From contig JAGCNN010000073.1 in NCBI GenBank assembly GCA_017645925.1, forward strand, positions 1-51,285: a DNA stretch of 51,285 bases, read 5' to 3'. A model generated the notes under the pieces. That model was not told the origin of the DNA. It worked only from the letters and a program-made list of their open reading frames with translations, and made no database searches. Positions within the stretch are counted from its first letter, which is position 1. Every line of letters begins with the position of its first letter. This document shows positions 1-51,285 of the stretch, piece after piece. The stretch is from Bacteroidales bacterium (GTDB lineage: Bacteria; Bacteroidota; Bacteroidia; Bacteroidales; ML635J-15). Position numbers and translations under genes: made by a program.

Positions 1-268
1 GAACGTTGCTTGTGAGTTCACTTGTCCGAAACTTTCTCACGAAACGAAGTGAGTAATCTGTTCTCTAATAATACGTTAACAGATTACGGACAGCAGTCTT
101 CACAACGCTCCCCGTTCCGTATCGCGTGTTACGACTAGCTTCCGTACCTTTAGCTCACGCAGCGAAGCAAGTAAATGACAATCCCCTTTTTTAGTATTGT
201 CTCATAAATACTTGATAACATTATATTTACGTGTATTATTCTATTTTTTAGCGGACACTAATAAAAGG
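1..268 (+). repeat. Copy A of a ~300-nt noncoding repeat family (left end cut by window edge)
   Basis: Collinear with 4379-4670. Identical blocks of 24 nt (37-60 = 4416-4439), 23 nt (65-87 = 4444-4466), 19 nt (107-125 = 4511-4529) and 35 nt (147-181 = 4551-4585), with patchy identity beyond. Stops in all frames. Confidence 0.85.
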
Positions 269-321
269 AAATATTTCTGCCTCCGATTTCTATTGAAACA
301 CAAAAATTTGAGAAGCCTCCC

Positions 322-1605
322 CTACTTCGTATAAAACTCTATCATTCTAACTATCGCCATCTTGCATACTGGACAAAACTCCTCACATTGGAAATGGTTC
401 ATAAGGCAATCCTGCATTGGACGATAGAAATCCTTGCTCATGTAGCCTGCACCTTCATAAACACCAACCTTGTCCTTGTACTCGGCTGTTGCAGGCGTTG
501 GAATTGGAGTGCCAGGCTCTATCATGTCCTTCCACTTCACATCAAAGTTGACCAAAGTGGTAACATTCGGATCTGCCGGCTCAAGTTTCTTGTTGTAGAA
601 ATCGTTGTACTCGGCACCACCTACATATTCATCGCCAAGTCCAGCAAAGCCGTGACCGAACTCATGCACAATGATTTTTCCTGCCATCCTATTGGAATTC
701 ACCCCTGTACAATACCAGTTGTAAATTCCGCCGCCGCCATATTTCGTACTGTTTACAAGAATATATATCTGGTCGTAAGGAGCATTTGCGGCAACATCGC
801 GCAAGGTCTTGTTGTCGGTTGTCATAAGGTAGCGCTCGCTGCCAAGCGACCAGTACGAACAACTTACTACGGTATTCTTCCATATCCCACGGCAAGGCTC
901 GTCAACACCCGATTCCTCTGACGGTGCAAGAACTGCATGAATATTAAAGTCGTCCTTATGTGAAGTGTATGGCTCATAATTGAAAAATTCGTTCTTGAAC
1001 TTCTCGCAGTCCTTCTTGAACAACGACATCTGCGAAGCCGTATAGCCATCGGGAACAATCACAATATCAACCTTGTGCGAAGCATCTCCGTTTCCTCCCT
1101 TATGCACTTCGTACACAGGCAGCTTGTGGCGGTTGTCATGCTTAACCAAGCATTTGTCGGAAGGGTCAATGCCGTAACGGTATTTTTCAACATATTCGCC
1201 TGTATCAAAAGACTTTGTGCAGAACACAACGGTAACAGGGTTCTTTGGATACGGAAACACCACCGATTCCGAAAAGCTCTTTTGCACCGACTTAGCCTCG
1301 TCAACAGTCTGCCATTCGCCAAACAAAGTAGAATACGACCGGCTGTAAATCATGGTTCCAGAAGCCTTGTCAAGAACTTTCACAAGATATTTTCCAAATT
1401 TCGTCTCATCAATAAGATTAAGCCTCGAACCACCCCAGTAGGGCTCGGCTATAACCTCATCAATAAAATACGTATCCGTCTGGTAATCACCTGCATGATA
1501 ATAATCTACACGCATAGTACCGTTCTCAAAATACTTGTCGAACTGCGCCGAAGCAAAAATTGGCGTCACCAATATCAATATTGCAACTATCTTTCTCATA
1601 TACAT
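322..1605 (-). CDS. Secreted zinc metallopeptidase, IgA-peptidase M64 family
   Basis: 427-aa ORF with a signal peptide (MRKIVAILILVTPIFASAQ). HExxH sits in M64-type context VHEFGHGFAGLGDEY. An alternative ATG at 1599 makes an ATGA overlap with the upstream stop. Confidence 0.85.
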   Translation of the reverse strand: MYMRKIVAILILVTPIFASAQFDKYFENGTMRVDYYHAGDYQTDTYFIDEVIAEPYWGGSRLNLIDETKFGKYLVKVLDKASGTMIYSRSYSTLFGEWQTVDEAKSVQKSFSESVVFPYPKNPVTVVFCTKSFDTGEYVEKYRYGIDPSDKCLVKHDNRHKLPVYEVHKGGNGDASHKVDIVIVPDGYTASQMSLFKKDCEKFKNEFFNYEPYTSHKDDFNIHAVLAPSEESGVDEPCRGIWKNTVVSCSYWSLGSERYLMTTDNKTLRDVAANAPYDQIYILVNSTKYGGGGIYNWYCTGVNSNRMAGKIIVHEFGHGFAGLGDEYVGGAEYNDFYNKKLEPADPNVTTLVNFDVKWKDMIEPGTPIPTPATAEYKDKVGVYEGAGYMSKDFYRPMQDCLMNHFQCEEFCPVCKMAIVRMIEFYTK

Positions 1606-2276
1606 TGAGTTTTATATTCTTCTGTAAAAACAAACCTGACAGATTTCTCGTCCATTTCAATTTCAACTACGCGCATCAGCATGAGGTTCACAAGCACATC
1701 CTCGACACTGCGCACCGACATTCCCGTAAAATGAACAATAAAATCCTTTGTAACAAAACCACTTATGCGAATTTCGTCAACTATAAGCTTCATCACATCG
1801 TCGTAAAACAAATCCGACGGCACAAAACTTTTCGACAGCCGCCAATAGCGGACAAGTTCGGGCGGAGCAAGCACATTTTTATCGGCACAGCGTACAAAAG
1901 CCCTCATGTCGCCACGCACATCGGGAGCATAATGCGGAAGCTTTTCGCTTGGCGCAACAACGACCTCCAACACGGTCTTACCCTCAATCACATGATTTAC
2001 AGTTGAATACTCCACCACGGGATAAGTATAAAGCATAGCGGCTGTTTCTATCATGTAACATTCCTCATCAGAGCTTACACCGGCAATGCTTCCATTGTCG
2101 CGCACACCAATGAGCAACGAACCGCCATCGGTATTGGCGTATGCAGCAAGCGAACGGGCAATTTTCCCCGAATCGCTTATGCAATGCTTGAAATCAAGAT
2201 GCAAGCCCTCACCTTCGGCAATGCGTTCAAGAAGCTCGTTTCGCTGGTTATTTGCAGACAACAAAGTAAATATCAA
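1596..2276 (-). CDS. AlbA_2 / Schlafen-like (divergent AAA-4) putative DNA-binding protein
   Basis: 226-aa ORF with no signal peptide. The N-terminal EGEGLHLDFKH...YANTDGGSLLIGVRDNGSIAGV resembles the AlbA_2 domain signature. Confidence 0.7.
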   Translation of the reverse strand: MIFTLLSANNQRNELLERIAEGEGLHLDFKHCISDSGKIARSLAAYANTDGGSLLIGVRDNGSIAGVSSDEECYMIETAAMLYTYPVVEYSTVNHVIEGKTVLEVVVAPSEKLPHYAPDVRGDMRAFVRCADKNVLAPPELVRYWRLSKSFVPSDLFYDDVMKLIVDEIRISGFVTKDFIVHFTGMSVRSVEDVLVNLMLMRVVEIEMDEKSVRFVFTEEYKTQCI

Positions 2277-2297
2277 TCAGTTGTTCAAAAACTTATA

Positions 2298-2993
2298 TCA
2301 AAGGTTCAAAGTTGACACATCTGCCAAGCTCCAGTCTATTGGGGCAATACCATGAGCATTAAGGTAATTGTTTGTCTGCGAAAAATGCTTGCAGCCGAAG
2401 AATCCACTGTTTGCACTAAAAGGAGACGGATGTGCAGCCGTCAACACAAGATGCTTATTATGGTCGATGAGTGCGGATTTTGCCTTGGCGTAATTGCCCC
2501 ACAAAAGGAAAACAAGGTTGTCCTTCTGCTCGCTAAGTATCGATATAACCCTGTCGGTAAACCTCTCCCACCCGTGGTTCTGATGCGAACCTGCCTGATG
2601 TGCACGAACGGTAAGCGTAGCGTTGAGTAGGAAAACACCCTGCTCTGCCCAATGCGTCAGATTGCCATGGTTAGGAATGCGGAAACCGATGTCATCCTTC
2701 AGTTCCTTGTAGATATTCTGCAACGACTTGGGAATCTGCACGCCATACTGCACCGAGAAGCACAATCCGTGAGCAAATCCGGGCGTATGGTACGGATCCT
2801 GACCAAGAATCACCACCTTCACCTTGTCGAAAGGCGTAGTGTCAAACGCGTTGAATATCTGGCTCCCAGGAGGATATATAACATATTGCTTCTTTTCCTC
2901 GACAAGGAAATTCTTCAGTTCAGAAAAATAATCGCTCGCAAATTCGCCCTGCAAGCGCTCATACCATGAATCATCAATCTTTACCGTCTTCAT
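2298..2993 (-). CDS. ung: Uracil-DNA glycosylase (family 1)
   Basis: Motifs ILGQDPYH, GLCFSV and AAHPSPFSA. I chose the start at internal ATG 2993 (MKTVKIDDSWY...) rather than the ORF-track start at 3032. Confidence 0.9.
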   Translation of the reverse strand: MKTVKIDDSWYERLQGEFASDYFSELKNFLVEEKKQYVIYPPGSQIFNAFDTTPFDKVKVVILGQDPYHTPGFAHGLCFSVQYGVQIPKSLQNIYKELKDDIGFRIPNHGNLTHWAEQGVFLLNATLTVRAHQAGSHQNHGWERFTDRVISILSEQKDNLVFLLWGNYAKAKSALIDHNKHLVLTAAHPSPFSANSGFFGCKHFSQTNNYLNAHGIAPIDWSLADVSTLNL

Positions 2994-3711
2994 CAGAATA
3001 ATACATTTTGTCGAGAGCTTCCTTGTCAACATGTTTCTCGTTGGTTACAAATATGCTCTGTTTAACAAAACCACCATATTGGTTCACCTCGTCAATTATG
3101 CTCTGCACCAAGGCAACCACATCTTCGTACAATGGCACCAAAGCCGTGCATACCGCGTAATTCTCAATGTATTGCAAATCCTCACAAACAGAATCGAACT
3201 TTTCAAGATAGTATTTTGTCTCGTTGGCAATTACCTTCTTGTGGAAATCGGTGAAATCGGCCTTTTCCACGCCAAAAATGGCAAAAACATACCTCAGCCT
3301 ATGATTTTTTCCACCAAGTCCCGATGCCACATAAATCTTCGACTCATCAAGCAACGACGATTCAAGGAACATTTGGCACTGCTGGCACGACAGCAAAGCC
3401 CATTTCTTAATGTCGTCATCACAATCTACAAGATACTGTTCCAAAAAACGGTATGCCTCTATTTCGCCTGTTACAGCCAGCGAAACCAACAGTCGCTTAC
3501 GCGAATCAAGGTCTTCGCTTGTTAGCAATTCGTTGATAATGGCAGGAATCTGCTTGTCGAGGTCGCGTTCGCCCAACTTCTGCATAAGCGCATAGTACTC
3601 AAGCTGCACATCTGCATCCACATTAGTTTCTACAATCCTAATCTTTTCAGGATTCTTCAACGCAATTTCGCGTATCTTCTCAAGCATCTTCCACTGCTTA
3701 TCCTCAGCCAC
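2974..3711 (-). CDS. Hypothetical cytoplasmic protein (helical N-half, acidic tail)
   Basis: 245-aa ORF with coding-like composition. It lies 5 nt after the FKBP gene and overlaps the ung start by 20 nt. I recognise no motif. Confidence 0.6.
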   Translation of the reverse strand: MAEDKQWKMLEKIREIALKNPEKIRIVETNVDADVQLEYYALMQKLGERDLDKQIPAIINELLTSEDLDSRKRLLVSLAVTGEIEAYRFLEQYLVDCDDDIKKWALLSCQQCQMFLESSLLDESKIYVASGLGGKNHRLRYVFAIFGVEKADFTDFHKKVIANETKYYLEKFDSVCEDLQYIENYAVCTALVPLYEDVVALVQSIIDEVNQYGGFVKQSIFVTNEKHVDKEALDKMYYSDEDGKD

Positions 3712-3716
3712 AACAA

Positions 3717-4181
3717 CTACTTTTTATTCCTAACATCAATAATCTTACCTATAAAATATAGGTCTTCGCCTGCATATATCGGATTGAAGTCCAAAACTAC
3801 ATGGTCATCGGTAATTTCATTTACGACAGCGTTCATCACTATGCCGTCCTCGTCCTCCATGGGTACAATGTCGCCTTCCTCGGGCATATCCTCGGCACCA
3901 GTCTCATCGATGAACTCCGACTTAGGAAAACCGATGAACAAATCCTCGTCAATGTCGCCGTAGGCTTCATCCTTAGGAATCATAAACTTGAATTCCTGTC
4001 CGGGTTCCATTCCGACAAGTTTTGCCTCCATAGGCTCCAAAAGTTCACCAGCGCCACATTCAAATTCAATGCAGCCAGAACCGTCTTCTTCGTTCTTCGT
4101 TGTATATGCAAGTTCCTTATTATAACCATCAAGGAACAAGTCGTAAGCGACTTTTACCAACTTTCCTTCTGCTACTTTCAT
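3717..4181 (-). CDS. FKBP-type peptidyl-prolyl cis-trans isomerase (SlyD-like)
   Basis: 154-aa ORF. The N-terminus KVAEGKLVKVAYDLFLDG and a central insert-in-flap-like segment ending in ...EAYGDIDEDL fit short SlyD-type FKBPs. Confidence 0.75.
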   Translation of the reverse strand: MKVAEGKLVKVAYDLFLDGYNKELAYTTKNEEDGSGCIEFECGAGELLEPMEAKLVGMEPGQEFKFMIPKDEAYGDIDEDLFIGFPKSEFIDETGAEDMPEEGDIVPMEDEDGIVMNAVVNEITDDHVVLDFNPIYAGEDLYFIGKIIDVRNKK

Positions 4182-4378
4182 ATTGAAAAATTTAAAATTG
4201 TAATTTTAGTAATAAAAATTGGAACGGCAAAGAGATATTTTATTTTTTATTGTCAGCTAAACCCTTTCTAGTCATCCGTAAAACAAAGCGAACCTTCCGT
4301 AAGCCGAAAGCAAAGCAAAACAAACGGAGGACTTTTGCTCTGCTAAGGCGAGGAAGCTCTGTGAAACAAACCGACTAA

Positions 4379-4670
4379 GGAACGTGTCGTGTGAGCCTGT
4401 CTGTACGGAACTCTTTCACGAAACGAAGTGAGTAATCTGCTCACTAATAATACGTTAACAGATTACTTCGTGAGGTTGCAAGCAACGTTCCGGACAACCG
4501 ATTTCACACTGCTCCCCGTTCCGTATCGCAGGTTCAATCAGGTTTCCGAACCTTTAGCTCACGCAGCGAAGCAAGTAAATGACAAGCCCGCATATTTATA
4601 TTAGCACACAAATACCTGATAATGTTACAAATACACATACTATTCCAATTCTTATCGGACAACAATAAAG
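4379..4670 (+). repeat. Copy B of the ~300-nt noncoding repeat family
   Basis: See copy A. It carries an extra 25 nt (4467-4491) that is the near reverse complement of the element's own 5' end. The internal 8-bp stem gtaatctg/cagattac (4432-4439 / 4459-4466) is conserved in both copies. Confidence 0.85.
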
Positions 4671-4681
4671 AACTACAAACC

Positions 4682-4730
4682 TTGAGTTTCAGCCAAAATC
4701 GGAAAAATATTACAATTTTGGCTGAAACTC
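4682..4730. other. Perfect 17-bp stem / 15-nt loop hairpin
   Basis: tgagtttcagccaaaat (4682-4698) is the exact reverse complement of attttggctgaaactca (4714-4730). Confidence 0.9.
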
Positions 4731-4805
4731 AGACCGCACAACAAACAAAAAAACAGCAGCCAGCATTAGCCAACTGCCGTGTTAGGAATTTGATTATTAA
4801 ACAAT

Positions 4806-4835
4806 TGTAGCGGCGCAATGCATTGCGCCGCTACA
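4806..4835. repeat. 30-nt perfect GC-rich palindrome (REP-like; possible terminator of the 4859-6508 gene)
   Basis: tgtagcggcgcaatgcattgcgccgctaca is its own reverse complement and lies 24 nt past the stop at 4859. A partial second copy is at 31995-32018. Confidence 0.85.
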
Positions 4836-4858
4836 GATTATTCATTCAATCGTAAATT

Positions 4859-6508
4859 CTATTGGCAAACAGCGCGCACGGTTAGACCATAGTAGTGGTA
4901 TCCGTAGTTGCTCAGCCAACACCCGTCCGAGTCGACTTCCGCGAGCGACTGGCACGAACTCAACCAGTAGCGGCCGACGTAAGTGTCCTGACTGAGACCA
5001 CTTTCATCGCGGCTACCAGCGGCAGGCAGGAAGATGGAGTTGCCGTTGGGTCCAGTGATTTCTATTCCTTTTACCCTGCTCTTGGTTTTCCACTTCCATG
5101 TGCAGTTGTTTCTCAGTTCAACGAACTCATCTTCTGTAGGCATACGCCAGCCTTCGCCCCAATTTGATGTGGCTGCATCGTCAGTCGATGGAAGCGTATC
5201 TGGATTGTCGGAATATGTATAATTGCCTTCGGTATATGAACTTTTGGTGGTAGTTTCGCCCCAAGCATAGTAATTACCGTAGTCCGTAGGTTGGCTTGCA
5301 CCAACATTGCAAGTTGCCCATTTCAGTCTGCTCGGCAAGCCTAGGTCAACCCAGTCGTGTCCGTTCAATTGCCCATTGGAACCGTTACTAGAATTACCAC
5401 CTCTTAATGTTGCAATAAAATCCTTCGCCGCTTTTTTCATATTTGTTACATCAGAGCCAAGCGAACTTGAGCAGTCGAGAACAAGGAATATAGCGGCACT
5501 GCTTTTCTCGGTGGTAACTTCTACATTTGCTCCGCCGTCAAACTCCGAGTTTATCTGCCATTGACCAGTGCCGTCTAGAATCCACTCCTTTACCTTGTCG
5601 GTTGGAACAGTATTGCCATCGGGCAGCGAAATACCTCTAAAATCGTATGAATACCAGTAATTGTCGTTTGTCGTTCCCATAATTGTTGTCTGATTACCAG
5701 AAATACCATGGTAAACAATGTTCTTTATTTCGGGATTGCTCTTTGCACCAAACTGAAAATCAATGTACATTTGCGAATTGCTTGCATCAGCAGGAGAATT
5801 AGTGCCGACATCAAATGTAAACCTCAACTGCTGGTTTTTTTCGGGAAGAGGAATTGACAATGCCAGCGACTGTGAAACATTCTCCTTGTAAAGTGAGGAG
5901 GCAATCTGCTTGAATTTCTCGTTTACTTCCGCCATATTTGCCACAAGCATTGCATTTTCGGCACTGCTCGAAAGTTTCAATAGGTCGTTGCGGAACTTTT
6001 CCTCGTCGCCCACATCATCGCCTTTCATACCTATGCAGTAGGCATTTATCTGTAGGTTGTGCGCCTTTTCGTTTTGAATACGATTGCTTATCGCCTGTAT
6101 GTATTCATCGCCACTATCATATTCACTTTCACCGTATGAACCAAGGTCAAGACCATCGGTAAAGGTTATAATTGACACGTTGCGCAAATCATCTGGCAAA
6201 GAAGCCGCCTTCACATCATCAATTGCAACCCTAACGGCATGATACAACTTAGTTCCGTTACTTACCGCAAGTCCGTCAATAAAAGACTCAAACTCAGTCT
6301 GTGTTCCAGAATTAAGAAGTCGCATTTTCTTCATTTTCTTACCTTTTCCTGCCGTGTACTCGGTAATCTTATCGTTAAATCCAATTATGCCGACATAAAT
6401 ACCTGGATCACCATCCTTGCCCTCGTCATCATCCTTCTTGCAACCACTAACAGCCATCATTCCCAATAAGGAAACGATTGCCAACAATAAAAATAAATTT
6501 TTCTTCAT
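4859..6508 (-). CDS. Surface lipoprotein with vWA-like domain and C-terminal FISUMP/DUF1566-like domain
   Basis: Start moved to ATG 6508 (MKKNLFLLLAIVSLLGMMAVSGC lipobox, then acidic KKDDDEG). vWA/MIDAS pieces are IITFTDG and VLDCSSSLG. The C-terminus has WATCNVGA...YYAWGE...GWRMPTEDEF...FLPAAG...YWLSS. Confidence 0.8.
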   Translation of the reverse strand: MKKNLFLLLAIVSLLGMMAVSGCKKDDDEGKDGDPGIYVGIIGFNDKITEYTAGKGKKMKKMRLLNSGTQTEFESFIDGLAVSNGTKLYHAVRVAIDDVKAASLPDDLRNVSIITFTDGLDLGSYGESEYDSGDEYIQAISNRIQNEKAHNLQINAYCIGMKGDDVGDEEKFRNDLLKLSSSAENAMLVANMAEVNEKFKQIASSLYKENVSQSLALSIPLPEKNQQLRFTFDVGTNSPADASNSQMYIDFQFGAKSNPEIKNIVYHGISGNQTTIMGTTNDNYWYSYDFRGISLPDGNTVPTDKVKEWILDGTGQWQINSEFDGGANVEVTTEKSSAAIFLVLDCSSSLGSDVTNMKKAAKDFIATLRGGNSSNGSNGQLNGHDWVDLGLPSRLKWATCNVGASQPTDYGNYYAWGETTTKSSYTEGNYTYSDNPDTLPSTDDAATSNWGEGWRMPTEDEFVELRNNCTWKWKTKSRVKGIEITGPNGNSIFLPAAGSRDESGLSQDTYVGRYWLSSCQSLAEVDSDGCWLSNYGYHYYGLTVRAVCQ

Positions 6509-6802
6509 TGTAAATATAATTTTCTCTGCCCACCAGCACCTCACGAGCAATTTTACAAAATAGAAGCGTGGCACTGATATACCACTTCTTTTTGTAGAGG
6601 TCCTGAGAATTACCGTTAAAGGAAGAAATTGCAATCAATCCACGCATAAAGCGCGAACCATTTACACTCTCTTGCCTTTAGTTAGAAATTTCTCAGGTTT
6701 CTACAAACAAGACGAGCATAACGCTTCGTTAATCAATATGTACGACTTGGTTCATCACCAAACCAAGTGCAAAAATAAGAATAGGAAACGATTTGGCAAA
6801 AT

Positions 6803-7810
6803 TTATTTTTCGGATTGCTTTTCAATATGCCTTTTCCAGAAATCCCTTGTCATAAACATCCGCGCGAACTTTTTGTCATCCAACTTTTTTGTAACCAATA
6901 CGAAAACAAATGTTACAGCAAATGCAAAAATAGCCCTTACCACAATAACGCCAGTCCAATGTGCACCAGCCGAAATTATAAGTATCGTATCCTCGAATAT
7001 GCTGTGGAAAAGTCCCATAAGTGTCATCGAAAAGAAAATATCCTTTGGGCGAACCTTAATTTTTGTGCTTTCATCCACAATAAGCCCGCCACCGTATGCA
7101 AGTCCCATCGTCATGCCAATTACCGTAAGCGGCAACATTTGTTCACTGATTCCAAGCCATCCGAGCAAGGGCAAAAACAACTTGTTGATAAACTTCATAA
7201 AACCAATTACTTCCAGCAGCCGCACAAACACCACGAGGGCAAATATTACCGATATTATCAGTCCGTAGTTTTTCAATTCGTTCAGCGCCCACTCGCCCCA
7301 TCCAAGATGCCCCGGCACAAGGAATTCCGGCATTTCAACCGACTGTTGCAATGTCCCAGTAAGCGAATAAATTCCGTTGAGAATAGCACCGAGGGCAATT
7401 GCTCCAAGAAAACGAATAAGGAACATTATCCAGAACTTAACACCAGTTTTCTTTGCAATGCCAACCTCCACAGGAAAATTGTGCGCCACTATTACCATCG
7501 TGAGCAAAATGGTAAGTTGCGAATGAGTAAGCGGCTCGTTTAGAGAAGGATAAATGGAAAACAACGACAGCAGTCCGCCATAAATGTTGACCACCATTGC
7601 CGACAGCCACACAATGGCGGTTTCGGCAGGAAGTCCGACCAATCCCATAACAGGCTCAAGCACACCACTTATGTACGGCAAGACACCAAATTCTTGAATC
7701 AAGCGTATCACAATCGACACGGGAATCATCAGCTTGAATAGAATCCAGCACGACGATGCGGTACGCTTTAGGCAATACTTGAAAAAATCAACAATCTTGC
7801 TTGCCTTCAC
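6803..7810 (-). CDS. Nucleoside-recognition (Gate) domain membrane protein
   Basis: 335-aa polytopic ORF. FKLMIPVSIVIRLIQEFGVLPYI...GLPAETAIVWLSAMVVNIYGG resembles FeoB-gate/nucleoside recognition domains. It starts 39 nt after the dnaX stop. Confidence 0.7.
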   Translation of the reverse strand: MKASKIVDFFKYCLKRTASSCWILFKLMIPVSIVIRLIQEFGVLPYISGVLEPVMGLVGLPAETAIVWLSAMVVNIYGGLLSLFSIYPSLNEPLTHSQLTILLTMVIVAHNFPVEVGIAKKTGVKFWIMFLIRFLGAIALGAILNGIYSLTGTLQQSVEMPEFLVPGHLGWGEWALNELKNYGLIISVIFALVVFVRLLEVIGFMKFINKLFLPLLGWLGISEQMLPLTVIGMTMGLAYGGGLIVDESTKIKVRPKDIFFSMTLMGLFHSIFEDTILIISAGAHWTGVIVVRAIFAFAVTFVFVLVTKKLDDKKFARMFMTRDFWKRHIEKQSEK

Positions 7811-7849
7811 GATTCAATTAATTATATGGTATGGTGCAGGAAAGGAAAA

Positions 7850-9655
7850 TTACACCTGAGTGAAATCGCCGTCGTTCACAATTGCGGCAACATTGGGATT
7901 ACCCTTTAACATATCTTCAAGACGCTCAGAAGTTGTCTTTACAATCTCGCTGTTTTTCTCAACAAGGTTCTCGTCAACTACATAGCTGAAACAGAAATTC
8001 TTGTTGTCGAGTTTTGCCCTTACATAGTTTTCAATCACGCCCTTACGCTCAGACAAACGCATCAGCGTATTGTCATTCTCCACCCTAACTACATACCTGT
8101 CGGCTTCACGCTGTTCGGGAAGATGGTTCTTGAAATAGCTGTTCCACCGTGTACCTTCGGGACATTTTTCGGCAACAAACTGCAGCCAAGCCTTGACTAC
8201 ATCGGCAGGCGAATATGCCCTATCGCCAAAATTTGCAACTTCGGCACCCGATGCCGACTGAATCGAGTTCTTGTCATCAGCAGTATTGGCTCCAAAAATC
8301 TTATTCAGCAAATTGCCCTTAGGCGAATTGTCTTGCGGTTGCTCTGCAGGCTTGGGTTCGGAATTAACCACCGGCTTAGGCTCTTGCGGAGTTACAACAG
8401 GCTTAGGTTCTTGCGGAGTAACAACAGGCGCGGCCTTTTCGCTTGCAGGCGTTGCTACCTTAGGCTCTACAGTTGGCTGAGCAGTTGACTGAGCAACAGC
8501 CTTAGGTGCTGCTACTGGTGCAACGGTCGGCGACTGAACCTGCGGATGTGCAAATACATTGGATGCAACTTGACATATCTTCAGCAGCGACAATTCAACC
8601 AAAAGACGTTTGTTCTGCGAAGTCCTGTAACTCATATCGCAGGAATTGGCTATCTGTATGGCATTGAACAAGAATGAAGCCGGACATTTCTGAGCATACT
8701 CCATATATCTTTCCTTTGTTTTTTCGCCAACTTCAATGAGCCTTATAGTTCCAGGATCCTTGCACACAAGCAAGTCGCGATAATGAGATGCCAGTCCCGA
8801 AATAAAATATCCGCCTTCGAAACCCTTCTTCAGCACATCGTCAAAAATTGTTAGCGCATCAACGTAATTTCCAGCGAGCAAAGCATCTGTAACCTTAAAA
8901 TAAACCTCGTAGTCAAGGACGTTGAGGTTCTTTATGGTATCCTGATAGGTAATATTCTTTCCGCAGAAACTTACAATCTGGTCGAAAATTGAAAGGGCAT
9001 CACGCATTGCACCATCGGCCTTCTGCGCAATCACATGCAGGGCATCTGGCTCGGCTACAATTCCTTCGCGTTCAGCCACATGCGCAAGCCTTGAACGTAT
9101 ATCTTCAACGCTTATCCTATTGAAGTCAAATATCTGGCAGCGCGAAAGTATTGTCGGCAAAATCTTATGCTTTTCTGTTGTAGCAAGGATAAATATAGCA
9201 TGCTTGGGAGGTTCTTCCAGCGTTTTCAGGAATGCATTGAAAGCAGCCTGTGAAAGCATGTGAACTTCGTCGATTATATACACGCTGTACGAACCAAGCT
9301 GCGGTGGTATTCTAACCTGGTCAATCAGCACGCGGATGTCTTCGACAGAGTTGTTTGAAGCAGCATCAAGCTCATGTATGTTGAACGACCGCGATTCGAT
9401 GAAAGCACGGCACGATTCGCACTCGTTGCAAGGCTCGTGGTCGGGCGTAGGATTGCTGCAGTTGATTGTCTTTGCAAAAATTCGTGCGCAGGTAGTCTTT
9501 CCAACACCACGCGGACCGCAAAACAGATATGCCTGCCCCAACTGGTTGTTCTTTATTGAATTTTTTAGTGTCTGCGTTATAGCATCCTGACCAACAACCG
9601 ATTCAAAAACATCGGGACGGTACTTCCTTGCCGATACAATATATTCGTCCATCAT
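7850..9655 (-). CDS. dnaX: DNA polymerase III subunit gamma/tau
   Basis: Walker A GPRGVGKTT, IIDEVHML, a zinc module CNECESC, and a proline-rich tau linker. Confidence 0.95.
   Translation of the reverse strand: MMDEYIVSARKYRPDVFESVVGQDAITQTLKNSIKNNQLGQAYLFCGPRGVGKTTCARIFAKTINCSNPTPDHEPCNECESCRAFIESRSFNIHELDAASNNSVEDIRVLIDQVRIPPQLGSYSVYIIDEVHMLSQAAFNAFLKTLEEPPKHAIFILATTEKHKILPTILSRCQIFDFNRISVEDIRSRLAHVAEREGIVAEPDALHVIAQKADGAMRDALSIFDQIVSFCGKNITYQDTIKNLNVLDYEVYFKVTDALLAGNYVDALTIFDDVLKKGFEGGYFISGLASHYRDLLVCKDPGTIRLIEVGEKTKERYMEYAQKCPASFLFNAIQIANSCDMSYRTSQNKRLLVELSLLKICQVASNVFAHPQVQSPTVAPVAAPKAVAQSTAQPTVEPKVATPASEKAAPVVTPQEPKPVVTPQEPKPVVNSEPKPAEQPQDNSPKGNLLNKIFGANTADDKNSIQSASGAEVANFGDRAYSPADVVKAWLQFVAEKCPEGTRWNSYFKNHLPEQREADRYVVRVENDNTLMRLSERKGVIENYVRAKLDNKNFCFSYVVDENLVEKNSEIVKTTSERLEDMLKGNPNVAAIVNDGDFTQV
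8349..8426 (-). repeat. In-frame 27-nt tandem repeat (about 2.9 copies) in the dnaX linker
   Basis: 8373-8399 and 8400-8426 match at 25/27 nt and encode PVVTPQEPK twice. A degenerate copy lies at 8349-8372. Confidence 0.85.
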
Positions 9656-9743
9656 CTAACTTTTAGGGTGCGAAGTTAAGAATTTGTTTTCAGTTGCAGA
9701 AACAAAAAAAGAGCGAAAGCGCTTAACTTTGCACAAAAGACAT

Positions 9744-10988
9744 TTACCATTTTACATCTTCCCTGCTAATCGGCATTGTCATGCACCTTGCGCCACCGCC
9801 ACCGCGCGGAAGCTCGCTGCCTGAGAAGGTTACGACAAACTTTTCGTAGCTGTGCATATCAACCAAGCCTTTGCAGACGTCAGCCGCCTTAAGCACTGCA
9901 AAACCAGCCTTGTCCAATGCTTCAATGGTCTTCCAGTTGCGCTCGTAGCCGATAATCTTGCCTTCGCCCAGAGCAAAGAAGTTTGCACCGCTGTGCCATT
10001 GTTCGCGCTGTTGAGTCCAAGCATCGTCGCCACCGCATATTACCGGATTAAGGTCAAAGCCCAAATCGCGTGCGCCTTGCAGGAAATTCGGCTTCTGGTG
10101 ATATGTGATTTTTCCGTTATCTATCTCAATATGAGTGGTCTGCAAGTGTGAGTATTTAGCATTCTTACGAATGATAGGTTCGTACATCATGCAACGGTCC
10201 TTGTCGAGGAAAGTAAACACCATGTCCAAGTGTATGAACGATTCTGGAGTTTCGGGAAGTTCCTGAACAAGAATGTTGAATTTTGGCTTGCGCGAACCAA
10301 AGTATTGTGCCAGGAACTCAATTCCTTTCTTGTTGGTTCTGATGCCGTTACCAATAAACAAGGTATCATCGCGGGCAATAAGCACATCACCGCCTTCGGT
10401 ACGTGCTGTTGACTCCCATTCTGCTGCGTTTATCGACTGTGAGCCAAAATAGTTTTCAAATATTGCACGGTAGATTATATTTTCACGTTGGCGAACCTTG
10501 AACGACATGGAGTTCATCAGCAGCAAATCATACACCGACGAAGCCGCATCGCGGGTGAAGAACAAATTGTACAAAGGCTTGAGAATGAAGCGTTCCTCCT
10601 CGTATTTTGCAGGGTCAACTCCTCGCCTGTATTCAAAGCCTTCAACTAGTTCGCGAGCCAAAGTCTTTTCATCGTGCGACAAAAGTTCATCACGAAGGAA
10701 TTCGCAGTCGTCCATTCGGCAAGATGTCACCACAAGATTTTCCTTAACATTCTTATCCTTCAGCACTTCTGCAAGCAAATCAACAACTTGATATGTCTTT
10801 GTCCACTTTGAAAGCACGCCCTCAAAATTGGCATATTCACCATCAACAATACGTTTATTAAGAATATCGCTGTACAAAGCCTCGTGAGCATTTTCGGGAG
10901 TCATTCGCTCGATTTCAATTCCCGGACGATGCAGAAGGACAGCATTCAGTTTGCCTATTTCTGAATAAAGTCTTATTTTGTTATCCAT
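9744..10988 (-). CDS. arcA: Arginine deiminase
   Basis: 414 aa. The N-terminus YSEIGKLNAVLLHRPGIEIERMTP and the C-terminal catalytic-Cys motif GGGGARCMTMP are typical of ADI. Confidence 0.8.
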   Translation of the reverse strand: MDNKIRLYSEIGKLNAVLLHRPGIEIERMTPENAHEALYSDILNKRIVDGEYANFEGVLSKWTKTYQVVDLLAEVLKDKNVKENLVVTSCRMDDCEFLRDELLSHDEKTLARELVEGFEYRRGVDPAKYEEERFILKPLYNLFFTRDAASSVYDLLLMNSMSFKVRQRENIIYRAIFENYFGSQSINAAEWESTARTEGGDVLIARDDTLFIGNGIRTNKKGIEFLAQYFGSRKPKFNILVQELPETPESFIHLDMVFTFLDKDRCMMYEPIIRKNAKYSHLQTTHIEIDNGKITYHQKPNFLQGARDLGFDLNPVICGGDDAWTQQREQWHSGANFFALGEGKIIGYERNWKTIEALDKAGFAVLKAADVCKGLVDMHSYEKFVVTFSGSELPRGGGGARCMTMPISREDVKW

Positions 10989-11077
10989 AAATCAATTTTT
11001 AGAACACGAAGAACGACAATCGTTTACATTCCTCGTCAAGCCACACGACCGCACAAAACGCCCCTGCAACTCGGTTG

Positions 11078-11085
11078 CAAAGATA
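11078..11085 (-). promoter_or_regulatory. Candidate -7 box (TATCTTTG) for arcA
   Basis: Exact TAnnTTTG on the minus strand, but 90 nt upstream of the ATG, a longer leader than the other genes here. Confidence 0.35.
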
Positions 11086-11136
11086 CTACAATTTTCGGAA
11101 TTTTGAAATTGGGAAGAAAAATATTTGTTAACCGCG

Positions 11137-12894
11137 CTACTTCTCCACCAACTTATCCCACAATTTTTCGTCCAACATTTCCTTGAACAGATATGTCATT
11201 CCCCTTGGGATTGTAATTGCTCTTAGTGAATCACATTCCGCAAAAATATCTTCACCAATTTCGGTTACCGAATATGGAATAATCACAGTTTCAAGCCCTG
11301 TACATCCCCAGAAAGCCGTCTTGCCTATCCTCGTCACAGAATTGGGAATAACGACAGACTTAAGCGACTTGCACTGCCAGAACATATTGTCGCTGATTTC
11401 GGTCAGAGAATATGGAAGCGACACCGATGTTAGTCCAAAGCAATCGTTAAAGGCATCATGTCCGATTTCGGTTACAGAATCAGGAATAACAAGCGATGTA
11501 AGCCCTTCGCAGCAATAGAATGCCATTTCGCCAATTTTTGTAACAGAATCGGGAATATTTATCGACTTCAAACCACTGCATTTCATAAAGGCGCCAATGG
11601 CAATTTCTGTCACAGAGTCGGGAATTACTGCATTTTCGCTACCTGCCAGAAGAATGTCGGTCTGCGTCTCAATTAACGCGTTGCAGTTTTCGCGTGAGTC
11701 GTAATATGGATTATGGTCGTCAACTACAATGGATTTCAGACCGCCACAGCCCATAAATGCACCTTCGCCAATTTCTTCCACATAACGTGAAATGTTCAAC
11801 GACAACAAGCTATTGCAATCATAAAAGGCTGATACACCAATTCTTCTCAACGATTCTGGGAAATTCAAATTTCTCAACTCACCGCATTTGGTAAATGCAC
11901 CATCAGCTATTTCGGTCAAATTGCCTAAAATTTTCACATCCGTAAGGCGATAGCAAGTGCAAAAAGCATTTTCACCAATACTCTCCACCGAATCGGGAAT
12001 ATCAATGGTCGTAAGCCTATCGCAACCGCCGAAAGCGCCTACGGCAATCTTAGTAATGCCTTCTGGTATAAACGAATTGACACAGCCTGCAATAAGTTCA
12101 TTTGTTCGGGTTGCGATTATGGCGTTGCAGTTTTGCCGTGAGTCGTAAACGACATTATTCCGGTCAACCTCAATCGAATCCAGCATGCAACATTCATAAA
12201 AAGCGCCATTTCCGATTCTCGTCACAGAAGATGGAATTACAATAGATTTCAGCCCATAACAAGCATAAAATGCACATTCCCCTATCCTTCTGACAGAATC
12301 AGGAATAACGACAGACTTCAAACCTTCGCAACAATAAAAAGCACCGTCTTCAATTTCGATTATGGAATTAGGAATAAAAGCGTTTTTGCAACCGAAAAGA
12401 AGCTTGTTTGTCTTTGTCTCAATTATGGCATTGCAATTTTCACGTGAATCGTAAACTAGATTCGACTTGTCAACCTCGATGGAATTCAACTTTGTGCAAT
12501 TCAGAAATGCCTCAACACCAATTCGTTCCACCGATGCGGGAATATATATCGACTTCAATTCATCGCAGCCATTAAACGCACCTTCGCAGATTTCCGTCAC
12601 CGAATTGGGAATAACCACAGATGAGATTACCGAATACGCAAATGCTCCCATACCGATTGTCGTAATCGTATTTGGAATTTCAACAGAAACGACATCAAAA
12701 CTATCTGTAAAAGCGCCTTCACCAATCTCCGTAACACCATCTTTCAGGACAATAAGGCCTTCGTTGCTTTCGTAGTCATAGTCGTTGCTTACAGAATTTT
12801 CGTCAATCCATTCCGTTTCCACCACATAATGAGCCTTGTAGCGGATTACATTTGCACCAAGGCTATCTTTTTCTATATCACAATAATCATTCAT
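11137..12894 (-). CDS. BspA-type leucine-rich repeat (LRR_5) protein, no signal peptide
   Basis: 585 aa of repeated IP.SVT.IG..AF..C..L modules. The N-terminus MNDYCDIEKDS... is not hydrophobic. Confidence 0.85.
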   Translation of the reverse strand: MNDYCDIEKDSLGANVIRYKAHYVVETEWIDENSVSNDYDYESNEGLIVLKDGVTEIGEGAFTDSFDVVSVEIPNTITTIGMGAFAYSVISSVVIPNSVTEICEGAFNGCDELKSIYIPASVERIGVEAFLNCTKLNSIEVDKSNLVYDSRENCNAIIETKTNKLLFGCKNAFIPNSIIEIEDGAFYCCEGLKSVVIPDSVRRIGECAFYACYGLKSIVIPSSVTRIGNGAFYECCMLDSIEVDRNNVVYDSRQNCNAIIATRTNELIAGCVNSFIPEGITKIAVGAFGGCDRLTTIDIPDSVESIGENAFCTCYRLTDVKILGNLTEIADGAFTKCGELRNLNFPESLRRIGVSAFYDCNSLLSLNISRYVEEIGEGAFMGCGGLKSIVVDDHNPYYDSRENCNALIETQTDILLAGSENAVIPDSVTEIAIGAFMKCSGLKSINIPDSVTKIGEMAFYCCEGLTSLVIPDSVTEIGHDAFNDCFGLTSVSLPYSLTEISDNMFWQCKSLKSVVIPNSVTRIGKTAFWGCTGLETVIIPYSVTEIGEDIFAECDSLRAITIPRGMTYLFKEMLDEKLWDKLVEK

Positions 12895-12916
12895 GTTTTT
12901 TATTTTTTAGGAAGCA

Positions 12917-12924
12917 CAAAAGTA
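12917..12924 (-). promoter_or_regulatory. -7 box TACTTTTG for the LRR gene
   Basis: Exact TAnnTTTG, 23 nt upstream of ATG 12894. Confidence 0.5.
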
Positions 12925-13038
12925 ATCTATTTTTTCAAAAATTCAATCTACTACAACCAGACAATTAAGCCAAAAAACAAACCGAATCTGCAATTTTTCC
13001 AATCCGCAAATCTTTCACTTTCCAATCAAAAAAAACAC

Positions 13039-13046
13039 TATCTTTG
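13039..13046 (+). promoter_or_regulatory. -7 box TATCTTTG(C) for the DUF2723 gene
   Basis: Exact TAnnTTTGC, 25 nt upstream of ATG 13071. Confidence 0.5.
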
Positions 13047-13070
13047 CGCTTTTAAAAATTTAAAGTAAAA

Positions 13071-16000
13071 ATGACTGAAAAAAGATTTAAACTGCTGAAT
13101 ACCATAACCGGATGGGTGGTATTTATAGTAGCAGCAATCACCTACCTGATGACCATAGAGCCAACGGTAAGTTTCTGGGACTGCGGTGAATTCATTTCAT
13201 CATCAAACAAAATGCAGATTGGACATCCGCCTGGAGCACCTTTCTTTATGGTTATAGCACGATTCTTCGCAATGTTCGCTTCTGGTCCCGAACAGGTGGC
13301 AATGATGATAAACTCAATGTCAGCTTTGGCAAGCGCATTCACAATCCTGTTCCTTTTCTGGACAATAACATTCCTTGCAAAGCACCTCATAGCCAAGGAC
13401 GGCAAATACGACATAGGCAATACCATAGCAATACTGGCCTGCAGTACGATAGGTTCGCTGGCATACACCTTCTCCGATACCTTCTGGTTCTCGGCTGTAG
13501 AAGGTGAAGTTTACGCCTTCTCGTCGTTCTTCACAGCCATAGTGTTCTGGGCAATAACCAAATGGTACGATTCAGACGTCGAAGACGCGACATCAAGACG
13601 TTGGATTCTGCTCATCGCACTTATGGAAGGTATGGCTATAGGCGTTCACCTCCTGAACTTGCTGACACTCCCTGCAATAGCATTCGTGATATACTACAGG
13701 AAATTCAAACCATCAAACGCCGGATTCAGAATATTAGGCTTCATAATCACAACCATCATATCACTACTTGCCATAGCAATGATTATGTGGGGAATAATCC
13801 CTGGTGTAGCAGTTGTCGCTTCAAAGTTCGAACTTCTATTCACCAACAGTTTCGGAGCCCCATTCAATACCGGACTTGTAGTATGGGCAATACTTACGAT
13901 TATCTGCTTGGTTCTCAGTATCTATTTTTCACAGAAAAGTAAAAATATAGCTTTAAACACTATTTTCCCAACTTTTTCGCTAATTCTTACTGGTGCAGCA
14001 CTGTTTACGGGCAACACATTCCTAAACATATTAATTATCATAGGAATAATTGTTTGCCTAATAACATTCATCGTCAGGAAATACAGGTCGCTTCTCAACA
14101 CGGCAATGCTTTTCCTTACAATGATTATTATCGGCTACTCAAGCTACGCCATAATAATAATAAGGTCTAACGCCAATCCGCCGATGAACCAGAACAATCC
14201 CGAAGATATGTTCAACCTACTGTCATACCTCAACCGCGAACAGTACGGCGACCGTCCTCTGCTGTACGGACAGGATTTCAACGCTCAGTTCGACAGATAC
14301 GAGAACACGACCGAAATCTACACCAAGCGTGGCGACAAATATGTTTGCGTAGGTCACAGGTTCAAACCGGTGTTCAAGCCAAACGGATGCCGAGTTTTCC
14401 CACGCATGTATAGCCGCGAAGCCGACCACATTGCAGTTTACAAGGATTTCGGCGGCATGAAGGCTTCACAAAAGAAACCGACAGGACTTAACAACATAAA
14501 GTTCTTCGTCAACTATCAGCTTAACTGGATGTACTGGCGCTATTTCCTGTGGAATTTTTCTGGCAGGCAGAACGATATTCAAGGACACGGCAACACCGTC
14601 CACGGCAACTGGATTACAGGTTTTGATGCATTCGATAATGCCCGTCTCGGCGACCAGAGCCTATTGCCCGACTACCTGAAAAACAACAAGGGGCACAACC
14701 GCTACTTTATGCTTCCGTTGATACTCGGTCTCATCGGACTTGTTTACCAGCTTTGGAAGAACACTAAGGACTGGTGGATTGTTTCTTTGCTTTTCATTCT
14801 CACCGGTATAGCAATCGTTGTTTACCTCAACCAGACACCAATCCAGCCTCGTGAACGTGACTATGCATACGCTGGTTCGTTCTATGCCTTTGCAATATGG
14901 ATTGGACTTGGCGCAGCCGCTATTTACGAACTATTCAAGAAGTTTACACCTAGTGCAGCTGCGGGAATAATTGCATTGCTAATCTGCGTTCCTGTGCCAT
15001 ATATCATGGCCGAACAAAACTGGGACGACCACGACCGCAGCAACCGCTATGCAGCACACGATTTTGCTCGCAACTACTTGGAAACCTGCGCACCAAACGC
15101 AATCCTGTTCACTCATGGCGACAACGATACTTTCCCCGTATGGTACGCCCAGGAAGTTGAAGGAATCAGACCTGACATTAAGATTTGCTGTCTGCCCTAC
15201 TTTGCTTCCGACTGGTACATCGACCAGATGAAATGCGCAAGCTACGACGCCAAGCCAATGCCATTGTCGCTCGACCGCAGCAAGTACGAACCTAACATGC
15301 GCGACCAACTGATGTTCGACTCGCGCCGAAAGGACAAGGGATTCATGCCGCTGCCCGAATTCATGAAATACATCAACGACGACAACAATACATACAAGTC
15401 AAACGATGACGTATATTATATGTTCCCGTCGAAGAAATTCTCGTTCAAGGCCGACCCGAAGAAAGTCATCGAATACGGCTGCGTATATCCTGGATTCTAC
15501 AAGGATACAGCAGGGGAAACTGAAATCTACTTCGATACAGTTCTCAACATTGACCTCAACAGGGAATACCTGCTCAAGAACGAAATGATGATTCTTGACC
15601 TGCTGAACACCAACGACTGGGAGCGTCCAATCTACATCACATCGCTCGGTAGCCGTCACACGCTTAACTTGGACAACTACTTCCACAACGAAGGCTTTGC
15701 ATTCCGCCTTACCCCGATGAACAAGAAGGCAAAAGCACCGGAAGGCGTTGCCAGCAGCGACATCAACACCGACATCATGTACAACAACCTGATGAACGTT
15801 TACACTTGGGGCAACATCAACAACCCGGATGTATATATTGACCAGACTATACTTCGTACCACAAAGATTGTGAAGATTAGAAGCAATTTCGGTGAACTTG
15901 CAAAGGCTCTTGTCAAGGAAGGCAAGACCGACAAGGCAAAGGAAGTCATGGCAAGGTGCGACTCGGTTATGCCTCCGGCAATGTACCCCGTAAGCTATTT

Positions 16001-16274
16001 CGACTGCGACTATGTTGAAGGTTATTATCAAGCCGGCGAACCCGAAATTGCCGACAGCATACTTGTTGAAGGTGTAGAAACAGTCCTCACTGAACTCGGA
16101 TACTACAGGTCGCTCGACAAGCAGAAACGCAACACAAACGCACAGGAAATACAACTGAACATTGCAACACTCGGCAGAATCGTTTCTATTTTCCAAAAGA
16201 ACGAGCGTACCGAACTGTTCAACACATACTATTCGTTATACGCAGAAAACGCAGAATGGTATGAAAACCTATAA
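13071..16274 (+). CDS. DUF2723-family polytopic membrane protein (GT-C-like, TMEM260-like putative glycosyltransferase)
   Basis: 1067 aa. It has an N-terminal multi-TM region with SFWDCGEFISS...GHPPGAPFF and a large soluble C-terminal half. Confidence 0.8.
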   Translation: MTEKRFKLLNTITGWVVFIVAAITYLMTIEPTVSFWDCGEFISSSNKMQIGHPPGAPFFMVIARFFAMFASGPEQVAMMINSMSALASAFTILFLFWTITFLAKHLIAKDGKYDIGNTIAILACSTIGSLAYTFSDTFWFSAVEGEVYAFSSFFTAIVFWAITKWYDSDVEDATSRRWILLIALMEGMAIGVHLLNLLTLPAIAFVIYYRKFKPSNAGFRILGFIITTIISLLAIAMIMWGIIPGVAVVASKFELLFTNSFGAPFNTGLVVWAILTIICLVLSIYFSQKSKNIALNTIFPTFSLILTGAALFTGNTFLNILIIIGIIVCLITFIVRKYRSLLNTAMLFLTMIIIGYSSYAIIIIRSNANPPMNQNNPEDMFNLLSYLNREQYGDRPLLYGQDFNAQFDRYENTTEIYTKRGDKYVCVGHRFKPVFKPNGCRVFPRMYSREADHIAVYKDFGGMKASQKKPTGLNNIKFFVNYQLNWMYWRYFLWNFSGRQNDIQGHGNTVHGNWITGFDAFDNARLGDQSLLPDYLKNNKGHNRYFMLPLILGLIGLVYQLWKNTKDWWIVSLLFILTGIAIVVYLNQTPIQPRERDYAYAGSFYAFAIWIGLGAAAIYELFKKFTPSAAAGIIALLICVPVPYIMAEQNWDDHDRSNRYAAHDFARNYLETCAPNAILFTHGDNDTFPVWYAQEVEGIRPDIKICCLPYFASDWYIDQMKCASYDAKPMPLSLDRSKYEPNMRDQLMFDSRRKDKGFMPLPEFMKYINDDNNTYKSNDDVYYMFPSKKFSFKADPKKVIEYGCVYPGFYKDTAGETEIYFDTVLNIDLNREYLLKNEMMILDLLNTNDWERPIYITSLGSRHTLNLDNYFHNEGFAFRLTPMNKKAKAPEGVASSDINTDIMYNNLMNVYTWGNINNPDVYIDQTILRTTKIVKIRSNFGELAKALVKEGKTDKAKEVMARCDSVMPPAMYPVSYFDCDYVEGYYQAGEPEIADSILVEGVETVLTELGYYRSLDKQKRNTNAQEIQLNIATLGRIVSIFQKNERTELFNTYYSLYAENAEWYENL

Positions 16275-16614
16275 CCGCATAACAATATTGATTCTTATGG
16301 TTTGCTGCATGATTTTATCGTGCAGCAAACCCATTAATTCCATTGAAACTCAACCAGAAAACAAGAATGAAACTAATGCCTGCCCCGACAGCGAACACGC
16401 CACATTGAAGAACTTGACAGGCCTCGACGGGTGCTCGTGGGTGCTCGTGCTCGACAATGGAAAAAAGCTAGAACCAACAAATCTCAAAAAATTCTACAAC
16501 ATAAAGCTGGAAGATGGTAAAGAAGTATATGTAAAATACGAAACCAAGCCATTGGCAGCAAGTATATGCATGGTGGGGACAATAGTTGAAATCATCTGTA
16601 TATCAGAAAAATAA
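16261..16614 (+). CDS. Small lipoprotein, unknown function
   Basis: Start re-called at ATG 16261 (MKTYNRITILILMVCCMILSC). It overlaps the upstream stop by 14 nt. Confidence 0.65.
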   Translation: MKTYNRITILILMVCCMILSCSKPINSIETQPENKNETNACPDSEHATLKNLTGLDGCSWVLVLDNGKKLEPTNLKKFYNIKLEDGKEVYVKYETKPLAASICMVGTIVEIICISEK

Positions 16615-16693
16615 TGGCTAAAAAATAACTTTTTGCCATATTTTAACCCCAAAATGACAAAAAATAGGTAGTGCAAAAAACATTGGAAAATGA

Positions 16694-16701
16694 TATTTTT
16701 G
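16694..16701 (+). promoter_or_regulatory. -7 box TATTTTTG(C) for DUF47/PiT operon
   Basis: Exact match 24 nt upstream of ATG 16725. It lies inside the longer ORF-track start at 16671, which argues against that start. Confidence 0.5.
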
Positions 16702-16724
16702 CAAGCGAAAATAAAAAAGTAAAA

Positions 16725-17375
16725 ATGTCATTTAATTCGTTTTTTTCAAGATTTAAACCTAAGGAAAACAAGTTCTTCCCGATGATAAATACAGTCGGCG
16801 ACCTACTGTCAAAAGCTGCACAAAAGCAGGCTGAACTCATCAAAAAGCCGACTTTTGAAGAAATGGAAGAAGACTATAAGTTAATCAAGGAGTGCGAAAC
16901 CCAGTCGGATACCGAAATTGCAAAGATTTACGAAGAACTGAACATTTCGTTCATCACACCTTTCGACCGCGAGGACATACATAGCCTCTGCGAAACCGTT
17001 GACGACACACTCGACTTCATAAACTCCACTTCGAAGCGAATACTGCTGTTCCGTCCAAAGCAAATTCCAGAAATCTCGGTGAGGATGACCGAAATCATCA
17101 GCGAATGCTGCAACGCAATCAATATTTCGCTGCACGAACTAAAAACAATCAACAAGAAGCCAGACCTCGCACTAAAACAATGCGAACTCCTCCACGACCT
17201 TGAACAGGAAGCCGATGAGATTTACGAAAACTTTGTAAAGAACCTCTTCGAGGAAGAAACCGACACAAAGGAAATCATCAAGAACAAGGAAATTGTACAG
17301 CACATGGAGCGCACAACCGACATGGCAAAGCACGTGGGCAAAATCATAAAGACAATAATTGTAAAATACGCATAG
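16725..17375 (+). CDS. DUF47 (PhoU-like) phosphate-transport regulator
   Basis: Helical protein immediately upstream (1-nt gap) of a PiT transporter, the classic DUF47-PiT pair. Confidence 0.8.
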   Translation: MSFNSFFSRFKPKENKFFPMINTVGDLLSKAAQKQAELIKKPTFEEMEEDYKLIKECETQSDTEIAKIYEELNISFITPFDREDIHSLCETVDDTLDFINSTSKRILLFRPKQIPEISVRMTEIISECCNAINISLHELKTINKKPDLALKQCELLHDLEQEADEIYENFVKNLFEEETDTKEIIKNKEIVQHMERTTDMAKHVGKIIKTIIVKYA

Positions 17376-17376
17376 A

Positions 17377-18435
17377 ATGGGCTTTCTAATTGCAATTATC
17401 GTCCTCGCCATTATCTTCGACTTCATAAACGGCTTCCACGATGCCGCCAACTCAATAGCAACCGTAGTTTCGACAAGAGTGCTCTCCCCTACCCAAGCGG
17501 TAATATGGTCGGCATTCTTCAATTTCGTTGCTTTCTTCATTGCCGAATACATATTAGGATTCAACATTGCCAACACCGTTCAAAAAACAGTCGAGGAAGC
17601 ATCTGTTACAATGCCATTGCTGATAGCAGGACTTGTTGCGGCAATAACTTGGAGCCTTATAACTTGGTGGAAAGGAATCCCATCCAGTTCATCTCACACG
17701 CTTATCGGCGGACTTACAGGCGCTGCAATAGCCGCAAAAGGCTGGGATGCTGTACATTGGTCAACAGTAGGATACATTGCACTATTCATATTCATAGCTC
17801 CGCTTATAGGATTCATTGCAGGCAACCTAATAACAATCCTCCTGTATTGGATAGCAAGAAAAGCCAAGCCGCACAAAGCCGACAAATGGTTCAAACGCCT
17901 ACAACTGCTTTCGTCAGCCTGCCTGAGCATAGGTCACGGGCTAAACGACTCGCAGAAGGAAATAGGTCTTATCGCCTGCGCAATGGTAGCCTACGGCTCA
18001 CAATACGGCTTCGACGGTCTTAGCGAATGGCTTCTACCCGACACCGTAACAAATCCAGATGCTACAGCAAACCTAACAGGCGCACCAAGCTGGATTCCAA
18101 TAGCATGTATAACTGCAATTGCAATAGGCACAATGTCTGGCGGATGGAAAATAATAAAGACTATGGGCAACAGAATCACCAAGATAACACCTGTAGAAGG
18201 ATTCTGCTCACAGACTGCCGGAGCAATAACGCTTTTCATAACACAGCACCTTGGCGTTCCTGTAAGCACAACGCACGTAATTTCGGGAAGCATCATGGGC
18301 GTTGGTTCTACCAAACGACTTTCGGCTGTGCGCTGGGGCGTTACCATCGAACTTATAGTAGCATGGGTAATCACAATACCTATCAGCGCCGCTATCGGTA
18401 TGCTCACCTACTACCTGATGGCATTGTTCATGTAA
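17377..18435 (+). CDS. Inorganic phosphate transporter, PiT family
   Basis: 352 aa, polytopic. The signature GFHDAANSIATVVST is repeated as GLNDSQKEIG. Confidence 0.9.
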   Translation: MGFLIAIIVLAIIFDFINGFHDAANSIATVVSTRVLSPTQAVIWSAFFNFVAFFIAEYILGFNIANTVQKTVEEASVTMPLLIAGLVAAITWSLITWWKGIPSSSSHTLIGGLTGAAIAAKGWDAVHWSTVGYIALFIFIAPLIGFIAGNLITILLYWIARKAKPHKADKWFKRLQLLSSACLSIGHGLNDSQKEIGLIACAMVAYGSQYGFDGLSEWLLPDTVTNPDATANLTGAPSWIPIACITAIAIGTMSGGWKIIKTMGNRITKITPVEGFCSQTAGAITLFITQHLGVPVSTTHVISGSIMGVGSTKRLSAVRWGVTIELIVAWVITIPISAAIGMLTYYLMALFM

Positions 18436-18624
18436 ACGTCAAAAAAACTCCGCTAAAAGTTTGTGAAATCATAGTAAAGAACGTAATATCAGTTTATTAT
18501 AAGAGCAACCTCGGAGAGGTTACATATATATAGAATAACGTATGTATTAGACGGCGCTGGCGCATGTTTTTGCAGCATAGCAATGCAAAAACTGTGACAG
18601 CGCATATTTTATGCGGACAGTAGT

Positions 18625-18662
18625 AAAAAAAATAGTAGTGCTGCAAAAAACAACACTACTAT
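18625..18662 (-). terminator. Rho-independent terminator of metG
   Basis: 9-bp stem atagtagtg/cactactat (18632-18640 / 18654-18662) followed on the minus strand by a run of 7-8 U. It lies 25 nt past the metG stop. Confidence 0.75.
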
Positions 18663-18686
18663 GTGAACTATGAAAAAAACAAAAAA

Positions 18687-20726
18687 CTATCCTACCCGAA
18701 CTCCGCATTTTACCAAGTCTCTCGGTTGCAAAAGAACCAAACGACCATCGGCATCCTCGGCAGAGAGAATCATACCTTCCGAAACAACGCCCTTCAACTT
18801 GCGCGGTTCAAAGTTGGCAATGAAGCAAACCTGAGTACCAACAAGCTTTTCTGGTTCGGTGTAGTATTTTGCAATACCGCTGACAATAGTCCTTCCACCC
18901 ATGCCATCGTCAATCTTGAACTGCAACAGCTTGTCAGCCTTCGGAACCTTGAAGCATTCAAGCACTGTACCAACGCGAATGTCAACCTTCATGAAATCGT
19001 CGAAAGCAACATTTTCCTTAACAGGCTGCGGCTTGTAGTTGTTCTTTTCGTTCTCAATCTTGATGTTTTCAAGGCGTTGCAACTGAGCATCAATAGCAGC
19101 ATCCTCAATGCGTTCAAACAATAGTTCTGCTTCGCCAATCTTGTGTCCTACAGGAATCAAGTCAACCTTTGTCGTGCTTTCCCAGTCGGGACGCTCAAAA
19201 TTCAGCATCTTGAACAACTTGGCACTTGTGAACGGCAAAAATGGCTCAGCCAAAGTAGCCGACAATGCGCACAACTGAAGCGAATAGTACAATATGGTGC
19301 GTGTGCGTGCCTCGTCTGTCTTGATAAGTTTCCACGGCTCTGTGTCGGCCAAGTATTTGTTACCCAGACGGCTTACTGCCATTGCATCCTTCAAAGCCTC
19401 ACGGAACTTGTAGTTTTCAATGTTGTTTTCAAGGCTTTCCTTGATGCGAGCTATTTCGGCACGAATTTCCTTTTCGTAGTCGGTATCCTCAGCCGGTTGC
19501 GGAACATTTCCACCGAAATACTTATGTGTCAACACTACAGCACGGTTAATGAAATTACCCATAATGGCAACGAGTTCGCTGTTGTTCTTTGTCTGGAAAT
19601 CCTTCCATGAGAAATCGTTGTCCTTGGTTTCGGGAGCATTGGCTGTGAGAACATATCTCAAAACATCCTGCTTTCCTTCGAAGTCGCGCAGATATTCGTG
19701 CAGCCATACAGCCCAGTTGCGCGATGTGCTGATTTTGTTGCCTTCAAGGTTAAGGAATTCGTTTGCAGGAACATTGTCGGGCAAAATGTAGGAGCCTTCG
19801 TGACGCAACATCGACGGGAAAATTATGCAATGGAACACAATGTTGTCCTTACCTATGAAATGTACCAGCTTGGTGTCCTTGTCCTTCCACCACTTTTCCC
19901 AGTCGTTGGGATACAACATCTTGGTATTTGAAATGTAGCCGATCGGAGCATCGAACCACACATACAGAACCTTGTCCTTGCCTTCCTCAAGCGGAACTTT
20001 TACGCCCCAGTTCAAATCGCGGGTAACGGCGCGCGGGAACAATCCCGAATCCAACCACGACTTGCATTGACCGTAAACATTTGGCTTCCATTCCTTATGC
20101 TCTTCAAGAATCCAATGGCGAAGTTCTTCCTCGTACTTGTCAAGTGGAAGATACCAGTGCTTGGTTTCCTTCATTACGGGAGCATTTCCGCTAATCATCG
20201 AGCGCGGATTTATCAGTTCGGTAGGACTAAGCGACGAACCGCACTTTTCGCACTGGTCGCCGTAAGCATCTTCGGCTCCGCACTTTGGGCAAGTTCCCAT
20301 AATGTAGCGGTCAGCAAGAAACTGCTGTTCCTGCTCATCATAAAACTGCATTGATGTCTTTTCTACGAATTCGCCTTTATTGTAAAGCGAAAGGAAGAAC
20401 TCTGAAGCCGTCTTGTGGTGTATTTCGGCACTAGTACGACCATAAATGTCGAACGAAATGCCAAATTCTTCAAACGATTCCTTAATTATTTTATGGTATC
20501 TATCCACAATGTCCTGCGGAGTTACGCCTTCCTTGCGAGCCTTGAGCGTTACGGGGACGCCGTGTTCATCTGAGCCGCCGATAAAGAGCACATCGCGATG
20601 TTTCAGGCGGTTGTAGCGAGCATAAATATCAGCAGGCACATAAACGCCAGCCAGATGTCCAATATGAACCGGTCCGTTTGCATACGGCAAAGCGGAAGTT
20701 ATGGTTATTCTCTTGTAATCTTTCAT
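18687..20726 (-). CDS. metG: Methionine--tRNA ligase
   Basis: 679 aa with the HIGHL motif, a KISTS (KMSKS-type) motif, CPKCG/CEKCG zinc knuckles and a C-terminal tRNA-binding domain. Confidence 0.95.
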
Positions 20727-20743
20727 TTTCGGAAAATTTTGTG

Positions 20744-20751
20744 CAAAATTA
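20744..20751 (-). promoter_or_regulatory. -7 box TAATTTTG(C) for metG
   Basis: Exact match, 18 nt upstream of ATG 20726. Confidence 0.5.
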
Positions 20752-20867
20752 CAACTTATTTGTGAGTTTGAGATTTATACAGCGTGTATTTTTTCAACAA
20801 GGAATAAGTATCAAAAAAATCTTCAAAAAAATTACCTCACAATATTCATATTGTTCAAAAATAAATT

Positions 20868-20875
20868 TAACTTTG
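20868..20875 (+). promoter_or_regulatory. -7 box TAACTTTG(C) for the lipoprotein pair
   Basis: Exact match, 23 nt upstream of ATG 20898. Confidence 0.5.
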
Positions 20876-20897
20876 CATTTTGTTCTATATGTTTAAT

Positions 20898-21263
20898 ATG
20901 ATGAAGAAAATTCCTTTGTTCTTAGCAGTTGCCCTCACGGTAGTGTTGTGGTCGTGCGCAACTACGCCAGCCGACAATGCCGAAAAGGTTGTAAATGCCG
21001 TAAACAAATATTGCGACAACGTTGAAAAAGCCATCGCCGATGACGTGATAGATGACGACGATGTTGAACTAATCAAGAAATCGGAAAAATCCTACATGGA
21101 TTTAATTGCTGAAATAACAGAAAGTTATGCAGGTAATGCAAACGACCGTGCTGAGTTTGAACAGCAATACACCTCTGATGCCGTTTGGGTAAGAATGGCT
21201 GACGTAACCATAAAGCTCGCAAATACTGAAGGATATGCAAAATTAAGTCTAACAAATAAATAA
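20898..21263 (+). CDS. Small helical lipoprotein, paralog 1
   Basis: MMKKIPLFLAVALTVVLWSC lipobox. It shares an AIAD-x-I-D-acidic motif and a GYAK/GYDK C-terminus with the next ORF. Confidence 0.7.
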   Translation: MMKKIPLFLAVALTVVLWSCATTPADNAEKVVNAVNKYCDNVEKAIADDVIDDDDVELIKKSEKSYMDLIAEITESYAGNANDRAEFEQQYTSDAVWVRMADVTIKLANTEGYAKLSLTNK

Positions 21264-21271
21264 TTACAAAT

Positions 21272-21676
21272 ATGAAAAAATTAGTATTTTTAACAATTTT
21301 GACAGCTCTTGCAATGTGCCTTTACAGCTGCAAGGAAGAACCAAAGGAAAATAACGAACCAAAGGAAGAATGCGCTAAAGAGATTTGCCCTGTACATGAT
21401 GCAGTAACAATCTTGGAAACAAAGAATTCGATAGCAAACCTTATCAAGGATGCAATCGCCGACAATGAAATCACCGACGAGGAAGCAACCAAGATAAACG
21501 ATGCATTCTGCGAGTATCAAAGCATTGATGCTGAAATCAAAACCAAGTATCAGGACAAGAAGGATGCTCAAACTGAACTTTTCGCTATCCTAAATGCAGC
21601 CGACAACTACAACAAGTCAATGAAACTTGCAACCGAAGCCAATGGCTACGACAAGATTGGTTCAAAGGTAAAATAA
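21272..21676 (+). CDS. Small helical lipoprotein, paralog 2
   Basis: MKKLVFLTILTALAMCLYSC lipobox followed by KEEPKE. It starts 8 nt after paralog 1. Confidence 0.7.
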   Translation: MKKLVFLTILTALAMCLYSCKEEPKENNEPKEECAKEICPVHDAVTILETKNSIANLIKDAIADNEITDEEATKINDAFCEYQSIDAEIKTKYQDKKDAQTELFAILNAADNYNKSMKLATEANGYDKIGSKVK

Positions 21677-21701
21677 TCCATTATCATTGATTGTAAACAC
21701 A

Positions 21702-21737
21702 AACAAGAGGCTGGAAAATCTAGCCTCTTGTTTTTTG
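21702..21737 (+). terminator. Rho-independent terminator
   Basis: 11-bp stem aacaagaggct/agcctcttgtt, a 9-nt loop, then a T-run. Confidence 0.8.
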
Positions 21738-21899
21738 TTAGCATCAATTGCAATATTACCTATGGACAACGGAAAAAGTGAGAGAAGATTTATTTTGGCA
21801 ATGTATAAAACGGAATTTCTCGAAGATGGATTTCCTTTTTTTACTCATCGCTGAAAGCGATACCTTGATTGCCGCCTCGGCTGGTGAGCGTTAAGAAAA

Positions 21900-22135
21900 T
21901 CGGCGGAACGAAGCGTAAAAAGTCAGACTGTTTGAAGTCGGAGTGAAACGCAGACAAGTTTCTGACTTTTAGCATAGTGTAGCTGATTTTTAGCGAAGCA
22001 GACGCAGCGGACACACTTTTTTGTTTACTTTTTTTGGTGACAAAAAAAGTAAATGCCCCCGCGGCATGAGCGGAATGTTAAAGTTGATATTTATTTCTAT
22101 TTATGTTTGATAGGATGTTCTTATCGCATACCTAC
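21900..22135 (+). repeat. Weak third (divergent) copy of the 1-268 / 4379-4670 element
   Basis: Same order of short anchors: gaacgaag, agcgaagca (21992-22000), agtaaatg (22048-22055) followed by a C-run, tgata..tgtt, and ttatcg. It is interrupted by extra hairpins. Confidence 0.35.
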
Positions 22136-22221
22136 ACCCGATATATCGGCTGACTCTTTTTTATTTTTATTTCAGCATAAAAAAAACATAAAAAATAGTC
22201 TTATTTTCAAATAAAAAGCAT

Positions 22222-22229
22222 TATCTTTA
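22222..22229 (+). promoter_or_regulatory. Near-consensus -7 box TATCTTTA for the giant T9SS gene
   Basis: One mismatch to TAnnTTTG, 28 nt upstream of ATG 22257. An exact TATGTTTG lies further upstream at 22102-22109. Confidence 0.3.
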
Positions 22230-22256
22230 ACCGATTTTTTGCAGAGGCTGTTTTTG

Positions 22257-25200
22257 ATGAAACAAATATACCTAATAATAATTGTATTTCTTGCAATGGT
22301 GTTGTTGAACAATCCCATGTTCGCACAATACGAATTCATTGAAAACAAGGGACAATGGCACGAAAACGTCAATTTCAAGATGGAGCTAAACGATGGTGCG
22401 CTTTTCATCGAGGACAACGGCTTCACATTCAACATTACAGATATTAAGATGGGACACCACTCCCACGCACACGATGAATATGAATGGCACGACGAAAATG
22501 CTGCCGGTCGCGGACATGCATACAAAGTTGCTTTCAGAAATTCAAAAAAGCCACTTAAGATTTCAAGTTCGGATGCAACAAGCGACTACTGCAACTATTT
22601 CATTGGCAGCGACGAGTCAAAATGGGCTTCGCATGTAATAAAATTCCGAAAGGTAGAATATACAGGCATATACAACAACATCGACATACGCTACTCCTCC
22701 GACAGTCGCGGCATGAAGTACGACTTCATAGTGCATCCGGGAGGCAACTACAAGGACATACAGCTTGAATACATTGGTACAGACGGAATTGAAATATCAG
22801 AAGGCGTACTGATTGCCCATACTACAATACGCGACATAATGGAATATACGCCAAAGGTTTACCAGATTATCAATGGCGACACGATAAACATCAGCTGCGA
22901 ATACATATTGCATAAGAACATTGTAGGATACAAGATTTCAGAAAGTTACGACAAAAACTACGACCTTGTAATTGACCCGTCACTGGTATTCTCGACCTAC
23001 ACTGGTTCCACTGGCGACAACTGGGGTTTTACCGCCACCTTCGACTACAACGACAATGTCTTTTCGGGCGGAATCGTATTTTCAACAGGCTACCCTACTT
23101 CCACGGGTGCATATCAGGTAACATACGCAGGCGGAACTCCGTGGGCTGACAACGCCACAAGCTACCTTGAAGGCTGCGACATCGGTATAATCAAATACAA
23201 CTCAAACGGCACAAGCCGCATATACGCAACCTACCTCGGCGGACACAACGGACAGGAAATGCCTCACAGCCTCGTCGCCACCGAAAGCAACCAGCTAGTA
23301 ATAATGGGCACCACTGGTTCGCCAGACTTCCCTACAACAGCAAATGTCTACGACCGCACTTTCAACGGTGGTACAAGCGTAACCTACGACAACGTTATCG
23401 GATTCCACAACGGAGTTGACATTTTCGTGTCAAAACTATCAGAAGACGGTTCGCAACTTATGGGAAGCACCTACATCGGCGGCACTGGCAACGACGGACT
23501 TAACTTCAAAGCATCTTACACCCTTCCCGACCCCAATACAGGCATTAACTACGTAGAAATGCACGGCAACGACTCGCTCTACTACAACTATGGCGATGGT
23601 GCTCGCGGTGAAGTTGTTGTAAACAGCAAATCATACATTTACGTTGGAACAAATACCTTCTCGTCCGATTTCCCAACAGGAATAAACGAGGGCTTTCAGC
23701 CAACTCACGGCGGCGGTCAGGATGGTGTTGTATTCGCTCTCAGCCCCGACCTTTCGCAACTTGCATGGAGTTCGTACATTGGTGGTTCTCAAGATGATGC
23801 AATATTCAGCGTATCACTTGACATTGATGAAAATGTATTCGTAACAGGCGGAACGACATCCCCAAACTTCCCGACTACCGCAAATGCCTACAACCAGACA
23901 TACAATGGCGGTAGCACCGATGCTTTTGTGGCAAAAGTCGCCCACAACGGAACATTCCTGCTTACCTCGACTTTCTTCGGTTCGCCTGCTTACGACAACG
24001 CCTACTTTGTTCGCACCGACCGCAACAACAAAGTATATATATGCGGACAAACTAAATGCGGAGGAACGGTATTGGTTCAGAATGCAGAATACTATGTGGC
24101 AAATAGCGGTCAGTTTATCACAAAATTCAACAACGACCTTACCAATGTTGAATGGTCAACCCAATTTGGAACAAACACTGGCAAGCCAAATATTTCGATA
24201 ACAGCCTTTGCAGTAGATGTTTGCAACAGGGTTTACCTCTCGGGATGGGGCCGCGAATGGCCGTTCAACTACTACGATGCACAAGCACACTACTATACAT
24301 GGGACCAAGAATTCGGGACAAAGAACATGCAGGTAACAGCAGACGCAATCCAAGACACCACAGACGGAATGGACTTCTATGTGCTTGTACTTAACGAAGA
24401 CGTAAGCGCACTTGAATACGCAACTTTCTTCGGTGAACTGCGATATACAAGCTGTAGCGCATCAGGTCGCGACCACGTTGACGGTGGCACAAGCCGTTTC
24501 GACAAGAAAGGACATATAATCCAGTCGGTATGTGCAAGTTGCGGCGGCTGCCAGATGTTTCCGGCAAGTCCTTCTGATGTATGGTCAACCACAAACAACT
24601 CAACAAACTGCAACAATGCCGTATTCAAGATTAGGATAATAGAAAACCTTGCCGAAGCCAACTTCAACCCTGTGCCTGTAGGCTGCGCACCATATAACGT
24701 GCAGTTTGAAAACACTTCGCAGGGAACATCTTTTCTTTGGAATTTTGGAGATGGGACAACATCAACACAAACAAATCCATCACATACCTACACCAATGGC
24801 GGCACATATACTGTAATGCTAATAGCCAACGACCCAGCCAGTTGCAACCGCACCGACACTATAAGGAGATTCGTTACCGTAGTTTCACCAAGCCCATCCA
24901 CCCTCGATGACATCACAGGCTGCCCAAACGAAAGCGTTATCATAGGTCCCGAAACCGACTATCCGGAAGGCACAACATTCGAATGGATACAAGGAAACGG
25001 AATTAGCAACCCATACGTGCAAAATCCAAGTGTTTCGCCAACACAGACATCAACATACACGCTTGTTGCTCAAGGCATTTGCAACGATACAGTAACACAA
25101 ACCGTCAATGTCATAATCCCCGATGTGGGACTTACAACCTCAAACGACACGACAATATGCCCCGGCGGAACTGCAACCCTGCAAGTTTTCCCGACGGGAA

Positions 25201-27272
25201 ATGCAGTCGCTTGGGAATGGTCTGTTGACCCTAACTTCTCATCAATAATCTCAACAGAACAAACAATTGACGTTTCGCCCGAAAACAGCCTCACCTATTA
25301 TGTAAGAGTTCGTGAATCGGAATGCAACACCTACGCAACAGGTCAAGTTAGGGTTACGATACACAGATTCTACTACAGCCTCACACCTTCGCACATCATC
25401 TGCCCGAATGCACAAGTGCAACTTACCGTAACCAACAATAGCACCGACCAACTATCCTACCAATGGCAAGGTGCAGGAATTATTAGCGGCGGAAATACCA
25501 ATTCACCAACTGTAAGTCCAACATCAGCAACTACATACACAGTTACAATTACCAACCAGATGGGCTGTACAACCACCGACCAAGTTGAGGTAACAATAGA
25601 CAACATAAGCTGCAGCATAGGTTCTACAACAAACAACATTTGCCACGGCTACTGCGAAGGAACGGCAGAAATAATCGCAAGCGGAATCGAACCATATTCC
25701 TATTCGTGGAGCAACGGACAAACAACAGAAACAGCAACTGAACTTTGCGCAGGAAACTATACCATAACCGTTACAGACGGAAATTCCTGCACAACGACAA
25801 ACTCGGTTACAATTTCCGAACCACCAGCCATAACGATTAACTTCACGAACATACAGGAACCAGTCTGCGATGGTGTTGGCTATGGCTCTGCAACAGCAAA
25901 TGTTTCGGGCGGAACTCCCGGATACACATACCAATGGGACATAAACGACTATACCACAGCCACAAACAACGAATGTCTGGTAGGTCTAAACACCATAACG
26001 GTTACAGACCACAATGGCTGTACGGCATCCAGTTCAATAGAAATGCCTGCACCCGGAACACTTACTTCACAGACCGAATCGATAACCCACGTTTCGTGCA
26101 ACGGATTCTGCGACGGTGCGATAAGCATTTCGGCAAGCAACGGCACACCACCATACACCTACAACTGGTCAAATGGTGAACATGGCACAGAAATTCACGG
26201 ACTTTGCGCAGGAAGATACGTAGTAACGGTAATTGATGCCGACAATTGTGTTTCACATCAGTTTGCATACATTACCGAACCTGAAGTTTTACAGACCTAC
26301 ATTCAGGAAACCAATCCAATACTCTGCTTTGGCGGCTTATCAACCATAAACTCAATTTCTTACGGCGGCACAATCCCCTACTCTTTCGTTTGGTCAACAG
26401 GTGAAACAACAAACACTCAAATAGAAGTTACCGCAGGAAACTATTCGATAACCGTAACCGACAACCACGGTTGCACGGCAGATGCTTATATTTCAGTATC
26501 ACAGCCAGAAGAACTGAAACTCACAAGCATACAGGAAAACCAGCTTTGCGACAACAATTGCAACGGAAAAATAGAAACCTCAGTCGCCGGTGGAATTAAT
26601 CCATACAGATACAGATGGTCGAACTCGGAAACAACAAGTTATATAGAAAACCTTTGTAGCAATGATTATTCATTGACTGTTACCGATGCAAATGGATGTC
26701 AACTACATGAAGAATATACAATTAGCAACTTAGGTTACATTCCAGAACTTGATGCAAGAATCAGTTCCAATGTAATATACCGAGGCGAAGATGTAAGACT
26801 TGCCGCAATAACCGAGACTGATGGCACATACGAATGGGACAACGGAAAAATACTTGACAACAACAGAGCAGCCTCTCCGTTGGCACACCCAACAGAAAAC
26901 ACGCTTTTCACAGTAGAGTTCCACGATGGCAACAACTGCATTGCAATTGACACAGTATCGGTGATTGTCAAGGAAGTAATCTGTGGAGATCCCTACATAT
27001 TCGTTCCTAATGCCTTTACGCCAAATGGCGATGGCAACAACGACTTTTTCCGTCCATTCTACCCCGATGCCATTGTAACAGAACTATATTTCGCAGTTTA
27101 CGACCGCTGGGGCTCATTAGTTTACGAAACCGACAATATCCGCGCCGATGGATGGAACGGAACCTACAAAGGCAAGCAACTTGCTCCCGATGTTTATGTT
27201 TTCTGGCTGAAAGCCAAATGTATAAATGGCGAACAATACGAACATCGCGGCAATGTAACATTAATCAGATAA
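22257..27272 (+). CDS. Giant cell-surface protein: SBBP beta-propeller repeats, PKD domain, 5 SprB repeats, type-B T9SS C-terminal domain
   Basis: 1671 aa from ATG 22257 with a signal peptide MKQIYLIIIVFLAMVLLNNPMFAQ. PKD motif is NFGDGTTS...HTYTNGGTYTV. Five units of about 66 aa match C.G.C.G......GG..PY.Y.WSNG......LCAGNY..TVTD.NGC. The CTD motif is VPNAFTPNGDGNNDFF. Confidence 0.9.
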   Translation: MKQIYLIIIVFLAMVLLNNPMFAQYEFIENKGQWHENVNFKMELNDGALFIEDNGFTFNITDIKMGHHSHAHDEYEWHDENAAGRGHAYKVAFRNSKKPLKISSSDATSDYCNYFIGSDESKWASHVIKFRKVEYTGIYNNIDIRYSSDSRGMKYDFIVHPGGNYKDIQLEYIGTDGIEISEGVLIAHTTIRDIMEYTPKVYQIINGDTINISCEYILHKNIVGYKISESYDKNYDLVIDPSLVFSTYTGSTGDNWGFTATFDYNDNVFSGGIVFSTGYPTSTGAYQVTYAGGTPWADNATSYLEGCDIGIIKYNSNGTSRIYATYLGGHNGQEMPHSLVATESNQLVIMGTTGSPDFPTTANVYDRTFNGGTSVTYDNVIGFHNGVDIFVSKLSEDGSQLMGSTYIGGTGNDGLNFKASYTLPDPNTGINYVEMHGNDSLYYNYGDGARGEVVVNSKSYIYVGTNTFSSDFPTGINEGFQPTHGGGQDGVVFALSPDLSQLAWSSYIGGSQDDAIFSVSLDIDENVFVTGGTTSPNFPTTANAYNQTYNGGSTDAFVAKVAHNGTFLLTSTFFGSPAYDNAYFVRTDRNNKVYICGQTKCGGTVLVQNAEYYVANSGQFITKFNNDLTNVEWSTQFGTNTGKPNISITAFAVDVCNRVYLSGWGREWPFNYYDAQAHYYTWDQEFGTKNMQVTADAIQDTTDGMDFYVLVLNEDVSALEYATFFGELRYTSCSASGRDHVDGGTSRFDKKGHIIQSVCASCGGCQMFPASPSDVWSTTNNSTNCNNAVFKIRIIENLAEANFNPVPVGCAPYNVQFENTSQGTSFLWNFGDGTTSTQTNPSHTYTNGGTYTVMLIANDPASCNRTDTIRRFVTVVSPSPSTLDDITGCPNESVIIGPETDYPEGTTFEWIQGNGISNPYVQNPSVSPTQTSTYTLVAQGICNDTVTQTVNVIIPDVGLTTSNDTTICPGGTATLQVFPTGNAVAWEWSVDPNFSSIISTEQTIDVSPENSLTYYVRVRESECNTYATGQVRVTIHRFYYSLTPSHIICPNAQVQLTVTNNSTDQLSYQWQGAGIISGGNTNSPTVSPTSATTYTVTITNQMGCTTTDQVEVTIDNISCSIGSTTNNICHGYCEGTAEIIASGIEPYSYSWSNGQTTETATELCAGNYTITVTDGNSCTTTNSVTISEPPAITINFTNIQEPVCDGVGYGSATANVSGGTPGYTYQWDINDYTTATNNECLVGLNTITVTDHNGCTASSSIEMPAPGTLTSQTESITHVSCNGFCDGAISISASNGTPPYTYNWSNGEHGTEIHGLCAGRYVVTVIDADNCVSHQFAYITEPEVLQTYIQETNPILCFGGLSTINSISYGGTIPYSFVWSTGETTNTQIEVTAGNYSITVTDNHGCTADAYISVSQPEELKLTSIQENQLCDNNCNGKIETSVAGGINPYRYRWSNSETTSYIENLCSNDYSLTVTDANGCQLHEEYTISNLGYIPELDARISSNVIYRGEDVRLAAITETDGTYEWDNGKILDNNRAASPLAHPTENTLFTVEFHDGNNCIAIDTVSVIVKEVICGDPYIFVPNAFTPNGDGNNDFFRPFYPDAIVTELYFAVYDRWGSLVYETDNIRADGWNGTYKGKQLAPDVYVFWLKAKCINGEQYEHRGNVTLIR

Positions 27273-27275
27273 AAC

Positions 27276-28730
27276 ATGGAAGAAACAATATCAACTATAA
27301 GTTCATACGTCTGGAGCGCTCCCCTTGTTATATTATGTCTTGCTGCAGGACTTTACTTTTCGTTCGGCACAAGGTTCGTACAAGTTAGACGCTTCGGCGA
27401 AATGGTAAAACTGCTTTTCTCCAACGACAAGACACAAAAGACTGGAATTTCATCGTTTCAAGCATTCGCAATGGCTCTGTCAGGACGAGTAGGCTCAGGA
27501 AACATTATCGGTGTGGCAACGGCGATAGGCTACGGAGGACCGGGTGCAATAGTATGGATGTGGATAATAGCATTTCTTGGCGCTGGTTCCGCTTTTGCCG
27601 AAGCAACATTAGCGCAGGTTTACAAGGAAGAACACAATGGGCAGTTTCGTGGCGGTCCCTCATACTACATTGAAAAAGGCTTAAAATGCAAGTGGTTGGC
27701 AATTATTTTTGCCGCATGCTCGGTTCTCGCTTGTGGATTTTTTCTTCCGCCAATCCATTCAAACGGCATAGCAACGGCATTTTCAAATGCTTTCGGTATC
27801 AATACCATGTATGTCGGAATTATTGTCGCAATACTCATCGGACTTGTTATCATCGGCGGCGTAAAACGAATCGCACATGTTGCAGAAATAATCGCCCCGC
27901 TAATGGCCATAATTTACATTTTACTTTCTATTGTTGTGCTTATTTGCAACGCAGAAGCTGTTCCAGCCGCATTCAAGGATATGATTAGCAGTGCTTTCGG
28001 AATGAACGAGGCACTTGGAGGCATACTCGGAAGCACAATAGCTATGGGCGTAAAACGTGGCATTTACTCCAACGAAGCAGGACAAGGCACCGGACCAATC
28101 GTTGCAGCAGCTGCAAAGGTCTCCCATCCTGTAAAACAAGGACTTGTGCAAGCATTTTCGGTTTACATCGACACTCTGCTAGTATGCTCGGCAACGGCGG
28201 TAATGATTCTCGCTACCAAGACATACAACATATACGACGGCGACGGCGGAATGTTGTTCACTTCGACGGTAGCGAAACTCGGCGAACCAGACGTATCATA
28301 CACATCAACGGCACTGGGAACACTTGTCGGCGCATCATGGGGAAACATAATAATTTCGGTAGCACTGTTCTTCTTTGCATTCACCACGGTGATGGCATAT
28401 TACTACTACGCCGAAACCAACGTCGTTTATCTTTTTGGCAACGGACGAAAGGAAAAGATTGCAATATGGTGCGTACGAATTTCCGTCATAGGAATGGTGT
28501 TCTTCGGTTCGCTGCACGAAGCCAAAACCGTGTGGGATCTCGGCGACATAGGTGTCGGCTCAATGGCTTGGATAAATGTAATTGCAATATTGCTGCTATC
28601 GCCAAAGATATTCAAATTGCTGAAATCGTACGAAAAGCAGAAAAAACAAGGCAAGGAACCAGATTTCAATCCCAAGGAAATGAATATCAAGAACGCGGAC
28701 TTCTGGGAAAAGAAATCAGAGAAAAAGTAG
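27276..28730 (+). CDS. Alanine/glycine:cation symporter (AGCS family)
   Basis: 484 aa, polytopic. FQAFAMALSGRVGSGNIIGVATAI and GIYSNEAGQGTGP are typical AGCS motifs. It starts 3 nt after the upstream stop. Confidence 0.9.
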   Translation: MEETISTISSYVWSAPLVILCLAAGLYFSFGTRFVQVRRFGEMVKLLFSNDKTQKTGISSFQAFAMALSGRVGSGNIIGVATAIGYGGPGAIVWMWIIAFLGAGSAFAEATLAQVYKEEHNGQFRGGPSYYIEKGLKCKWLAIIFAACSVLACGFFLPPIHSNGIATAFSNAFGINTMYVGIIVAILIGLVIIGGVKRIAHVAEIIAPLMAIIYILLSIVVLICNAEAVPAAFKDMISSAFGMNEALGGILGSTIAMGVKRGIYSNEAGQGTGPIVAAAAKVSHPVKQGLVQAFSVYIDTLLVCSATAVMILATKTYNIYDGDGGMLFTSTVAKLGEPDVSYTSTALGTLVGASWGNIIISVALFFFAFTTVMAYYYYAETNVVYLFGNGRKEKIAIWCVRISVIGMVFFGSLHEAKTVWDLGDIGVGSMAWINVIAILLLSPKIFKLLKSYEKQKKQGKEPDFNPKEMNIKNADFWEKKSEKK

Positions 28731-28750
28731 CGGTATCCACCAAAACAAAA

Positions 28751-28785
28751 AAGGCTTCGGAAATCCGAAGCCTTTTTATTTTTCT
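28751..28785. terminator. Bidirectional Rho-independent terminator between convergent genes
   Basis: 10-bp stem aaggcttcgg/ccgaagcctt with loop aaat. It is flanked by an A-run upstream and a T-run downstream. Confidence 0.85.
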
Positions 28786-28798
28786 GTAAGACAGCAAA

Positions 28799-29020
28799 TT
28801 ACTTGCATTCAATACCAGTCTTGTTTCCACTATTGTCAGTTACGTATGTATTCATATCCGAACACTTCTTGATGTTGGTGTTGTCCTTATCCAATTCAAC
28901 ATCTTCTGCTGTAGCAACAACGTTACCTGCCACGAAAGTCTTGCATGTACAGGTCTTATTGCATGATGACATTGCGAACAACAAACCAGCTGCTGCCAAA
29001 ATAACTAATAACTTCTTCAT
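28799..29020 (-). CDS. Cys-framework mini-lipoprotein, paralog P1 (73 aa)
   Basis: MKKLLVILAAAGLLFAMSSC lipobox. The mature part has 4 Cys: C-T-C, C-S-D-M-N and a C-terminal E-C-K. Confidence 0.75.
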   Translation of the reverse strand: MKKLLVILAAAGLLFAMSSCNKTCTCKTFVAGNVVATAEDVELDKDNTNIKKCSDMNTYVTDNSGNKTGIECK

Positions 29021-29091
29021 TTCTAATACTTTTTTAAATTTATACTTTTAATATTTTGAAGTGCAAAAGAACAAAAAGCGATGCAAACATC

Positions 29092-29109
29092 ATCTTAATT
29101 TTTTGTTAA
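29092..29109 (-). promoter_or_regulatory. Conserved 18-mer upstream of P1
   Basis: atcttaattttttgttaa is identical to 29533-29550. It lies 72 nt upstream of the P1 ATG, versus 69 nt for P2. Confidence 0.4.
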
Positions 29110-29153
29110 TAAAAATGTCCGCTGTTCCTAAATATGCCCCCATCAGACATGTA

Positions 29154-29181
29154 CAAAAAAAAGCCGCCCAATTGGACGGCT
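29154..29181 (-). terminator. Rho-independent terminator of P2
   Basis: On the minus strand agccgtcc-aatt-gggcggct forms an 8-bp stem (one G-U) followed by 8 U. It lies 26 nt past the P2 stop. Confidence 0.75.
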
Positions 29182-29206
29182 AAGTTTTTTAGGTTTCAGT
29201 AAAGAA

Positions 29207-29464
29207 TTATTCTTCTACGCATTCAAATGTATAGCCTGCAACTTCACCTGCCTTAACAACTCTCTCATAGTAATCATTGCAGTTCTTGTAACCAGCTTCC
29301 TTAAGATCTTTACCTTCTACTGTGAAGTTTGCTGAAGTACCAACGATAGCTTCAACTTCTGGATCTGTGAACTTAGCTGTGCATGTGCAATCCTTTGGTG
29401 TGCATGATGAGAATGCGAAAGCTGCTGCAATAGCAACTACTGATAAAACCAATAACTTTTTCAT
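29207..29464 (-). CDS. Cys-framework mini-lipoprotein, paralog P2 (85 aa)
   Basis: MKKLLVLSVVAIAAAFAFSSC lipobox. The mature part has 4 Cys: D-C-T-C, C-N-D-Y and a C-terminal E-C-VEE. Confidence 0.75.
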   Translation of the reverse strand: MKKLLVLSVVAIAAAFAFSSCTPKDCTCTAKFTDPEVEAIVGTSANFTVEGKDLKEAGYKNCNDYYERVVKAGEVAGYTFECVEE

Positions 29465-29532
29465 TTCTAATAACTTTTAAATTAAACTTAATATTATCTG
29501 GTTGCGAAATAACAAAATAAATCTTAAAACAA

Positions 29533-29550
29533 ATCTTAATTTTTTGTTAA
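29533..29550 (-). promoter_or_regulatory. Conserved 18-mer upstream of P2
   Basis: Identical to 29092-29109. The 11 nt around each start codon (catttctaata on the plus strand) are also identical. Confidence 0.4.
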
Positions 29551-29609
29551 AAAGCATACAAATACTAACAACCTATTGTTATTTGCGTATGATATTTTAC
29601 ATTTATTGC

Positions 29610-29825
29610 CTAATTACAAACAACTTCGCGCGTCACACCGTTTTCTGTTTCAAGAATAATATTCATATCGGAGCATGTCCTATATTCGTCGGTCATGCGC
29701 TCAACAGCCTCTCCAGTCAACACTCCATCCTTATAGGTTTTGCAAGTACATGTTTTCTCACATGACATTAGAAGCAACAATGGCAGGCTTATAGCAAACA
29801 ACAATATCCAGAAACTCTTTTTCAT
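29610..29825 (-). CDS. Cys-framework mini-lipoprotein, paralog P3 (71 aa)
   Basis: MKKSFWILLFAISLPLLLLMSC lipobox. It has KTCTCKT and CSDMN identical to P1. Its ATG is 1 nt after the M43 stop (TAA-T-ATG). Confidence 0.75.
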   Translation of the reverse strand: MKKSFWILLFAISLPLLLLMSCEKTCTCKTYKDGVLTGEAVERMTDEYRTCSDMNIILETENGVTREVVCN

Positions 29826-29826
29826 A

Positions 29827-31935
29827 TTATTCCTTAACGACTTTTATAGTCCTACAACCATTGCCACCATAAACTTTCAGGAAATACACGCCATTAACTT
29901 CATCTGCAACAGCATTGCCAAGGTCAACATGCTCCTCATTGAATTTTCCATCAAAAACCAGCCTGCCCATTACATCGTATATTTCAACAACATATTCTCC
30001 TTCAACATTCTCAACGTCAAGCATCAGATTGTCACGGAAAGGATTTGGATAGACCGACATGCCTACTGTCTCGGCAGACACAAGCGAAGGCAATGTCTGA
30101 GAATAGGTAACGTCATCAATATAAACCGTATTGCCGAACCTGTTTTCGCTCTGGATTATTAGGCGGAAATTTCTTCCTCTCAGTTTTGATGCAGGAATCA
30201 CAAAACTATGCTCTTCCCATTCACTATGTGCCGGAATAAAATTCTTTGGGTCATCCTCAATGGAAGTTATAAGAGCACTTCCCGAAAACGTATGTCCAAT
30301 GCGCATAGTATCGCCACACGATGTGGAATAATAAAAATTCAAAGCATCGGTATATGAATCTTCACTTCTGCCGGCTGCTGCATATTTAAATGAAACTTCC
30401 AATGGAACTGAATCATTATCAATCACTATATTGGGCATATAAAACTTATTCTTCTTAGTTCCCACCCTTGAATTTCTGATTCTAATCGACTTGCCTGTAA
30501 ATCCTGTATTCACCTGCGTCCAGCTTTCCGACCTAGGAATCCACCATTCGTCACCACTTGGAGCATTGGGATTGTAATTTTCAACATAAAAGTCGTTTGC
30601 ACTGTTTCCAGAAATCAACGGGAATGTAGAAGTTTCAAAATTCTCAGTATAAGGAAGCGCATAACCATCTTCCTTGTCATATACGCGCAAAGTATTTTCC
30701 TTTGTCAAAGTATTGCCATCCACACTGTTTTCCACATACAGTTCCACATTGAACCTTCCACCTTCATCGTAGGTGACAGTTGGATTTTCCTCCATAGAAG
30801 TAGCAGGCTCTCCCCCATCAAAACTCCACAACCTATAATCTACTGATGTCGTATTATAAGTATGGTCGTTATAAGTAATCGTTGCGCCATTGCATATCAT
30901 CTGTTTGCTTTGGCTGAAATCAGCAATTGGACTGCACTCAACCTCAATGTAATCATCGTCGGTGCCGGTTGCAATCCTATTTTCTGCTGTACACAAATTA
31001 TTTCTGTTCGATACATCAGAATTAAGCGTAGCCCTCATTACCGCCGCCTGACCATTGGTAAACATTCGGTAGCAATAACTATAGTCCATGAAATTCTGCA
31101 CATTGTCAAGACTTCCGCATGTAACATCATTCAATACGCACGAAGTATGACCGATAGTGTTAGGCGTATCATCAATTCCATCGTCAATATCGCAGTTGTC
31201 GGCCATGCCCGGCTCGTTTGTACTTCCCCACGGATGCGGCAAGTTAAGATAATGCCCTGCTTCATGTGTCAACGCCATGCTTATATAATCGTAAAGCAAT
31301 ATTATGCCATCGCCGCCTTCGGGAGCTGTTCCCGGATAGTACGAATAACCGGCAACACCGCTTTCGCTCATCGCCTTTACCGTCCAAATATTCAAGTACT
31401 TGGAATTATCCCAGCTACCAGCAATCTCCTTGGTTCTCTCGTCGCCACTATTAGTTGCCGAAGAATAAGTACGTGTAACACCCATTGTGCAGTTTCCGTC
31501 CGGATCTTTATGCGCAAGACGGAACTCAATCTTCGTATCGGCAGCTATCGGCTTGAACTCCTCCTTTATAGAAGCTGTATCAGAACGCATCTTACGGTAA
31601 TCCTTGTTCATCTGCTCTATTGCAGCCTCAATTGCCGCGTATGAAATGTTCTCGTTTCCATACTGGTGCACAACATGGAAAACTACAGGGATAACATAAA
31701 CTTCATCGTCATCGCTCTTGGGATTCTGCCTAATGTACTCACGAACGAAATCGTTAAGCTTAGCCCTGTTCAATGCCACTTGCGGATTATGCAAGACAAT
31801 TTGATTATATACGGAATCAGTTCCACAATGCAACCAACCGTCCTCATGCTCCTGCGCCATCGAAAACAATGGCAAAAGAAACATTATACCTATTAATAAT
31901 ATATTTACAATCTTCATAAGAAAAAATTTTTGCAA
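29827..31935 (-). CDS. M43 (pappalysin/cytophagalysin-type) zinc metalloprotease with type-A T9SS C-terminal domain
   Basis: 702 aa with a signal peptide. IPVVFHVV lies at the start of the catalytic domain and the zinc site is THEAGHYLNLPHPW. The CTD is VYPNPFRDNLMLDV...GVYFLKVYGGNGCRTIKVVKE. Confidence 0.9.
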   Translation of the reverse strand: MQKFFLMKIVNILLIGIMFLLPLFSMAQEHEDGWLHCGTDSVYNQIVLHNPQVALNRAKLNDFVREYIRQNPKSDDDEVYVIPVVFHVVHQYGNENISYAAIEAAIEQMNKDYRKMRSDTASIKEEFKPIAADTKIEFRLAHKDPDGNCTMGVTRTYSSATNSGDERTKEIAGSWDNSKYLNIWTVKAMSESGVAGYSYYPGTAPEGGDGIILLYDYISMALTHEAGHYLNLPHPWGSTNEPGMADNCDIDDGIDDTPNTIGHTSCVLNDVTCGSLDNVQNFMDYSYCYRMFTNGQAAVMRATLNSDVSNRNNLCTAENRIATGTDDDYIEVECSPIADFSQSKQMICNGATITYNDHTYNTTSVDYRLWSFDGGEPATSMEENPTVTYDEGGRFNVELYVENSVDGNTLTKENTLRVYDKEDGYALPYTENFETSTFPLISGNSANDFYVENYNPNAPSGDEWWIPRSESWTQVNTGFTGKSIRIRNSRVGTKKNKFYMPNIVIDNDSVPLEVSFKYAAAGRSEDSYTDALNFYYSTSCGDTMRIGHTFSGSALITSIEDDPKNFIPAHSEWEEHSFVIPASKLRGRNFRLIIQSENRFGNTVYIDDVTYSQTLPSLVSAETVGMSVYPNPFRDNLMLDVENVEGEYVVEIYDVMGRLVFDGKFNEEHVDLGNAVADEVNGVYFLKVYGGNGCRTIKVVKE

Positions 31936-31994
31936 AGGAACAAAAAATATTTAAAATGCTGATTTAATAATTCAAACATTTGATTGATTAAAAT

Positions 31995-32018
31995 CGGCGC
32001 AAAGCATTGCGCCGCTAC
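31995..32018. repeat. Partial second copy of the 4806-4835 palindrome
   Basis: cggcgcaaagcattgcgccgctac versus cggcgcaatgcattgcgccgctac, one mismatch. The left gtag arm is missing. Confidence 0.8.
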
Positions 32019-32024
32019 TACTAC

Positions 32025-32044
32025 AGACGTTGCGCGCAACGTCT
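32025..32044. repeat. 20-nt perfect palindrome agacgttgcgcgcaacgtct
   Basis: It is its own reverse complement, with the same (g)ta(c/g)-flanked GC-rich style as 4806-4835. Confidence 0.85.
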
Positions 32045-32100
32045 CTACAATCATCAAATTCACAAACCTAGAAACCTTGAAACGCCGTCAACCTCTGTAA

Positions 32101-32120
32101 AGACGTGCCATGGCGCGTCT
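32101..32120. repeat. Near-palindrome agacgtgccatggcgcgtct
   Basis: 9-bp arms around a central at, with one mismatch. The outer agacg/cgtct arms match those of 32025-32044. Confidence 0.75.
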
Positions 32121-32224
32121 CAACAGAAACGGCGAAGCCATTGAAACGTGAAACATCACAAACGGCGACAGCCACAGAAACGCCGCAGCCATTGAAACGG
32201 CGCCAGCCATAGAAACCCAGAAAC
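32119..32224 (+). repeat. Degenerate ~17-nt tandem repeat (about 6 units, core gccaNNgaaacg)
   Basis: gccattgaaac at 32137 and 32188, gccacagaaac at 32171, gccatagaaac at 32206. Unit spacing is 17/17/17/18 nt, and 7 of the region's 9 GAAAC motifs lie in this span. Confidence 0.75.
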
Positions 32225-32230
32225 TTTTAT

Positions 32231-32238
32231 TATCTTTG
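32231..32238 (+). promoter_or_regulatory. -7 box TATCTTTG(C) for uvrB
   Basis: Exact match, 22 nt upstream of ATG 32260. The ORF-track TTG start at 32236 falls inside the box. Confidence 0.5.
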
Positions 32239-32259
32239 CGCACCCAATTTAATAAGAAA

Positions 32260-34287
32260 ATGGACTTCGACTTAATATCAGAATACAGACCTACAGGAGA
32301 CCAGCCGCAAGCAATACGCGAACTTACAAATGGGCTCCTAAATGGACAAAAACACCAGACACTGCTCGGCGTTACCGGCAGCGGAAAAACATTTACCATC
32401 GCAAACGTCATAAAGAATGTCGGTTGTCCGGTGCTCGTACTTAGCCACAACAAGACCTTGGCAGCACAGCTGTACTCCGAGTTCAAGTCGTTTTTTCCAC
32501 GAAATGCAGTCGAGTACTTTGTCTCATACTACGACTACTACCAGCCCGAAGCCTACCTGCCAACAACCGACACCTATATAGAAAAAGACCTCTCAATAAA
32601 CGACGAAATTGAAAAGCTGCGGTTGAGTGCAACAAGCGCCCTGCTGTCGGGACGAAGCGATGTAATTGTAGTCTGCTCGGTATCATGCATATACGGTATC
32701 GGAAATCCAGAAGACTTCCATGCAAATACAATAAAAATTTCGCGCGGTGACAACATTGGTCGCGACAACCTGCTGCGAAAACTCGTTGACGGACTATATT
32801 TCCGCAGTGACATTGAGTTCAAGCGTGGTGCATTCAGGGTTAAGGGTGATACCGTTGACATTTTCCTTGCCCACCACGACATCGGACTTAGGGTAATTTT
32901 CTGGGACGACGAAATTGAGGTCATATACTCGTTTGAACCATACTCAGGCGAAAAGATTGAAGAACTGGAAACTGCAAACATTTATCCTGCAAACATATTC
33001 GTTACCACAAAGGACAAAACAATATCGGCAGTGAAACAAATCCAAGACGACCTTGTACTTCAGGCAGAATATTTCCGCAAGGAAGGCAAAAACCTAGAAG
33101 CCAAACGACTGGAGGAGCGCGTTACCTACGACCTAGAAATGATAAAGGAACTCGGCTATTGCAGTGGCATTGAGAACTATTCGCGTTACTTCGACGGACG
33201 CAAGCCTGGCGGACGGCCATTCTGCCTTATTGACTACTTCCCCAAAAACTTCATAACAGTAATTGACGAAAGCCATGTTACAATTCCGCAGATTGGAGGC
33301 ATGATTGGCGGCGACAGGTCAAGAAAGGAAAACCTTGTAAACTATGGTTTTAGGCTTCCTGCTGCAATCGACAACCGCCCGCTTACACTTCCCGAATTTG
33401 AATCAATGGTTGACCGTGTAATCTATGTAAGTGCGACACCAGCCGACTACGAACTGAAAAAAAGCGAGGGAATTATAGTTGAGCAAATTATCAGACCGAC
33501 AGGACTTCTTGACCCTATAATCGAAGTCAGACCAACTGAAAACCAGATAGATGACCTGATGGAAGAAATAAAAGTCCGTGCCGAACGCGACGAGAGGATT
33601 CTGGTAACAACCCTTACCAAACGCATGGCAGAAGAACTTACCAAGTATTTCCACAAATACGGAATTCGGTGCGAATACATACACTCGGACGTGGAGACAT
33701 TAGAACGCGTGCGCATACTTGCCGACCTTCGCAACGGACTTTTCGATGTGCTCATTGGTGTAAACCTTCTCCGTGAAGGCCTCGACCTGCCGGAAGTATC
33801 GCTTGTCGCAATAATTGATGCCGACAAGGAAGGTTTTCTCCGTTCGGAACGCTCTTTAACACAGACAGCTGGACGTGCAGCGCGTAACATAAACGGCAAG
33901 GTTATCATGTATGCCGACAAGATTACCGGTTCAATGCAGCGCACAATAGACCAGACCAACTATCGCCGCGAAAAGCAAATGAAGTACAATGCGGAACACA
34001 ACATAACGCCAAAGCAAATCGTAAAGTCCAGCAATACAAATGCTTTGAATCTCAATACCACAGGATATGACCTCAATATGGAATCCGAGCTAAATATTGC
34101 AGCCGACCCTGTTGTTCCATACATGAACGATGCCGCATTGGAAAAAGCAATCAAAAATTCCGAACGCCTGATGGAAGCCGCATCAGCACGGTTGGACTTC
34201 CTAGAAGCAGCCAAATACAGGGACGAGATGTTTGCTTACAAGAAAGAGCTTGAAAGAAGACGAGCAAGCAAAACATCAAACAATTAG
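32260..34287 (+). CDS. uvrB: Excinuclease ABC subunit B
   Basis: MDFDLISEYRPTGDQPQAI, Walker A GVTGSGKTFT, helicase motifs and a C-terminal UVR domain (FLEAAKYRDEM). Confidence 0.95.
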   Translation: MDFDLISEYRPTGDQPQAIRELTNGLLNGQKHQTLLGVTGSGKTFTIANVIKNVGCPVLVLSHNKTLAAQLYSEFKSFFPRNAVEYFVSYYDYYQPEAYLPTTDTYIEKDLSINDEIEKLRLSATSALLSGRSDVIVVCSVSCIYGIGNPEDFHANTIKISRGDNIGRDNLLRKLVDGLYFRSDIEFKRGAFRVKGDTVDIFLAHHDIGLRVIFWDDEIEVIYSFEPYSGEKIEELETANIYPANIFVTTKDKTISAVKQIQDDLVLQAEYFRKEGKNLEAKRLEERVTYDLEMIKELGYCSGIENYSRYFDGRKPGGRPFCLIDYFPKNFITVIDESHVTIPQIGGMIGGDRSRKENLVNYGFRLPAAIDNRPLTLPEFESMVDRVIYVSATPADYELKKSEGIIVEQIIRPTGLLDPIIEVRPTENQIDDLMEEIKVRAERDERILVTTLTKRMAEELTKYFHKYGIRCEYIHSDVETLERVRILADLRNGLFDVLIGVNLLREGLDLPEVSLVAIIDADKEGFLRSERSLTQTAGRAARNINGKVIMYADKITGSMQRTIDQTNYRREKQMKYNAEHNITPKQIVKSSNTNALNLNTTGYDLNMESELNIAADPVVPYMNDAALEKAIKNSERLMEAASARLDFLEAAKYRDEMFAYKKELERRRASKTSNN

Positions 34288-34398
34288 TAATAAGGATATT
34301 ACAATAAAATTTGCATAAACAAACAAGCCTTGTTAATAAAATCAGCGATAAAAAGCGAAAAAAAAAGAAATCAAAAATTGTAGTTAAAAAAAATTTAA

Positions 34399-34406
34399 TA
34401 CCTTTG
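34399..34406 (+). promoter_or_regulatory. -7 box TACCTTTG(C) for the C10 peptidase gene
   Basis: Exact match, 34 nt upstream of ATG 34440. Confidence 0.5.
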
Positions 34407-34439
34407 CATCTATTATTTAAGACACAAAATAGTTTTTGT

Positions 34440-36503
34440 ATGAAAAGATTTAGTTTAGTGATAGTCATCTTGTTAGCAGCGCAATTCATATTCGCGCAGA
34501 ATGCTTCAACAACAGTTTCTAACAAGGAAGCGATGACATACGGATTGAACTACATGAAGTCACAATTCCCGACAAGAGCAAATTTGTCCGTAAGTTCCTA
34601 CGAACTTTTGAAGTCGGAAAACACTGGAAAAGACTGCTACCATGTATTCAACTTTGAAGAAGGCGGTTTCGTAATCGTATGTGCTGATTTAAGAGGTATT
34701 CCAATCCTCGGATATTCTGATGAAGGCAGTTTCGATTTTGAAAACGGTGCTCCTGCTACTCAGGAATGGATTAAGCATTATATGCAACAGCTCGATGTAA
34801 TTGAAGCAAAAAACATTGCTGTATCTGAAAAAAATATTGCTGCTTGGAATCCAACAGCAAAGCGTTCTATTGTCCGCGGTGTTAATGCTTTGGTACAAAC
34901 CAAATGGAATCAGAGCTATCCTTACAACATGCTTTGCCCGGAACATTCGCAGGGTGATCACGGACATACATATACAGGATGTGTTGCAACTGCAATGGCT
35001 CAAGTTATGAAATATTGGAATTACCCACAGCATGGTGATGGAAAATTAACTTATTTCTGGGGACAATGGGATACCATTAATTTATCAGAAACAACATACG
35101 ACTGGGAGAATATGCCAAACTTCTATTCATCATTTGGTGCTAACGCATGGAACGATGCACAAAAGCAAGCTGTTGCTACATTGATGTTCCATTGCGGTGT
35201 ATCCATCTACATGGACTATGGATATGATGGTTCAGGAACTCAGACTTACTATGTTGCAGATGCTTTGAGAAACAACTTCAAATATAGAAATGGTGTAAAC
35301 TATAAATACAGAGACAATGGAGGTACTTCAGATGACTCATTTGAACACTACTACGAGAATGACACTATTTGGAGCAGAATGTTAATCGAAGACCTTGACT
35401 TGCACCGTCCACTTATATATAGTGGACACCCATCATCTGGCGCAGGTCACGCTTGGGTTTGCGATGGTTACAGAACAAACAGCGACGGTACTACCGAATT
35501 CCACATGAACTGGGGCTGGGGTGGTGCTAACGATGGTTACTACACAATCGACAACCTCAACACACATTCAGGTCCTGGTGATGATGGCAGCAACAATTTC
35601 GTTTACGGACAGTGCGTAATATTCAATATCGCTGTTCCTGATTTGGAAGCAGCTCCTTACTGCATGAACGACCAGACAAATGTTTATGAAGAAGAACACT
35701 GGAACATTAACGATGGTAGCTACTCAAACTTCTACAAGAAGAACAGCAACTGCGACTGGGTTATCAAGATTAAAGACTACGAAACCGATACAGTTCTTTA
35801 CTACTTCAATTATTTTGAATTAGAAGCAGGTGATGAAGTAAAAATTTATGCAGGCGAAGATGCTAACGGACAATTGCTATACACTTTCTATGAAGGCAAC
35901 GAACCAGTAGATACAGTTAAGCACGTTGGCACACCTCTTTACATTCAATTCACTACAGACTCTGACGACCAAGCTAGAGGTTGGGAATTGCACTACGAAG
36001 CAATGAGATACCCGTTTACAATCACAACGACAACCGTTGGTAATGGTGGAAGCGTAAATCCAGACGGCGTTAGACCAGTAATGAAGAATTCTACTTTGAC
36101 AGTAACTATGACTCCAACTGAGGGCAACCATGTAAGCGAGTTCACTATTGATGGCGTTTTGACAATAAAGGGCGCAGGCAAGAGCGAAGAAATTGCATAC
36201 ACCTTTACAAATATTAAGTCAAACCACACAGTCGAAGTTAAGTTTGAACCAGTATCCGTTGACGAAGAAAGCATGAATGCAATTTCAGTTTTCCCGAATC
36301 CTAACAATGGTAAGTTCAGCCTCACTGTAGATGAAAATGCTGATTCCTACATACTTTACGACATTAATGGTCGTGTATTGGAAGAAAAGGCTATAAATGG
36401 ACAAACAAATGTTGATTTTGACATGAACGTTTCGGCTGGAACATACTTCATAAAGGTAATCGCCAACGATACCGTTTCTGTAAAGAAGATTATAGTTGAA
36501 TAA
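34440..36503 (+). CDS. C10 (streptopain/SpeB-like) cysteine peptidase with type-A T9SS CTD
   Basis: Start at ATG 34440 (MKRFSLVIVILLAAQFIFAQ). Catalytic Cys context is YTGCVATAMAQVMKYW and His context is GHAWVCDGY. A CUB-like middle region precedes the CTD VFPNPNNGKFSLTV...GTYFIKVIANDTVSVKKIIVE. Confidence 0.9.
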   Translation: MKRFSLVIVILLAAQFIFAQNASTTVSNKEAMTYGLNYMKSQFPTRANLSVSSYELLKSENTGKDCYHVFNFEEGGFVIVCADLRGIPILGYSDEGSFDFENGAPATQEWIKHYMQQLDVIEAKNIAVSEKNIAAWNPTAKRSIVRGVNALVQTKWNQSYPYNMLCPEHSQGDHGHTYTGCVATAMAQVMKYWNYPQHGDGKLTYFWGQWDTINLSETTYDWENMPNFYSSFGANAWNDAQKQAVATLMFHCGVSIYMDYGYDGSGTQTYYVADALRNNFKYRNGVNYKYRDNGGTSDDSFEHYYENDTIWSRMLIEDLDLHRPLIYSGHPSSGAGHAWVCDGYRTNSDGTTEFHMNWGWGGANDGYYTIDNLNTHSGPGDDGSNNFVYGQCVIFNIAVPDLEAAPYCMNDQTNVYEEEHWNINDGSYSNFYKKNSNCDWVIKIKDYETDTVLYYFNYFELEAGDEVKIYAGEDANGQLLYTFYEGNEPVDTVKHVGTPLYIQFTTDSDDQARGWELHYEAMRYPFTITTTTVGNGGSVNPDGVRPVMKNSTLTVTMTPTEGNHVSEFTIDGVLTIKGAGKSEEIAYTFTNIKSNHTVEVKFEPVSVDEESMNAISVFPNPNNGKFSLTVDENADSYILYDINGRVLEEKAINGQTNVDFDMNVSAGTYFIKVIANDTVSVKKIIVE

Positions 36504-36520
36504 AATTTTTCTTATAAACA

Positions 36521-36552
36521 AAAAAGCTGACCTTTCGGTCAGCTTTTTTTTC
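36521..36552 (+). terminator. Rho-independent terminator
   Basis: 8-bp stem agctgacc/ggtcagct, loop tttc, then 8 T. Confidence 0.85.
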
Positions 36553-36584
36553 AAATATAGGCAACCTAATGCAATAAATATTTT

Positions 36585-36592
36585 TAAATTTG
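36585..36592 (+). promoter_or_regulatory. -7 box TAAATTTG(C) for kdsB operon
   Basis: Exact match, 22 nt upstream of ATG 36614. Confidence 0.5.
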
Positions 36593-36613
36593 CAAAAGGA
36601 AAATAGATTTCAA

Positions 36614-37363
36614 ATGAATATTGCAGCAATAATACCAGCAAGATACGCATCAACAAGGTTTCCTGGCAAACCATTGGTAAACATAAATGGGAAAACAATG
36701 GTACACAACGTTTTCATTCAAGCGGCAAAAGTATTTGATACTGTATATGTCGCAACAGATGACGAACGCATAGCCAAAGAAATTGAAAGTTTTGGCGGAA
36801 AATATGTGACGACATCGAAAAAGCATAAAAGCGGAACCGACCGCTGCGCCGAAGCGATAATTAAGATTGAAGAAAAAGAAGGAAAGGAATTCGATGTTGT
36901 GGTTAACATTCAGGGAGATGAGCCATTTATCAAGACAGAACAACTTGAAGAAATAAAGAAATGCTTCAAGAAAAAGCGCACTGAGATTGCAACTCTCGTA
37001 AAACCCATCAACAACAAGGAGGACATTTTCAATCCAAACAAGCCTAAAGTTGTTATTTCAACCACAAACGAAGCCATTTATTTCAGCCGTTCGCCCATAC
37101 CCTACCTGCGTGGTCACAAGGAAACGAACTGGATTACAAAGCATCAGTACTACAAGCACATAGGATTGTATGGCTACCGAAAGGACATACTTCTTGAAAT
37201 AACAAAGCTAAAGCAGACTCCACTGGAAATTGCCGAAAGCCTAGAACAGCTCAGATGGTTGGAAAACGGATACAAGATTAAGGTTGCTTTCTCCGAGCAT
37301 GAAAGCGTAAGCATTGATACTCCTAAAGATTTGGAACGAATTAAGGAAGTAGGACTACTGTAG
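36614..37363 (+). CDS. kdsB: 3-deoxy-manno-octulosonate cytidylyltransferase
   Basis: MNIAAIIPARYASTRFPGKPL, VNIQGDEP and EQLRWLENG are KdsB signatures. Confidence 0.9.
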   Translation: MNIAAIIPARYASTRFPGKPLVNINGKTMVHNVFIQAAKVFDTVYVATDDERIAKEIESFGGKYVTTSKKHKSGTDRCAEAIIKIEEKEGKEFDVVVNIQGDEPFIKTEQLEEIKKCFKKKRTEIATLVKPINNKEDIFNPNKPKVVISTTNEAIYFSRSPIPYLRGHKETNWITKHQYYKHIGLYGYRKDILLEITKLKQTPLEIAESLEQLRWLENGYKIKVAFSEHESVSIDTPKDLERIKEVGLL

Positions 37364-37365
37364 AA

Positions 37366-38490
37366 ATGAATATCGCCGTCAACACACGCCTGCTCCTCAA
37401 GGGAAAACTTGAAGGCATAGGCTGGTTCACATACGAAACACTGAAACGCATCACAGCGCAACATCCCGAACACAAATTCTTTTTCATTTTCGACAGGGAA
37501 TATGACAAGGATTTTGTTTTCTCCGACAATGTTACGCCAATAGTGCTCGCCCCTCCTACCCGACATCCTTTTCTCTGGATATTGTGGTTTGAATACAGAA
37601 TTCCAAAATTGCTGAAAAAAATCGGTGCTGACGTCTTTGTTTCGACAGACGGCTACATTTCGTTACGCACAAATATTCCACAAGTCGATGTAATACACGA
37701 CATAAACTTCGTGCACAACCCGCAACAGCTTCCTAAACTTACAAGCTGGTATTACAACAAGTATTTCGTAAGATTTGCAAAAAAAGCAGCTCATATAGGC
37801 ACTGTTTCCGAATTTTCAAAAAATGACATTTGTAGCACATACGGCATTGAAAAAGAAAAAGTTACTGTATGCTACAATGGTTCCAACGAGAAATATACAC
37901 CACTGCAGGAAAGCGAGAAACAAGAAATTCGCGACAAATATAGCAATGGCAAGAAATTTTTCGTATTTGTTGGAGCATTAAGTCCTCGCAAAAACGTTGA
38001 AGGATTGCTACATTCATTTGAAATTTTTAAAGACAAATATGACTGCGATATCAACCTTGTAATTGTTGGTGGTTCGTTACACAAGACAGAATCAATAGAA
38101 AAGGTTCATTCAGAAATGAAGCACAAGGACAATGTCATTTTCGCCGGAAGGCTTGAAAATGATGAATTGTGCAAAGTTATGGCAGCATCGGAATGTTTAA
38201 CTTATATACCTCATTTTGAAGGATTTGGGATTCCACTTCTAGAAGCTATGTATGCCGAGACGGCAATAATCAGCGGCAATTCCACCTCGCTGCCCGAAGT
38301 TGTTGGAGATGCAGCACTAATGTGTTCGACAACAGACTACAACAAGGTTGCTGAAAACATGTACCGCATTTGCAACGATAAAGAATTAAGGGAAAGTATG
38401 ATAGAAAAAGGACGGAAACAACGTGAAAAATTTTCGTGGCAAAAAACTTCGGAACGACTTTGGAACTGCATTGAAAAGGCTATAAAATAA
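37366..38490 (+). CDS. Glycosyltransferase family 4 (GT-B)
   Basis: 374 aa. The C-terminal EGFGIPLLEAM...SLPEV motif is typical of GT4/GT1-superfamily enzymes. Confidence 0.8.
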   Translation: MNIAVNTRLLLKGKLEGIGWFTYETLKRITAQHPEHKFFFIFDREYDKDFVFSDNVTPIVLAPPTRHPFLWILWFEYRIPKLLKKIGADVFVSTDGYISLRTNIPQVDVIHDINFVHNPQQLPKLTSWYYNKYFVRFAKKAAHIGTVSEFSKNDICSTYGIEKEKVTVCYNGSNEKYTPLQESEKQEIRDKYSNGKKFFVFVGALSPRKNVEGLLHSFEIFKDKYDCDINLVIVGGSLHKTESIEKVHSEMKHKDNVIFAGRLENDELCKVMAASECLTYIPHFEGFGIPLLEAMYAETAIISGNSTSLPEVVGDAALMCSTTDYNKVAENMYRICNDKELRESMIEKGRKQREKFSWQKTSERLWNCIEKAIK

Positions 38491-38496
38491 GTAATT

Positions 38497-39096
38497 ATGC
38501 TAAAACCATTTTTCAAGGAAAACACAATTGAAGCAGGCTGCGACGAAGCTGGACGAGGTTGCCTTGCTGGTCCGGTGTATGCTGCCTCGGTCATTCTTCC
38601 GCCCGACTACAAAAACGAGAAGCTAAACGACTCAAAACAACTTTCTGAAAAAAAACGTGACGAACTTAGATTGGAAATAGAACGCGATGCCATATCGTTC
38701 TGCGTAGCATCGATGGACAACAACGAAATCGACCAGATAAACATCCTAAAAGCATCTATCTTATCAATGCACAAGGCTGTTTCAGGCCTGAAAGTAACGC
38801 CGCAACTACTTCTTATAGACGGAAATAAATTCATTCCATACGGCGAAATACCACACAAGTGCATAGTAAAGGGAGACGCAACATACATGTCAATTGCAGC
38901 AGCATCCATACTTGCGAAAACCTACAGGGATGAATTCATGTACCGCATTGCCAAAGAATTTCCAGAATATCACTGGGAGCAAAACAAAGGCTACCCAACA
39001 AAATTGCACAGAAAGGCTATTGAAGAACACGGAGTTACTAAATATCACCGACTTACGTATAGACTCACTGACACACAATTAAGTTTATTCCAATAG
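38497..39096 (+). CDS. rnhB: Ribonuclease HII
   Basis: GCDEAGRGCLAGPVYAA, DSKQLS, and the length of 199 aa. Confidence 0.9.
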   Translation: MLKPFFKENTIEAGCDEAGRGCLAGPVYAASVILPPDYKNEKLNDSKQLSEKKRDELRLEIERDAISFCVASMDNNEIDQINILKASILSMHKAVSGLKVTPQLLLIDGNKFIPYGEIPHKCIVKGDATYMSIAAASILAKTYRDEFMYRIAKEFPEYHWEQNKGYPTKLHRKAIEEHGVTKYHRLTYRLTDTQLSLFQ

Positions 39097-39117
39097 CGAC
39101 AAAAACCAAATAAGAAC

Positions 39118-39125
39118 TAACTTTG
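39118..39125 (+). promoter_or_regulatory. -7 box TAACTTTG(C) for the LRR gene
   Basis: Exact match, 17 nt upstream of ATG 39142. Confidence 0.5.
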
Positions 39126-39141
39126 CAAAAAAATATACAAG

Positions 39142-40893
39142 ATGAAAAATATAGCAGTTTTAATCGTCCTAATCGCTTGCAGTACAATTGCAATGGCACA
39201 GGCAGAAGCACATGGTCCAAACGATCCTAATTTCTCAATGAAATGCAAGACCGGTCAATACATCAGGTACACAATAACCTCAAAAGAAAGCCCTTACACA
39301 GTGATTGTTAATGGAATTAAGGGAGATGTTGAAAACGTCAAGAAGCTAGAAATTCCAGCAACTGTGCATTACAGGAACACCGATTTTGAAGTAACGGTCA
39401 TAAACAAAGGTGCATTTGAAAACATAAGCTCCCTAACATCGGTAACTATTCCACAAACAGTAAAAATAATTAAGGAAGATGCATTCAAAGACTGTTCAGC
39501 TCTGAAATCTGTAAAAATTGGCGGCATAATAGAACATTGCTACGAAAACGCATTTACCGGTACAGCCATCGCAAAACCGATATACACAGGCAAAAACCTT
39601 GTGTACTATCCTTCAGGAATGAAAGAATACAAAATCAACGAAGGTACTGAAACCATACTTGAATATGCATTCGGCAACTGCAAGGAAATGACATCAATAG
39701 TAATTCCTGCATCGGTAAAAAAAGTTTACGTAACCTCGTTTTCAAACTGCGACAAGCTGACAAACATTGCCGTTGCCGATGGAAACAAAACCTACGACAG
39801 CCGCAACAACTGCAACGCAATTGTCAATACCTCTGAAAACAAGATTATCCTCGGATGCAGCAATTCTATAATTCCCAACGGAATAAAAGCTATTGGAAGA
39901 AATGCATTTGCCAACATTCCACTACAAAAAATTGACATTCCAAATACCGTTACAACCATTGAAGATTCAGCATTCTTCAAGTGCGAACTTACAACGGTAA
40001 CAATCCCCGAATCTGTAACGGAAATTGGAGCCAACACATTCGTAAGAAACAAAAAGCTTGCAGTAGTCAATTTCAACGCAACCAATTGCAAACCATTGAA
40101 CAAAGATTATCCAGCATTCACACAATGCCAATCGCTAACATCCGTGAACTTCGGTGACAAAGTTGAAATCGTGCCAGCATTCTCATTCATGAACTGCGAA
40201 GAATTAAGATATGCAACCTTATCAAATTCAGTAAAAGAAATCGGCGACAAAGCATTTTATGAATGTAAAATGCTATCATACTTTGAGCTGCCTAATTCAG
40301 TAGAAACGATTGGGTTACAAGCATTTTACGAATCGGGCATTACAGAACCAGTACATTCAGACCATCTATTTGCATATTTCCCAACAAACTACGCCACAGA
40401 ATATTCTATTCCAGAAGGAATAAAAACAATAGCACAGAGAGCATTCCACTATGCTGGCAACCTGAAATCGGTTACAATTCCAAACAGCGTAACAAAAATC
40501 GAAGAATTTGCATTTTCTGAATGTTATGACATTGAAAACATTACAATGTCAAACTCATTAGAATCAATAGGATACAGAGCATTTATGTACTGTACTAATC
40601 TAAAATCCATAACACTTCCAAAAACTTTAATGACACTTGAAACAGAAGCTTTTCTGGGATGCGAAAAAATGGAAAGCATAACCATACCTAATTCTATCAC
40701 AGAATTAAAGGACAGATTATTTAGCGATTCCGGTGTAAAATACGTAACACTACCATTATCAATAAAAACTATTTCCCAAAAGGCTTTTGAAAGGTACCCC
40801 AAATTAAAATACATTTACATTCCTAAGGGTTCAACGGAACAATTCAAAAAATTGTTAGGCACAGAATTCCATAGCAAGCTGAGAGAAAAATAA
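39142..40893 (+). CDS. BspA-type leucine-rich repeat (LRR_5) protein with signal peptide
   Basis: MKNIAVLIVLIACSTIAMAQA signal and repeated IP.SV..I...AF..C..L modules. The C-terminal IYIPKGSTEQFKKLL...KLREK parallels the 11137-12894 protein. Confidence 0.85.
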   Translation: MKNIAVLIVLIACSTIAMAQAEAHGPNDPNFSMKCKTGQYIRYTITSKESPYTVIVNGIKGDVENVKKLEIPATVHYRNTDFEVTVINKGAFENISSLTSVTIPQTVKIIKEDAFKDCSALKSVKIGGIIEHCYENAFTGTAIAKPIYTGKNLVYYPSGMKEYKINEGTETILEYAFGNCKEMTSIVIPASVKKVYVTSFSNCDKLTNIAVADGNKTYDSRNNCNAIVNTSENKIILGCSNSIIPNGIKAIGRNAFANIPLQKIDIPNTVTTIEDSAFFKCELTTVTIPESVTEIGANTFVRNKKLAVVNFNATNCKPLNKDYPAFTQCQSLTSVNFGDKVEIVPAFSFMNCEELRYATLSNSVKEIGDKAFYECKMLSYFELPNSVETIGLQAFYESGITEPVHSDHLFAYFPTNYATEYSIPEGIKTIAQRAFHYAGNLKSVTIPNSVTKIEEFAFSECYDIENITMSNSLESIGYRAFMYCTNLKSITLPKTLMTLETEAFLGCEKMESITIPNSITELKDRLFSDSGVKYVTLPLSIKTISQKAFERYPKLKYIYIPKGSTEQFKKLLGTEFHSKLREK

Positions 40894-40932
40894 GAACCAT
40901 TTTATGGTTTCCTGTTTAAATTTTACAAGATA

Positions 40933-40966
40933 AAAAATGGAAGTTAGATGACTTCCATTTTTTATT
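40933..40966 (+). terminator. Rho-independent terminator
   Basis: 12-bp stem aaaaatggaagt/acttccattttt, loop tagatg, then a T-run. Confidence 0.8.
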
Positions 40967-40984
40967 TAAATGCAATTTTTTTCA

Positions 40985-40992
40985 TAATTTTG
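40985..40992 (+). promoter_or_regulatory. -7 box TAATTTTG(C) for the C25 peptidase gene
   Basis: Exact match, 35 nt upstream of ATG 41027. Confidence 0.5.
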
Positions 40993-41026
40993 CGTTTCCA
41001 TAATGATTGCTGTAACCTAACTAACA

Positions 41027-44000
41027 ATGAAAAGATTGCTTACGCTAATACTTTGTGCATTTGCTGTACTATCAGCAATGTCGCAAAACTACGCAATCAC
41101 ATATTCAGAAGAAGACTACGGAACTCGCATCAATTATAATCTCAACAAATACAGCATCAAGCAAATAGCAACACCAACAGGCACTTTCTCAAAAATTGAC
41201 ATTGGAAAAAATACATTCCTTGAAAAAAAAGGCTGGCCAGAAATGCCGTTTGCAAGCATAACCACAAGCATCTCAGACAACGACATCATCTCAATCGACA
41301 CTAACAAATGCGAATTTCACGAGCAACAGCTTGACTTTCCCATAATCCCATCACGCGGAACAATTTACCGTCACCAGAACCCAGATTCAATTCCTTACAT
41401 AATATATACGGAATCAATAAATGACAGTTTTTTCCCTGAAAATAACATTAGCATTGAAGAACCGTTTTATTTCCGCACCGAGAAAAAGGTAACCATCAGG
41501 ATATTTCCGTTCCAATACAATTCTGCAACCAGAACTTTGCGCATATATGACCATATTTCAATAAAGATTGAGCACAAAAGCCAACGTAACACCACTCAAC
41601 TGCCAAATTACGACTATGGCGACATTCTCGTTCTCACACCAGAAAAATACGACAGTGTAATTGAGCCATACGTAAAGTGGAAACGAGAAATGGGTTTCAA
41701 CGTTACAGTACAGAACTGCGACTCTGCAGAAAATGTAAGTTCAAGGATAGCAGAAACTTACAGCCAAAATCCAAATTTGCTGTATGTTCAGATTGTTGGC
41801 GACTGGAACGACATTCAATCGGACGAACTTGGCACCGAAACCTGCTACGACTGCCCTACCGACCCCGCATTAGGGTGCGTATCTGGCAGCGACTATTACC
41901 CCGACCTTGCAATAAGCAGATTTTCATGTTCAAATGCAGAAGAGTTAGCAACACAAGTACAAAAAAGCATTAACTACGAGAAAAATCCCAACAAAAGTCA
42001 GGACTGGGGCGGAAAGTTCATAGGAATTGGTTCTGGCGAAGGTCCTGGCGATGACAACGAACTGGACTACGAACACATACGCAAAATATACGACAATAAA
42101 CTGTCAAACTTTACATATAACGTTCATTCACAGCACTATGACGATGAAACCAACGTTTCGTCAAATGTATTGGCAAACAGTATAAATATCGGAGCTTCAA
42201 GCATTGCATACTGCGGACACGGCAGTGGTTCATACTGGCTTACAGGAAGTTATGGCGGTTCAAATGTTACATCAAGCAGCAATGGCGACAAACTACCATT
42301 CGTAGTTTCAGTAGCCTGCCGAAACGGAGCATTCCACAATGATGACTGCTTTGCCGAAAAATGGCTAAAAGCAAAATTTGGAGGTGCTGTTGCAACACTC
42401 ATGTCAAGCATAAACCAGCCATGGAATCCGCCAATGCGAGGACAGGACTACTTCTACGACATTCTTTCGGGCGGATACGATTACGACAACGACACAACTA
42501 GCAACGGCTTAAGTACAGACGAACAGCGTACTCGATGGGGAAGCATAATCCTAAATGCCTTTTACCTAATGCTTTGCGAATCATCACAAAACAGCGACAT
42601 CGAAACTACAAAGACATGGATAAGCTTTGGTGACGCCTCGCTGCAATTAAGGACAAAGACGCCTGAAAAAATTGAGTCGTCAAAAAACATCATAACAGAA
42701 GGGAACACCTACAGCACAACCATAACCTCAAACGGTATGCCTGTCAGAAACGCACTGGTGTGCATATCGCAGGACGGCAACTACTACAAAGGCTTCACCA
42801 ACTCGCGGGGCACAGCAACCATTGGACACAACCTGCACAACGGCAAGGCGTTACTGGTCGTTACAGCTTTCAACACAACAACAATATACGACAGCATTCC
42901 TGTAATAGAGGCCAACAAACCATACATTGAAATAAGCGATATTTCACCCAAAACGATAAATTCCGGCACAAGCACACATTTAACAATAAGCATCACAAAT
43001 CTAGGAGATACGCAAGCCGACAGCATAAAAATAAGAATATATTGCAATGATGAACTTATTGTTATTCACACAGATACCGCTTTATACCAAAGTCTTTTGC
43101 CAAATGAAACAGCCGAAAACAGCAATTTCGACATTAGCATATCAAACAGAACCACATACGGACATAAGTTTGATTTCTCAGCAACAATTGAATACAACGA
43201 CACTTCAATCGAAAGATTCTTTTCCATATCGCAAAAGGGACAAGACTGCTATCCGCCCGATTTCATCATAGCGCAACAATCGGACGACAGTTGCACATTG
43301 ACATGGAACGACTTCACCATAAAGCGGTTCACTATATTTGACGACTTTGATGACACCGATGCCTATCCTCCATTTACCATAAACCCGGAAGGAAATGAAG
43401 ACTGGTCGTATATTGACGGCGATGACTCGCCAACAGGAACAATATCAGGATATACGTTCTTGAACAACCGCGAAAAAATGGCCTTCATTACCATAGACCC
43501 CGAAAAAGTTTACTCGGAAGATTCAAACCTAAGTACACTTATACACCCACATTCAGGAAAACAATTCCTTGCTAGCATAAGAAGCGGAGCACTCACAACA
43601 AACGACTGGATTTTCAGCAGAGAACTTGACTTTATCAGCGACTTTGAATTTTCGTTCTACGTACGCGGAAGCCACATGGCAAACTACTGGGAAAACATGG
43701 AAGTTTACTATTTAACAGCCGATACAATGATAAAATTGGACTCCTGCATAGTAAGAGGTTCGGCAGACCCAGACAACTGGACTCTGAAAACATATTCAGT
43801 TCCCGATTCAGCCAAACACGTAGCAATAAGGAACATATCACGCAATAAAAATTTCCTTTGCATTGACGACATAAAAATATCAGGATACAAAATATATCCG
43901 ATAAACGAAGTTAGCCTGTACGACAACGGAAATCTAATAGATTCAGAAATCTCAGAAAACATCATAACAATAACCGGTCTTGAAAACGGCGAACATTGCT

Positions 44001-44566
44001 TCTCAATACACCCCGAATGTGATGCAAACCTATATGCAGACACAACCGTATGCATTAACATTTTTATTGAACAATGCGAAACTCCCGAAAATGCAACATG
44101 CTATGTTACAACATCCTACGACTCAATAACATGGTCGCCTACAGCCACTGCCACAAGCTACAACATATATTCAGACGAACAGTTTATCGGAAACACAAGC
44201 GACACGATTTTTACTGTCAGCCAAAACATTAATACCGACCATATATACTATGTGTCAAGCGTTTGCAACCACGATGAATCGGAAGCGACCGAAGCTCAGA
44301 CCATACTTGTTGGCATATCAGAACTTGAAAGTGAAAACTTCAGAATCTACCCCATTCCAACAAACGACATCATCAAAATTGATTGCTACACCCAAACCCA
44401 AATCTGTGAATATGCAATAAGTAACATCTGCGGCAAAAATATAGCCCATGGAAAACTTTTAAACGGAGAAAACACCATATCTTTGCAAAATTTCCAGAAT
44501 GGAATGTATATCATCACAATCTTTTCTGGAAACACAACGCATAAACATAAGATTATCAAGCAGTAG
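41027..44566 (+). CDS. C25 (gingipain-like) cysteine peptidase with type-A T9SS CTD
   Basis: 1179 aa with a signal peptide. The propeptide/catalytic region has ILVLTPEKY, YVQIVGDW, YCGHGSGSYW (His) and VVSVACRNGAF (Cys). A choice-of-anchor-J-like region (DWSYIDGDDSPTG) precedes the CTD FRIYPIPTNDIIKID...GMYIITIFSGNTTHKHKIIKQ. Confidence 0.9.
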   Translation: MKRLLTLILCAFAVLSAMSQNYAITYSEEDYGTRINYNLNKYSIKQIATPTGTFSKIDIGKNTFLEKKGWPEMPFASITTSISDNDIISIDTNKCEFHEQQLDFPIIPSRGTIYRHQNPDSIPYIIYTESINDSFFPENNISIEEPFYFRTEKKVTIRIFPFQYNSATRTLRIYDHISIKIEHKSQRNTTQLPNYDYGDILVLTPEKYDSVIEPYVKWKREMGFNVTVQNCDSAENVSSRIAETYSQNPNLLYVQIVGDWNDIQSDELGTETCYDCPTDPALGCVSGSDYYPDLAISRFSCSNAEELATQVQKSINYEKNPNKSQDWGGKFIGIGSGEGPGDDNELDYEHIRKIYDNKLSNFTYNVHSQHYDDETNVSSNVLANSINIGASSIAYCGHGSGSYWLTGSYGGSNVTSSSNGDKLPFVVSVACRNGAFHNDDCFAEKWLKAKFGGAVATLMSSINQPWNPPMRGQDYFYDILSGGYDYDNDTTSNGLSTDEQRTRWGSIILNAFYLMLCESSQNSDIETTKTWISFGDASLQLRTKTPEKIESSKNIITEGNTYSTTITSNGMPVRNALVCISQDGNYYKGFTNSRGTATIGHNLHNGKALLVVTAFNTTTIYDSIPVIEANKPYIEISDISPKTINSGTSTHLTISITNLGDTQADSIKIRIYCNDELIVIHTDTALYQSLLPNETAENSNFDISISNRTTYGHKFDFSATIEYNDTSIERFFSISQKGQDCYPPDFIIAQQSDDSCTLTWNDFTIKRFTIFDDFDDTDAYPPFTINPEGNEDWSYIDGDDSPTGTISGYTFLNNREKMAFITIDPEKVYSEDSNLSTLIHPHSGKQFLASIRSGALTTNDWIFSRELDFISDFEFSFYVRGSHMANYWENMEVYYLTADTMIKLDSCIVRGSADPDNWTLKTYSVPDSAKHVAIRNISRNKNFLCIDDIKISGYKIYPINEVSLYDNGNLIDSEISENIITITGLENGEHCFSIHPECDANLYADTTVCINIFIEQCETPENATCYVTTSYDSITWSPTATATSYNIYSDEQFIGNTSDTIFTVSQNINTDHIYYVSSVCNHDESEATEAQTILVGISELESENFRIYPIPTNDIIKIDCYTQTQICEYAISNICGKNIAHGKLLNGENTISLQNFQNGMYIITIFSGNTTHKHKIIKQ

Positions 44567-44575
44567 CACCATATC

Positions 44576-45916
44576 ATGGGAACAGCCAACAAACCAACGC
44601 TATCGGTAACCAACAAGGAAATCTGGCAAATTTCCTACCCTATAATATTCGGCAACCTAGCTCAAACCATAATGGTTTTTGTCAACACCGTTTTCATTGG
44701 ACACGTTGGCAACGTAGAGCTTGGCGCTGTTATGCTTGCTGGAATATACTACTTGGTTTTCACGGCATTAGCAATGGGATTTGCCATCGGTGTACAAATC
44801 ATCATAGCAAGGCGTCTGGGCGAACAAAATTACAAGCAGATAGGCGTTGTGTTTGAACATGGTCTTCTTTTTACCATTATACTTGGCATAACGCTTTGGT
44901 TAATAATGCATTTCTTTTCCAACATCCTACTTGACCTAATAATAGACTCGCCCAATGTATATGAAGCTGCACTACAATTTACCAATTACAGGCACTACGG
45001 AATTGCAATTGTATGCATAAACTATCTGTTCAGGTCGCTGTACATAGGACTATCGAATACAAAAATAATCACCTACACAACCATCCTTATGGCAGCTGTG
45101 AATATTTTCCTCGACTACTCGCTGATATTCGGCAACTTGGGTTTTCCAGAAATGGGAATAAGAGGTGCAGGATTGTCGTCGGTATGTGCAGAACTGTCGG
45201 CATTGCTGCTTTTTGTGTTCCACACATTAAAAATGATACCATTCCGCAAATATGGGCTTTTTCAATTCGGCAAGATTGAATTTCCACTTTTAAAGTCTGT
45301 ACTAAAGTTAGCATTTCCAACTATGCTACAACGGCTTATGTCATTTGGACTTTGGTTTGTATTTTTCGCCATGATAGAACACACTGGAGAAATGCCAATT
45401 GCCGTATCAGGCATAGTAAGAAGCGTCTATATGCTGGTAACAATCCCAGTGTTTGCTTTCAGCGCTACCTCCAACACACTAACCAGCAGACTAATAGGTG
45501 CTGACAAGCAAGACGAAATTCCGCATACTCTGATAAAAATAGCCAAGATGAGTCTTGCCACTATTATACCGCTAGTAGTAATATGCCTATGCGCACCACA
45601 ATACATAGCAAGAATCTACACCGACGACCTTACCTTGGCAGCAAATTCAGCCAGCACAATATACGTAATCCTCGTTGCAACACTTGTTCTCGCCCCTGCG
45701 ATGATATATTTTGAGTTCATATCGGGAACAGGGCATACGCTTTCGGCACTGCTGCTTGAAGCAGGAGTTCTTGTTATTTACGTAGTTTACTTGTATCTGA
45801 GTTCAAGCGTATGGAACCTAAGTGTAGAATGGATATGGTGCACCGAAATACTTTACGGCTCGCTGCTGCTGGCAACCTCCTTCGCCTACATGAAACTGGC
45901 AAAATGGCGGAAATAG
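44576..45916 (+). CDS. MATE family efflux transporter
   Basis: 446 aa, about 12 TM, with the N-terminus ILKISYPIIFGNLAQ-type motif (IWQISYPIIFGNLAQTIM). Confidence 0.85.
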   Translation: MGTANKPTLSVTNKEIWQISYPIIFGNLAQTIMVFVNTVFIGHVGNVELGAVMLAGIYYLVFTALAMGFAIGVQIIIARRLGEQNYKQIGVVFEHGLLFTIILGITLWLIMHFFSNILLDLIIDSPNVYEAALQFTNYRHYGIAIVCINYLFRSLYIGLSNTKIITYTTILMAAVNIFLDYSLIFGNLGFPEMGIRGAGLSSVCAELSALLLFVFHTLKMIPFRKYGLFQFGKIEFPLLKSVLKLAFPTMLQRLMSFGLWFVFFAMIEHTGEMPIAVSGIVRSVYMLVTIPVFAFSATSNTLTSRLIGADKQDEIPHTLIKIAKMSLATIIPLVVICLCAPQYIARIYTDDLTLAANSASTIYVILVATLVLAPAMIYFEFISGTGHTLSALLLEAGVLVIYVVYLYLSSSVWNLSVEWIWCTEILYGSLLLATSFAYMKLAKWRK

Positions 45917-45962
45917 CCAACAGCGCACACCAATAATGCTTTTCCAATCTCCAGATTTTTAT

Positions 45963-45970
45963 TACTTTTG
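45963..45970 (+). promoter_or_regulatory. -7 box TACTTTTG(C) for elbB
   Basis: Exact match, 24 nt upstream of ATG 45994. Confidence 0.5.
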
Positions 45971-45993
45971 CAAAAAATTATAACTAACACAAT

Positions 45994-46638
45994 ATGAAGA
46001 AAATAGCAGTAATACTTTCGGGTTGCGGCACTCGCGACGGCAGCGAAATTCACGAGTCAACATTGTCATTGCTGGCAATCGACATGCACGGATGCAAATA
46101 CCAATGCTTTGCACCAGACAGAAATCAGACCGAAGTCATGAACCACTTCACACAGAAGCATGAAGACGAAAAAAGGAACATGCTCGCCGAAGCAGCTCGC
46201 ATCGCACGTTGCGACATAAAGCCACTGAGCGAAATCAACGCATCAGACTTCGATGCACTGTGGATACCGGGTGGACTTGGTGCTGCCAAGAACCTCTGCT
46301 CATACTTCTACGATGGTGCCAACATGAAGGTTGACAAGGAAGTAGAATCGGCAATCATAGCTTTCAACAAGGCAGGCAAACCGATAGTTGCACTCTGCAT
46401 AGCACCTGTAATCGTTGCAAAAGTACTTGAAGCAAAAGTTACTTCGGGAAAAGATGCCAACACGGCAGCAAAAATTGAAGCCATGGGCGGAAAAAACATC
46501 GTCTGCAACTTCGACGAAATAGCTTACGACGAAGAAAAACGCGTCATCACAGCTCCATGCTACATGCTAGATGCAACAATCGCTGAAATATGGCGAGGAA
46601 TTGACAAGGCTGCTGCAAAACTTGTGGAACTGATATAG
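45994..46638 (+). CDS. elbB: DJ-1/PfpI-superfamily protein ElbB (glyoxalase-like)
   Basis: MKKIAVILSGCGTRDGSEIHESTLSLLAID and DALWIPGGLGAAKNL are typical ElbB motifs. Confidence 0.85.
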   Translation: MKKIAVILSGCGTRDGSEIHESTLSLLAIDMHGCKYQCFAPDRNQTEVMNHFTQKHEDEKRNMLAEAARIARCDIKPLSEINASDFDALWIPGGLGAAKNLCSYFYDGANMKVDKEVESAIIAFNKAGKPIVALCIAPVIVAKVLEAKVTSGKDANTAAKIEAMGGKNIVCNFDEIAYDEEKRVITAPCYMLDATIAEIWRGIDKAAAKLVELI

Positions 46639-46660
46639 ACACAATTCCCAAGATAGGCGC

Positions 46661-47974
46661 ATGAACAAGGAAATCCTAAGGCTTGCTCTGCCCAACATCA
46701 TAACCAACATCACCGTTCCTCTGCTCGGAATGGTTGATTTGGCTATTGTCGGGCACATAGGCGATGAGACCTACATAGGAGCCATTGCTCTTGGGACTGC
46801 TATTTTCAACCTGATATACTGGAATTTCGGTTTTCTGCGCATGGGCACAAGCGGATTGGCAGCCCAAGCATACGGTGCAGGCGACAATTCCGAAGCCATG
46901 AAAATCCTTGTCAGAGGAATCACAATAGCAATATGCGCCGCCGTTCTACTAATAGCCCTGCAATGGCCTATTGCCAAGCTCTCCGAAGCCATCCTAAATT
47001 GCAGCAGCGAAACATTAAAACTCACTCTCACATATTTCTACATAAGGATATGGGCTGCTCCTGCAACTCTCGGACTATATGCTATAAAAGGTTGGTTCAT
47101 AGGAATGCAGAACTCCAAGTCGCCAATGGTAGTAGCAATAACGCTCAACATTGTAAATATCGTTACAAGCATAGTGTTCGTAGTGTGGCTGAAAATGGAC
47201 ATTGCAGGAGTTGCACTGGGTACAGTGATTGCCCAATATTCAGGATTATTGCTTGCTATTGCATTGTGGTTCAAGCATTACGGAAATATGCGGCATCTAA
47301 TAGACATTCGCGGAAGCCTACACAAAGCCGAAATGAAACGCTTTTTCAAAATTAACAGCGATATTTTCCTACGCACCTTATGCCTTTGCGCTGTTTTCAC
47401 TTTCATACCAGCAATCTCGGCAAATATGGGCGACCGCATTCTCGCTGCCAACACATTGATAATGCAATTGTTTACACTTTTCTCCTATATAGTTGACGGA
47501 TATGCATACGCCGGCGAATCGCTTGTAGGAAAATACATTGGAGCCAAGAATCCTGCCTCGCTGAAAAAATCAATACGCTACCTATTGTACTGGGGAATTG
47601 CCTTTACCGCAATATTCACGTTAATATATCTATTCTGGAGCAGAGACATATACGGCATCCTCACAAACGATACCAATGTCATCGACGAAGCAATGAGTTT
47701 CAACAGGTGGACACTACTGATACCAATATGCGGTTTCTCGGCATTCATTTTTGATGGCATATATATAGGTGCAACCGCAGCAAAATCAATGCGAAACATA
47801 ATGTTCATAGCCACAGCAGTATTTTTTGGAGGATTCTTCATTCTACAGCCGGCAATCGGAAACGATGGCTTGTGGATAGCATTCCTGCTATTTCTGATAT
47901 TCAGGGGCGGACTTATGTGGATTAGATACAAGAAAGTGATTGTCAAACCAGTAGAAAACGAAACAAACCAATGA
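46661..47974 (+). CDS. MATE family efflux transporter (DinF-like)
   Basis: 437 aa. ILRLALPNIITNITVPLLGMVDLAIVGHIG resembles the DinF subgroup N-terminus. Confidence 0.8.
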   Translation: MNKEILRLALPNIITNITVPLLGMVDLAIVGHIGDETYIGAIALGTAIFNLIYWNFGFLRMGTSGLAAQAYGAGDNSEAMKILVRGITIAICAAVLLIALQWPIAKLSEAILNCSSETLKLTLTYFYIRIWAAPATLGLYAIKGWFIGMQNSKSPMVVAITLNIVNIVTSIVFVVWLKMDIAGVALGTVIAQYSGLLLAIALWFKHYGNMRHLIDIRGSLHKAEMKRFFKINSDIFLRTLCLCAVFTFIPAISANMGDRILAANTLIMQLFTLFSYIVDGYAYAGESLVGKYIGAKNPASLKKSIRYLLYWGIAFTAIFTLIYLFWSRDIYGILTNDTNVIDEAMSFNRWTLLIPICGFSAFIFDGIYIGATAAKSMRNIMFIATAVFFGGFFILQPAIGNDGLWIAFLLFLIFRGGLMWIRYKKVIVKPVENETNQ

Positions 47975-48378
47975 GCAGTCGAATAATAAGCCTATTAATT
48001 GCAGCAGCTGTTATCATTTTTGCGTGGGTAGCATACAAAATTTACTGCAAGCTAACAGATAAATTCAAAACAGTAAAATCGGATGAATTTGAGAAAATAA
48101 TATCCAGCAAAGAAATTGTCGTCCTAGATGTACGCACAGCCGAAGAATTTGCAAGCGGACATATCATCAATGCCGTAAATATCAACGTCTATGAAAGCAA
48201 TTTCATAGACTTGGCAAAAGCAGAACTCACTGAAGAAAAGCCAGTTGCCGTTTACTGCCGCAGTGGAGTACGAAGCCGTAAAGCAGCATCGCAACTGACA
48301 AAAAATGGCTACGAAGTCGTTAACCTTGACGGGGGAATCCTTGCATGGAAAAGACATGGGAAAGCTGTGGTTTGCTAA
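47971..48378 (+). CDS. Membrane-anchored rhodanese-domain protein
   Basis: N-terminal TM helix, VVLDVRTAEEF, and an active-site loop YCRSGVRS. ATGA overlap with the MATE stop. Confidence 0.85.
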   Translation: MSSRIISLLIAAAVIIFAWVAYKIYCKLTDKFKTVKSDEFEKIISSKEIVVLDVRTAEEFASGHIINAVNINVYESNFIDLAKAELTEEKPVAVYCRSGVRSRKAASQLTKNGYEVVNLDGGILAWKRHGKAVVC

Positions 48379-48492
48379 AGAGGACAAGTTTCTTAAAACG
48401 TAATAGGTCTATTCAAGCAGCAAAACAAATTCAACTTCACATTTCTTTAAGATTTTTAAATTCTTTATAAGATTGTGTACCGATAAAAATTC

Positions 48493-48500
48493 TAATTTTG
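48493..48500 (+). promoter_or_regulatory. -7 box TAATTTTG(C) for thioredoxin-fold gene pair
   Basis: Exact match, 27 nt upstream of ATG 48527. Confidence 0.5.
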
Positions 48501-48526
48501 CAGTTTTGAATTAAACAATAAAAGTC

Positions 48527-50026
48527 ATGAAAAAGTTAGGCATTATTATCTTGGTTATGACAATATGCTGTTTGGCATCGTTTGCGCAAAAGAAAGGCAA
48601 GCCAACAAAGGACAGCTACAAGTACAACATTGAGTTCACTATCAAAGGTGTACACGACACAGTTATATATGTAGGGCATCACCTCGGCGAAAAGAAATAC
48701 GTAATCGATACCATTCCGTTGGATGCCAATTGCCACGGCGTTATGAAAGGCAACAAGGACATACACAAGGGAATATACATAGTTGTAATGCCATCACGCA
48801 ACATGAATTTCTTTGAATTCCTGATGGGTCCAGAAGGCCAGCGCAACTTCTCGATAGAGACCGACACAGCCAACTATGTCAAAAACATGAAAATCAAAGG
48901 CAGTTCCGAAAATGTTGCTTTCAACAACTACCAGAGGCACATGATGGAATTGCAAATGGAACGCATGGAAATTGAAAAGGCCATCAAGAAAGCAGGAGAC
49001 AACAAGGAAGCAAAGGACGCCGAGTACGAAAAGATGAAAAACCTCAATGAGCGCCGCATCGAATACATGACAAAGGTAGAAAACGAAAACAAAGGAACAT
49101 TGTTCGGCTCAATAATGCGCTCGATGCACGAAGTTGAAATTCCCGACTTCCCACGCGATGAGAACGGCGTAATCACCGATTCAACATTCCAATACAAGTA
49201 CTACAAGAAGCACTACTTCGACTACATTGACTTCGAGGAAGAAGGACTTGTTCGCACACCTATATACGAACCAAAGCTCAACTATTATTTTGAAAAGATG
49301 GTAGTTCCATCTCCAGACTCACTTATCGTTGATGCTCACAACGTTATACAGATGACCTACGAAAAAGGCCTTATGAAAGGCGACACACTTATCTACCAAT
49401 ACACGCTTTCGCACTTGCTCAACTACTTTGAGGAATCGAAAATAATGGGCTACGACGCTGTTTTTGTAGCTATCGCCGAAGACTGGTACCTAAGCGGAAA
49501 AGCACCTTGGTCAGACTCAACATTCATGTCGAAGCTGAAGGAACGTGTTGAAAAGATAACCCCTACCCGACTTGGCAGCATTGCATACAACCTGACCAGA
49601 ATGCAAAGCGTTGACGACCGCTACTACAATCTCCACGACATAAAGTCGGACTATACAGTGCTGATTTTCTGGGAGCCATCGTGCGGACACTGCAAGAAGG
49701 AAGTTCCAAAGCTAATAAACGAATTCCGCGACACTCTCAAGGACTTGGGCGTAAAGGTGTTTGCAATCTACACACAGTACGACAAGAAAGAATGGGAAGA
49801 ATTCATAAACGACAAGAACATCAAGGATGACCACTGGATAAATGTTTGGGACGGACCATATCCACACTCCAAGTTCCGCGACTACTACGATATTTACAGT
49901 ACTCCTGTAATTTATGTTCTCGACAAGAATAAGAAGATTGTAGGCAAACGTCTGAACGTAGAAAACATCAAGGATCTGATTATGTTCGAGAAAAAGAAGG
50001 AAGAATATGAGAAGGACACTCACTAA
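48527..50026 (+). CDS. Secreted thioredoxin-fold (TlpA/DUF5106-like) protein, CGHC active site
   Basis: 499 aa with a signal peptide. The C-terminal Trx fold has YTVLIFWEPSCGHCKKEVPKL...YSTPVIYVLD. Confidence 0.8.
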   Translation: MKKLGIIILVMTICCLASFAQKKGKPTKDSYKYNIEFTIKGVHDTVIYVGHHLGEKKYVIDTIPLDANCHGVMKGNKDIHKGIYIVVMPSRNMNFFEFLMGPEGQRNFSIETDTANYVKNMKIKGSSENVAFNNYQRHMMELQMERMEIEKAIKKAGDNKEAKDAEYEKMKNLNERRIEYMTKVENENKGTLFGSIMRSMHEVEIPDFPRDENGVITDSTFQYKYYKKHYFDYIDFEEEGLVRTPIYEPKLNYYFEKMVVPSPDSLIVDAHNVIQMTYEKGLMKGDTLIYQYTLSHLLNYFEESKIMGYDAVFVAIAEDWYLSGKAPWSDSTFMSKLKERVEKITPTRLGSIAYNLTRMQSVDDRYYNLHDIKSDYTVLIFWEPSCGHCKKEVPKLINEFRDTLKDLGVKVFAIYTQYDKKEWEEFINDKNIKDDHWINVWDGPYPHSKFRDYYDIYSTPVIYVLDKNKKIVGKRLNVENIKDLIMFEKKKEEYEKDTH

Positions 50027-51285
50027 AATCCTTCTAACAATACTTACACTGCAAGCCTTTGTCGTTTCGGCAAGGGCTTACAGCATTAAATTGGAGATAC
50101 AAGGACTGCCCGACCAATACGTTTATCTATACCAATATCACGGTTTACAAAGCCTCACTATAGATTCTACAAAATGCAAGAACGGCACCGCAAAATTCTC
50201 AGGAACAACAACATTGCCTCAAGGAATATACTACATACGGACAAAAGAAAAAAAACTTTTCGATTTTCTGTTTGCCGATGGTCTTAACCTTTCTACCGAT
50301 TGCGAAGAACCAGCATATCATCTAAATGTAAGCGGCAATGAAGCAAGCAAATCGTTCAACGAAGCTCAGAAAACAATACTAAGATACTTGACTCAGCGTG
50401 ACGAAAAATCTGTACTTCTATCGGCAATGAAACACTGGAAAGACAACAGTGTTGACACGCTAAAACTTAAAAACGAAATAGACAGTCTCGACAAGTTCTA
50501 CCTTGATTTTCTGCAACGCGAATGGAAAAAGCAGAAAAAAAACGACTTTCTATCGGGACTCTACAAGATGGCATACGCAGCACAATGCCCCGACTGCGAC
50601 CAGTTGTCATACATAGACTTCTCAAATCCCGAACTGCTTAATACTCCAGAATATTCGTTCAGAAAGCTAATTGAAAGTTACTGCTGGAAAAACATTTCCT
50701 CGTTTGCCGACAACATACCTACTGCAATTGCAAACGCCGAACACCTTGTCCAATTTACCGACCCTAACAGCGAATTCAGAAAATACATACTTAACAACCT
50801 AGTATTAAGCTACACAACAATAAACCGCGGCTACCACCCTGACCTAAGGCTCGAAGCGGTAGCCTGCTACCTGTTCGACAAATACTACAAAGATAAACCT
50901 TGGTGGATGTCAGACTACGACTACACTGTTATGAAATGGGAATACGACATCACCAAATACAATGTCATCGGAATGCAAGGCAAGAACATTGTACTCCCCG
51001 ACCAAAACGAAACCGAGCGTTCACTGTACGGACTGAAATCCAAATACAAGCTTCTGGTTTTCTGGGATTCGGAATGTGAAGTTTGCATCGAAAAAGTGAG
51101 CCACATCCAAGCCGACTACAACGAACTTAAATCAATGGGCGCAGAAGTCTTTGCCGTATATACCGAAGCCGAATACGACCAGTGGAAGGAATACATCGCC
51201 GAAAACGAACTCAACTGGATAAATGTCAGCGACCCCGAAGGCGTTGGCACATACGACTACGACTACGGAACATACAAGACACCTC
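50008..51285 (+). CDS. Secreted thioredoxin-fold paralog, CEVC motif (3' end outside window)
   Basis: Not in the ORF track because it has no stop. I read frame 1 open from ATG 50008 to 51285 (426 codons). It has a signal peptide MRRTLTKILLTILTLQAFVVSARA and KLLVFWDSECEVCIEKV. It overlaps the upstream gene by 19 nt. Confidence 0.75.

Follow-up and report, generated by a model that had tools for sequence, protein, structure and literature searches.

The closest described counterparts of the locus considered here are the potempins PotA-E of Tannerella forsythia, which inhibit the KLIKK peptidases, PotD and the M43 enzyme mirolysin included (PMC9890683). [quoted passage not shown] The pro-segments of unicellular pappalysins also carry a Cys-Gly latency motif, the cysteine switch (PMC6949598). 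A sequence-only reading of the window, by which we mean the whole stretch of 51,285 nucleotides that was analyzed, proposed that an M43 protease and three small lipoproteins encoded behind it constitute a protease/inhibitor module. Our analysis leads us to lean, with some reserve, toward a different account, wherein the array arose by local tandem duplication beside M43 and is not a dedicated inhibitor module, its members belonging to a family of general envelope lipoproteins with a four-cysteine framework (Cys4). The genes are arranged as follows.

29827..31917, minus strand: M43 (pappalysin-family) zinc metalloprotease, 696 aa from the ATG at 31917
29610..29825, minus strand: P3, Cys4 mini-lipoprotein of the P3 subtype, 71 aa, its ATG 1 nt past the M43 stop
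29207..29464, minus strand: P2, Cys4 mini-lipoprotein of the P2 subtype, 85 aa, pattern SSCTPKDCxC...GYKNCxDYY...ECVEE
28799..29020, minus strand: P1, Cys4 mini-lipoprotein of the widespread P1 type, 73 aa, pattern SCNKTCTCKT[FY]...KKCSDMN...GxEC
28748..28777, both strands: bidirectional terminator with a 13-bp stem, common to P1 and the convergent Na+:alanine symporter gene

The protease reading frame spans 29827..31935 on the minus strand if counted from the first TTG (31935), and the ATG at 31917 is the likely true start since orthologues align from residue 7 on. The product is laid out as a signal peptide, pro-segment, catalytic domain, PKD domain, choice-of-anchor-J-like region and type-A T9SS C-terminal domain. 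Pfam recognizes Peptidase_M43 (PF05572; E=1.2e-17, 64.7 bits, cut-off 23), PKD and Por_Secre_tail (PF18962; 36.4 bits, cut-off 27), and the C-terminus matches the type-A sorting domain TIGR04183 (E=1.1e-11, 44.5 bits, cut-off 23). These matches bear out the zinc site and C-terminal domain first read from the sequence, and identify the enzyme as type-A T9SS cargo. Its zinc motif is THEAGHYLNLPH; HEAGHYLNLPH and the Met-turn YCYRMFT align to HEIGHWLNLYH and KCMVMFT of ulilysin. In the pro-segment, a Cys-Gly motif (HCG, within HCGT) aligns to RCGA of zymogen ulilysin 8cd8, suggesting that M43 would be intrinsically latent during periplasmic transit. Elsewhere in the window, a C10 protease (34311-36503) has I69 built into its own polypeptide, as an N-terminal pro-domain.

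All three small reading frames were confirmed on the same strand at the lengths originally given, and the single base 29826 separates the M43 stop (TAA, 29829-29827) from the P3 ATG at 29825, as had been noted. Each product has exactly five cysteines, one of which sits in the lipobox of a Sec/SPII signal (MSSC in P1, FSSC in P2, LMSC in P3), and the mature proteins are 50-65 aa long. Comparison with orthologues yields dN/dS values of 0.03-0.34 for the three genes, indicative of purifying selection. P1, P2 and P3 are genuine genes of an uncharacterised Cys4 lipoprotein family. Their proposed paralogy is clear for P1 and P3 (39% identity, E=1e-11), whereas the kinship of P2 to both is established less securely from its sequence. 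Pairwise BLAST aligned only the signal peptide and CxC motif of P2 to its paralogues (E=0.14), and profile-profile comparison of its mature region gave E=2.4e-4 at a probability of 44%; the family HMM detects P2, and its Cys framework matches that of P1 and P3. 

Surface export of Bacteroidota lipoproteins is signaled by K-(D/E)2 or Q-A-(D/E)2 after the lipid Cys (PMC5080379). In agreement with the sequence-only reading, neither signal follows the lipid Cys of P1 (CNKTC), P2 (CTPKDC) or P3 (CEKTC); family-wide, position +3 after this residue is K, followed by x-C. We infer that P1-P3 remain on the periplasmic side of a membrane.

A word-seeded search for the family gave 143 matches, and an exhaustive HMM search (E<=1e-3) gave 666 representatives of 50%-identity clusters, all of them standalone proteins of about 55-131 aa save for one spurious repetitive match. 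The hosts are anaerobic gut and rumen Bacteroidales. The family pattern is a standalone 60-90-aa precursor with a lipobox Cys and x-K-x-C-x-C, a third Cys some 25-35 residues further on, and a fourth Cys no more than 12 residues from the C-terminus. P1, P2 and P3 all fit this pattern, which is invariant in A2, A4 and A9 and is matched in its strict form by 134 of 148 representatives; all 101 homologues compared keep the four cysteines. Neither Pfam nor NCBIfam has a model for the family. The PG1828 family lipoprotein profile (NF050142, 50-bit cut-off) was rejected as a candidate, given that P2 reaches only 20.6 bits over residues 1-41, mostly signal peptide, and that P1 and P3 do not match it. 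Inhibitor_I69 (PF13734) has no match to P1-P3 at E<=1.

AlphaFold2 (AF2) models predict a four-stranded beta-sheet with one short helix (mature-domain pLDDT 82-93), and the topology is alike for P1 and P3. The CxC pair lies on strand 1, another Cys at the helix and one on the last strand, and this tetrad would clamp the mini-domain by forming two disulfides or by coordinating a metal. Foldseek searches of the PDB with these models returned no match at E<0.4, and the predicted fold resembles that of no known inhibitor, potempins included. The Cys4 lipoproteins are a new family lacking a Pfam or NCBIfam model and having a predicted fold without a PDB match; to this extent the earlier suggestion of a new family of small proteins stands.

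Signals between the genes divide the array, with P1 and P2 each preceded by an identical 18-mer, TTAACAAAAAATTAAGAT.

29533..29550, minus strand: TTAACAAAAAATTAAGAT, copy 1 of a putative duplicated promoter module, 69-86 nt upstream of the P2 ATG
29513..29520, minus strand: TTATTTTG, a close but inexact copy of the -7 box of Bacteroidetes promoters (TAnnTTTG), 56 nt ahead of the P2 ATG
29162..29181, minus strand: intrinsic terminator-like hairpin and T-run after P2
29092..29109, minus strand: TTAACAAAAAATTAAGAT, copy 2, 72-89 nt upstream of the P1 ATG
29064..29071, minus strand: TTCTTTTG, likewise an inexact -7 box, 51 nt ahead of the P1 ATG

An exact TAnnTTTG box is found upstream of 69 of 105 generic family members, where 5.3 are expected, and of 6/7 P2-type genes. 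In contrast, none of the four P3-subtype or 14 T81-subtype genes carries one (0/18 together). From this difference, P3 probably shares the transcript of M43, to which its translation would be coupled, and P1 and P2 are predicted to be autonomous transcription units derived from local duplication. Both are probably strongly expressed. A bidirectional terminator closes the array as claimed, although its stem occupies the coordinates listed above and not 28751-28785.

All six loci with M43 nearby belong to one clade, in which the M43 proteins are 64-81% identical, and M43 homologues outside it (58% identity or less) have no adjoining family gene. Every clade contig that shows the junction (about 22) has a promoter-less family gene directly behind M43, and even the most divergent, with an M43 C-terminal region only 52% identical, has a family gene there. 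Members of the P3 and T81 subtypes begin 1-35 nt beyond the M43 stop or, where a family gene intervenes, -10 to +16 nt past that gene, and the P3, T81 and P2 subtypes were found solely at the M43 locus of this clade. Array makeup differs among relatives (P3-P2-P1 in the window, T81-P1-P2 in L001, P3-T81-T75-P1 in L047), with P3 missing from the M43 loci L001, L056 and L064 and T81 missing from the window, as expected under duplication and loss. Conserved adjacency alone is little informative, because the entire block of UvrB, the M43-array and aminotransferase-DUF7935-ABC is syntenic across the clade; gene neighbors that stay together in a single narrow clade count for little as evidence.

The family-wide neighbor census comprised 82 loci found with P1-type patterns, 45 from genomes and 37 from metagenomes. 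M43 lies within 6 kb at 2/45 genome loci and nearby at 4/37 metagenome loci, or 6/82 overall. Among 81 immediate neighbors classified by Pfam there is one Peptidase_M43, and no peptidase family is within the 25 commonest, which are led by Reg_prop (7), DsbD (7), radical SAM (5), DAC (4) and MauE (4). No neighbor cluster exceeds 9/45 loci, and by our own grouping the loci fall into roughly 20 gene contexts. Homologues are therefore usually not beside peptidase genes, an outcome that the sequence-only reading had named beforehand as counting against its proposal, and the profile and structure searches it called for matched no known inhibitor, potempins included. The notion of a protease/inhibitor module fails for the family at large and for P1 especially. 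It finds no support for P2 either, which like P1 has its own promoter-like box and terminator, and it may hold for P3, which is promoter-less and abuts M43. Taken together, the family-wide and promoter censuses set P3 apart as the one operonic copy and mark P1 and P2 as autonomous.

On the account toward which we lean, local tandem duplication beside the M43 T9SS protease in one clade would have given rise to the three-gene array. P1 and P2 would each keep the duplicated promoter module, a -7-like box and their own terminator, and would be, or derive from, the type found elsewhere between unrelated housekeeping genes; only P3 would have lost its promoter and come to ride on the M43 transcript. 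Because the P1/P2-like type lies elsewhere between unrelated genes, the ancestral role would be a general envelope role centered on the cysteines, and a role tied to M43, if there is one, would have been acquired secondarily and only by the P3 and T81 subtypes. The confinement of P3, T81 and P2 and the promoter-less abutment on M43 would, however, also be expected from a functional M43 partnership. Such a partnership may hold for P3, because P3 and T81 are promoter-less, abut M43 and are found only at this locus. In its full form, with P3 (T81 in relatives) as a membrane-anchored periplasmic partner that is co-translated with M43 and serves as inhibitor or holdase until T9SS export, and with P1 and P2 as spare or related copies, we consider this idea rather unlikely. 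The TAA-t-ATG junction, the absence of a promoter box (0/18), the constant placement 1-35 nt past M43 in every contig of the clade, the restriction of both subtypes to the M43 locus and the purifying selection on P3 and T81 speak for it, as does the precedent of potempin lipoprotein inhibitors co-transcribed with T9SS proteases, one of them an M43 (PMC9890683). Yet in so narrow a clade, with the entire block syntenic, the linkage may be inherited rather than selected, and subtypes that arise by local duplication would be local regardless. Neither P3 nor T81 is present at every M43 locus, M43 homologues beyond the clade have no such neighbor, the family at large is unlinked to peptidases, and there is no likeness in fold or sequence to known inhibitors. 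The gene order is also the reverse of that of the potempins (cf. PMC9890683). M43 also has its intrinsic Cys-Gly switch motif, which lowers but does not abolish the need for a separate inhibitor, because mirolysin has both.

Thiol-redox membrane proteins (DsbD, MauE-thioredoxin) are immediate neighbors at 11/43 genome loci and, after the Reg_prop propeller gene, the most frequent ones; the family might accordingly be a client or partner of such periplasmic machinery, whether to relay or buffer redox state at the membrane surface or to bind Cu/Zn there through its thiols, with the CxC...C...C tetrad oxidised, reduced or metal-loaded by the neighboring membrane proteins. We hold this view only tentatively. 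A DsbD_N/DsbD_TM/thioredoxin protein is the divergent upstream neighbor at 7/43 genome and 7/37 metagenome loci, although these cases may reflect one evolutionary event because they form a single synteny block. A MauE-domain protein, in which a CxCFG motif is invariant and the C-terminal domain has a CxxC, is encoded directly downstream on the same strand at L003, L006, L008, L034 and L066, in three upstream contexts; the label ‘thioredoxin-like’ for that C-terminal domain reflects the CxxC motif and our own reading, with no Pfam match. That the redox-neighbor link comes from one DsbD block and three MauE contexts also tells against the account we prefer. Maturation of the disulfide-rich MauA subunit requires MauE and MauD, Cys-rich copper-binding peptides come with DoxX-type proteins, and the four cysteines are invariant in the family, all of which fits a redox client. 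However, about 70% of loci have no redox neighbor, the window has no DsbD or MauE gene within 51 kb (a point that weighs on our preferred account as well), and domain and fold searches detected no thioredoxin-like or known redox fold in the lipoprotein. A role resembling phage superinfection exclusion by T5 Llp or Cor, in which periplasm-facing lipoproteins bind an outer membrane transporter from inside and arrays record an arms race, seems highly improbable to us. Size, lipidation and multi-copy diversification are alike, T5 Llp heads the PDB sequence matches to the family profile (8a60_B, E=0.08), and there are weak PHROG Cor matches (E about 0.1). But these matches are not significant, covering the signal peptide with the lipobox misaligned; PADLOC gives no matches and BFVD no fold match, the flanking genes are housekeeping and not prophage genes, and P1-type genes are under strong purifying, not diversifying, selection. 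Finally, P3 and T81 could be a new class of ~50-residue Cys-clamped partners (inhibitor or holdase) of a T9SS pappalysin, neofunctionalised from a MauE-thioredoxin/DsbD-tied Cys4 family in strictly anaerobic Bacteroidales. We find this very doubtful; if true, no smaller scaffold would be known among lipoprotein protease inhibitors, and tandem duplication would have given birth to an inhibitor.

If the conservative reading of local duplication holds, the locus adds a large family lacking a Pfam or NCBIfam model, with hundreds of 50%-identity clusters in rumen and gut Bacteroidales, a predicted mini-fold without a PDB match, an invariant Cys tetrad and a tendency to form tandem arrays. The MauE/DsbD link would then be of interest in organisms thought to be poor in periplasmic disulfide chemistry.

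Among known systems, phage T5 Llp (8a60) is likewise a very small lipoprotein, but its non-significant match (E=0.08) stems from the signal peptide, and the Cys4 genes lie among chromosomal housekeeping genes. TIMPs, which inhibit metzincins, have an N-terminal CxC motif (CTCVPP...) whose two Cys pair in disulfides with distant Cys, and they chelate zinc through the free alpha-amino group of Cys1. In the Cys4 family, CTC instead lies four residues past an acylated N-terminal Cys, and the TIMP fold is an OB barrel of ~125 residues as opposed to a 50-residue sheet; we regard the shared motif as coincidence. The MauE/MauD-MauA system resembles L003, L006, L008 and L034 in placing a small exported Cys-rich protein beside a MauE protein and a CxxC module, though MauA and the Cys4 lipoproteins are not homologous and the MauE association occurs at a minority of loci, the window not among them. 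Spi/SpeB and Bfi/Bfp, which pair a C10 protease with an Inhibitor_I69-type protein, share the concept of an inhibitor encoded beside a secreted protease, but P1-P3 lack the Inhibitor_I69 match and the target protease is of another class. The window M43 shares an N-terminal HCG motif with the cysteine-switch pro-segments of mirolysin and ulilysin (PMC6949598, PMC8259862), a device that acts intramolecularly, unlike a separate lipoprotein inhibitor. Potempins come nearest, being lipobox lipoproteins beside T9SS proteases with one M43 pappalysin target, as P3 is beside M43 and likely on its transcript. P1-P3 share the potempin lipobox but not the upstream co-transcription, size or fold: they are 50-65 aa when mature, with four predicted strands, a helix and four Cys, their genes lie downstream and not upstream of the peptidase, they match no potempin in sequence or fold, and most family members reside away from peptidases. 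Should the partnership of P3/T81 with M43 prove true, the potempin principle of T9SS proteases held in check by lipoprotein inhibitors would reach into another order-level lineage, with the genes ordered differently and the scaffold far smaller.

Four ORFs follow one another on the minus strand between 28.7 and 31.9 kb of the window: the gene for M43, a T9SS-secreted pappalysin-type metalloprotease, and the three small lipoprotein genes P3, P2 and P1. The sequence-only reading had described the protease, its junction with P3, the three ORFs, their cysteine counts and a terminator, and this description is correct to within a few bases. The features of the region are as follows.

29827..31935, minus strand: M43 ORF, 702 aa from TTG
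29610..29825, minus strand: P3, 71 aa, five Cys
29207..29464, minus strand: P2, 85 aa, five Cys
28799..29020, minus strand: P1, 73 aa, five Cys
29162-29181: terminator-like hairpin 3' of P2
28748-28777: bidirectional terminator-like hairpin 3' of P1
29092-29109 and 29533-29550, minus strand: exact 18-nt direct repeat TTAACAAAAAATTAAGAT

Because alignments of M43 orthologues begin at residue 7, the probable start of the protease is the ATG at 31917, giving 696 aa. The protein matches Peptidase_M43 (E=1.2e-17), a PKD domain and, weakly, choice-of-anchor-J, and it carries a T9SS sorting domain of type A, for which TIGR04183 scores 44.5 bits (cut-off 23). Its zinc site, HEAGHYLNLPH, and its Met-turn align to those of ulilysin and mirolysin (E 1e-37 to 3e-32), and a single base separates its TAA stop (29829-29827) from the P3 ATG. 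Two further T9SS cargo genes lie nearby. Next to UvrB, on the plus strand at 34311-36503, is a second T9SS protease, a SpeB-like Peptidase_C10 that has a CUB domain, a Por_Secre_tail and, at its N-terminus, an Inhibitor_I69 (Spi-type) pro-domain, so that it carries the inhibitor as part of its own chain. An 84-aa ORF on the opposite strand inside this gene (35877-36131, minus) matched a lipoprotein regular expression and is not a family member. A large cargo resembling a surface adhesin (1677 aa) is encoded two genes from the array, at 22239-27272 on the plus strand; it contains DUF7948, PKD, Ig_7, SprB repeats and, as its type-B T9SS signal, CHU_C.

P1, P2 and P3 each have one lipobox Cys and four Cys in the mature part. 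P1 and P3 are 39% identical (E=1e-11), and pairwise BLAST finds only the signal peptide and a CxC motif in common between P2 and its paralogues; P2 is nevertheless detected by the family HMM, and profile-profile comparison of mature P2-type and P1-type sequences gives E=2.4e-4 at 44% probability. Comparison with orthologues in related contigs yields dN/dS values of 0.03-0.23 for P1, 0.19 for P3 and 0.22-0.34 for P2. These values, together with sequence conservation and the enrichment of promoters and terminators, rule out that P1-P3 are not genes.

The three proteins belong to a real, sizeable, new and widespread family that is not covered by any Pfam or NCBIfam model. When 5.8 billion proteins were searched with a profile, 143 homologues were recovered, all of them Bacteroidales 'hypothetical proteins' of 59-113 aa without a Pfam domain. 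An HMM search run exhaustively over 1.84 billion cluster representatives found 666 (E<=1e-3), of which 85 reach E<=1e-10; apart from one spurious entry (P0287, 1205 aa), a repetitive, unrelated sequence, these are standalone proteins of 55-131 aa. In an alignment of 101 members, neither the lipobox S-C nor any of the four further Cys varies, and a K two residues past the lipid Cys is nearly invariant. AlphaFold2 models built with family alignments give P1 and P3 the same topology, strand-strand-short helix-strand-strand, with a mature-domain pLDDT of 82-93. Foldseek found no match for the P1 model in PDB or BFVD or for the P3 model in PDB (best E 0.48-1.1), scans of P1-P3 against Pfam, NCBIfam, PADLOC and PHROGs gave nothing over cut-off, and weak library matches (Ecm33, PG1828, Cor, LP_plasma) fall on the signal peptide. 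T5 Llp, the sole PDB sequence-profile match (E=0.08), was rejected as a homologue, its lipobox being misaligned. Literature searches found no earlier description of such a family.

If these lipoproteins acted as protease inhibitors, as the sequence-only reading proposed, their homologues should accompany peptidase genes. We scanned one genome per species with P1-type patterns (alignment A3) and obtained 45 loci. All come from MAGs of gut or rumen Bacteroidales, and at 13 the gene is present in 2-3 tandem copies. Only two of the 45, L001 and L002, have an M43 homologue within 6 kb, sharing 72% and 68% identity, respectively, with the M43 of the window. The loci sort, by our own grouping, into about 20 gene contexts, and the commonest neighbour cluster occurs at no more than nine. 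In the 81 immediate neighbours, the Pfam families found most often are Reg_prop (7), DsbD (7), radical SAM/RimO (5), diadenylate cyclase (4), MauE (4) and GcvP (3); Peptidase_M43 appears once, and there is no peptidase family within the 25 most frequent. A metagenome scan added 37 loci, with M43 at four (64-81% identical), DsbD at seven and MauE at three. Homologues are thus usually not beside peptidase genes, and by the sequence-only reading's own criterion the inhibitor proposal does not hold for P1 or for the family at large. Three loci, titled Oscillospiraceae (L013, L015) and Candidatus Nanosyncoccus (L043), are typical Bacteroidales mini-lipoprotein loci, and these names are probably binning errors in the source assemblies. 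At two others a T9SS_plug_1st-domain protein (type IX secretion plug) adjoins the mini-lipoprotein (L025:3941-5218, L031:6334-7608). Together with the M43 cargo, these neighbours hint at a T9SS connection, in too few independent events to judge.

The most notable family-wide signal is the redox neighbours, a lead toward a cysteine-centred function: thiol-redox membrane proteins are immediate neighbours at 11 of 43 genome loci. A protein of the DsbD family, with DsbD_N, DsbD_TM and thioredoxin domains, is encoded divergently upstream of the lipoprotein gene at seven genome loci (L004, L005, L014, L017, L021, L030, L033; for example L017:1394-3463). These form one synteny block, in the order DsbD / lipoprotein / Reg_prop propeller protein / unknown 425-aa protein, and DsbD is also the divergent upstream neighbour at metagenome loci L073, L074, L076, L079, L085, L088 and L091. 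A gene for a MauE-domain membrane protein lies directly downstream on the same strand at four genome loci (L003:6776-7711, L006:6421-7416, L008:6279-7214, L034:6421-7374) and also at L066:5775-6710. In this protein a C-x-C-F/M-G motif is invariant, and the C-terminal domain contains CxxC (CEFC, CGYC, CQYC, CKYC). Because the four genome loci have three different upstream contexts, the MauE fusion may be a dedicated thiol-oxidoreductase partner of the Cys4 family. The window itself has neither a DsbD nor a MauE gene.

In the AlphaFold2 models the CxC pair, being on one strand, would point both side chains toward the same face, the third mature Cys is placed where the helix begins, and the fourth is on the final strand. 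Two stapling disulfides and a metal site of four Cys would both be compatible with this modeled arrangement. Anaerobic Bacteroides are not known to have DsbA/DsbB, which makes the choice between disulfides and a metal site non-trivial. The mature domain begins only three residues past the lipid anchor and so would sit on the membrane surface. The sequence-only reading had seen no surface-export signal in P1-P3, and we confirm that K-(D/E)2, the signal used by Bacteroidota lipoproteins (PMC5080379), is absent from these three proteins and from the family, which suggests that the family proteins face the periplasm.

How, then, did three such genes come to follow M43? The Bacteroidetes -7 consensus is TAnnTTTG, and we counted exact matches 10-90 nt upstream of family genes against shuffled expectations. 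The box precedes 69/105 generic family genes (5.3 expected) and 6/7 P2-type genes (1.4 expected), but 0/4 P3-type genes (0.1 expected) and 0/14 genes of the T81 type (0.6 expected), a fourth, 81-aa type that is found in relatives and is absent from the window. In the window, near-matches lie at -51 of P1 and -56 of P2, and the identical 18-mer TTAACAAAAAATTAAGAT lies 69-89 nt upstream of both start codons and nowhere else (0.02 expected). In L002, L047 and L064 the core of this 18-mer is again found upstream of P1-type genes, and it may be an upstream promoter element or regulator site that was duplicated along with the genes. Given the census and this common 18-mer, P1 and P2 are probably autonomous units with a duplicated promoter module, and only P3 would share the M43 transcript. 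Separately, several database entries (P0019, P0059, P0115, P0119) bear an N-terminal extension, MKFLFVYVVF[IV]C.F.QLIYLFNLKFNK, before the genuine start at MKK. What has been translated here is a conserved promoter/5'-leader region, often mis-called as coding, and its conservation shows that upstream DNA is conserved between different family members.

All traced sequences of the P3, P2 and T81 types lie in one syntenic block wherever the contig extends far enough: UvrB / M43 - array / aminotransferase - DUF7935 - ABC. The first family gene begins 1-35 nt past the M43 stop in about 22 contigs, including one in which the M43 C-terminal region is only 52% identical. P3 and T81 are spaced by -10 to +16 nt, and later array genes lie 89-268 nt apart. 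Some P3-type genes (L046:1862-2071 and relatives, P0038) start with GTG rather than ATG, 4 nt past the M43 stop, which fits translation coupled to that of M43 better than initiation on their own.

That a P3 or T81 gene lies 3' of every M43 orthologue, promoter-less, translationally abutted and under purifying selection, could mean that one of them is the cognate partner of the protease. We consider this unlikely. The junction is conserved no more strongly than the flanking UvrB and aminotransferase genes, M43 homologues beyond the clade are at most 58% identical, and no family gene adjoins the three that we inspected. M43 also has its own Cys-Gly motif (HCG) in the pro-segment, aligned to the RCG of zymogen ulilysin, and such motifs mediate cysteine-switch latency in unicellular pappalysins (PMC6949598, PMC8259862); a separate periplasmic inhibitor would seem less necessary. 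A TIMP-like CTC mechanism was dismissed by reasoning, the N-terminus being acylated and the fold different.

The best-supported explanation is that in one lineage a widespread P1-type gene by chance had M43 as its upstream neighbour and was duplicated there, after which the copies closest to M43 would have lost their promoters. Array make-up varies between relatives (P3-P2-P1 in the window, T81-P1-P2 in L001, P3-T81-T75-P1 in L047, T75 being a further small-lipoprotein type), a signature of local duplication and loss, and the P3, T81 and P2 types are confined to the clade locus, as is expected of locally born paralogues. With P1 and P2 autonomous and the census as it stands, a three-gene protease/inhibitor module is not supported; a narrower link between P3 and M43 is possible on the gene arrangement. 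What is new is descriptive biology, namely the family with its fold and redox neighbours, and it settles no open question yet. The potempin precedent, finally, is unlike the present case in size, fold and gene order: potempins have 98-132 residues, form OB or eight-stranded barrels and are encoded upstream of their peptidase (PMC9890683), whereas P1-P3 lie downstream of M43 and P1 and P3 are modeled as strand-strand-short helix-strand-strand domains.
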